64,000 bases of DNA, taken from contig OZ024740.1 in assembly GCA_964016885.1 (NCBI GenBank), positions 158,038,001 to 158,102,000 on the forward strand, read 5' to 3'. Positions 1 through 64,000 of the stretch are shown one piece after another (the first letter of the stretch is position 1; each line of letters begins with the position of its first letter). Made by a program: the position numbers and the translations under genes. Under the pieces are notes generated by a model that saw only the letters and a list, made by a program, of their open reading frames with translations, searched no databases and was not told the origin of the DNA. This DNA comes from Eledone cirrhosa. Lineage: Eukaryota.

Positions 1-865
1 GACCAATTTACAGAAAAAGTTGTGCATGGATACTTGAGACGTAAAACACAGACCATAGAGGGGATAAACCACTCAAAAAGCAGCCTGGCATGGAGTTCCG
101 ACAAGTTTATAACATCATACCTTGAGGGATATCTCTATGCAATACAGGAACAAGAACTCCCTACCAAATATCTGCTGCCCAAAAGGGGAGGGCCATCAGC
201 TGACAATAAATGTAGGCTATGTAAAACAAAGATCGAAGATGTAAGCCACATTGTTGCCAGCTGCGAAAGAATGTCATCTCGCTACTATCTCCCCATGAGA
301 CACGATGGGATAGCTAGAACCATCTGGAACGCACTTCGGAAAACAAAATTAACAACAAACGAGGAAGAATATATTGAGACAGATGGCACTAAGGAATACT
401 GGTGGAACCTGAAAATAAAAACTGCCACCAAATTAAAGCACAACCGGCCTGATATTGTTGTTTGGGACCACACATTGAAAACGTGTTCTGTTGTGGAGAT
501 CAGCTGCCCACTTGATGTAAAAGTTGTCAGAAAAATACAAGAGAAGGAGGACATCTACGAACCATTGATGAGGAGTTTGCAAATCCAGTATCCAAGATAC
601 ACCTTTAGCTTCATACCCATCATTATTGGAGCTACGGGTTATATACTAACCCGTTTGGACCAAAGTATGACTGAACTTGGATTTGCGGACAAAGAGCGCA
701 GCTCCCTAATTCATAGTTTACAAATGGCTGCGATAGCTGGCACCTTCAAAATTTGCAAAACATTCTTGCGATTCAAGGGATGACAATTTCTTTTCTTTTA
801 CAACCTTGCCACCAGGAAGGTGGCCGGTCAAAAAAATATACTCGAAATTAAGAGAAAGAGATAAC
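1..865 (+). mobile_element. 3' end of RLE-type non-LTR retrotransposon (R4/Dong-like): zinc knuckle, restriction-like endonuclease and short 3' UTR
   Basis: ORF 22-783 has CRLC..E...H....C, RHD, RPDIVVWD, VEISCP and KEDIY motifs. About 80 bp of 3' UTR runs directly into (TACA)n at 864-957. 5' part lies outside the window. Confidence 0.9.
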
Positions 866-1393
866 ATACATACATACATACATACATACATACATACATA
901 CATACATACATACATACATACATACATACATACATACATACATACATACATACATACTCAAAAGTATTTCTTTATAAATCTTTCTCTCCGACTGACTCAT
1001 TATCGTCGTTTACTCTAGCTGTCTGCCTGCCTTCTACGTTATCACGGGTTATAACCAATATTGGTTTTGCCCAATATTTACACACCACAAGAATTTCCAG
1101 TGTGTTTGATATCGATGATGTTATTGAACTAACATATGATACACTGACCTGATTTCTATCACTAATCGTTTATTGACATGTTCCCTCCATGCCATCTGTT
1201 AGTTTTCTCCCGGTAATATTTCCCTTATAATTCACCCATTACCATTTCTCAATCTTTCTATCATTTCTATTCTATTTCATCTAATCTATCGGTTACCTTC
1301 CTCCATTTATCTCTCCATCCATTCATCTGTCAATCTGTTTATTATCTATTTATCTATCTGTCTTATGTATGTATGTATACGTATGTATGTATG

Positions 1394-1425
<32 letters not shown>

Positions 1426-1442
1426 TGTATATGTATGCATAT

Positions 1443-2002
1443 GTCGGGTCACTCTTGAGTGCTACTGGTAACATGTAACCCAGTACAACCTGTCGCATGG
1501 TCGGGTCGTCGGCGACTAAACCGGCAACCCCACCAAGTTTACTTGGTGAGGAGGGTGATTTTGGACACCCTGCAGGACAAAAAACAAAACCTGACAAAGG
1601 ACGGAAGAACTCATAAGAGTCAACGGCCATCCAAATATGCGTAAATATGTATATACACATGTACATATATATATATGCACAGGGACATAGAAATAGTCGG
1701 GCTGGTTAAACCACTGGGAGTGAAGGACCCCTAGCCTTTGTCAGGGCATTCTTCTCGGAGAAAGCAACTCAGAAAACTGGGATAACTCCGATATAAAACC
1801 CGCGGCTCAGTAGTTACCGATGATGTTGATCTTTTCTTCTTTTCAGGTTATAGCTACTGTTGCTCAGAGAGTGGGATTGGCTCAGTGCACAGTCTTTCCT
1901 CAATTTAAAAAATATCTTCACGCACAGGTATTGCACGATAGAATTAATTAATAATTATATATCGTGCAATGACCATACTCGATAACGAGGGGGCAGCCAT
2001 CA
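1443..2002 (+). mobile_element. Non-autonomous non-coding retroposon, probably RTE-derived bipartite element; second copy at 55503-56121
   Basis: Near-colinear inverted copy at 55503-56121. Contains an RTE-5'UTR-like motif (GGAGAAAGCAACTC..ATATAAAACC), ends in a (TATG)n tail and is flanked by (TATG)n. Confidence 0.65.
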
Positions 2003-2040
2003 TGTATGTATGTATGTATGTATGTATGTATGTATGTATG

Positions 2041-2150
2041 TTTCTCTTTCTCTTAATTTCGAGTACATTTTGACTGGCCACCTTCCTGGTGGCAAGGTTG
2101 TAAAAGAAAAGAAATTGTCATCCCTTGAATCGCAAGAATGTTTTGCAAAT
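2041..2150 (-). mobile_element. 110-bp 5'-truncated copy of the R4/Dong-like 3' end seen at 750-865
   Basis: Reverse complement nearly identical to 750-865, embedded between (TATG)n tracts on both sides. Confidence 0.9.
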
Positions 2151-2482
2151 TATGTATGTATGTTTGTATGTATGTATGTTTGTATGTATGTATGTTTGTA
2201 TGTATGTATGTATGTATGTATGTATGTATGTATGTTTGTATGTATGTATGTATGTATGTATGTATGTATGTTTGTATGTATGTATTTATGTATGTATGTA
2301 TGTATGTTTGTTTGTATGTATGTATGTATGTATGTTTGTATGTATGTATGTATGTATGTATGTATGTATGTATGTATGTATGTTTGTATGTATGTATAGA
2401 TGCATCCATTTAGTTATGTACTTGTATATCTATCTATCCTTCTATATCTCTATATATGCGTGTGTAGTAATATATATATAAT

Positions 2483-2832
2483 AATGGTTTCTTATATAGG
2501 CACAAGGTCAGTAATTTGGGGGGAGGGGAAAGTCGATTAAATTGACCCCAGTGTGTCACTGGTACTTTATTTTATCGACCCCATAAGGATGAAAGGCAAA
2601 GTTAACCACGGCGGGATTTGAACTCAGATCATAAAGAGCCGTAACTCTATGCTGCAAAGCATGGCGTCCGACCTTCTACCGATGCTGCCATTTCACAATA
2701 ATAGTAATTGTTTCTACTTTTGGCACAAGACCAGCAATTACCCAGTACATTACTGGTACCTTATTTTATCGACCCCGTAAGGATGAAAGGCAAAGTTGAC
2801 CTCGGCGGGATTTGAACTCAGAATGGAAAGGG
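2483..2832 (-). mobile_element. Two tRNA-derived SINE copies (one near full length, one truncated)
   Basis: Reverse strand shows B box GAGTTCAAATCC, core GCCTTTCATCCTTA.GGGGTCGATAAAATAAAGTACCAG and an ATT-type tail. Confidence 0.9.
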
Positions 2833-2835
2833 CCT

Positions 2836-4670
2836 GCTTTCTTTATTAACCACAAGGGTTGACACATTGTATAACATTAAGGACAACACAGGACAATGCA
2901 GGACGGTACAAATGGGCATTCCTGCGTGTAAAAAAATCAATAATAATAATGATTTCATTTATTGGCAGCAAGGGCCGTCATGTAGGGGACAATACAATAG
3001 ACGGGGACAGTGGGGGTTTACAATAAGGTCGAGTAAAAGTGCACAATGGCAAGACTAATTTAGCAAGGAAGAAATAAAAAATATAAAATAAACTATGCAT
3101 AAATATAACATAATAAATTCCGCTATAGGGGGTGGACGACCCAAGGGTGACTCAGGTACCCCACTAATCCTGAACATACCTGCGCTTCAAGGGCACCCGG
3201 GGAGAACACCCCTCTCCTCCTCAAATTGGCTAGCCTATAGGCGCATGGTAAGAGTAGGCTCACTCACACGGGCCATTCTCGCCACATTCATCCACCTTTT
3301 AGCAAATGTACTGTGGAGCAGCACTTCTCTCTCCACCCTCACATTCCTTTCCAAGTGAAACTTTAAAAAGTTGATGAGGGATTGGCACTTCCATGCCTGT
3401 AGAGTTTATCCCGAACCAGCAGTGCACCCCCGGTAGCACCGCCAAGCGAGGGATTTCTGGAAATTGTCCATCGTCCCCGGCTCGAAGGTCCTCCGGAACA
3501 GACTGGTCGAGGCTCAAAGCTTCTCCGAGTGCGTCATCGCATTTGCCCACTACTAATCCTCTATAGAATTCGAGAAAGGAAGTTCCACTGATCGCATTGC
3601 CCGCTTAGTAGAGGGCAGTGGGTGCCTGGCAACATTCCAGGTGCTAGTCACCCAGTCTTGGTCTCTTCTTGACGCAGGACCCCAGCTCAGTCAAAGAACC
3701 AGTTCACCGTTTAAGCAGAATATCTGGAGATGTCGCAGCCTCAGCGTATGTCTGAGCATCATTAGCCACGACATGCCCAGCCCTCCGCGTAGAGGCTGCT
3801 GGCAGCAGATGGACCGCCTCACCAACGGGACTTGTCCTCTCCACAGGAATTTGAAGAGAGGCGTGGACGAGGGCAAGGCACGACGGTCAGGCGGTAGTAG
3901 ATGTGATATACGCATTTGCCACCTCCGCGCGACCTTTCAGTGATAGCTTCCTCCCAGCCCATTTTTGGGTGAGACTGGTTACCCTGCTCGTTACCTCGTC
4001 CCAATTCTTTTCTACCTGGAGGTCTGGTCCGAACCAAACCCCGAGCAACTTTACTGATCCGTCCGTCCAGCGCCCCACGACGTTGTTGGACAGTATGGAC
4101 TTGCCTCTCCAGGTGACAAGCTGCAAGTCCACTGACTTTTCCGGGTTAAGTTTGGCTCCTTGTCAACCTTTCATATTCCTTCAATAAGGTGCCGACCACC
4201 TCGATTTCCGAGGTATCCGACACCATCACGGTAATGTCGTCCGCATAAGCCGACACAGCCTTTCCGCGTCCCGTTTCGAGCGGGATGCCCTGCAACAGCT
4301 CCAGCTTCCGCAGTAAGGGCTCGAGAGTCAATACGGACAGAAGGTAAGAGAGAGGGCACCCTTGATCGGGAGAGCCGAAATGGTTCCGAGAGGTGGCCAT
4401 TAAACTTGACCACCGAGCAGGTGCCGCTGTGCATTGCAGCGATCCAGCTTCTGAAGACAGGGCCGAAGCCAGCTGCTTTGAGGACAGCCTCCAGATACCG
4501 ATGGTCAACGCTATCGAATGCTTTCGATTGATCTAAATTGATCAGTGCCTCACCGAAGCCAGGTTTACACCTACCCTCTCTATGATGTATCGCATGAGGT
4601 GGAGGTTGTCATGTATGGATCTGGCTGCGATTGGGCAAGTTTGCGCCTCCCCAACCAAATCCTCGACGAC
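2836..4670 (-). mobile_element. Tx1/L1-clade LINE fragments (degenerate RT and C-terminal region; two subfamily 3' ends stacked)
   Basis: Frameshifted motifs SIHDNLHLMR, QGCPLS, AYADDITV and VKLLGVWFG. A subfamily-B 3' end at 2836-2937, then (AAT)n, then a subfamily-A 3' end at about 2950. The 5' junction at 4670 abuts (AAT)n. Confidence 0.88.
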
Positions 4671-4689
4671 AATAATAATAATAATAATA

Positions 4690-4912
4690 ATTGTTTCTAC
4701 TTTTGGCATATGGCATATGGACAGCATATTCACTAGTGTATTACTGGTACTTTATTTTATCGACCCCGTATGGATGAAAGGCAAAGTTAACCTCGGCGGG
4801 ATTTGAACTAATAATAATAATAATAATGGTTTCTCATATAGGCACAAAGCAAGCAATTTTTTGCGGGGAGGGGAAAGTCGATTAAATCGACCCCAGTGCG
4901 TGACTAGTTCTT
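4690..4912 (-). mobile_element. Two truncated SINE 3' fragments separated by (AAT)n
   Basis: Same core and tail sequence as the other SINE copies. Confidence 0.85.
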
Positions 4913-5101
4913 TATGAGAATGTTTGTTTGGGGGAGGAGCCTCGTTTTCTGCCTTCTGCAAATGTATGTATCAAAGTAAATAAACCGCAAATTTCAAATA
5001 TATTAAGTTGTCCGCTATAGATATATCTGTATTTATATCCTGTATATATAATTTATTCCTGTATATATTATATACTTCGGCTGGTTAACGTACAAATTTG
5101 C

Positions 5102-5175
<74 letters not shown>

Positions 5176-5761
5176 ATATGCACTTCCGGATATCAAACCG
5201 TTGAAAATTCTCGCAGTTAAATAACTCTAATCCATAAATATGGATTAAATAACACTAAGTTACAATCCATTACTATAACAAACATTCAATACAAATATAT
5301 CTGAACGTATGTAATGGATGTGAAATCTGTAACTTCTATATTCTACACACATACAAATTTGAACTCTACAGAAAATATCCTCGCATTGCATCCACTATAA
5401 TACACTATAATATTCGCTTAAAGTGCTTGTATTTTATGTAATACCCTGCTATACAGTACTCATATATGCATGATACATTTGCTTGTTCCATTCCTTTATA
5501 TATGACTAACGCATGTACTATATCTCTAATTTAATTATTAGACTATTCTCTTGTATTATCTGTATTATCTGAATCATGTATTCCGCCCTATGCTTTTAAT
5601 TTTAATTTGAATTTGAATTATTGTACAATTCGTGTATAATATAATATATGTCGCATCCATTCCACACTGTAAACATGAAACTGTTGTCCACAACATCAAT
5701 ATATATGTATCTGTATGATTCTTCAGTTGAATAGTTAATTATATGTACAAACATTGATAAT

Positions 5762-5806
5762 GCTCCGAGGAAACCAAGCCTAAGTTTGGAAGAAACAATT
5801 GTTAGC
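5762..5806 (+). ncRNA. Hammerhead-like motif with variant core CCGAGGA
   Basis: gct-CCGAGGA-aaccaag..tttggaa-GAAAC-aattgtt-agc: stem I gct/agc, palindromic stem III ACAATTGT. Confidence 0.45.
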
Positions 5807-6039
5807 GATTAAATGTTTTAAACATAACTTTGATACTTGTGTATTCTATATATATATATATATATATATCACTGGTTACGGTTAAAAAGCCGGAAAAAGC
5901 TATCTGACATTCCTACTGGCTACTGAGATAGCTGTGACATGATCACGGCTTAAAACATTCAGAGTGAGACTTGTAAGTTTATTTTATATAAACATATCGT
6001 ATATGCTTCCATATACACCCATTTAATATATATATATAA

Positions 6040-6240
6040 CGAAGAAATTGTGGTAAGGAACCAGATGGACCATAACGCACCAAAGTACTCAATACTTAGG
6101 GTACTAGAGTGGGTAATAGGAACAAGTATGACCCCGACGGCAGAGCTCAAGCCGTTTCGACGGCTATTTCTGGACGGCTAGTCCAGAAATAGCCGTCGAA
6201 ACGGCTTGAGCTCTGCCGTCGGGGTCATATTTGTTCCTAT
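6040..6240. repeat. Fold-back element in (TA)n; same family at 55133-55473
   Basis: 6116-6175 is the inverted repeat of 6181-6240. Includes the GTCGAAACGGC motif. Confidence 0.8.
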
Positions 6241-7067
6241 ATATATATACATTGGTTTGTCGGATGTATTTCACATGCATCTTTAGTGCGTGTGTATCAT
6301 GTGCAGCTTTGGCAAGTGTTTGGCACGTGTATCTCTCTATATAAGTACCACACTACTAAATGATCCACCTATGTTGAATATATTTGAAGAACAACCCTTA
6401 CGTATGCAGTGATATTATAACCTTTTGTAACTAACGGTTGTACCTTATGTAGCTATTCATTCCCGATGAACGTGGCAAGTTTTCTTATAAATTAATTATT
6501 GATAAATTGAATGATCATTTCTATTAACACCTCCATATTCTGATCACCTCTCTTGTGAATTTCTCTGATGTATATTGAAAGCTAGTTAATCACAAGATGA
6601 CGAGAAAATTGAGATAAAGACTTCCTATTTGCATGAGATTGCAAATTGGAAGATAATGCTCCGATTATTACCGATCGCGTGATAAGTCTTCGAATTGTCA
6701 CGTTTACACTACACGAAGTAGGACGTGCTTGTTGTCCACGCGATGAAAATCCATCACTCGATGAAGTATTAAAAGTTGCAAAATATATTATCATTCTTAA
6801 TGAAGCAGAACAACTACTTAGTGCTATAACGACATTGAACAAAGATATTAATTATATTCCTGCTATTTCGTTGAATTACATTAATAATAATAAATATAAA
6901 GCTACTCGTAGTCAAAATTCAAATAAAAATAATATATAATTAAATAACTGCTACAGTAGAAAAGTTGTGTAAAATGCTACGTCAATCAGAAAAGAAAAGT
7001 TTGTTTATATAAGGATGAAAAATTAGTTGTTTAGCACGCGTATGCATGGCGTAAAATCAATATGATG

Positions 7068-7260
7068 ATAATGGTTTCTAAATTACCACACAAGCCCGGC
7101 AACTTGGAGAAAGGCGATTAAATCAATTCTAGTACTTAAGTGGTACTTTATTTTATCGACACCGGGAGTATAAAAAGCAAAGTTGACCTCGGTGGAATTT
7201 GAACCCAGAAAGTAAAAGGCCGTAACTGAATACCACAAGAATATTGTCTGACGCTCTTAT
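7068..7260 (-). mobile_element. Diverged SINE copy
   Basis: Core motif tggtactttattttatcgac and reverse B box tttgaaccc. Confidence 0.8.
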
Positions 7261-7559
7261 ATTTCAAATTAATTACAATTACAATTTGCTAAAACTAACT
7301 AAATAAACCCTTATCGTGATGATAATTTTTTCTGCAGTATATACGTGTCAAAAGAATTGAGTATTGAATGCAGTTCGATATATATTTAAAATTTCTTATT
7401 CTATTTCTATAAATGTTCGTGTATGTGTGTTTGAGTGTGTATGCGTGCAGACATGGATGTGCTTAAATCTGTTTAAAAGATGAAAATATATCGGCATTGC
7501 TGATTGGTTAAGAGATTTGTTTCTCAATTGTTCCGGGTTCGGTCTTACACCACCATGGC

Positions 7560-8880
7560 GCCTTGGTCTTATCATGTTGGTTTATGACTCCCTCGTCTTG
7601 AATTCCCATGATGGCAAACGGACAAACAGTCTGACTCGAAACGAGACAATTTCCATTATCTCAGAGGAAAAGTTCAGAAGCTGTTGCGCTTCATGAAGGA
7701 TGAATGGTGGAAAAAGGAGGAAGATGAGACCCAGAGTTATGCTAACTCTAAAAATGCGAAGCCCTTTTACTCCAGCTTGAGGGAGGTGTATAGGCCACCA
7801 CAGAGAAGTGTAGCCTCAATCCGGAACCTGTAGGGTGAGTTTCTCACTGATAATGATGTAGTAAATAAGAGATGATCAGAACACTTCGAGCACCTCCTTA
7901 ACAGGTCTTCACGATTGACCCCAGTGTTATTGAAGAGATCCCAGTTGTACCCCTGCATATGGAACATGACGACTCACTCATGGAAGACGAGGTGACAGAA
8001 GCAATTGTAAAGTTGCAATGTAGTAAATCAACAGGCTCCTATGGCATTCCGTCTGAAGTGTTCAAAGCATGTGGTCAGTCACTGATACAGACGTTTACTG
8101 AGTTCCTCTGTACGATGATTGCTGTTTACCCCAAGATCTGAAATATGCCCGATTTAATGCACCTATACAAAGGCAAAGGTAACTCATCCAATTGTGACAA
8201 CAATAGTTGGATCTTCCTTTTGAGCACTGCAGGCAATATCCTCTCCAAGATCATCTTAAACAGATTGAATACCTATCTTCTTGGTGAGACAGTGCCAGAA
8301 GGCCAGTGTGGTTTTCAACAGAACAGAGGAACAGTCGATATGATATTCGCGACAAGACATATCCAAATGAATTGTAAGGAACAAAATATGGACATCTACA
8401 TCCTCTTTGTCGACCTCATCAAGGTGTTCGATAAAGTGTCCCGCCCAGGACAGTGAAACATACGTCCCTGAATTGAAATCCCTTCCATGATGGTAAAAAT
8501 AATCAGTTGCTTTTACGGTGAACTGACAGAGGGCTATCGACCAAGATGACAGTCTAAGCTTCGCTACAAAACACCCTGAAAACATCCCTCCAGAAATGTG
8601 ACATTGATGAAGAACAATGGGAAATCATAGCCGCAAACGGGTCTGAATGAAGTCAAGCTATTTGCAAGGGAACAGAAGTTTATGAAAATGAACGACAAAG
8701 CAGCCAAGTGGGAAAGCGTGCAGCAATGAAGGCCAGAACTAACTCTGTAGTGTTCTATTGAGTGTCAAGTATGCAGCCCCCTGTGTGCATCAGGTTTAGG
8801 CCTGATATCCCACATGAGGGTACACAAATGAATGAAGTGCTAGGGTGGACTTTATGAATCACGATAGTCGACCACCAATA
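7560..8880 (+). mobile_element. Degenerate RTE-clade LINE (RT N-terminal part and 3' remnant)
   Basis: LYKGKG..S.CDN, LLSTAGNILSKIILNRL, PEGQCGF..NRGTVDMIF and FVDLIKVFDKV motifs, with multiple stops and deletions. Confidence 0.88.
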
Positions 8881-8965
8881 ACAACAAAAATATATATATA
8901 GTTCAAGAAATGACAAAGCAAACTCAAAGATGCAAAAACATAAAATCTTATTAGTATCACGCTTA

Positions 8966-9082
<117 letters not shown>

Positions 9083-9204
9083 AATCTACCAAAATATACG
9101 ATGGTGTCCAATCCGTATGAAGAACTCAATGTAATCCAAATATAGAAGATATCATGAAAAGAGAAGATGCATTCAAAAATTTACGATAAAAGTCATAGGA
9201 AAAC

Positions 9205-9463
9205 AGAGTCAAGATTAATTAATAAAAACAATGAAATAAAAGCAAAGAACAAATTCCTTATATCAAAAAATTCATCATTTTACGATCGTTTCTGGTATGT
9301 ATATCATGTTTAAGATCTATGTAAAAATATTACAAATTATCAGAGGAAATATACATACCTTCACATATACATGCCGTCCTCAGAAAACACACATATACAT
9401 CCCAGAAACAATCGTAAAATGATGAATTTTTTGATATAAGGAACTTTTATTTCATTGTTTTTA

Positions 9464-9470
<7 letters not shown>
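9205..9470 (-). ncRNA. Fold-back module containing a hammerhead (9277-9388)
   Basis: Minus strand: CTGAGGA-cggcatgtatat...atatacatacca-GAAAC-gatcGTA. 9210-9305 is inverted against 9392-9470. Confidence 0.6.
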
Positions 9471-9545
<75 letters not shown>

Positions 9546-10619
9546 TTAGAGAAAGCGACTTCGAAATTTTGTCAAATGTTGGACCAAAATGCTGTAGCAG
9601 CTGACATAAACGATAAACGATAACTCAAAAGTACTATAACAATGGCTAAAGTCAGGTTGTGTTCAACGTGTGTTAACAGCAAAGAGGAAAGTAATTGTGT
9701 GTGTGTGTGTGGCAGACCTGTCATAGGTCTGGTGTGGTGAGATGTAAGGAGAAGGTATATAAATGTGTTATTCTATTAAATGTTCTAATCATTTAAAATC
9801 TTATAAATATAGATTTTTTTTTAAATTTGAAAGAAAGACTATTCATTGCTAACGAAAATTATTAGGGAATAGTTGAGAAAATGAAGAATTGCAATGTTTA
9901 TGTTGATCTTAACATAATATCGAAAAAAGATAATCATATTTGTAATCCAGTTAATTTGTTGTTAGAAACATGCATGGAAAAGTTGGTTTGTTTTTATAGT
10001 CTATGTTGTTTCTCACAATCGCTTTTTTTTTCTTTAAATATTACATTAAATATTAAATTTAAAGAAAAATGAACTATAACAACTAAAATTGTAATTTCAT
10101 ATGAGTAACACTGTATTTCCTCAACTTCAAATAATGTCAAAATTTTCGAATAATATTTATGCTATATGTCTAAACGAACCAAGAAATGAATTATTTTACT
10201 TTTATTTATGTTATAAAGATAAATCTGGAGTAATATTTGCTTTAATTATTTTCGAATAAAAATATTTTAGAACAATTTAATTAAAAATATTTTAATGATA
10301 CTAACTGAATCAATAGAAAATTCTATAAAAATAAAACGAACGAGAATGTTCAATTTATACATTTTACATATTATTTACTCTAATAGTGTTAGTTGGAATT
10401 TACTTTCAAATTGCCCAACAATAAAAACATTCTAAGTATATTAACTGCGATATTTGTTTATTTGGAGGAAATTGTAAAGCCAATGAACTAGCTTATTGTG
10501 CCATGGTCAACACACATCTTAATTTTTTTTATATGGGTTTGACTCGTTAGAAAAAATCATCTATGTACTCGTTTAGAAACTGGAAATAAAAAGTTGTTTC
10601 TTGATGTCGAGCGGTGATG

Positions 10620-10651
<32 letters not shown>

Positions 10652-10819
10652 TGTTCATGTGACGTTGTGGAGTTGGGTTTCCCAGTGCCACCACTAGAAC
10701 AAAAGATGACGATGGTCATCTAAAAAATATAATGTAATGAGGCTGTTAGCTTGCAAACGAATTGAATATTATCCCTATTATTCGGTATAAAACTCACAAA
10801 TATATGCATATATATATAT

Positions 10820-11550
10820 TGAAATAAAAAAGAAATAGGATTTCGCTTCAAACATAGCTTTATACAATTTGTATAAATATTTCGTATCTCCGAAGAAATA
10901 CGGTTTTAGGAAGCCGTAGTTATGCAAACACCGGGGGGCTAACGCCCTCTGGTGATGTCCAGCAGAAGCAAGGGGGACAACCGTCTATGCATTTCAGGCT
11001 TAACTGGCCATCGTCACGACGGTCCCTCCCACCGCTTGCGACTGCTGGACTAGAAGACAGGCGAGAATATATAGTTTTCTCGTCTGTGTAAATGAAGTGA
11101 TTAATCTCATTTGCATATGAAGCTGCATAAGTTGGCTCAACTTATAATAAAGAAGAAATTAGCCCCCGGTGTTTACATAGCTACGGCTTCCTAAAACCGT
11201 ATTTCTTCGGAGATACGAAATATTTTATACAAATTGTATAAAGCTATGCTTGAAGCGAAATCCTATTTCTTTTTTATTATAAGTTGAGCCAACTTATGCA
11301 GCTTCATATACAAATGAGATTAATCACCTCATTTACACAGACGAGAAAACTATATATTCTCGCCTGACTTCTAGTCCAGCAGTCGCAAGCGGTGGGAGGG
11401 ACCGTCCTGACGATGGCCAGTTAAGCCTGATTTGCATAGACGGTTGTCCCCCTTGCTTCTGCTGGACATCACCAGAGGGTGTTAGCCCCCCGGTGTTTGC
11501 ATAGCTACGGCTTCCTAAAACCGTATTTCTTCTTAGATACGAATATTTAT
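10820..11550. mobile_element. HHR-bearing ~320-bp module: one inverted copy plus about 1.2 tandem copies (Penelope pLTR or retrozyme-like)
   Basis: 10820-11158 is inverted against 11160-11550, and 11160-11225 is repeated at 11483-11548. HHR cores at 10981-11022 (-) and 11402-11443 (+). Confidence 0.8.
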
Positions 11551-11568
11551 ATATTGAAATATATATAA

Positions 11569-13270
11569 TCTTTATATATATAAAAGCGAGGATGTGTGTG
11601 TGTCTGTGTACAACTTTGCATGCTTAAGGCTTTTACAATTACCAACTGAATTTGACCAAATTTTCTGTGCACGTTGCACATGTCGCTAAGATTGTCACAT
11701 CACAAACATTTTTCAAATCGACCCACGTTGAGCAATAAAAAATCGATATCAAAATTATCGGTAGCAAAATTGATGTAAGGGAGATAACCAACTTTATTGA
11801 CAATCCTTATAAAAAAGGGAGATAACCAACTTTTCAGAAATATAAACATCACATTCATTTGAAGATAAATCACTAATATTATCGTTTGTTTCTTGTTTAT
11901 TCTTTGTTGCACTTTCAAAGTTAAAAAAACACTTCTCGTTTTAACTTGTTTCACTATATTAAGTGTTAATTTTCGCGTTAAGGGCCTAATCTCGCAGCAG
12001 TCTCGAATTGACGAGATTTTGATGATGGTTTGTTTATTTTTTCAACAATCGTTATGGGACTTTCCATTCAGATCTACAACTTTTACATTTTTAAAACTTT
12101 CATAAGCCATGTTGATACAAAAAAAAATTTGTTGCACTTTCAAAGTTAACTGTAACGCTTCAATTCATACATTTTTACTTTACAACTTTTCACCAAATAT
12201 GCCCCGTAAAAGAAAGTATGCACATATTGGCTATCGGTCGAAGAAAACAATGCGTGTAAATGACGCTCCGCCGATAACCGAAAATAGACAATCACTAAAT
12301 GCGGTGAGTACAGTTATTGCAACATCTTTGTCCGCCGCTGAGCGTCGGTTAGTGCGGCGAACCAATAATGCTAAAGCAACTGTTGCAGCACGAGCTACAG
12401 AGACTACAGAGCAACGTGAAACACGCCTTGCTATGGATGCTACAGATACTGCTGCAGCAAGATCTGCAGAGACAGTACAAAAATATGAAAGACGCCGTGC
12501 GCGTAATGCTTCAGCTAATGTTGCAGCAAGAGCAATTGGGACTGAGCAAGAATGTCAAAGTCGGCATTTGAGAAATGCTTCAGCTACTGCTACGGCACGA
12601 GCTGTAGAGACTGTAACAAGTCGAGCTATTCGGCTGGAGGGTAACGCTCAGGGTAGAGCTTTATCGCGGGGTATTTCCTTTTCGCACGGACAATTCTACG
12701 TTGCCTGCTCACGAGTTGGCAGTCGAGATAATCTCTTTGCGTTTGTTCCGAAAAGAAAAACAAAGAATATCGTCTATCCTGAAGTGCTTTAGTGTTAACA
12801 AAAAAACTTATTACAGCTCTGCCTTGACTTCACCTTACTCATTACAAAACATACCAATGAATATGTCATGCAGGATATTTTGGATTATAAGTTAAAAATT
12901 TAACCATACACAGCAAAGGATGCTCTCAAAGAATAGATTTTCTCTTATTCTACTCTCATTGTTTTTTTGTTTGTATACAACTCTGCTTTCATTACAACTT
13001 TTTGTACTTTTGCAAAACTGCCTGTTTTTTTACAGATTTGCAACGTGTATTGTCTTTAGTCATTTGTATAACTACATCCTGTTCAGTGTTTTCCTTCATT
13101 ATCAGCATAGTTTTATGTGTACAAATATTGCACTAAATATTCGTTTGCATTAATTATTGAAGACTTCTGCTTATTTTGACAGGCTGGGGACAAATAATGT
13201 TCTTTTACTTCCTAGCTGTATATTCTTAGCATAATTTCAAACCCCGAGCCACGCCGGGTAAATCTGCTAG
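11569..13270 (+). mobile_element. Non-autonomous Helitron with both termini (internal deletion derivative)
   Basis: 5' A|TCTTTATATATATAAAAG. 3' hairpin CCCGAGCCACGCCGGG followed by CTAG|T at 13267-13270. Internal RepHel remnant. Confidence 0.88.
12199..12792 (+). CDS. Helitron RepHel remnant ORF: N-terminal repeats fused in frame to the helicase C-terminus (197 aa)
   Basis: MPRKRK start, ETTEQRETRL-type repeats, then FSHGQFYVACSRV..KTKNIVYPEVL* (Pif1 motif VI and terminus). Confidence 0.7.
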   Translation: MPRKRKYAHIGYRSKKTMRVNDAPPITENRQSLNAVSTVIATSLSAAERRLVRRTNNAKATVAARATETTEQRETRLAMDATDTAAARSAETVQKYERRRARNASANVAARAIGTEQECQSRHLRNASATATARAVETVTSRAIRLEGNAQGRALSRGISFSHGQFYVACSRVGSRDNLFAFVPKRKTKNIVYPEVL

Positions 13271-13287
13271 TATATATATACATATTG

Positions 13288-13432
13288 AATTAGTTCCATA
13301 ATTCCACAACAGTTAATAAACCCTTTTCTGGGACGCATGTTTCACCTTGCAGAATTTCAACTCGAGTTGAAAATCCGCAAGATGAAACGTGCGTCCTCGA
13401 AATTGGTTTATTAACTGTTGTGGAACTAATTC
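13288..13432. repeat. Imperfect palindrome centred on CAACTCGAGTTG, Penelope pLTR-like
   Basis: Arms ccacaacagttaataaacc/ggtttattaactgttgtgg and ggacgcatgtttca/tgaaacgtgcgtcc. Confidence 0.75.
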
Positions 13433-13500
13433 CTGCTGAACTCGACCCATGGACTGGGTGCTCTACTACTAGGGATATAACCTGCCTGTGTTCTACCGCA

Positions 13501-13562
<62 letters not shown>

Positions 13563-13566
13563 TAAT

Positions 13567-14650
13567 GCTTTCTTTATTAACCACAAGGGTTTACATAAAG
13601 TAGACATTAAGGACAGTACAGGACAATATAGGACGGTACAAATGGCCATTTCTGCGTGTAAATAAAACAAAAACAGAGGATGTAACAAAAAAGAAACAAT
13701 GAAAAATTCCCCAATAGGGAGGACACTTCCGAGGGCCATCATGAAGAAAGCCCATTAAAAAAAGCCACGGTGACCCTGACCACCAGGGCAAGTGCCCTCT
13801 CCCAGTTTTCCACCTTCAATTTACAGGCACATACTCAGAGTAGGCCCATTCACTCGGGCCATTCTTGCCTCTCTCACCCATCTTTCAACAAAATGCTGGG
13901 AAGAGAGCACTTCCCTCTCTACCCTGATTTTCCTTTTCAAATGAAAGTTGAAAAAGTTAATCAGGGCATCACCGAAGAGGTAAGTGCTCGCCTTCAGCCC
14001 TTTCAGACGCGTCCACTATACTATCTTTTTCGCCATGGCCACCAGACAGATAAAAATGCCTGCCCTTCCCGGCTAAAGGAAGAGGGCGGGGCAATCCTCA
14101 CGATGGACTCAGATGATAGCCGGATCCGTTCTACACGCGACAGAAAGTGTTCGACATAAACCCCAAAGTCAGCAATGCTCGGACTCTGAACGAGTGCGTG
14201 CAGGACGGTTTCGTTGCTCTGTGCGCATCTCGGACATGCCCGGCTGACGGCACTTCCATGCCTGTAGAGTTTATGCCGAACTGCCAAAGCTCCTCGGTAA
14301 CACTGCCATGTCTGGGATTTCTGGAAATTGTCCATAGGCCCCGGCCCGAAAGTTCTTCCGAAGAGATTGGCTAGTTGATTTTCGTCGACGCCTAGAGTTT
14401 CCCCAAGTACGTCGACGCTCTTCCCCTCCACTAATCCTCTATAGAACGCCAAAGTGGAGTTTCCACCGATCACATTGCCCGATTGGTCGAGGGCTGTGAA
14501 CGCCTGAAGACATTCCAGTCTCCAAGCGCTCCCTCTCGGTCTTCGCTTGACCCAGGACTGCAGCTCCGTCAAGGAGACGAGCTGGGGAAAGACGCGTCTA
14601 TCAAACGGCGACCACAATAATGATTTCATTTATTTGTCACAAGGGCCGAC
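13567..14650 (-). mobile_element. Tx1/L1-clade LINE 3' fragment (subfamily B) plus a ~30-bp subfamily-A 3' end at 14621-14650
   Basis: ORF 14021-14629 includes the CPRC...ETVLHAL zinc knuckle. The 3' end abuts (AAT)n at 13508-13566. Confidence 0.88.
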
Positions 14651-15751
14651 ATAATACAAGGACGATTTGTTAAGCCTTCATTAGGTTTGTTGATTGGCGA
14701 CGCGCGTTTCGTTATTGATGAGCTCAAGATCTGTATCGTAATGAAGCTTAACAAATCGTCCTTTTATTATCATATTACACTCTGTCTAGCTCTACATCTC
14801 GCTACTGACGTGAACCTAAACATCGAGTGCTCACCTGGGTGAACCTAGTAACTTCATGTTACACTCCCCGCTTATATATGTATATATATATATATATATA
14901 TATGAATATACCTCCACTAATATACACACCCCACATACACATCCACCCTCTCCCTCAACCTTTCTCACATACCCATCCCCTCCCCTGTCCATCGCACCTC
15001 CGCACATACACACACATTCCACACCACATACAGACAATCGCTACAACTGTCACTTTCCTACTGCTATCTCCTTCCCCTCACATCCTTCGCCCTGCCATGA
15101 CCCTGTGACCACTTCCTGTTGCGCGCGCACCCCACACTCTTCACTTCCTCACTACCATACCAGGATTTTGCACCACCGGTCCACCGCTCCAGCCACTGAC
15201 CCTTCCAAACTCGGAATCTCCAACATCCGGTCTTACAGTCCGTGAAAAAAAACCCCAGAAACACACACACACACACACACCCAAACACTTACACTATTTT
15301 TGCACTACGCAACCATACACCCACACCACACAAAAACACACACACGTGCGTATCCTCACATACACACACTGAGCCTCTGGAATCCACACGCCCCCTCTCC
15401 CCCACCCTCTCTAACCCCTCTCCATCCACACGCACACACACACCGACATTCACCCCACCCCATGTACACACCGGTTTCCCTATTACCCGAACATGGAACC
15501 ACGTTCTTCCCCCAACTCTCACATTCACATCCACACACACACACACGTACACCTACCCACATGCCACACACCAACTTCAGCTCTCTCCGCTCGGACCCCC
15601 GTCTCCCTCTCCCGTCTCAACCCCCTCACACCCTTTCACCACTTGTTTCATTTTAATTTTTTTTTACCCTCTAAAAAAATGCCCCCCCCCCCTTTTAATA
15701 TCTTTCTACCACTCCCCCTTACACCCTCGGAACTCTTTTCCTGCCCACTTT

Positions 15752-15790
15752 TCCCCTGATGAAGGGATTATGCCCGAAACGTCGTCCCCC
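15752..15790 (+). ncRNA. Minimal hammerhead core at the end of a CA/CT-rich Penelope-like remnant (about 14900-15890)
   Basis: CTGATGA-agggattatgccc-GAAAC-gtcGTC. Stem I is not evident. Confidence 0.55.
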
Positions 15791-15984
15791 ACCCCCACTC
15801 TCAAGCGTGAAACTAATATTAACATTTGTACTGCCTCTTCGTTTCCACGTTGTCTTTTTGTTTTTTATTCACTGTCTAAACTATAATATAAATATATATA
15901 TATCATATATATATATATATTACTTCAAAATATTAATAAATATAGATATTCATGTGATCAAATATATTTTATTATACATATTTC

Positions 15985-16026
15985 AGAGGTACTGAGCTAT
16001 TTCAACAGTACGTCCTCATCAGATAA
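15985..16026 (-). ncRNA. Hammerhead core; degenerate sister copy at 31366-31406
   Basis: Minus strand: CTGATGA-ggacgtactgtt-GAAA-tagctc. Confidence 0.55.
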
Positions 16027-16148
16027 AATAAGTTGATGCCTGGCATACCTTGACTATGTTGATGGTTATAATTCAGTTATGACAGTAGAGTGCTTCTAAT
16101 CTATTGTGAAACTTTATTCATTGATTAATTCATTGAACCTTGTTAAAC

Positions 16149-16292
<144 letters not shown>

Positions 16293-16402
16293 GGATATAC
16301 GTTCCTTCACGCACAAGGCGCCAAGGTACGCATGTATTGTCCAACCAAATGCCAGTGTGGTTCAATGGCGGGTTAATAAATTAACGAGCCAGAACAAATA
16401 GA

Positions 16403-16975
16403 AACAAGGTTTAGCAAATAATGAAAAAGTTTCAAAATAAATTTTTAAAAATTGACTTTACCTACTATAGTTACCTTTACCGATCGGTTTCGAATCCCAA
16501 AAATAAAACGGAGACCATACGGCCTTCGTTGCAAAGAAAGATTCTCGTCAGAAGGTTCTTTTCACTCAAAGAATATAAAATTCCTGAATTTAAATCACAA
16601 ACTAGCGCTATCAAAACTGTTCCTGGGATGAGAGTGGATGAAGAAACAGGTTTATCAAGGGCCGTAGCAAAGATAGAGGCAAAAGGAGGTAGGTCAAACT
16701 AGCCACAGCTATTGTACGGCCCTTGATAAACCTGTTTCTTCATCCACTCTCATCCCAGGAACAGTTTTGATAGCGCTAGTTTGTGATTTAAATTCAGGAA
16801 TTTTATATTCTTTGAGTGAAAAGAACCTTCTGACGAGAATCTTTCTTTGCAACGAAGGCCGTATGGTCTCCGTTTTATTTTTGGGATTCGAAACCGATCG
16901 GTAAAGGTAACTATAGTAGGTAAAGTCAATTTTTAAAAATTTATTTTGAAACTTTTTCATTATTTGCTAAACCTT

Positions 16976-16979
<4 letters not shown>
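16403..16979. repeat. Near-perfect ~265-bp inverted repeat with an intact hammerhead in each arm
   Basis: 16403-16666 mirrors 16715-16979 (identical translations in the ORF track). HHR on + at 16825-16908: acctt-CTGACGA-gaatc...gattc-GAAAC-cgatcgGTA-aaggt. Mirror copy at 16473-16556. Confidence 0.9.
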
Positions 16980-17039
<60 letters not shown>

Positions 17040-17169
17040 AGACTAGAAATGGGTGTGTAGTTGCTATTTAAGGTAACTTAAAATGCAGTGGGAATACGAA
17101 GAAAACAAGAACAGGTGGGGGGGGGGGTTCCTCATCAGTTGTCTACTGGGGGTCTAGGATATTTCTACG

Positions 17170-17204
<35 letters not shown>

Positions 17205-17221
17205 CATATATATATACATAC

Positions 17222-17271
<50 letters not shown>

Positions 17272-17273
<2 letters not shown>

Positions 17274-17920
17274 TGAGATAAGCAGAACAAGCAAAATTCA
17301 AACAATTTTTTTAAATAAATTAAAAAATATAATTTAAATATTTACTTACTCCAGTGCTTTTACCATTGAACAACCCTGTATCATAGACAACCTATATATT
17401 TCCAGGGGTACTTAGTACCCGTGGGCATATTAACTTCATTTAATATACTCCGTTATGTAGAGAACAAATCTGTTGTTCTATTTGGCTGCTATTTTTAGTA
17501 GCGTTGTAGACAACACGTCTATGTTTACTTCCGCTTTTGCTACGGACTGGTTCAAGTATAGGTCAAATTTTGGCATCATTCGATCCTGTACTAGCTAGTA
17601 GATGGCAATATATTTTGCCGTTCCTGGGACTTTTGTCCTTGGAAAGGAAAATGCTCTCTGATGAACTTCACTTTTCCATTGGTGGTCCCTTGGATTTCTA
17701 ATGTTTTGTGAAGCGAAACCGACCGGTAAAAGCACTGGAGTAAGTAAATATTTAAATTATATTTTTTAATTTATTTTAAAAAATTGTTTGAATTTTGCTT
17801 GTTCTGCTTATCTCAATATTATAGTTCTGGTCTGTCAAATTAATACCATTGAACAACCCTGTATCATAGACAACCTATATATTTCCAGGGGTACTTAGTA
17901 CCTGTGGGCATATTAACTTC

Positions 17921-17922
<2 letters not shown>
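17272..17922 (+). mobile_element. ~485-bp HHR module with ~80-bp terminal redundancy and a 5' inverted segment, in (TA)n
   Basis: 17361-17440 is repeated at 17844-17922, and 17272-17362 is inverted against 17727-17817. HHR at 17652-17734: CTGATGA-acttcac..gtgaagc-GAAAC-cgaccgGTA. Confidence 0.82.
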
Positions 17923-18014
<92 letters not shown>

Positions 18015-19692
18015 CAATTTTACGTGTTCCAGACGAAAAACTGACTGAGATCATGCTGAGGAACCACCATTGTTGTTGCATTTTTTTATAGCTGTCCGTC
18101 TTTCGTTAGCCATTAATTCATGGGGAAGTTTGACGCAGCCGACTTAATTTGTGTTTATTGTCATGCTGTAGGTTCATCTGGGATTTAGACAGTTGAATGC
18201 CGAGATCCTTCTTGAAAACATTTACATCTAACCAATGTAGATCTCTCGTTTTTGTTTTTAGCATATTAAAGGACTGGGGCCATCAAACCTTGTCTATTGT
18301 AGTAGCTGGTCCTTACTCTGTGTGGAGGGTGAGGGCTTGACACTGAGCAATAACATCCTGTTCAGTGATTAGTCATGCTCTCAATGCCAAAGTTTAATGT
18401 TAGCCCTACTGAAAACGTGTGTTGAAACATATATTGTTATACTTTGGAAGTCATGCTGCCAATAAAAACACACACCTGTTGAATTTCACTTCAATTTATT
18501 ATTATAATTTCCCAGTCGGTTAGTTTAATAGATTTCTTGGGAGCTATAGGTGTCACCCATTGCTCCATCTCCCCCTGTAGTTACCGATGTTGGTCCGGAG
18601 TTGCTTATTTGTCCGGCAGTTGCCCGCTTATATCGCAACTAACCATCATACCCGGTGGCCGTATCACTATCTGCCACCTGCGACCCGTTCTTTAACAGAA
18701 CAGCTCTGCCGGATGGTTTAGTTGTTGATTGTCAAAGTTCTTTCACCACACATCCTGTGACCTCTTCAGTGACTACTTTTGTTGTTACTTTGTTTCTCTC
18801 CCTTGTTCTGTCTTACACTATCTTGTTTTTGTTAGCTGTGTGCTTGGGATGCGCAAGCATTGTATGTGCGTGTGTATGTGCGTGTGTATGTGCGTGGTGT
18901 TATTTATTCATTTATTTGTTTATGTATCTATTTATTTTCTCTTTTTCCTAGTTGCCACTTGTTCTATCTGTGTGTGTCTTTATATTGTCCTTAGTTACTA
19001 CAGTGTGGGCTTATTACTATTCCTCTCGTGCTTTCTATTTAGTTTTGATTGGAGTTCGTTTATGTATGTTACTTCAGTAATCTGTCGATTACTGTCGATC
19101 ACTTCTCTGAAACACCACTATATGTTTTCTGGCCTTTTGTGATAGTCCATTCAGAAATATGCAGTCATAAAATCACTGAGAATATCAGAATGTTCCTGCA
19201 AAAATATCTCAGGGGACCAAGAAATGTTTACCACGTGATCTATGGTTTACTGATCAGTCGTGTAAATGTGTGTAGTTAAATGATCGATGGAGGACAGTTT
19301 TCAGGCAATTTTTGTTTGCAAAAATATTCGTATTCATAGTTATGGGGATAAAAATAGAAGATTAAGACACTAAATACCGATTAAATCGATGTTTGCATTA
19401 AAGTAACGCCTCAGTCAATCTCAACAAATGACCATGTTGAATATATCATATATAAGTATATAAGACCAGTCAACTCTCCCCGTTCTACGGAGACATCTCC
19501 CACCCACTTTGGGGTGGATGGGAGATGCCTTCTCTTGTGAAAATGGGTATAGCTTTCATTATGTAAAATTTCCCATTATGCCTCATTTCTCCCCATTTTG
19601 GGGCACTTTTTTCATGGTACTCACCGTTTGGGTTTTTAGAGGTTGGCAGGTCTGTATATATGTGTGTGTGTATTTATGTATGTGTGTGTATG

Positions 19693-19790
<98 letters not shown>

Positions 19791-20248
19791 TGTGTGTTTG
19801 TGTGTGTGAGTGTGTGTTCGCTTATCTGTTTGGGAAGATAGCGCATTGCAGCTATAAGCAATCTGGAAATGAAAAAAAGTGTACAGCGAGAATCAAATCC
19901 CGCATCTGCCGTATACCGAACGACTGTCTTTAAACATTACACTGACTTAGAGACATTTATATATATATATATATATATATTGGATAACAAGTTATCGTTA
20001 TAGGTAATCCAGTTAGAGTACTCCGCGTCGTGGATAGTTTTAACGTACGGCTTTGTTTGACTCAACAAGATGTTTCCATAGTTATGCAGCGAGTTCGCGG
20101 TAATTTCTATGCAGGTTATACTTGGAGTAATAATAGTTAAAGAAAGAAGTGTAACGCGATTAGTGTACTCTAAACGCACCTAATCAACGAAATAATTGTC
20201 AGTACTTTAAATAAAGCCCTTATTGTAACCATGTTACTCTTCTTTCTT

Positions 20249-20341
<93 letters not shown>

Positions 20342-20343
<2 letters not shown>

Positions 20344-22580
20344 TTTCATTTATTAGCCACAAGGGCCGACATGTAGGGGACAATACAAAGACAGGGACAG
20401 TGGGGGTTTACAATAAGGTCGAGTAAAAGTGCACAATGGCAAGACTAATTTAACAATATAGGCGCATGGTCAGAGTAGGCCCATTCACACGAGCCATTCT
20501 CGCCACATTCAGCCACCTTTTAGCAAATGTACTGGGGGGTAGCACTTCTCTCTCCACCCTCACCTTCCTTTCCAGGTGAAACTTGAAGAAGTTGATGAGG
20601 GATTGGCCAAAGAGAAAAGTGTCTGTCTTTAGTCCTTTCAACCTGGTCCACCATATAATCTCTTTCGCAACTGCCACCAGACAGAGGAAAATTTCCTGCT
20701 CTTCCTGACCTAAGGAAGGCGGTGGATCGATCTTCACTATGGACTCGGCCGATAGCCGGATTCGTTCTACACGCGACAGTAGCTGTTCGACATAACTCCA
20801 CAAGTCAGTAATGCACGGACATTGGACAAGTGCGTGCAGAACGGTTTCGTCGTTCTGTGCGCATCTTGGGCAGGTCCGTCTGACAGCACTTCCGTGCCTG
20901 TAGAGTTTATCCCGAACCGGCAGTGCCCCCGGTAGCACTGCCAAGCGAGGGATTTCTGGAAATTGTCCATCGTCCCCGGCTCAAAAGTCCTCCGGTACAG
21001 ACTGGTCAGTTCGACTTCGTCGAGGCCCAAAGCTTCTCCGAGTGCGTCATCGCACTTGCCCACCACTAATCCTCTATAGAACTCGAGAGTGGAAGTTCCA
21101 CTGATCGCATTGCCCGCTTAGTAGAGGGCAGTGAGTGCCTGGCAACATTCCAGGTGCCAGTCACCCAGTCTCGGTCTCTTCTTGACCCAGGACTGCAGCT
21201 CAGTCAAAGAAATGAGCTGCGGAAAGGCCCGTCTGATAAACGGCGAGCACACCTGTTCACCGTTGAGGCAGAATATCTGTAGATGTCGCAGCCTCAACGC
21301 ATGTCTGCGCATCATTAGCCACGGCATGCCCAGCCCTCCGCGTAGAGGGTGCTGGCAGCAGATGGACCGCCTCACAAACGGAACTTGTCCCCTCCACAAG
21401 AATTTGAAGAGGAGCCGTTCCAACTTGACGAGGCGCCGACGGGGGCAAGGCACAACGGTCAGACGGTAGTAGATGACGGACGCGATGTACGCATTCGCCA
21501 CCTCCGCGCGACCTTTCAGTGATAGCTTCCTCCCAGCCCATTTTTGGGTAAGACTGGCTACTCTGCTCGTTACCTCGTCCCAATTCTTTTCCACCTGGAG
21601 GTCTGGTCCGAACCAAACTCCGAGCAACTTTACCGGTCCGTCCGTCCAGCGCCCCACGACGTTGTTGGACGGCATGGGCTTGCCTCTCCAGGTTCCGAGC
21701 CCACCGACTTTTCCGGGTTAAGTTTGGCTCCTGTTAACCTTTCATATTCCTTCAATAAGGTGCCGACCACCTCGATTTCTGAGGTGTTCGACACCATCAC
21801 GGTGATGCCGTCCGCATAAGCCGACACCGCCTTCCCACGTCCCGGTTCGAGCGGGATGCCCTGCAACAGCTCCAGCTTCCGCAGTAAAGGCTCGAGAGTC
21901 AATACGTACAGAAGGGAAGAGAGAGGGCACCCTTTACCGATCGGGAGAGCCGAAATGGTTCCGAGAGGTGGCCATTAACCTTGACCACCGAGCGTGTGCC
22001 GCTGTGCATTGCAACGATCCAGCTTCTAAAGACAGGGCCGAAGCCAGCTGCTTTGTGGACAAACTCCAGATACCGATGGTCGACCCTATCGAATGCTTTC
22101 GATTGATCTAAATTGATCAGTGCCCCACCGAAGCCAGGTTTACACCCTACCCTCTCTATGATGTATCGCATGAGGTGGAGATTGTCGTGTATGGACCTGG
22201 CTGGGATTGCGCAAGTTTGCGCCTCCACAACCAAATCCTCGACGACAAGCGCCAATCTCTTTGCTAACACCTTGGCCAAAATCTTAAACTCTGTGTTGAG
22301 CAGAGTTATGGGCCTGAAGTTGTCTAATGTATCCCTCTTGTTCTCGTCTTTCCTTATCAGCGTCACCCTCCCCTGCTCACAGAACTGGGAATATTCCCAT
22401 TCTGCTGCCAGTTGCAGTAGGGTGCTTCGAGGAGTTCAGAGAACAAGTCTGGCATATTTACGTAAAGCTCGTAGGGCAGGCACTCCAAACCGGGTGACTT
22501 GCGCCTCATGCAGCCGACAAGGGCGTCCTGAATTTCGGCTGAAGTAATCGGCCTTTCGCAGCGCTCAGCGTCGACCGTCG
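20342..22580 (-). mobile_element. Tx1/L1-clade LINE, 5'-truncated: RT through zinc knuckle (best-preserved copy, subfamily A)
   Basis: NFRPITLLNTEFKILAKVLA, LDQSKAFDRVDH, AYADGITV, KLLGVWFG and CPRC..ETVLHALVQC motifs, frameshifted. The 3' end abuts (AAT)n at 20288-20341. Confidence 0.92.
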
Positions 22581-23171
22581 AAATATGTATAATGAAATAA
22601 ATATGGTTTTATAAATATAGTTTCCATTTGTTAATATCGTATTTTTACTCCAAATATTTGTTGAGTGCTTTGGTATCCCAACAATTCAAATGTAACTTTG
22701 ACATATATATATATATATATATATACGATATTAATAAATGGACACTATATTTATAAAACCATATTTATTTCATTATACATATTTCAGGGATACCAAATTA
22801 AATTATGGTATGCCTTCATCAGACAAAATACAATATATAACAGTTTTACAAATAAGCTTTGACGTACCCTATTAAAATGCAACCATTATTTTTGGAAGCC
22901 ATCTGGATGGCTTCCAAAAATAATGGTTGCATTTTAATAGGGTACGTCAAAGCTTATTTGTAAAACTGTTATATATTGTATTTTGTCTGATGAAGGCATA
23001 CCATAATTTAATTTGGTATCCCTGAAATATGTATAATGAAATAAATATGGTTTTATAAATATAGTTTCCATTTATTAATATCGTATATCTACTCCAAATA
23101 CTTGTCGAGTGCTTTATATCAGTTATAAAAATATTTACTTGTTGTATCCCAACAATGTTAAATAGAACTTT

Positions 23172-23176
<5 letters not shown>
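22580..23176. repeat. Large palindrome with a hammerhead in each arm plus a partial tandem copy
   Basis: Centre GAAGCCATCTGGATGGCTTC at about 22904, arms about 22725-22900 and 22907-23085. HHR on + at 22982-23038: CTGATGA-aggcatacca..tggtatccct-GAAA-tatGTA. 22580-22700 repeats 23024-23175. Confidence 0.85.
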
Positions 23177-23216
<40 letters not shown>

Positions 23217-23220
<4 letters not shown>

Positions 23221-23792
23221 AATAAGGTTAATATATATCTGAGGGTACAATGTACCCCCGGAAATATATAGTGTGTCTATGATTTAAGGTGGTTCTATGG
23301 TAATAATTTGATATACCAGAACTTAATATCAAGATAAGCAGAACAAGTAAAATTCAACCAATTTTTCAAAATAAATCAAAATTAATATACAATTAAAATT
23401 AATCAAAATTAAAAAATATAATATAAATATTTACCTATTCAAATGGCCCTAACTGTACAGTTTCACGATGCAAAACATTAGCTATCACGTGGATATTAAT
23501 GGAAAAGCAAAGATCATCAGAGAAGCATTTTCCTGTCCTAGGGTTAAAAACCCCAGGAACGACAAAATATATGACCTCACTCCAACTAATTCAGGTCTGA
23601 AAGGTCGTGAAAGTGACCCGTAAATACATTGGTGTATAGTGAAGGCGGGAAATCGTAGACTAGCCGTCTATGATCGCTACCAAAAAAGATTTTTAGCAAC
23701 TAAATAGAACGACAGGATTTTTCTCTACATACTGGAGAATATTGAATAAGGTTAATATATATCTGAGGGTACAATGTACCCCCGGAAATATA
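23217..23792 (-). mobile_element. ~523-bp HHR module with ~52-bp terminal redundancy (diverged relative of 17272-17922)
   Basis: 23217-23268 is identical to 23740-23791. Minus-strand CTGATGA...GAAAC at about 23448-23527. Colinear similarity to the 17-kb module. Confidence 0.78.
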
Positions 23793-23879
23793 TTAGAAAG
23801 TGATGTTTTTTTACAAAATGAAAAAAAAACGAGGTGTCCTACACGAGTGAAAGTATAAGGAAAAAAGATAAAATAAGGA

Positions 23880-24937
23880 AAAAAGATGAAATAAGGAAAA
23901 AAGATGAAATCGAAAATGCAACTGGAGTCTTTTAAAAAAAATATATATATTTATTTGGTTCCTTTATATATATTCAAATATCAAATTTCTCAACGCTTCA
24001 TAAGTCAACCAACTTGTTTATAGTAATGGCCCAGTCAATGTTCTGTTACTCTGGAGTTTCTCCTGTCATCACACATACACGTACACACACGCATGCACAC
24101 ACACGCACACGCACGCGCGCGCGCGCGCGCACACACACATACACATACACACACACATGTATATATAATATATATATATATATAAGGAACAAAGATGAAA
24201 TCCAAAATGCAGCTGGAGTCTTTTTTTTTTAATATATATTTATTTGGTTCCTTTACCGGTTTCGCAGTTCTTCTGCTTTTCAAAAGTAGAATTGAGATGG
24301 AGGGTTTATGGTTTTTCTCACAAACCACAGACCCTCCATCTCAATTCTACTTTTGAAAAGCAGAAGAACTGCGAAATCGGTAAAGGAACCAAATAAATAT
24401 ATATTTAAAAAAAAAAGACTCCAGTTGCGTTTTCGATTTCATCTTTTTTACTTATATATATATATATGTAAAAGGTAAACAGAAATAACAACACAATCGG
24501 TACAGTATATGGAAGGTATATATTAGGTTGACGCTTGATATAGCAGGAAGAGGGTCTTAACGTTTCGGCCGCTAGTCCTTCATCAGAAGAAAGAATGAGA
24601 AATAAAATAGATTTAAGGGGGACGGGCGGGATAGAATTGGAAAAAATGTCTTTAGATAAAAATAATAGGTCCATTCATGTTGACATCTCTTGCAAAACTG
24701 TTGGTGCTGGAGTTTTGTGTATGATTTGTTTTTTAGAAAATATGTATATATACATGTGTGTGTGTATGTGCGCGCGCGTATATGTGTGCGTGCGTGTGTG
24801 TGCGTGTATGTGTGATGACAGGAGAAACTCCAGAGTAACAGAACATTGACTGGGCCTTTACTATGTGAATATATGTATATATAAACAAGTTGGTTGACTT
24901 ATGAAGCTTTGAGAAATTTGATATTTGAATATATATT
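23880..24937. repeat. Nested inverted repeats with inserted Penelope-like fragments
   Basis: 23968-24080 is inverted against 24805-24937, and 24190-24304 against 24331-24450. HHR on - at 24555-24590: tctt-CTGATGA-aggactagcggcc-GAAAC-gtta-aga. Confidence 0.8.
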
Positions 24938-25494
24938 CACCACAGTGCAGATAACTAATTTTCATACACGCGCGCGCGCACACACACACAAACGCACACA
25001 TATTGTTATACATTGGTAGCGTAATATGTATGTGTGTGTAACGTTTAAGACACACAGCCATACATATAGAGGGGATTTAATAGGAAGAACCGCGTCCTGT
25101 GCTTTTTACCCATGTTTTTCAACACACACACACACACACACATATGTGTGTGTGTGTGTGTATGTGTGTGTGTGTATATATATAACCATGCTTGCTTCGC
25201 CCTCTCTCTCCTTATTGGTGCTACTATAAATAGAACCTTCTAAGGGTTGACCCTTAACTAAAGAATACTTGGCATACCAAAGTGAAGTTCTTTGTTTGTT
25301 GGTTGTATTTTGTGCTTTTGATTTTCTTTTGTCTTGTTTGTTTCTTGTTGGTTGTTGCTTGTTGTCGTTATTTTTAATGGGTTAGTGAGGTGGGATACTT
25401 TCAAAATTGTCTGCCAAATCGTCTCTCGTCCCATCACATCCCTAACTTACATACTTACAATTCTATATCTCCCCTACTGGGTGGGAAGTGATCT

Positions 25495-25704
25495 AGTGGT
25501 CCCTAGTGATGGTTGTAGTGGTTCGTGTGTTTGTTGTTGTAGCGATGGTAGTGGTGATGATGGCGGCGGTGGCGGTGGTGGTGAGTTATAGTAGCTGTGT
25601 TGTTGCTGATGGTGATGACAAATGTGTTACTATTGGTCATGGGGATGGTGGTAGCGTTTGTAATGGTTGTGGTCATAGTGGTAGTGCTGATAGTGACGAA
25701 TGTA

Positions 25705-25762
<58 letters not shown>

Positions 25763-26260
25763 TGAGGAGGTGATGTTTTGTTTTGTCTTGTTAAAGTGCG
25801 GGTGGTGGTTTGTGGTGCTGGCGGTGTTTGTCGCGGTGGTTGTGGTATTTGTTGGTTGATGAGGGTTTAGATGGTAGTAGAGTGGTGGAAGATGGTGATG
25901 AGGTGAAGTAGAGTTTGAAGAGTGGAAGAGAAGGAAGAAAGGAAAGACGAGCAGGGGAAGGGTAAAGAAGAGGAGGAGGAGAATGAAGAGGAGGGGAGAG
26001 TGAGAGGGGGGGGGTGAAAAAGAGGGGAGAGGTGAAACATAAAGAAAAAAGTGTGAAGTGTAAGAAGTTACTTGTACTCTAAATAACTGGGTCTGTTGGT
26101 GGAAGTAGTACTAGTGGTGGTAGTGGTGGTGGTGCTGTGGAGGTGGTGGCGGTAGTAGTAGTGGTGGTGCTTGTAGTGGTGGTGGTAATGGTGTTGATGG
26201 CAGTAGTAGTAGTGGTGGTGATGTTGGTGGTGGTTGTAGTGGTGGTGGTAGTGGTGGTGA

Positions 26261-26304
<44 letters not shown>

Positions 26305-26379
26305 ATGGTGGTGGTTGTAGTGGTGGTGGTAGTGGTGTTGGTGGCAGTAGTAGTTGTGGTGTTAGTGGTGACGGTGTTT

Positions 26380-26444
<65 letters not shown>

Positions 26445-26466
26445 AGTGGCTGTAGTAGTGGTGGTG

Positions 26467-26535
<69 letters not shown>

Positions 26536-26565
26536 TTGGTGATGGTTGTAGTTGTGGTGGTGACA
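25495..26565. repeat. (GTA)n/(GTG)n low-complexity and GA-rich tracts
   Basis: Directly visible in the sequence. Confidence 0.9.
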
Positions 26566-26940
26566 TTGGGGTTTAACCCAAGTAGAGCATTCCAACCGTG
26601 ACCCTATCCCAGGGAAAGCAAGACTACCTTATCCAGAGTCTGATATTTTAAGGTTGTAGGATGAGATGAGGAAGATTTGGCTGCTATTTTTAGCAGATTG
26701 AGTCATCACTTAGAAGTTCTTTTCTTAACCTGTTGTTGTGGTGGTAGTAGTGGTATTGTTGACGTTTAACCCCCAAGTTTTCTCTGATCGAGTAGGCCTG
26801 CGTTCTAATTCATTCCAGCCGTGACCATCCTGGGTATTTCTCTATGTGCAGGGAAGCCAGGGCCACATTATCCAATGTCTTTGTTTGTAAAGACTAACAC
26901 GCAATCTGAAGGAGATATGGCTGCTATTTTTAGCATGTCT
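26565..26940 (+). repeat. Two diverged copies of an unclassified interspersed repeat (also at 28520-28900 and about 46640-46935)
   Basis: Shared motifs ttccagccgtgaccatcc, acattatcca and gatttggctgctattt(c/t)tagca. Confidence 0.6.
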
Positions 26941-28102
26941 AATGATCACATACAAGGGATGATCTTTTCGACTGGTTGAAATCCTTCATTCTCAGCCGAA
27001 AAGAAGTAGTCACGGTTCTAGGACAGCATTCTTCACCATATGAGATGTCATCTGGTGTACCACAGGGATCTGTTCTTGGTCGCCTTTTGTTTGTGGCATA
27101 TATTAATGACATAGATGCCAACTTACAGAATGCCACGGTACTGGAATATGCAGATGACATCAAGCTGTACCTTGAAATCAAAAGGACTGATCCTGAAATT
27201 TACAACTCTTTCCTACAATCAGACCTGGACACAATGCAGCAATGGATCACAGACTGGCAACTGAAGCTGGCTGTGGACAAGTGTACCACCATGCATTTTT
27301 GGAAGGAAAAATCCAGCGTCCACATACTCCCTCCACAACACTGATATCAAGAAGTCCTCTTGTGAACGTGACCTGGGCATTACTGTCAGCAGCGATTTGC
27401 GTTGGACAAAGCATGTCTCTAAGATTGTCAAGAAGGCCGAGGGTGTCTTGGCATCACTCAGCAAGACCTTTGTTAGCCGCTCTCCAGCCATCTATTTAAA
27501 ACTGTATACAGCTATGGTACGACCACACTTGGAATTCGTATCATCAGTCTGGAACCCCTATCTTGCTCAGAATATTGCCCTCCTGGAAACTGTTCAGAGA
27601 CGTGCAACCAAGCGCATACCCTCCATCAGACACCTACCATACTCTGAACGCCTTGCTTCCCTGGGCATGGATTCATTGAAGCTCCGACGTCTGGCAATGG
27701 ACTTGGTGAATACCCACAAAGTTATTAACCATCTCGCCAATTGCAACCCTGAGCACCTTTTTGATCTCCATGTGTCTAACACACGTGGACATGCCTACAA
27801 AGTCAGAAAACAGCACAGCTCCCATGACTTTCGTAGACATTTTTTCACGCTCAGAGTTGCTGAAGCATGGAACAAACTGCCTGCGTCAGTTGTTAGCTGC
27901 CGAGACACTGCATCCTTTAAGACACTCATGCTTCCCGAAATACGCCAAAACTACACCTGATGTACCCCTTCCATACACATGCACACATGTGTGTATCATG
28001 ACTCGTGCACTGTTCATTTTACTGATGTTTGTGCATTGCCCTATGTACTGTACATGCACTTTTTGATGAGTTGTGGTGCACCTGGGCACTGTACACAATA
28101 TT

Positions 28103-28150
<48 letters not shown>

Positions 28151-28275
28151 CATGACTCATACACTGTTCATTTTCCTGACATTTGTACATTATTCTATGT
28201 ACTATACATACACCTTTGATGAGTTGTAGTGCACCTGAGCACTGTACACAATAATTTCATTATTATTATTATTAA
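26940..28275 (+). mobile_element. CR1-clade LINE, 5'-truncated, with (ATT)n tail and a duplicated 3' UTR end
   Basis: SGVPQGSVLG, YADDIKL, VRPHLEF..VWNP and TRGH..K..FFT.RV...WNKLP motifs with a frameshift near 27300. Tail at 28105-28149 and a second 3' end at 28150-28273. Confidence 0.92.
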
Positions 28276-28320
28276 GACCCCTCGTTGGCTCGTGGCTGGG
28301 TGATATTGGTAGCTGTCATA

Positions 28321-28506
28321 ATTTTTTCTACTTTTGGCACAAGGCCATCAATTACCCAGTACATTACTGGTATTTTATTTTATCGACCCCGTAAGGATGA
28401 AAGGCAAAGTTAACCTCAGCGGGATTTGAACTCAGACCGCAAAGGGACGTAACTATGCTGGAAAGCATGGCGTCCGACCCTCTACCGATACTGCCAATCC
28501 ACCACC
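28321..28506 (-). mobile_element. Full-length SINE with 17-bp TSD
   Basis: TSD ttggtag(c/a)tgtcataat on both sides. A and B boxes present. Confidence 0.9.
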
Positions 28507-28630
28507 CTTGGTAGATGTCATAATGCTACAGTTTAGACTTAACTCTGATTCGACCTATAATTAAAGACTTTCCAACAATGACTAATCCGTCGTTTTGTGT
28601 CATCATTGACTACATTATCTCATGAGGAAA

Positions 28631-28815
28631 GGGCGGTGGATTGGCAGTATCGGTAGAGGGTCGGACGCCATGCTTTCCAGCATAGTTACGTCCCTTTACG
28701 ATCTGAGTTCAAATCCCGCCGAGGTTGACTTTGCCTTTCATCCTTACGGGGTCGATAAAATAAAGTACCAGTAATGCACTGGATAATTGCTGGCCTTGTG
28801 CCTAAAGTAGAAACA
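28631..28815 (+). mobile_element. Full-length SINE with perfect 17-bp TSD
   Basis: TSD ATTATCTCATGAGGAAA at 28614-28630 and 28816-28832. A box TGGCAGTATCGG, B box GAGTTCAAATCC. Confidence 0.95.
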
Positions 28816-28986
28816 ATTATCTCATGAGGAAATCCTTTATTAAGGGACATTTACTGCTATTTCTAGCAGGTCGATTGACCACGTAGAGTTTTCTTTCTTG
28901 TCACATGCAGGAGGTTGATATGTTGGTAGCGATAACTGTTGAGGGGGCAGTAGTAGGAGTAGGAGTAGTAGTAGTAGTACTAGTAC

Positions 28987-29040
<54 letters not shown>

Positions 29041-29050
29041 CAGCAGCAGC

Positions 29051-29091
<41 letters not shown>

Positions 29092-29235
29092 CAGCAGCAG
29101 CAGAAGCAGCAGAAGCAGTAGTGGTAGTAGTAGTAGTAGTGGTGTTGGTGGTGGTAGTTGTGGCAGTGATCGTTGTGGATCGTTGTGCTAATAGTTGTAC
29201 AGTTTGGTGAGTGGGAGACAGTTGTAATAGCATTG

Positions 29236-30030
29236 CGATGGATTGGTAGTATCGGTAGAAAGTCGCAGCATAGAGTTATGGCCCGTTACGGTCTGAGTTT
29301 AAATCCCGCCGAGGTAGTTTTGCCTTTCAGCCTTACAGGGTCGATAAAATAAAGTACCAGTAATGCACTAAGGTCGATTTAATCAACTTTCCCCTTCTCT
29401 TCAAATTGCTGGCCTTGTGCCTAGATCAGAAACCATCGGTACAGAGTAGGACGCCATGCTTTGATGGATCTGAGTTCAAATCCCGCTGAGGTTAACTTTG
29501 CCTTTCATCCTTAGAGGGTCGATAAAATAAAGTACCAGTAATGTACTGGGTAGTTGCTGGCCTGGTGCCAAATGTAGAAACAATTATTAATACTGGCAAT
29601 AGGGCAGTGGGTCGGCAGAATCGTTAGTGTCAGACATGTTTCGTGGTATATAGTTACGTCCCTTCACGTTCTGAGTTCAAATCCCGCCGAGGTTAGCCAT
29701 GTCTTTCATCCTTACAGGGTCGATCAAATAAAGTACCAGTAATGCACTTGGGTCGATTTAATCGAGTTTCCCTTCCCCCCAAATTGCTGGCCTTGTGCCT
29801 AAATCAGAAACAATTATTAGTAGTTGCAGTGGATTTGCAGTATCGCTAGAGGGTCAGGCGCCATGCTTTGCAGCATAGAGTTACGGCCCTTTATGATCTG
29901 AGTTCAAATCCTGCCGAGGTTAACTTAGCCTTACCGGGTTAACTTAGCCTTACGGTGTCGATAAAATAAAACACCAGTAATACACTGGGATAATTGCTGG
30001 CCTTATGCCAAAAGTAGAAAAACATTATTA
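29236..30030 (+). mobile_element. Head-to-tail cluster of four SINE copies of mixed subtypes
   Basis: Units start at about 29236, 29436, 29601 and 29826, with long- and short-tail variants alternating. Confidence 0.9.
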
Positions 30031-30569
30031 GTAGTTGCAGTTGTGATAGCAATGGTTGCAGTGGTAGTGATGATGGTCGAATGGGTGGTAATGGTAGTAG
30101 CTGTTTTAGTAGCGGTTACGGTTGAGTTAGTGGTAACGGTTATACCGCTGATCCGGTAGTGAGGGTGATGGTGGTTGTGGCAGCGATGGCAGTGGTGGGG
30201 TGTATTGATGGTTTCCGTGTTTTCGTTTCAGATGAAAGACAAGCGTTCGAAACGTTAGGATATTATTTATTCTTTCCTTTTAATCGTTATGCTAATATAC
30301 TTTTATTGTAATATCCTGTTTCATCATTGATTCTTATTGACAGGAATTTATAACGCATTATACATTTCAATGCGTCAGACTGGAAAGACCTCAACGTACA
30401 AACATCGAGTATATTTATTATATTATTCTAGTGACAAATAAACATATAATGTTTAAAAGTATACCTACACATACACATACACACACGTATATGCATAAAT
30501 ATAGTGTTATTATCGTTATGGGGATTCTACTTTACTTAAGTATATAGTGTACTAAGTTGAAAAATGGTC

Positions 30570-30622
<53 letters not shown>

Positions 30623-30707
30623 ACCAAGACACCATAGTGAAAAACCAATATATGGAACATTATATTATGTAACATTCTCTCATTATTTTAATTTATATTC
30701 CTTTGAA

Positions 30708-30827
30708 GTTCCGATGAGCCGCTCTGTCGTTTAAATATGTTAATTATTTTCAACTGAACCAGATCAATTATGATATATAGTCATCTGATCCAGAAATATT
30801 ATATGGAGTAGCGAAACAATTGTAAAC
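30708..30827 (+). ncRNA. Hammerhead-like motif with CCGATGA variant core and long stem II
   Basis: gtt-CCGATGA-gccgctctgt...atggagtagc-GAAAC-aattGTA-aac. Confidence 0.5.
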
Positions 30828-31046
30828 GGACATTATTATTATTAATATTATTATTAAATAAAGTACCAGTAATACACTGGAATAATTGCTGGCCTTGTGC
30901 CAAAAGTAGAAACAATTATTATTAATATTATTATTATTATTATTATTCTCTACATTTCTTACATCAAACTAAAATATGTTGACAATCTTTTAATAATGTC
31001 TTCCTTGTGAAATTTGTGGTCTTGTTTTGCTTAACTAATGAATAAA

Positions 31047-31106
<60 letters not shown>

Positions 31107-31110
<4 letters not shown>

Positions 31111-31290
31111 GTTTCTACTTTTGGTACAAGGCCAGCAATTACCCAGTACATTAAGGTACTTTATTTTATCGACCTCGTAAGGATGAAAGGCAAAGTTAAC
31201 TTCGGCGGGATTTTGAACTCAGATTGTAAAGGGACGTAACTATGCTGGAAAGCATGTCTGACCCTCTACAGATACTGCCAATTCACCGAT
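31107..31290 (-). mobile_element. SINE copy
   Basis: Core, B box and A-box remnant present. Confidence 0.88.
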
Positions 31291-31445
31291 ATAATATTAT
31301 TCAAAATATTAACAAATGAAAAATATTCACATAATCAAAACATATGCTTTATTATATATATTTCAAAGGTACTGTGTTGTTTTTTCAGTACGTCCTCGTC
31401 AGATAAAATATATGATTTGATATATGACATACCGCTACGGTCTTG

Positions 31446-31492
<47 letters not shown>

Positions 31493-31664
31493 TATGCATG
31501 GGCTCGCTAATCTAGCAACCTATATGCATTGAGCACAGCAACCTTCTCTCTACTGGCTTGTAATCTGCATAACCAATCAACTTTCCGGCCGACTGAACTC
31601 ACTCGATATGCAAATTAGGCTGTTCAGCCGTTAATATGCATAAAGAAAGTATATACTTTCAGAC

Positions 31665-31751
31665 GTTCAACCATCTGGCAGGAAGGTATACGGTGCTGAC
31701 GATAGCTAATAAGCTTGAAACTAGTACATCGTTCCTATGTCAGTGTTGAAC
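31665..31751 (+). ncRNA. Canonical type-I hammerhead with extended stem I
   Basis: cggtg-CTGACGA-tagctaataagctt-GAAA-ctaGTA-catcg at 31691-31731. Outer pairing gttcaac..ctggcaggaa / ttcct..gtcag.gttgaac. Confidence 0.75.
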
Positions 31752-32014
31752 AAAAAGGTGACGCGGTTGCCTAAACAATGTACGGCGTAATTCAGGCTGT
31801 TTGTTTACAAACAAACAAACCGATCATTATAATAAATGTTCAGTAAACCGATACGTGCATATATATATGAGTGCATGTATGTATATATATACATACTACT
31901 GTACGTCTGTATACATATATGAATGTATGTACGTATACATACATACATACATACTAACATTTAAGTAAGTGCCGTACTAAGTGTGAGAAATGAAATTTCG
32001 TTTCATTCTATTCC

Positions 32015-32080
<66 letters not shown>

Positions 32081-32083
<3 letters not shown>

Positions 32084-32660
32084 CGCTACAGTTCGGGCCG
32101 CCTTCCACACCATGCCGCCCTCAACGAGGTCATAAAGCATGGCTTGGATGCTGCAGGCTTCCCCTCCCAGCTCGAGCCGGTTGGGCTGGACCGAGGGGTC
32201 GGCAAAAGGCCTGACGCCATTGAACATCTTCCCGCCCCGCAGTGGCAAAGCCCTCGTCTTGGATACCACTTGCAGCGACACTTTCTCCAGCCGTAACCTG
32301 GTGCAGTCTGCGACTAACCCAGGTTCTGCTGCACTTCGGGCTGAGGAGGACAAACTCTCCAAGTATCGGTCGCTCTCCGACAGATTTGTGGTCGTGCCCC
32401 TAGCAGTGGAGAGTTCTGGTGTCCTTGGCCCTAGAGCTATCCCCCTACCTACCACCATAGGTGCTGAGCTGGCTAACTGCAGGTGTGAGCCTCACGGGGT
32501 GGAATGGCTCTTGCAACGCATCTCCCTTACCATCCTCCAGGGAAACGCCTTTTCCATTCTGTCCACCGGGGTCGTGGGGCGGCAAGCACGTGGGGCCCCA
32601 TTTGCTCATAATACAGAGAGATTGGGAGTGCAAGAGAGATTGAGGCGTTGACAGTGGGAG
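32081..32660 (+). mobile_element. 3' fragment of a CRE-like RLE non-LTR retrotransposon
   Basis: SGKALVLDTTCSDT, AEEDKLSKYRSL, VPLAVESSGVLG and LQRISLTILQGNA endonuclease C-terminal motifs. Starts at the edge of (TA)n. Confidence 0.8.
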
Positions 32661-33214
32661 TTCGGCTCCTCCGTGTTCGGATCTAGTGTGCAGCGTCAGT
32701 TGTCCGTAGGGAGGTAGTGGTTTGTACTTAGCGAAGGTTTTTAGAACGTTGTGTTTGCGATTCCTGTATGTATCATTATATGTTTGGGTACAACGTAATC
32801 CTCTTACAGAATTCATCACAAAAGACCATGTGATTGTGTTAGTTGTAAATATATACAACAGCGACGTTATTTAAGTAGACTGACAAAGTGTTATATATTT
32901 TGGGGTGGAATATCTATTGGCTTATTGTTAAGACACGAAAAACTACAACATGAACAAAGAGAAAGTTGTTTAAAATATATATACTCAAATCCATTGCTTT
33001 CGATCTCCTCGCTTACAATTTGCACAACAAATCCATTTGGAACACATGCAGACTAACACAATATGAACTCTGAGCTGACCTATAGCTAACCTCTGTCTGA
33101 CATGACTTGATCCTACTTCCTCAAAAATAAGAACAATAGGAACCTCCAGTTTTTTTTTATTACATGACACGATATCCATATAAGTCACTCATCACCAGTT
33201 AACAAATATTATTG

Positions 33215-33575
33215 GATTGGCAGTATCGGTAGAGGGTCGGATGCCATGCTTTCCAGCATAGTTACGTCCCTTTACGATCTGAGTTCAAATCCCGCCGAGG
33301 TTGACTTTGCCTTTCATCCTTACGGGGTCGATAAAATAAAGTACCAGTAATGCACTGGGTTATTGCTGGCCTTGTGCCTAAAATAGAAACAATTATGTTA
33401 AATTATAAGATTACTATTTATATCATCAACATGGCTGGGATAGGCTGGAACGTCGAACAAATGCTTAACAGTATTTGGCCCGGCTCTTTAGTTTCTGAGT
33501 ACAAATTTGCCGGTGTCAACTTTGCCTTTCACACTTCCGAGGTCGATAAAATATAGTTAAAGTATTGGTGTCGAC
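33215..33575 (+). mobile_element. One young and one old SINE copy
   Basis: 33215-33395 is almost identical to 28631-28815. 33430-33575 is diverged. Confidence 0.88.
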
Positions 33576-34734
33576 AGAGATTAAAAGATTATTGAAAATC
33601 CCTTGTTAAAATTCCACCTACTTGAAAAGAACACTAACAAAATACCATTCTCTTCACATATTTGTGCATTCCGAGGTTCCCCACAGAGACATTCATTATT
33701 TTTTATAGATTTTTTTATTATTCTTATATATATATATATATATATATATACATGTCTGAAAGATCTGATGTAGGGATGAGTATGTATTGTAGTGTGTTGG
33801 GTTTGGACGATTCTGTTGTTGATGTTAACGAGGTAGTTTTTGTAGAAGTTGGTTGTTTTGTTGTTGCATTTGGGGTTTCTTTTGTTGTTGTATTACAGAC
33901 TGTTTGACTTGCTGTTGACTTGCACTGTTGGTGGCGTGGCTGCTGCATTTGTGGTGTCGGCAATAGTAGGGTACCTTCGACTTTTCATCACTCGCTGTTG
34001 GCAGAAAGCTCTTAAGTGATATAAAACCCTTTACTGTTACAACCAAATGGTTTGGGGGAAATTGATCGTCCGACAGAGCAGTCAGATCAGAGATGGTTGG
34101 CTTCTATCTGCTCCTGCTTGGTTTAGATGTGGATCTTTATATCTACCCCTGGTTACTTCTCTCTGCGTATCTTGTAAAAACTCAGGATTGCCATTTCGGC
34201 AACGATTGTCGTCACAAACCAGAGGGCGTGTAATTCAAACGGCATCAACCACCCTGGTCTTCACTAGATAACTGAGAAAAGCAACAAGTTTCTCATTTCT
34301 TAGTGGTGTTGTAGAGTACTCTTGCCTCGGCTTCCGTTGGGAAACTTACGACCACAGTGCCATATATTTTCCCTCGTGTGGTGTGGGTTTTCTGTCCTCA
34401 CACATGACCTAGATATATTTGGATTTAGGCCTCGCTTGTTCTTTTTACTTTTCGCGATTTTACTCCAATGCAGTGATATGTAATCGTGAATCACCTCGTT
34501 TGTTCTACTGCATGGAATGGGGGTATTTAGGCTCACTTTTCGCTCATTCATGTTTAGTATATGCTTGGCCTTTTGAGATCTTCATTTAAGATGACATTTT
34601 CAAAGCCGTTGGCAGCACTTGTGAATGAATTCCATTTTGCAGCTGCTTGTCTGTATACTCTGCCATTGCTGTTGTTGTTACTATTTTCGATGTATATCAA
34701 ACTGGAAGTCATATTAGTGGTAGTGGTAGTGGTG

Positions 34735-34920
34735 GCAGGAAGGGAAAAGTCGATTAAATCGACCAAAGTGCGTTACTGGTACTTTATTTTATCGACCCCG
34801 TAAGGATGAAAAACAAAGCTAACCTCGGCAGGATTTGAACTCAGAACGTGAAGGGACGTAACTATATACCACAAAACATGCCTGACACTAACGATTCTGC
34901 CTCGGCGGGATTTGAACGCA
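34735..34920 (-). mobile_element. SINE copy (second head subtype)
   Basis: Core and B box present. Head matches the 29601 unit. Confidence 0.85.
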
Positions 34921-35099
34921 AAATATCTGCCATAACATCTAATTCTTTGCGAGTCGGCATGACAAAATGGAGTAGAACCCTCTTCTTAAACCATAACAAA
35001 GGAATAATACAGTCAGAGTAACGTAAATTTGATGGTGGAATCTTTCAAGATGATTCTCTCTCCCTCTCCTCTTTTTCCTTGCTCTCTTTCCAATACTAA

Positions 35100-37100
35100 G
35101 TGAGCTCAACAACACGAGATACGTGTATATGATGAACAGCAACAATGAATTCATTAACCATTTGTTTTTTATGGATGATCTCAAATGTTACACTAAAAAC
35201 CTCCAAGAGTTAGAAGGACGTTTAACAATAGTAAAGCAATTTACCAATAACATTGGCATGGAATTTAGTCTTTACAAATGTGACAAAGGAATGTTAAAAG
35301 AGGAAAGCTAACAAAAACATCATCTGTTAAACTCGATATAGATACAACCATACAGGAATTAGACCCAGACGGTACCTATAATACCTTGGCATAAACAAAG
35401 GTGATGGAATTAAACATAATCAAATAAAGGAGAAAATACAGAAAGAATATTACAGAAGATTAAGGCTGATCCTGAAAACTGAACTAAATTCTCAAAACCG
35501 CTTCCAGGCTATTAAGACCTTAGCTGTATCAGTGGTACGATACAGTTCTAACATCATAAATTGGAACTTATCTGATCTTCAAAGAATGGACACAAAACCT
35601 CGGAAACTCCTTACAGCCAACGAAATGCATCACCCCAAAGCAGACATAGATTGCCTATATTTGCCAAGACAAGAAGGAGGAGAGGGCTAATCCAACTGGA
35701 ACTGTCATACAAAACAGCAACGATATGCCTACAAACGTACCTAAAGGATACCAATGATTGGATGATGGTGTCAATAAGAGATTACGATAACCAAAGGAAA
35801 TTCCACTCAGCACTCAAAGAAGCAGAAAAGTACAATAAGGAATTGAGAATTGAAGACGTACATCATCTAAATAATGAAGCTGACATTATTCCAACTAAGG
35901 CAGCAAAATTCCACAGAAGCAAGTCGAAGTTAGAAGGTCTAAAATATTTAGAGAAAGATAGCAACAAAGACCTCTGCAAGGCCAATTCGCACATCGCATC
36001 CAAAACGCTAATGTAGATCACAAACCCATCATCGGCTGCGAGGTTCGGCATTAAAGGCTGAAACAGAAGGATTTATTTTTTGCTGCGCAGGACCAGAGCC
36101 GCTTTACTAGGGATTATCAGGCAAATATTCTCTGAGACGGAGCTGACCCGAATTGCAGAATATTTGACGTACATCTTGAAACTATTTACCATATAATATC
36201 AGTATGGCTCCCACTAGCACCAACTGAATATCAGAGCAGACATAATAGGGTGGGGTAATACATCCACTGGGTAATATTCAAACAATACTATGCACAACAT
36301 GCAGAAAATTGGTATTAACATAGACGACAAACAATAATAGAAACTATAGAAAATAGAAAGGAGTAACAATACTTTAGGACTTAACCATCCACACAGATCG
36401 TACTATTAATGCAAATCGTCATGATATTAAGTACCAGTAATGTAGTGGGTAATTGCTGGCCTTGTGCCAAAAGTAGAAACAATTATTATTAAAGATTTTA
36501 AAAACAAGACATGCTTACTCATTGACATGGCTGTGTCGTCTGATAGATATGAGTCTGCAAAGATTATGAAAAACTTGCAAAGCATATAGATCTTGAAATA
36601 GTGATAAACAGAAAGTGGTACAATTAAACCTAAACTATTCTGGTATTATCAGGAGCAGTAGGTCCCATAAAAATAAATGTTCAAAAGTTTCTAGAAAACA
36701 TACCTAGCATCTATGAAATCCAAAAGATAGTTCTAACCAGTACCACCCGAATACTTCGTAATTTTTTGTCTTTGTAATATATGACCACACAGAACCTTTT
36801 ATGTTTAATTTTTATAGTAAACTTAATTGATATTTGATACCATGCAACATTAATTTATATCTTTTATAATCTTTATACTTATTGTTATCCCCTCCTACCT
36901 TTTTATATTTATTTTCTCAATTTGTTTGTTTTACCTATTAAATTTTGTGATGGGACTTGTGAAGCGAATATGAGGAGGGAACAATGAAAAAGAAACCTAT
37001 CAAAAACTGTCAAAATAAATGATGCCCGTCCTAAGGACCTGGTTGATACTCAGTAGTCATTGCATATAAAGCGAAATCAAAGGGAAAATACAATAATAAT
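35100..37100 (+). mobile_element. Degenerate R4/Dong-like non-LTR retrotransposon (RT motif 5 to RLE end) with a nested SINE fragment at 36428-36490
   Basis: INHLFFMDDLKCY, GMEFSLYKC, MHHPKADIDCL, LKAETEGF..AAQDQ and degenerate zinc-knuckle/RLE motifs. Ends in an (AAT)n run at about 37092. Confidence 0.88.
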
Positions 37101-37465
37101 AATGATTTCTAATTTAGGCACAATGCCAACAATTTTGGAGAAAGGAGAAAGTCGATTGCATCAGCCCAGTATTTGACTGGTACTTTATTTTATCAATCCC
37201 CAAAAGATTAAAGGAAATGATAACCTGGGATTTGTACTGAGAGTGTCAAGAGCCATAACTAAATACCGTAAGGCATTTTGTCCGATGTTCTAACACTTCT
37301 GCCAGTCCCTTTGATTTCTAATTTAAACACAAGGACAGCAATTGGAGAAAGGGCTTCATTAAATCGACCTCACTACTTGACTGTTACCTTAGTTTTCGAA
37401 CGCAGAAGTATCAGAGGCAAAGATGAACTTGGCGGGATTTGAAACCATAACATAAAGAGCCGCAA
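37100..37465 (-). mobile_element. Two diverged SINE copies
   Basis: Recognisable tail, core and B-box remnants. Confidence 0.8.
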
Positions 37466-38371
37466 TGTGTAGCTTAGTTATGGAATAGACTGTCAAATAA
37501 AATGCATGGTGATAAGTACATGAAAGGGCATCGTAAGTGTTGGGAATGAAGTGCTGTATGTGATGGTTGGTTGTCTATGTAGTAAGGGGGTGTTTACAGA
37601 GAAAAACACAGTACGGGTGGCATGATGCACACATAAATATACACACGTCAACATACATCGTTAATCATATATAATACATACATACGCACATACATATATA
37701 CATACACTCATACACACACATATATATACACACACGCACACACACACACACACACATATATACACATATACACATATATATATATGTTTGCATATGATTG
37801 TATATATTGATACTCATCTATGTATGTGTACATGCATACGTACGTACGCGCGCATATGTGTATGTATACATGTTTTGGCTGGTTGTGTGCGTGTGTGCGT
37901 GCATATAATTGTGTACTGGTATGTGTAACTAAATTAGTTCAACACATATATGTTTCTGAAAAACTGCTAACCTTAGCAGTAAAATTCACATACCGAAACA
38001 TACATTTAAAACACATGATATCTGAAAGACAGCTATCATTGAATATTGAGGGAAGAGAGGGTAGTGCTGCGAGATGGGTGTGAGAGGTGAGTATGGGTCG
38101 AAATATTGTATCCACTCTCATCATGCTCCTTTAGACCGGAGAACACTACTGGAAGAGGCCATTTACCCTTGGAAGTAAGGACAATGAAAAGTATGTGAAT
38201 TCTTCTGAATGAAACCTGGCAGCTACCCTCCTCAAGAAATGATTCATTATATTTCCTCATATACGGTTCTTTCATGCCCGTTTTATCATACTTGAATCTA
38301 TGTACACCCCTTTCCAGATGTTTTATAACTTGCCCTTGCGTTGACCACATATCTTTCACCACTGTGACAAA

Positions 38372-38563
38372 TAATTGTTTTTACTTTTGGCACAATGCTA
38401 GCAATTATCCCAGTGTATTACTGGTACTTTATTTTATCGACCCCGTAAGGATGAAAGGCAAAGTTAACCTCAGCGGGATTTGAACTCAGATCGTAAAGGA
38501 CCGTAACTCTATGCTGCAAAGCATGGCGTCCGACACTCTACCGATACTGCCAATCCATCGCCC
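38372..38563 (-). mobile_element. Full-length SINE with degenerate TSD
   Basis: cactgtgacaaataat versus cattatgataaataat flanks. Confidence 0.9.
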
Positions 38564-38861
38564 TCATTATGATAAATAATGAAACATTTATCATTCAATA
38601 TATATTTTAAATTTAAAACATACAGGCAACTCTCAAAATAGCTCCGCGAATATTCTAATTTTACCATGATCTATTTGAAGAAAATGTCGTTTTTTGTTTG
38701 TTTGTTTGTTTTTGTCTCAATTTGAAAAGAAAGGACTGCAAGAATTTTTTATCGTTTACCCCATTGCCAGGGACAAAAAATAAGACTATTCTTTAGACAT
38801 TTAATGTTTTACCAAAAATATACATAGTCGATCTCTCGGACTTTTAAGCGCTGAGAATATA

Positions 38862-39262
38862 GATATATAAGTATTAAAGGATGAAGTATTCATGCGCAGA
38901 GGTGCAATGAACTAGCTTATAGAATAGGGGAAAGACCTTTAAAAGACGGAAAAGAAGTTGCCATCAGCTGTTATGAGGAATTGAACCCCATATATCCGAG
39001 ATACCGGCTAGGTGTTTTAAACCATTAAGCTAATGGACCGTGTTATTCATCTATCTAGTTAAAAAGACGGTAAAGTATTATCACGGTCCCTTAGCTTAAC
39101 GGTTTAAAGCGTTTAGCTGGTATCTGAAAGATGTGAGGTTCAATTCCTCATTGCGCTCGATAGCAATTTTTTTCCCAGTCTTTTAAGGGTCTTCACCCTA
39201 TTTTATAAGCTATACTATAGCATACCTAGGCACTAGCACATCATCCCTTATACTTATATATA
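38862..39262. repeat. Head-to-head inverted pair of tRNA-headed units (a different SINE-like family)
   Basis: Plus unit from 39082 has A box TAGCTTAACGG and B box GGTTCAATTCC. A mirror unit spans 39042 to 38862, with a ~40-bp spacer. Confidence 0.75.
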
Positions 39263-39399
39263 TTTCAATATATATATATATTTTTAATGATTTGTGTTTC
39301 AGTTGTTCAAGATAGTTTCATCTTCTGGGGTAGCAATAAAAGTGGGGACTACGCATCAAAGACTAGTGGGAATGAGATGAAAGTATTTTCCGCCGGACG

Positions 39400-39800
39400 C
39401 CTGGCCCAAATGATTGATAAAGAATGACCCGTGTGTCAAGTGATTGTGTTAAACTGGTTGACTAATTAACTCACCATTCAAATAGACCACAGCTGGATAT
39501 GAATTCAGAATGCAAAGAGCCAGAACGTATACAGCAGCACATCCCGTTCAACGTTAAACAAATTCCAGTAATGCTCCTCCCACAACTCGTACTTTATTTT
39601 ATCGGCCCCAAAATAATGAAAGGCAAAATTTGACCTCGGTGGGCTTTTTAAGTTAAAATGCAATTTGCCACAAGAAATATTGCAGGGAATTTCAAATGTT
39701 TTAACAATTCCGCCAATCCCCTACGCTGTACAAGTAATTTATTTTAGCGACCCCAAAATGATGAAAGACAAAGTCGACTTTGGCGAGATTTGAACTCAAC
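39400..39800 (-). mobile_element. Old degraded SINE cluster
   Basis: Repeated gtactttattttatcg..atgaaaggcaaa..gatttgaactc remnants. Confidence 0.7.
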
Positions 39801-40054
39801 CTGCAGCAGTTTGAGTGGAACATCAACTGTCAGTGGGTCTGTGAAAGCCATGGACACTGCTTTCCTCCTTCAGACCTACAGATCAAATATAAATAAATAG
39901 AATAAGAGCTCAAACATCAGAAAGAAATAATTTTCTCCATCGGTATATCTCGGTTTGTGAGAGTTTCGAATGGTTAAATATGTCATTTCGAATGCGCTAC
40001 ATTCATCATGGTGATAAACATTTTTGTAAATACAAAGTTATCGTTGTCTGCATT

Positions 40055-42388
<2,334 letters not shown>

Positions 42389-42414
42389 ATATATATATAT
42401 ATATATATATACCT

Positions 42415-42490
<76 letters not shown>

Positions 42491-42539
42491 AATATTATAT
42501 AGTTGAGTAAGAGTGGAAAGCGGAGTTAGTCTAGTTATT

Positions 42540-43310
42540 AAATGTTAAAAGACTGAAACGATGAATTCAGATTATGCCAATCCCCTGGATCGCAGGATAG
42601 GAAGACAAACAATAAGGACCACTGACTACCTCAAGTACTTGGAGTCTATTGTTACATGTAATGACTCAGGCAATTAACAGTTTCGCGAAATAATTTGAAA
42701 AACAGAATAAACGCCAGACATTGGAATTTCTATGAAAATCAAACTATCTCTCGAAACCTTATATACACAGTCTGTTCGCTTTTTACGCGAACTTAAAATA
42801 CACGAATTTGCTTTAATGCCTCTTGAAAAATATTATTAAATATTCAGTTTGCGCGAATAACGTGCTATAACGCGTGTGGTATTTAATTTTCTTTATTTAT
42901 CAGAAAATTAGACTTGAATTACGCGAATTTGCTTTACACGCCGCGTTCACGGACGCATCTTCGTGTAAAAAGCGAACAGACTGTATTTGCTAATCCCAAT
43001 AATATTTTATGAACATCGTTCTTGGCACAGTACGACAAGATGGCTCTAAATTCTTAGTTTCTGAATATAAAGCCATACGTAGAATGTTAAGAATCTGGTA
43101 GCAAAATAAACTGACCAATGAGGGACTGAAAGAGAAGGTTGGTGTACCACTAATTCATAACTTTATAAGATCGTCTTGGTGGTGATGTTTGGAACACCTC
43201 GATAGGGGAGACGAAAGTCAGGCTTGTGATATGGTCAGTTGAACGAGAGACAACAGGAGAGGAAAAAGGACGAGAAATGTTCGGATAACTTAAGAGAGAA
43301 GATACAAGGT
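42540..43310 (+). mobile_element. Highly degraded RTE-like RT C-terminal fragment interrupted by a MITE
   Basis: LKYLESIVT-like segment at about 42630 and W-rich thumb remnants near 43180. Confidence 0.45.
42768..42983. mobile_element. MITE with 24-bp TIRs, Tc1/mariner/pogo-like
   Basis: CAGTCTGTTCGCTTTTTACGCGAA ... TTCGTGTAAAAAGCGAACAGACTG, followed by TA (left flank is CA). Confidence 0.82.
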
Positions 43311-43493
43311 ATGTATGTTTGTTGGAAATACCATCATAGACTAATGCATCACATGCGCGCGGAAGGATGTATGTATGTATGTATGTATGTATGTATGTAT
43401 GTATGTATGTATGTATGTATGTATGTATGTATGTATGTATGCATGTATGTATGTATTTTTTAGTTTAATTATTTTAAATTTCGAACTAACAGA

Positions 43494-43576
<83 letters not shown>

Positions 43577-44464
43577 CGAGAAAGATATGTAGATAGATAG
43601 TCAGAGAGGGGGGGGGTCCTAACCTAGAACAAAGGGGCTTTCGTGGGAATAGAGACATCAACTTGCTAACTATGTACGCCTGTCTTCTTCTTTGTATGTG
43701 TGCAAGCATGGATACCACGTGTGGATCTGCATGTTTTGGTTTATCTATGAGCTCATATATATTTCTATCTACACGTGTGTGTATGCAGTTATTACATGCT
43801 AAACTTCTGGAATATTCTACATATTTTTACAACTACAATAATGATTTCTTAATTAACCATGATCTTTCCAGTTTTATGAAGCATATCTTAGCACAGATAT
43901 TTATGATGTGGGCAAGGTGACATCTGCTGTCGCATATAGATATTTTACCTGCATCTCTATCCCATTTATGTATAAAGTATTTCGTTGGCATTTCCTGCAC
44001 CTGGATTAAAAAAAATAAGGTGTTTTAAAATTTTGATTTCTTCTGTAACTACTGCAAACAAGATTCTGCTTACCTTTCTCGATATAGTCTTTCTTCGATT
44101 CTTCAACATTGTTTTTGAAGTTGTCGTGACCAAATGTTGTTTTTAGCAAATCTCTGTAGTGATTCCAAATTTGCGACGGATATCACAACGGTTTTTAATA
44201 AACTATTTTTCCAATAAATGTGATCAGAAGAATGTCCAGTCATTTGACATGGCTGATAGTTGTGGCATTGTTTTTAAAGACTCTATTCAGCTCAAACTTA
44301 ATGAACAGATCTACATGTCAGATATGCGACTGTTCGCGTTGAGTGTCTAAAGTATGTATGTATGTATGTATGTATGTATGTATGTATGTATGTATGTATG
44401 TATGTATGTATGTATGTATGTATGTATGTACGTATGTATGTATGTATGTATGTATGTATGTATG

Positions 44465-45112
44465 CACCAGCATTGAATCTGTCATCATATCCTCTCAAAT
44501 GCGGTGGGCAGGCCATGGTTGTACGCATGAAAGATAATAGACTCAAGGCAACTGTTTTACAGTTAGTTGCACACGGAGAAACGCCCTCAGCCCAAACCAA
44601 GAAAAATATACAACCTTAACGATCTACAAATTGACATTCACAACTGGGAAGTATTGGCTTTAGGGAGGGCTGAATGGCGAAGACGTGTGTGGGAGGACGA
44701 CAGAATGTTTGAAGAGTGACATCTTGAAAACGAAAAGCTTAAGCGTCCATTTCTTAAGGGTCATAATATGAACGTCAATGAGAACATAGGGAGATAAATA
44801 TGTTAAGCAAGTGGTCGTGTACTGCTCTCTAAATGTGGGTATGTCATACACTTTAAATCACATTAAACATCAACTGTACACAACACTCTCCCTCCTCGCC
44901 CAGGTGAGACACTACAAATGGTGCGAAGAAAAGCTAACGTCCCACAAACTGACCCAATCAATCCAGTGGAGTGCACATCTTTTGTATGCCATATTTTCTG
45001 GTCTGTAGCGGGACTGATAAACCATCTGAGAGGTCACAGACGGGTGGTTAGTAATGATGGTTATGGGGGTACACAAAGAGACGGTAATCATCTGTAAAAT
45101 TTAACAGTCACC
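44465..45112 (+). mobile_element. Degraded RTE 3' end flanked by (TATG)n
   Basis: SIESVIISSQMRWAGH motif and a degenerate C2H2-like remnant near 44980-45040. Confidence 0.7.
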
Positions 45113-45145
<33 letters not shown>

Positions 45146-45369
45146 TGTATGTATGTATGTATGTATGTATGTATGTATGTATGTATGTATGGTTGTAGGT
45201 AGGTAGGTAGGTAGGTAGGTAGGTAGGTAGGTAGGTAGGTAGGTAGGTAGGTAGGTAGGTAGGTAGGTAGGTATGTCTGTAGGTATGTACGTATGTATGT
45301 ATATTCTGGTCTTATAATTTCACAAATTTTTGCCAATAGAGAGAGAGAGAGAGTTGGTTTCTAACATAG

Positions 45370-45986
45370 ATACAAGACTCTCTTATTGGAATTTACACGT
45401 CAACTAGGTAGATATGTATGCATGTCTGCATGCATGTGTGTGCAGGTATGGATGTTATTTTATGTGCGGATGTGTATGTTTTGAGTTATATGTGTGCATG
45501 TGTATATGATTTGTCTCGGTACATGTATACGTGCAGTTATTATATGCAGAATTTTTGGAATGTTTTACATATTTTTACTGTTCCAGTAATGGATTGTACT
45601 TGTAGTTTCCTAACTAGTTGTGTTCTTTCTGTTCCTGTGAAGCCTAGCTTCTCAAGATTTGTATTGAGGCAGTTACTAACATATCTCAGTGCCCCAATAA
45701 TCACAGGCATAAATCTGAAGGTATAGTCAGGGTGGAGTATCTGCAGATTTCTCATTAGTTCTGCATAGATATTCTCCAGCAGATGTCAATATAATATCTT
45801 TAATATTATATTGGCATCTGCTGGGCAGCTAGCTTCCACTACATGCATGCCTTCTTTTCCCCTGTCCCATATCATTATATCTGGTCTGTTATGTCTGCAT
45901 TTTATTGGGTTTTTTTACTGGAACATTCCACCAGTACTCTTTCATACTATGTATATGTGTCTTCCACATTGCTGTAGCTTCACATT
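45370..45986 (-). mobile_element. R4/Dong-like RLE 3' fragment related to the element at 1-865
   Basis: HNRPDIMIWD and YTFRFMPVIIGAL..GTVKICKTFQKF align with the C-terminus of ORF 22-783. The 5' junction is in (TATG)n. Confidence 0.85.
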
Positions 45987-46464
45987 TGTATGTATGTATG
46001 TATGTATGTATGTATGTATGTATGTATGTATGTATGTATGTATGTATGTATGTATGTATGTATGTATGTATGTCAGATTGTTTGCCAATGAGTAGAACTG
46101 GTGATTCCGGTTAGTAAACGATGATGCAATAAACTAAAGTACTCGATGTTATGCAGATCATCCATTGTAGATGTGGTGTCCAATGGTTGGTGCAGGAACG
46201 GAGTGAAATGTTCATTAAAAACAACAGAAGTCTGGACTGGAAACTTTATAAATTTGATTCAATGGCCCAGCTTCATCATTAGAATATGATGCAAAACCCA
46301 GGTGAATTCATCAGGTGTCAATTGCAGAATTAGTTATATAAGAACATAGAATTTTGGCGAACACAAATAGAGAATAGAAGATAGGAAATAGGAGCCATTA
46401 CAATAACATGGGTCGGCGGGCCATCCCCGAATCAAAACCAGACCTCTATTTTCTATTTTCTATT

Positions 46465-46650
46465 CTTAATTGAGGGAAAAGCAGGGGAAAAAAATTAACC
46501 CCAGTACTTTACTGCTACTTTGTTTGTTGATCCGAAAGGATGAAAGGCAAAGTTGATCTCGGTAGGCTTCGAACTCAGAGCTCATAGAACCAGAACAAAT
46601 ATCACAAGGCATTTTACTCTACGCTCTATCTACTTTGTTGATTCATCGCT
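46465..46650 (-). mobile_element. Diverged SINE copy
   Basis: ggatgaaaggcaaagttga..ttcgaactcag remnant. Confidence 0.75.
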
Positions 46651-47246
46651 TAGATTATGCGATGCAGTCCTTCTTTGTTTAAGGCGGTATTGTGTGTCTT
46701 GAATCAGCTGATATTTCTAGCATGTAAAGCGATCATATAGTGCAGTTATTCTGAACAGAGAGCTATTGTGAATATTTATGTTGTCAATTTTTCTAAATTT
46801 GACATTATTATTTTTTATGCCAAACATATTTTTATATTGAGGTGGTGGGGCATTAAAATATTTGAGGTTTCCTGGTGGGTCATTGAGCAGAAAAGGTTAA
46901 GATCTACTGACATAGAGGGTCCCTTGTTGGCTTTTAAAGTGCCAGTTATGTAGTGGGGATAGGTGGGTTTTAACTATATCCACCTGTGTGGCCTTGTGTC
47001 TGTTATATGTCACTATTTTCCTCTAATGAGTAACGTCGGGGTGGGGGCAGCCTGGGGTTGAAATGGCAATAAATTGACAGGATATATAAAATGGAAATTT
47101 GATTTAAAACAAAATAAACCTTAAAAGAAATGTATGAATAATTCTGTTGTTTTTTAAACATAGTAAAACTTTCGCTGTTGTGTCTGGATTTGTCTATATA
47201 CAACTCTTTCTCTGGCAACATTTGAAGTATATAAGTATATGTATGG

Positions 47247-47346
<100 letters not shown>

Positions 47347-47695
47347 TAGAAGGCACCAAAAAAGCATAAACAGACTTTTTCGTTCATCAGCTACTCATAA
47401 CGGAATTCCATCACAGTAATAGGCTTAAAATAGACCAGTTACTGTACGGAAGTAGTGAAACGAAACGAGGAACATGCGAACAAAGAAACAGACGATATTA
47501 TAACAATAACAAAACGATCTACAGAACGAAAAAAAGTATTGTTTATATACTTCAGGGTACATATACTGCTGCCGTCACTTACAAAGTATGGTTTGGTATT
47601 ATGTACCACACTTTCGCTAATGGTTTCAGGTGCCATGCCGTCACGAGCTGACTCAAACATCCCGGACGACTGTATATTAATTGTGTGTGTGTGTG

Positions 47696-47745
<50 letters not shown>

Positions 47746-47811
47746 ATTAACAGGTGCGTGTATTTTTATTGGCAGCATGACCCTCCCAAAGTTTAACAAT
47801 ATATATATATA

Positions 47812-48509
47812 TGTAGCGAGATCTGTCCACGCCTTGAACCTTGGGTGACACCTAAAGGTCAAATTCTAGGTCACCACCCTTTTGGTGTGAACAGGTTGAT
47901 GCGTTGGCTTTCCCCTAAAGGTGGGAGGCAGGAAGCAACGGGTATATAAAGCCTTTATCATCCCACGTTTACACAGAGACATCGGAGCACCCCACTACAG
48001 AACAAGCTATGTGAAAGATTCACCACAATCAACAGACCCCAGTGGTCTACAGAAAGACAAGAAAGATCGGAACATTACGCTAGCAACTATGTAAAGATTC
48101 ACAGTTACTACAGATCCCAGAGGTCTACATAAATACAGTGATTGGAGCCCTACTACTATAGAACACAAATGTGGAAGATTCACCGCTGTCTGCAGGCCAC
48201 GGTGGTTCACAGTTACTACAGACCATAACAGAGGTATACAGATCATATCTCTCTCTCTCTTAATACGGTCTCAGAATTACTACCACGGACTCCAACTTCC
48301 AACAACAACATTATCTGTTCGCTCGCTGTTTTCACATCAACAACAATAATAAAATTAACAACTCTTGGTAACTGTTTGATTGTACTTTTTAATTGATTCA
48401 CGTGAAGTAAACCAAATCATTTATTCTTATTATTATTGTTATTTTAACTAATAATCATGTTAATCCATCTAACAACATCTAACTATTACTTAATTCATTT
48501 TTACCCTTC

Positions 48510-48512
<3 letters not shown>
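47812..48512 (+). mobile_element. Possible solo or partial LTR in (TA)n with internal ~75-bp repeats
   Basis: Begins TGTAGCGAG (compare TGTAGCAAG at 60129), TATATAAA at 47943, three gattcac-containing repeats at 48006-48230. No clear 3' CA. Confidence 0.45.
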
Positions 48513-48551
<39 letters not shown>

Positions 48552-48555
<4 letters not shown>

Positions 48556-49610
48556 CAAATGAAGAAAGTTGGTTGATTAAAAATCTGCCGACTTATTCTT
48601 TAACAGACGTGAAGCACTCCATCGTTTTAGTTCATCCGGAGTTTTATTGTAACAAATAGTAGAGATGGTTTTATTCATATATCTTTATTTTATTCGTTAT
48701 GCGTATTTCAAAGAAGTTATATAATAACTCTCTTACACGTTCTCTTCAGACAAATATACAAATGAGATGTAATTTTCCATTGATATGCTACCAGTCGGAC
48801 GTTTTATTCACCTCGCCGACCAGTAAGCATATGGCCAGATTTCTCTTGTAGCAGTTCTATTGTGGGTGGGAGGTAGTATAGTTGCTGGCATTGGTGATTG
48901 TAAGCTGGCTGGGGTATCAGGTTATCAGATTTATCGCTTGATTCATAATAAGGCATGGACGTACTGTTAATTTTTTTTTTTTTATATTTCCGGACTAGGT
49001 TTTACTTACTTAGATTTTAGTATTAATTTTAGATATTGATACTTTGATGGTGATGTTATAATGTATCTATATATTTATGAATGGTTTATTAATTATTTGA
49101 TGGTCTATTTTATATTACTTACGGGAGTTTTAACTATATACTCTGCGGAATGTCTTATATATCTTATGTAAACAAGTATTAAATATGTCAGAGCGTTTAT
49201 TGATAATTTTGTGCTAACTATGTACAAAGTCTCTGTAGTAGAGGTCACACCCAGAAGATATAGATCCATTTATATAAGGAAAAGCATGTGAAAGTTTTGA
49301 CCAAAAAAGGGAGTATTGCACTTGGTTACTGTTTAGCGACCAAATCAGTTCCGACAGGGCTGTGCTAGACCTTTTATCAGCTCTTTTAAAGGAGTGGCGA
49401 TGGTTGTACCATCTTCCCTTAAATCTTGTAGAGGTTGCGCCAATATATCTATAAGTCTCACTACTCGTTGTTACTTTACATTCATAAACAATATTCTTAT
49501 CTAAACAACTATTTTGCGCAGAACATCTGTTATGGTCTCTACAATTGCAATTATTCTCATTACTGTTCATTGTTCTTTAAAACCGTCTCTCTTATTTGTT
49601 ATTATTACAT
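48552..49610 (-). mobile_element. Penelope-like element 3' part: GIY-YIG endonuclease remnant and 3' region with a hammerhead-like core
   Basis: ORF 49214-49570: CNC....C....C..KNIVYECKV..YIGAT..FKGRWYNHRHSF..STALSELIW. Minus-strand CTGAAGA..GAAA at about 48705-48752. Confidence 0.85.
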
Positions 49611-49620
49611 ATGTATTGAA

Positions 49621-49836
49621 GGGCGGTGGATTGGCAGTATCGGTAGAGAGTCGGACACCATGCTTTGCAGCATAGAGTTACGGTCCTTTACGATCTGAGT
49701 TCAAATCCCACCGAGGTTAACTTTGCCTTTCATCCTTACGGGGTCGATAAAATAAAGCATTGGTAACGTACTGGGGTCGATTTAATCGACTTTCCCCTCC
49801 CTCCAAATTACTGGTCTTGTGCCTATACTAGAAATC
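49621..49836 (+). mobile_element. Full-length SINE with TSD
   Basis: TSD attattacatatgtattg on both sides. Confidence 0.92.
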
Positions 49837-49852
49837 ATTATTACATATGTAT

Positions 49853-50243
49853 TGGAATTTCGAATTTCTAAAGAAATACGGTATGTTTATAAAAAAAAAA
49901 CATTTAGAAAGCCATAGCTATGCGAAAACACCGGAGGTTATCGCCACCTGGCGGTGTCCAGCAGAAGCAAGGGGGGATAATAGTCGATGCATTTCGAACT
50001 GAACTGGTCTCACCAGGACGATTCCACCCGCTCTTGCAACTGCTGAACTTGCAAAGAAGCGAGAACCGTATTTCTTTAGAAATACTAAATTCCAATACAT
50101 AAATCCTAATTCTATTATATTATAAGTTGAGCGAACTTATACAGCCTCATATGCTAATGCGAACTTGTACAGCTTCATTTTACACAGACGGAAAAATTAT
50201 ATATAAACATACCGTATTTCTTTAGAAATACGAAATTCCAACA
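49853..50243. mobile_element. Rearranged relative of the 10820-11550 HHR module
   Basis: Shared blocks gaaatacggt, gtccagcagaagcaagggg and tataagttgagc. Minus-strand HHR at 49983-50019 with variant core CTGGTGA. Confidence 0.78.
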
Positions 50244-50247
50244 CACG

Positions 50248-50280
<33 letters not shown>

Positions 50281-50349
50281 TTGAAAATGAACGAACAAAA
50301 CACAGGAAGGAGGCAATTGTACACAGCTATATTAGGTAGAAGAGAAGAG

Positions 50350-50387
50350 GTTTCAACATTTCGGACAGAAGTCCTTCATCGGGAAAG
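50350..50387 (-). ncRNA. Hammerhead-like motif with CCGATGA variant core
   Basis: tttc-CCGATGA-aggacttctgtcc-GAAA-tgtt-gaaa. Confidence 0.5.
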
Positions 50388-50732
50388 TTCAGATAGGGGG
50401 CAGGGAGCAGAAACTCCGAGGAGGAGTAAAGGGGTATACAAACTTATAAATAAAACATTTAAAATACCATATTGATCTTTGATACTTGGTAAAGAGTAAA
50501 GGATAAAAAGATCCTTCATATACGAATGACCATGGGATTTGCACCTAGAAAGTTTCTCCTTGGGGCACAAGCCCGGGCAAGGTGTTTTTATGCAAGACCA
50601 ACAGTTATGCATACATACCAGTCTCTCCTCTCCACGGGAAAGCAAAAGCTGATACAAATTGGCACCAATGGTGTTGTAACTAATTTCAACAGTAAACTGG
50701 AGCAACGTTAGATATAGTGTAATGCTCTAGGA

Positions 50733-50875
50733 CAGCGGTCGCTAAGCGGTGGTCTCCGGACCACTGGTGGTCCGAGAGAAAATGTTGGTGGTCCCCAAAA
50801 AATGTTTAATATATTTAACTTTTAAAAAAAATTCATGTTAGTGGTCCGTGGGGTCAGAAAGGTTGGCGACCACTG
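50733..50875. mobile_element. hAT (Charlie-like) MITE, 143 bp, with perfect 8-bp TSD
   Basis: TSD CTCTAGGA at 50725-50732 and 50876-50883. TIR CAGCGGTCGC / GCGACCACTG. Subterminal GTGGTCC repeats. Confidence 0.92.
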
Positions 50876-51364
50876 CTCTAGGACACAAACTCAAGATTGT
50901 GAATCTAACTCTCTAACCACTTATCCATCACGCGACTTCACCAATACTTGGTAGTTGTTTTTAATTAAACTATGAACTTTTCACTGGGTTAGCGAGTGTA
51001 CATGTATGCATTACGCGACTATACGGTTTTCATCCGTTAAATAATTTAAAATATTTTAACAAATACTTTAGTTGATGATGGAAAGATGTCAACACTGAAC
51101 GTTTTTTTCTATGTTCAACGTTTGTTCAGAATAGAGCCTTTATATAACAGCATAGTCATTCTCTCTTATTCAACAGTTTTCGTAGCGTATACCGTATATA
51201 AATACAAGCTTGTCTCTTTTACAAAATTGATTGCTTGAAATTGGTAAAGCATGAAACTATTAGTCACAATGTATGTAATTTCAGCTTAAAATAAAATTAT
51301 ATATCACATGCAGACACACACGTGTGTATATATATTTATATATATATATCTATCTATCTATCTA

Positions 51365-51455
<91 letters not shown>

Positions 51456-51520
51456 TATATATATATAATATATATATATATACATACATACATACATACA
51501 TACATACATACATACATACA

Positions 51521-51630
<110 letters not shown>

Positions 51631-51765
51631 CATATGTGTGTGTGTGTTTGCGTACTTATATATGCATATATATATATATATATTTATATGTACATGTATA
51701 TATATATATTTCGTTTCTGAATTTGTTTAGCAAGATTCTTTATCTGAAATCGTGTGTTGAAACCG

Positions 51766-51825
51766 ATATTGTTATACTTTGGGAGGGTCATGTTGCTTAT
51801 TGGCAACATGACCCTCCCAAAGTAT

Positions 51826-51833
<8 letters not shown>
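51766..51833. repeat. Short hairpin whose arm is also found at 47768-47803
   Basis: tgttatactttgggagggtcatgttgc-ttattg-gcaacatgaccctcccaaagtataaca. Confidence 0.85.
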
Positions 51834-51902
<69 letters not shown>

Positions 51903-52469
51903 TATAGATATATATATATTTATTTATATATATATATATATGTATGTATATATATATGCATATATAAACTGAGTGAAAAATATTTGTGTAAAATGCATTC
52001 GATATCTTAATGAAAATAAATACAAAACAACAAAAAGCGGTAAAGCAGTGATTTAACTCACACTTTGTTTAATTTAATGTTTAAAATAGATATTTCAAGT
52101 CATTTATATTTTCGCATAATAAACATAAAATCAATCCCACTGAGAGTAAAACTCAGCATAAATGTGTGTATCTCGATAACTCATGTATGGCAGCGTGGTT
52201 AAAAAGTTCGCTTTATCAACACGTATTTCCGTCCCGCTGCACAGCACTTTGGTCAAATGTCTCCTACTATCCCCTAGAGAGGACGAATACCTTGGAAATG
52301 GAATTTGGTAAATTGAAACTGCAGAAACCCGTCATAAGGACTTCTGTCAGATATATTGAAACCTTCTCCACTTCCCCCAAGCGTCAACCTAATATAACTG
52401 TGTAAAATTGCCTTCTATGTTTTGTCTGTTTCATTTATTAACTATATATATATATATATATATACGTAT

Positions 52470-52885
52470 ACACCTCTAGGTATGGTGGTGCCAGTCGGTT
52501 TTGCCCGTAAGTATCGGAGCTGTGACCTCTCAACTCGGAGAAGTAGCAGCTCTGATCTCCGAGATACGCACTCTATCGAGTAACCTTACTTCAAAGATCC
52601 TTCCGGGGAACCCTCATTTCGGCCGCTTATATTCGCGATCGTATTCTTCCGGTCATTACCCAAGATTCATAACCATAGGAAAGGGTTGGCACAAATACCG
52701 ATTTGAAGATAGCGAGTTTGGCTTTTAAACCTACCTCCCTTCTTCTGAATACTGAATGCTGAAGCTGGCGCATTACTGCACCAGCTTCCGCAATTCTTGT
52801 ACTTAATTCTGCCTTCTGTTTTCCATCACTCGTAAACACGACCCAGGGATACTTGAACTGCTCCGCTTGCTTCAGTGGAACTCCA
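52470..52885 (-). mobile_element. RTE-clade (Expander-like) RT C-terminal fragment
   Basis: FKY..VVFTSDGK...ELSTRI..A.AVMRQL and KAKLAIFKSVFVPTLSYGYESWVMT motifs. Confidence 0.85.
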
Positions 52886-52967
52886 TTTCATGCTCATTTA
52901 CATGCTCAGGCTTCTTTGAGAGGACGAGTGTCTCAGTTATCGTAGCATGTGCGTGAATGTATGTGTT

Positions 52968-53086
<119 letters not shown>

Positions 53087-53542
53087 CTTTGCGCATGTGT
53101 AATATATTCTGGGAGTCTCAGTATCTATGTTTAAGTTTGTTTCCCTGCCTGTGACTAAGTCATGTAACTTAGCTGTTCGACAAAAGAGATATCGATAAAA
53201 TTAGTACCAGACTTGAAAAAAATAAGAACTGGGGCATTGATATGATCGACTGCATCAAGGCAGAGCCCCAGCAGAGACGCGGTATATATACATACATGCA
53301 TACGTAGATATATGTATGTTTTGTTTGTGTGTGTAGTCATTATTGTGTTCCCTGTCAGCTTGTCTCCATGACTATCTCCCTACTCCAGGGTCTGTCTGTC
53401 TGTTTGTCAGTTGATTGTCACAAGTCTGGCTCCGCGCACTCTTAACTAAATCAGGGAAAACAATTAGTAACGCGTGTATGTGTGTGTGTGGGCATACATA
53501 ATACATACATACATACTTACGTACCTATGTATGTATATATAC

Positions 53543-53599
<57 letters not shown>

Positions 53600-53691
53600 T
53601 ATATGTATATATATATATATACATATATACATATATGTGTATTTATATATATATACTCATATACACACATATATATATACTTATATATATG

Positions 53692-53806
<115 letters not shown>

Positions 53807-55023
53807 ATATAATAGAAAAGGTAAGAGAAAAACAAACAGAATGACAATTCCCGCTCTTCGGCTGTCTGCTGTGGGTCGCTGATGTTTCGACGCATTAAAG
53901 ACAGTACATCTCACCACAGTGCGTTGATAACTAAGAGGAATAATTATCAGGGAAGAAAACAAAACAAAAAAAAACAGAGATGATAGCGAAGAAAACGACA
54001 GAAAAAGAAAATAAATAAAAGTAAAACATACTGCTAGAGAGGGGAAAACACGAGACAGTATTACATGTAAGTTGTAGTAATCGGTAGGAGAGAGGGAGAA
54101 ATTAAAAGGAGACCGAACGTAAGTCTTGAGTCCGTATTAACAGCGCGAGGGTGAGTGAACAGAAAACGCCTGGTCATAGACAGAACAGGCACAAAGAGGG
54201 AGAGACGTAGGAAAACAGAAGTGATAGGGGGAGGGGGAAGTGGTAAGGGAGCAGAGAGAGGGGGCAGAAAGGAGATAGATGGTAAGAGAGAAAGAGAATA
54301 AGTGAGTGTGAGAGAGAGAGTAAGGTAGAGAAAGAAAGAGAAAGAGAGAGAAAGGAGGAGGGTAAAGAGTTAATCCAAAATGGCAGATTTAAGTTCAAAA
54401 CCAGAATTAACAGCAATAAGCGAGATAGGGAGGATAGAACGGAGGCCATAGCAATAAATTAATAAGAATTAAAAGTGACAAAGGTACTGTGTGGTTACTA
54501 ATAAATATTGTTTAGAAAACGTAAGAGAAACACAAACATAAGGACATATATATATATTATATATAAGCAGTACCACTAAGACAGTGTTGCGCGTTATATG
54601 CGTGTATATGAGACCTCGCTATCAAAGAAAAAATATTTCTCTCGCTTTTGCTCTGCGAACACGTCGGAAATGTCAGTAACTGTTAAGAATGCCAGACAAT
54701 GTTGTTTCAAGATTCGTTAATCGCTTCTCAGTGACATTCACTCAAGCGGTTCAGACATGAGAATAGAGTAGCGTCTCTATAGATTTTGCGTGATGAACAT
54801 TTCCTGGAGGTGCTCATTGTTTCCTATTTGCTTTCTACTTACTATATGCAAATGACATATCCAGCATTTCGCAAAATCGATATAGACTCTAGTCTATTTC
54901 TATGTCAGTACTGATTGAGTGAATAATAAATGTCACTGATAAAATAGTTTATCTTTGATAGCGAGGCTCCCATATATTTATTGTGTATACACATATAGTA
55001 TATGATTTTATATACACCCCTAA

Positions 55024-55092
<69 letters not shown>

Positions 55093-55132
55093 GACACACA
55101 CGCGCGCGCACGCATACACACATATATATATA

Positions 55133-55258
55133 AAGAAGGAGTTGTGGTACTCAATACTTAGGGTAGTAGGGTGGGTAATAGGAAAAAGTATGACCCCGAC
55201 GGCAGAGTCCAGAAATAGCCGTCGAAACGGCTTGAGCTCTGCCATCGGGGTCACACTT

Positions 55259-55299
<41 letters not shown>

Positions 55300-55473
55300 A
55301 ACAAGTATAACCCCGACGGCAGAACTCAAGCCGTTTCGACGGCTATTTCTGGACTAAATAAGAATTTAGTCCAAAAATAGCCGTCTTGTTCCTATTACCC
55401 ACTCTACTACCCTAAGTATTGAGTACTTTGGTGTGTTATGGTCCATCTGGTTCCTTACCACAATTCCTTCGTT
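55133..55473. repeat. Two fold-back fragments of the 6040-6240 family in (TA)n
   Basis: Shared text gtactcaatacttagggtagtag and gtccagaaatagccgtcgaaacggc in both orientations. Confidence 0.85.
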
Positions 55474-55502
55474 ATGTATATATATATATATATACATATA
55501 TA

Positions 55503-56121
55503 TGATGGCTGCCCCCACGTTATCGAGTATGGTCATTGCACGACATACCATTATTAATAATTATTAATTAATTCCATCGTGCAATGCCTGTGCGTGAAGA
55601 TATTTTTTAAAGTGAGGAAAGACTGTGTACTGAGCTAATCCCACTCTCTGAGCGACAGTAACTATAACCCGAAAAGAGAAAAGATCATCGGTAACTACTG
55701 AGCCGCAAGTTTTATATCAGAGTTATCCCAGTTTCCTGAGTTGCTTTCTCCTAGAAGAATGCTCTGACAAAGGCTAGGGGTCCTTCACTCCCAGTGGTTT
55801 AACCGCACGATTGGGTGTCCAGCCCAACTATTAATATGTCCCCGCGCATATACACACACATGCACCCATGTATATACACATATACATATACATACACATG
55901 TACATGTGTATATACATATTTACACAACCCTGGATGGCCGTTGATTCCTATGAGTTCTTCCGCCCTTTGTCAGATTTTGTTTTTTATCCTGCAGGGTGCC
56001 CAAAATTACCCTCTTCCTCAAGTAAATTTGGTGGGGTTGCCGGTTTAGTCGCCAACAACCCGACCATGCGACAGGTTGTACTGGGTTACATGTTACCAGT
56101 AGCACTCAAGATTAACCCGAC
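55503..56121 (-). mobile_element. Second copy of the 1443-2002 non-autonomous element
   Basis: Colinear reverse complement, flanked by (TA)n/(TACA)n. Confidence 0.8.
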
Positions 56122-56160
56122 ACATACATACATACATACATACATACATACATACATACA

Positions 56161-56196
<36 letters not shown>

Positions 56197-56200
56197 TATA

Positions 56201-59676
<3,476 letters not shown>

Positions 59677-59910
59677 CGTACACAGACATATGTTATGGGA
59701 AAAGAGACGTTTAACATCAACAATCTGAAGTATAAATCTTCAGAAAACCGTAATAAATTCTTTCACTTATAATTTCCACAGATTCCTCGTATAGAAATTC
59801 TGTAAATTTAAAAATGCACTTTATAATGACCCAATATATATATATACACATGCACACACACATACATACCCCCACATATGCCCACCCAACCACATATATG
59901 TATATATATG

Positions 59911-59947
<37 letters not shown>

Positions 59948-60056
59948 GTGTGTGTGTATTTATATATTTATATATATATATATGTATATGTGTGTGTGTG
60001 TCTGTGTATGTGTATATATATATATATAATTATATGTATATATATATATGTATATA

Positions 60057-60128
<72 letters not shown>

Positions 60129-60132
<4 letters not shown>

Positions 60133-62400
60133 GCAAGAGTTGCCTCCCTTGTTGTGACGATCACATCACCAATAGATTAACGCTCTCTAGACAGGAAGTA
60201 GCTGGAGTTACTTCTCGTTGGGGTGGCAGAACCCTTTGTGTCACTTCCGTCTTGAGACCCTATAAAAAGGATACTCAGAGCGATCTCTCTCTCATTTGCC
60301 CTTTCGGCTGCTGGCCTTCGGCCAAGCGCGTTCGCCGAGTCTCTACTCTCTGGCAACCCTAACATGGTCTCTTGCGAGCTAACTTCAAAACGGTAACAAA
60401 TAACTTTACTTCATATTTCATCTACTCTTGACATGTCAACAATTCTATACTACATAACTTCAACTTGTTAATTAAACTTTATATACACAACCTAGTGTCT
60501 TGTTATATTCATACACACAAGTATTTTGTTATAAGTGGTGACCCCGAGAAAAAATCATAGGATCTGGTGTTGTGTGAATATATATAAAAAATTAATTAGC
60601 AGTACCCCATTTTCGTTGGAAGGTGTCGACCAACATTTCGAATACGCAGCAAACTTTATTAACGAACTAGGAAAAATACTCAGACACAGAAACGAACACA
60701 CGCACATGTGAAATTCTCGTTCAGACAGACTCTTCTTCTCTCACCTAACGTGATATTTTTTTTTTCGGACTAAGAAATCCTTCCCACCTCCTTAGACAAG
60801 GATTTCTCTCCGCATACACTGTCTTATAACGAACACGTCAAAAAAGAAATGTTTTCTCAGCAAGCAAAATAAACAGACAATTTTGCCTTTCACGCACGTG
60901 TCGCACATCAACTATGTGTCGCATTCCACTGGATGTATATATATCTTTTTCGTTTATTCTTACAACGAACACTTTGAAGAAAAAAAAAAAAAATTGATTT
61001 TTTTTTTTTTTTTTTCTTTTTACACATTTCAACATGAACATTTACTTTCGCTGAATCTCAACTATTGCTTATTCTTTCTGCCAAGCTTTTTTCATCGTTC
61101 ACAAAAAAGTTGAACTCGCCATGTTTGTTATACCAAGTGAAGCCTTTCTTTCTGTTCATCATACTTTCACGTTCACACACGGGTTTTTCAAAATGGCTGC
61201 CAACAACCTTGTTTCGGCACGTGTGGGCAGCACACATCTCGACTCACTGAAATACCACACGCCATAGATAATGTTTCTTGCCAAGGATTCTCCAGCCTTA
61301 AGCTATATTCTCCTATTTGCCGGTTTAAAAATTTACCACGTAAATTTGCCGTTGAAAACTGCGCATTTATTCAGAATGCTTATTTCTTTGGTCGCTGGCC
61401 TCTTGACCCTTCCAGGTCAACGCATTCTCAACATCGACCATCAACTTTGGCTGTTATTTCTAGCACTTTGCGCAACTAATTTTTTCTGGGAAAATTTTTA
61501 CTGTGAATTTAAACATCGAATACGCTCACTCCACGAGACAACAACACAGCTTCATCAACAACCAAAACCAGCAGAACAAGCCAGAGAATTTATTTTTGCA
61601 GCACTCTTCCTGTGAGAAAATCCCTTCGGAGGTTGGAAATTTCACGTTATACCACAGACCAGAGACCACCTGCATACATTCTCTGGAGGACACACTTTCT
61701 TTCCTGCTGTCATGTGATTGCACACATGTGAACTGTATTTTGAACATTTGAACTTTGACCTCTTCTTTTACTTTGATTACATTGTATCTTTGAGTGATGG
61801 ATAGATAGATGTCCAGTCGTTCTCTGGCCAAGAGCGGTTGGCTACCGCTATCTATCATTGATTTTTGCATGCATATATTTTGCTGTTTTCCTTTTATTGC
61901 AAACATTATTTTTTTCGTAATTTTCATGCCTGGACTTTGGTGTTACAACATGCTCGCAATCTTACTTCATACATGATTCATTCGATTTTTATGTTTTAAA
62001 AATCTGGCGGGGGATAATGTAGCAAGAGTTGCCTCCCTTGTTGTGACGATCACATCACCAATATTCTCTAGACAGGAAGTAGTTGGAGTTACTTCCCGTT
62101 GGGGTGGCAGAACCCTTTGTGTCACTTCCGTCTTGAGACCCTATAAAAGGGATACTCAGAGCGATCTCTCTCTCATTTGACCTTTCGGCCAGACGCGTTC
62201 GCCGAGTCTCTACTCTCTGGCAACCCTAACATGGTCTCTTGCGATATAACTTCAAAACGGTAACAAATAACTTTACTTCATATTTCATCTACTCTTGACA
62301 TGTCAACAATTCTATACTACATAACTTCAACTTGTTAATTAAACTTTATATACACAACCTAGTGTCTTGTTATATTCATACACACAAGTATTTTGTTATA
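60129..62400 (+). mobile_element. Non-autonomous LTR retrotransposon (about 2.27 kb) in (TA)n
   Basis: LTRs at 60129-60533 and 62018-62400 (TGTAGCA...TGTTATA). PBS TGGTGACCCCGA at 60536-60547 matches the tRNA-Trp 3' end. PPT-like GGCGGGGGATAA precedes the 3' LTR. No recognisable gag/pol inside. Confidence 0.9.
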
Positions 62401-63235
<835 letters not shown>

Positions 63236-63347
63236 ACAGTGTAGAGCACCGCCTTCTAATTTATTATTGTTGTTAACTTCTTGCTTTTCGTATTGTAGTT
63301 GTAATATTAGTTGATGATGTTGTTTCAGCTGCTGGTGTGTCTCATAT

Positions 63348-63404
<57 letters not shown>

Positions 63405-63438
63405 ATGGTGGTGGTAGTAGTAGTAGTAGTAGTGGTGA

Positions 63439-63489
<51 letters not shown>

Positions 63490-64000
63490 CAGTGGTGATG
63501 GAGGTGGTAATATTACTGTTATTTGCCTCCTTTTCCTCGCTGTTGTCGTTGTTGCTATTGTTATTGTAACTGTTGTTCAGAGTTTTAGTTATCCTCAGAA
63601 AAGCCAACACACACACACACACATACACACACACACACTCATACATACACTGCCAATTTGTTTATATGTAAATATGTATACGCACACACACACATAAATG
63701 CATACATAGATGTATTTACATACATACATCCATGCATGCATACATTCATAGGTACATACATACTTATATACATATATACATACATTACATACATACATAT
63801 ATACATATATACATACATACATACACACATACATATATGTATCATATATCTGGGTTGTTGTTCTTATTCTCGGCACTTCTAGTTCAGTGACCGACCTGGC
63901 TGACACTGTTTACTTCAGCCCAACTACCACAACCAGTACCAGCACCACCACTACCACCATCACCACCACCACCACTACCACCACCAACACCACCACTACC

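What the first reader, a model, noticed from the sequence alone, without database searches (positions are those of the whole stretch)
17272..23792. Terminally redundant ~1.1-mer HHR modules with a fixed 3' end in (TA)n and variable 5' ends
Seen: 17361-17922 (unit about 485 bp, about 80 bp redundancy) and 23217-23792 (unit about 523 bp, about 52 bp redundancy, opposite strand) are diverged relatives with one HHR each. Both end at the homologous position (..attaac.t..tt then (TA)n) but begin at different points within the repeated segment. Inference: reverse transcription starts at a fixed point and runs past unit length. This is expected from a circular (retrozyme-like) or tandem-multimeric RNA template.
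Basis: partly seen in the sequence, partly recalled or inferred. Interest (0 to 1): 0.72.

Follow-up and report, generated by a model that had tools for sequence, protein, structure and literature searches.

The report
Two-start ribozyme repeats in TA microsatellites
These are two related copies of small, protein-free jumping repeats that carry a predicted self-cutting RNA fold and end in TA repeats at either of two fixed points; they are likely copied by a Penelope-type enzyme, possibly from an RNA circle, which is a known kind of element.

Summary
In detail: 17361-17923 (unit 483, 80-nt redundancy) and 23221-23793 (minus strand, unit 524, 53-55-nt redundancy) are 70% alike and end at the same homologous site in (TA)n. 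Three corrections. There are two fixed 3' ends about 105 nt apart (A, B), and A is the commoner (55:29 and 71:10 arms). Length is a continuum (0.05-7.8 units), not 1.1. The second ribozyme is degenerate. The first module also has an inverted arm (17272-17364), and inverted copies always pair one A end with one B end (17/17, 7/7, 19/19 in three families). No copy was shown to be the end of a coding Penelope body. These are non-LTR retrozymes with the insertion footprint of Penelope-like elements: thousands of copies, a covarying type I hammerhead and a conserved tail. A circular template fits (76/84 arms cross the cut site; repeated units share one haplotype) but is unproven: no RNA run was available, an uncut linear multimer also fits, and no partner enzyme was identified. 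Both the class and the circle model are published, and this scan found the same pattern before on other DNA, including this genome.

The parts
17171..17270 (.). TA/TACA microsatellite, left flank (target) of m1
17272..17364 (-). Inverted short arm of m1, 0.19 unit; its 3' end is at site A (17272, homologous to 17817); 4-nt overlap with the long arm at 17361-17364
17361..17923 (+). Long arm of m1, 1.16 units of 483 nt, 3' end at site B
17361..17440 (+). 5' copy of the 80-nt terminal redundancy of m1 (3' copy 17844-17923)
17654..17732 (+). Predicted type I hammerhead of m1: long stem II with an inner hairpin, short near-palindromic stem III (this copy has one change from the family palindrome), predicted cut after 17728
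17818..17923 (+). Tail between site A and site B (about 105 nt): an invariant first hairpin and a covarying second hairpin; likely RT recognition element
17923..18010 (.). (TA)44 after site B of m1
23175..23218 (.). (TA)22 after site B of m2
23221..23793 (-). m2, single arm, 1.10 units of 524 nt, 3' end at site B
23739..23793 (-). 5' copy of the terminal redundancy of m2 (3' copy 23215-23269)
23447..23524 (-). Degenerate predicted hammerhead of m2 (two mismatches in stem II, U at position 17, palindromic stem III), predicted cut after 23451
23221..23327 (-). A-B tail of m2 (site A at about 23328)
16290..16978 (.). Third relative (h1 family, unit 480-483): head-to-head pair, left arm ends at B, right arm at A
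23794..23966 (-). 3'-terminal fragment of a coding Penelope-like family (L180 family); its end abuts the 5' end of m2 without a TA tract

Best explanation
Both modules are insertions of non-coding tandem-unit repeats (non-LTR retrozymes) with a predicted type I hammerhead, likely mobilised in trans by the RT/GIY-YIG protein of a Penelope-like element that would nick (TA)n and start reverse transcription at one of two fixed sites on a likely circular unit-length RNA. Shown: unit structure, two fixed 3' ends (A, B) followed by TA, scattered 5' ends, no ORF, covarying hammerhead and tail folds, strict A+B pairing of inverted arms, coding Penelope-like elements with the same end layout in this genome. 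Inferred: transcription, self-cleavage (likely as a dimer through the palindromic stem III), ligation to a circle (about 55%), target-primed starts at A on one target strand and B on the other, stochastic fall-off that gives arms of 0.05-7.8 units, and joining of the two cDNAs head to head, with one arm often lost.
For: Ends: m1 sample (68 loci in genome order) 84 of 94 arms end at A or B, 79 of 84 followed by TA; m2 sample (75 loci) 81 of 94, 80 of 81 followed by TA. Inverted loci with both ends fixed are A+B in 17 of 17 (m1), 7 of 7 (m2), 14 of 14 and 5 of 5 (h1). Some pairs each hold sequence the other lacks (L051, L065), so one arm is not a fold-back copy of the other. Hammerhead: 17 of 25 pairs with two-sided changes, 89% of cells paired, 0 of 500 shuffles as high. 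Tail motif: 4,360 hits, control 1. Longest ORF 60-85 aa. Template intact across the cut: 76 of 84 m1 arms cross it, 22 twice, 2 stop at +1 to +7. Successive units of one arm differ at 54 of 633 (m1) and 29 of 503 (m2) family-polymorphic cells against 44% between arms, with no recurrent unit-position-specific alleles outside A/T runs. Circular folds are stable (z -5.9, -5.7 against mononucleotide shuffles). PLEs: 10,596 GIY-YIG candidates; a 938-aa RT+GIY-YIG ORF between pLTRs whose inverted copies are A+B in 6 of 7 (hand count). Two internal RT starts and AT-rich nicking are shown in vitro for an anole PLE (PMC11167929).
Against: No coding PLE among 7 families checked has a homologous hammerhead or tail, so the partner is unnamed. 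The m2 family is young (95-100% identity) yet its hammerhead is weakened family-wide, and in the anole PLE hammerhead mutants do not impair insertion and uncut RNA is the main substrate: cutting and circles may be dispensable. The A-to-G excess among variants shared by all units (16 of 60 against 26 of 394) was not reproduced in the held-out loci (1 of 9). One chimeric arm mixes haplotypes (L115, 11 of 16 polymorphic cells differ). In vitro the anole RT start did not differ between strands, unlike the A+B rule. One inverted PLE copy in this window (24176-24453) is A+A. The covariation shuffle ignores relatedness.
Confidence: 0.7

Rival explanations
1. Same element and same Penelope-type enzyme, but the template is an uncut linear multimeric read-through transcript of tandem source loci; no circle is involved and the hammerhead plays no part in insertion.
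For: Tandem loci of 2-7.8 units exist as possible sources. The m2 hammerhead is weakened. Uncut RNA is the dominant substrate for the anole PLE in vitro. Crossing the cut site is equally expected.
Against: Internal starts plus 5' truncation can only shorten copies, so multimers need a lengthening step. Units within an arm share the haplotype and no sibling insertions share unit-specific differences beyond chance. The hammerhead fold is kept by covariation across diverged families.
Confidence: 0.3
2. The modules are 5'-truncated pLTR stubs of a coding Penelope-like element that was not sampled.
For: The footprint (inverted 5' arm, one-sided tail, TA target) is that of coding PLEs. PLE sequence abuts a module's 5' end in sense without TA at L012 and at window m2.
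Against: Upstream of a unit lies another unit, up to 7.8 in a row, never a shared body: 66 of 96 5' flanks are TA and the other 30 share no contiguous sequence. PLE protein similarity was found in 13 of 219 module loci, with no consistent position or orientation. At L012 the PLE piece is itself broken and lacks its downstream end, as expected for insertion with target deletion.
Confidence: 0.07
3. DNA-level minisatellite: tandem duplication and fold-back repair in TA tracts, no RNA step.
For: Flanks are unstable microsatellites; arrays and palindromes can arise in DNA.
Against: Hundreds of dispersed copies on different contigs with 3' ends fixed to within a few bases and random 5' ends; inverted arms that are not subsets of each other; strand-specific RNA covariation.
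Confidence: 0.03

Closest known systems
Metazoan non-LTR retrozymes (Cervera and de la Pena 2020, PMC7229834, parts 2-4 of 6 read; Li, Clavereau and Pollet 2026, bioRxiv 10.64898/2026.07.22.740005, parts 1-3 of 5 read, supplements not seen)
   Same: Non-coding tandem units, GC below 50%, one type I hammerhead per unit, monomers to multimers dispersed in the genome, coexisting with PLEs; unit size inside the 51-972 bp range of Li et al.; circle-templated RT by PLEs is proposed there.
   Different: Units (483-524 nt) are longer than the 170-400 nt circles shown by Cervera. Expression, cleavage and circles are untested here. The parts read do not map two fixed 3' ends or an A+B rule. Li et al. 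found pLTR homology for 21 of 57 Xenopus families' matches; here no homologous pLTR was found.
Endonuclease-bearing Penelope-like elements (Craig et al. 2021, PMC8557442, passages; Arkhipova et al. 2013, PMC3846280, passages; Frangieh et al. 2024, PMC11167929, parts 1-2 of 4)
   Same: [quoted passage not shown]
   Different: No ORF. The tail is 105-112 nt against 30-40 bp. One-sidedness of the tail is strict in the samples counted here, and described there as frequent or optional.
PLE hammerheads with palindromic helix III (Cervera and De la Pena 2014, PMC4209133, passages)
   Same: Type I motif, long helix II, palindromic helix III suited to dimer cleavage; that paper already proposes circles as templates for more-than-unit reverse transcription.
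   Different: Loop 2 carries an extra covarying 10-bp hairpin; the m2 family has U at position 17 and a mismatched stem II.

Membership tests
Non-LTR retrozyme | Tandem units of a few hundred bp, non-coding, low GC, no LTR/PBS/PPT | tested here: met
   Units 483/524, GC 35%/32%, longest ORF 63/60 aa, arrays up to 7.8 units. PBS/PPT were not searched for specifically.
Non-LTR retrozyme | Type I hammerhead fold in each unit | tested here: met
   Invariant core and covarying stems I-III across 26 relatives; m2 variant weakened; Rfam models do not hit.
Non-LTR retrozyme | Self-cleavage of the transcript | not testable with these tools
   Needs in vitro transcription of monomer and dimer.
Non-LTR retrozyme | Accumulates as circular RNA | not testable with these tools
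   No RNA holder listed; genomic hints only.
Non-LTR retrozyme | Coexists with autonomous PLEs | tested here: met
EN+ Penelope-like element (autonomous) | ORF with RT and GIY-YIG domains between pLTRs | tested here: not met
   No ORF in the unit and no shared coding body at 96 5' flanks.
EN+ Penelope-like element (insertion footprint) | 5' truncation, inverted 5' arm, one-sided tail, AT-rich target | tested here: met
Non-autonomous derivative of a named PLE family | Sequence homology to the pLTR of a coding PLE in the same genome | tested here: inconclusive
   None in 7 families sampled; only 150 of 10,596 GIY-YIG candidates were scored.

The most novel reading that the evidence does not exclude
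These insertions are the genomic record of a Penelope RT-endonuclease dimer rolling round one unit-length ribozyme circle from both sides of a cut TA tract, one subunit always starting at site A and the other at site B, with RNA edits on the circle copied into every unit; the 105-nt two-hairpin tail is the portable signal that captures the enzyme.
Probability: 0.35. Interest if true: 0.65.

Novelty: new member of a known kind. Interest (0 to 1): 0.4.

Why it matters
Retrozyme mobilisation by Penelope-like enzymes and the circular template are proposed in print but, in the papers read, not shown. This superfamily gives a large, young, mappable set: two exact start sites, a conserved tail that can be put into the published in vitro PLE assay, and a strict A+B rule that constrains how both target strands are primed. 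The class, the footprint and the circle model are known, and earlier notes of this scan report the same pattern in other families, so the gain is a good test system, not a new kind of element.

Tried and rejected
Rfam gathering and E-value scans: no hammerhead hit. RNA search: no RNA holder listed; the three listed runs are contigs of unknown kind from one sample and show only that relatives at 85-99% exist there; no evidence either way on expression. Twin priming with run-off at the ribozyme cut, suggested by the window's short arm stopping within 4 nt of the cut: rejected as general, since inverted arms' 5' ends are scattered and only 2 of 84 arms stop at +1 to +7. Tiny hidden partner arms behind single arms: none found by a motif check, although L022 shows one by eye. 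Partner search: blastn, nhmmer and shuffle-controlled alignment against PLE loci L160-L199, L320-L322, L328-L331 found only separate retrozyme insertions; best z 3.0 for m1 against the L180 pLTR, at most 0.6 for the other 7 comparisons. The PLE ORF beside L045 lies beyond a TA/GA tract and is a separate insertion. Pol III A/B boxes: one weak B-box-like hexamer in m1 only, with many T runs; promoter unknown. A-to-G editing test: significant in the first set, not in held-out loci. Searches computed the A+B probability for 18 loci; the correct count is 17 (0.5^17 = 8e-6, hand arithmetic), and notebook entry 2 carries the wrong 18. Target-site duplications cannot be read inside TA tracts. The 2.2-kb RT fragment between the modules (20341-22580) is an unrelated LINE piece.

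Full report
Observation. The window comes from a 3.0-Gb, microsatellite-rich animal genome. Module m1 has a direct repeat at spacing 483 (79 of 80 identical) and m2, on the minus strand, one at spacing 524 (55 of 55). They align at 69.7% over 557 columns, E 2e-62, with homologous 3' ends running into (TA)n. Each holds one hammerhead-like motif. Rfam misses it, but over 26 relatives the core is invariant, 17 of 25 proposed pairs change on both sides and slid controls pair at 32-51% against 89% (the shuffle control ignores relatedness and I drew the structure from m1).

Copies. An exact 17-mer of m1 has 175 hits, an exact 20-mer of m2 has 354, and a tail motif shared by m1, m2, the hairpin at 16290-16978 (h1) and further relatives has 4,360, control 1. 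I mapped arms on a circularised monomer numbered from the predicted cut. The m1 sample is the 68 loci behind the first 100 of 175 hits (loci that proved to be m2 or held no m1 arm were left out); the m2 sample is the 75 loci behind the first 100 of 354 hits. m1: 94 arms, 55 end at site A (87-95), 29 at site B (191-197), 10 elsewhere; TA follows 79 of 84. m2: 94 arms, 71 A, 10 B, 13 elsewhere; TA follows 80 of 81. 5' ends cover the whole circle. Lengths run from 0.08 to 2.09 units (37 of 84 at least one unit) and 0.05 to 2.87 (47 of 81); the longest array fetched is 7.8 units. Both samples are biased against very short arms by their anchor motif. So there are two fixed ends, and 1.1 units is one point of a continuum.

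Inverted copies. Of 22 inverted m1 loci, 17 have both ends at fixed sites and all 17 are A+B; of 13 inverted m2 loci, 7 of 7; h1, 14 of 14 and 5 of 5, from loci chosen by likeness to a B-ended query, so only B+B could have been seen there. Junctions are blunt, overlap by 1-4 nt or hold short fillers. Some arm pairs are not subsets of each other, so both were templated independently; yet they share alleles (19 of 298 polymorphic cells differ in m1). The 105-112-nt tail between A and B has an invariant first hairpin and a second hairpin with two-sided changes in 4 of 7 pairs.

Attachment to coding elements. Of 96 5' flanks, 66 are TA and 30 share no contiguous body. Penelope-type protein similarity occurs in 13 of 219 module loci (duplicates included) in no fixed position; Pfam on 86 flank ORFs gave mostly LINE, LTR and Helitron pieces and one GIY-YIG fragment about 850 bp from a module. 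Two cases abut PLE sequence directly (L012, window m2) and read most simply as insertions next to a PLE end. The genome is rich in PLEs (10,596 GIY-YIG candidates, 150 scored). The L180 family has a 938-aa RT+GIY-YIG ORF with a CX4CxxC motif before the nuclease, which Craig et al. give for Neptune and Nematis; its pLTR shows a hammerhead-like motif (read by eye) followed by two fixed ends, and its inverted copies are A+B in 6 of 7 (hand count). No PLE among 7 families has a homologous tail, so the partner remains unnamed.

Circle or linear multimer. 76 of 84 m1 arms cross the predicted cut, 22 twice, and only 2 stop at +1 to +7: templates were continuous there, not cut monomers read to their end. 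Units within an arm differ at 8.5% (m1) and 5.8% (m2) of family-polymorphic cells against 44% between arms, and recurrent unit-specific differences are confined to A/T runs: multimers are repeatedly rebuilt from one haplotype, as a circle would do, though young homogeneous arrays would look alike. Rare variants shared by all units are A-to-G in 16 of 60 against 26 of 394 unit-specific ones (p 1.5e-5), but strand bias is weak (16 against 10 T-to-C, p 0.02), 4 come from one locus, and held-out loci gave 1 of 9: a hint only. Ten of 84 m1 5' ends fall in the 13 nt before the cut (about 2 expected, post hoc); h1 shows 5 at 476-483, m2 4 against 2 expected: a possible stall at stem III, not decisive. 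Against the circle: the weakened m2 ribozyme in a young family, and the in vitro result that an anole PLE inserts uncut RNA. No RNA run was listed.

Mechanism. Most likely the unit is transcribed from tandem copies, cut by dimeric hammerheads and ligated (inferred, about 55%); a PLE protein binds the tail, nicks both strands of a TA tract and primes at A from one strand and B from the other (inferred from the A+B rule; the bases after both sites are TA-like, which would allow short pairing); RT falls off at random; the cDNAs join head to head or one is lost.

Comparison. It meets the genomic definition of a non-LTR retrozyme (PMC7229834; bioRxiv 10.64898/2026.07.22.740005) and works like a PLE insertion (PMC8557442; PMC3846280; PMC11167929), but it is not an autonomous PLE. 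Circle-templated more-than-unit RT was proposed in 2014 (PMC4209133). Four literature searches showed no paper that maps two start sites or an A+B rule for retrozymes; the one-sided tail is described for PLEs. Earlier notes of this scan report the same footprint in other families of this and other genomes; they are not independent support. Verdict: real, well explained, a new member of a known kind; interest 0.4.

Noticed in passing
window 16290-16978, 17272-17923, 23221-23793; L010, L047, L061, L110/L323, L277, L305, L324, L325: Members of the superfamily cluster: 8 of 143 sampled loci (586 kb) hold a second superfamily insertion, under 1 expected from motif density; 1 of 44 PLE control loci. 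m1 lies within 10 kb of m2 in 3 of 30 cases, 0.08 expected. Could be homing beside relatives or uneven TA density; one of the 8 (L045) may be a split single insertion.
   Followed up: partly
window 24176-24453: Head-to-head pair of 3' ends of the coding L180-type PLE in which both arms end at site A, an exception to the A+B rule.
   Followed up: partly
L180:1900-1945 (minus strand); window 24340-24385: The pLTR of the L180-type PLE has a hammerhead-like motif whose core appears to carry a U3/A8 pair in place of C3/G8 (read by eye; numbering recalled).
   Followed up: no
window 22580-23175: Another hammerhead-bearing family: 186-nt near-perfect hairpin with a longer right arm, plus a separate 3' stub at 22580-22703; related motifs at 15921-16155 and 31110-31447 (minus strand).
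   Followed up: no
window 20341-22580 (minus): 5'-truncated, frameshifted LINE (RVT_1, zf-RVT) ending in a (TAA)n tail, between the two modules and unrelated to them.
   Followed up: partly
L012:980-2035: PLE end, PLE RT fragment and PLE ribozyme region joined without TA to the 5' end of an m1 arm: template switch or insertion with target deletion.
   Followed up: partly
L115/L326:3924-4834: m2 arm whose two units differ at 11 of 16 polymorphic cells, a chimera of two haplotypes.
   Followed up: no
L212, L213, L206: Three h1 arrays within 12 kb on contig C17 share the same 5' end and flank, pointing to DNA-level segmental duplication.
   Followed up: no
window 57731-58828 (minus): PIF1 helicase ORF fragment (Helitron-like).
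   Followed up: no
window 39092-39150: tRNA-like match (Rfam RF00005, 34.9 bits), probably a SINE head or tRNA relic.
   Followed up: no
L320:1636-3130: Very abundant C-rich PLE family (31,146 candidates) ending in a minimal hammerhead-like motif and (TA)n, with several long open frames.
   Followed up: partly
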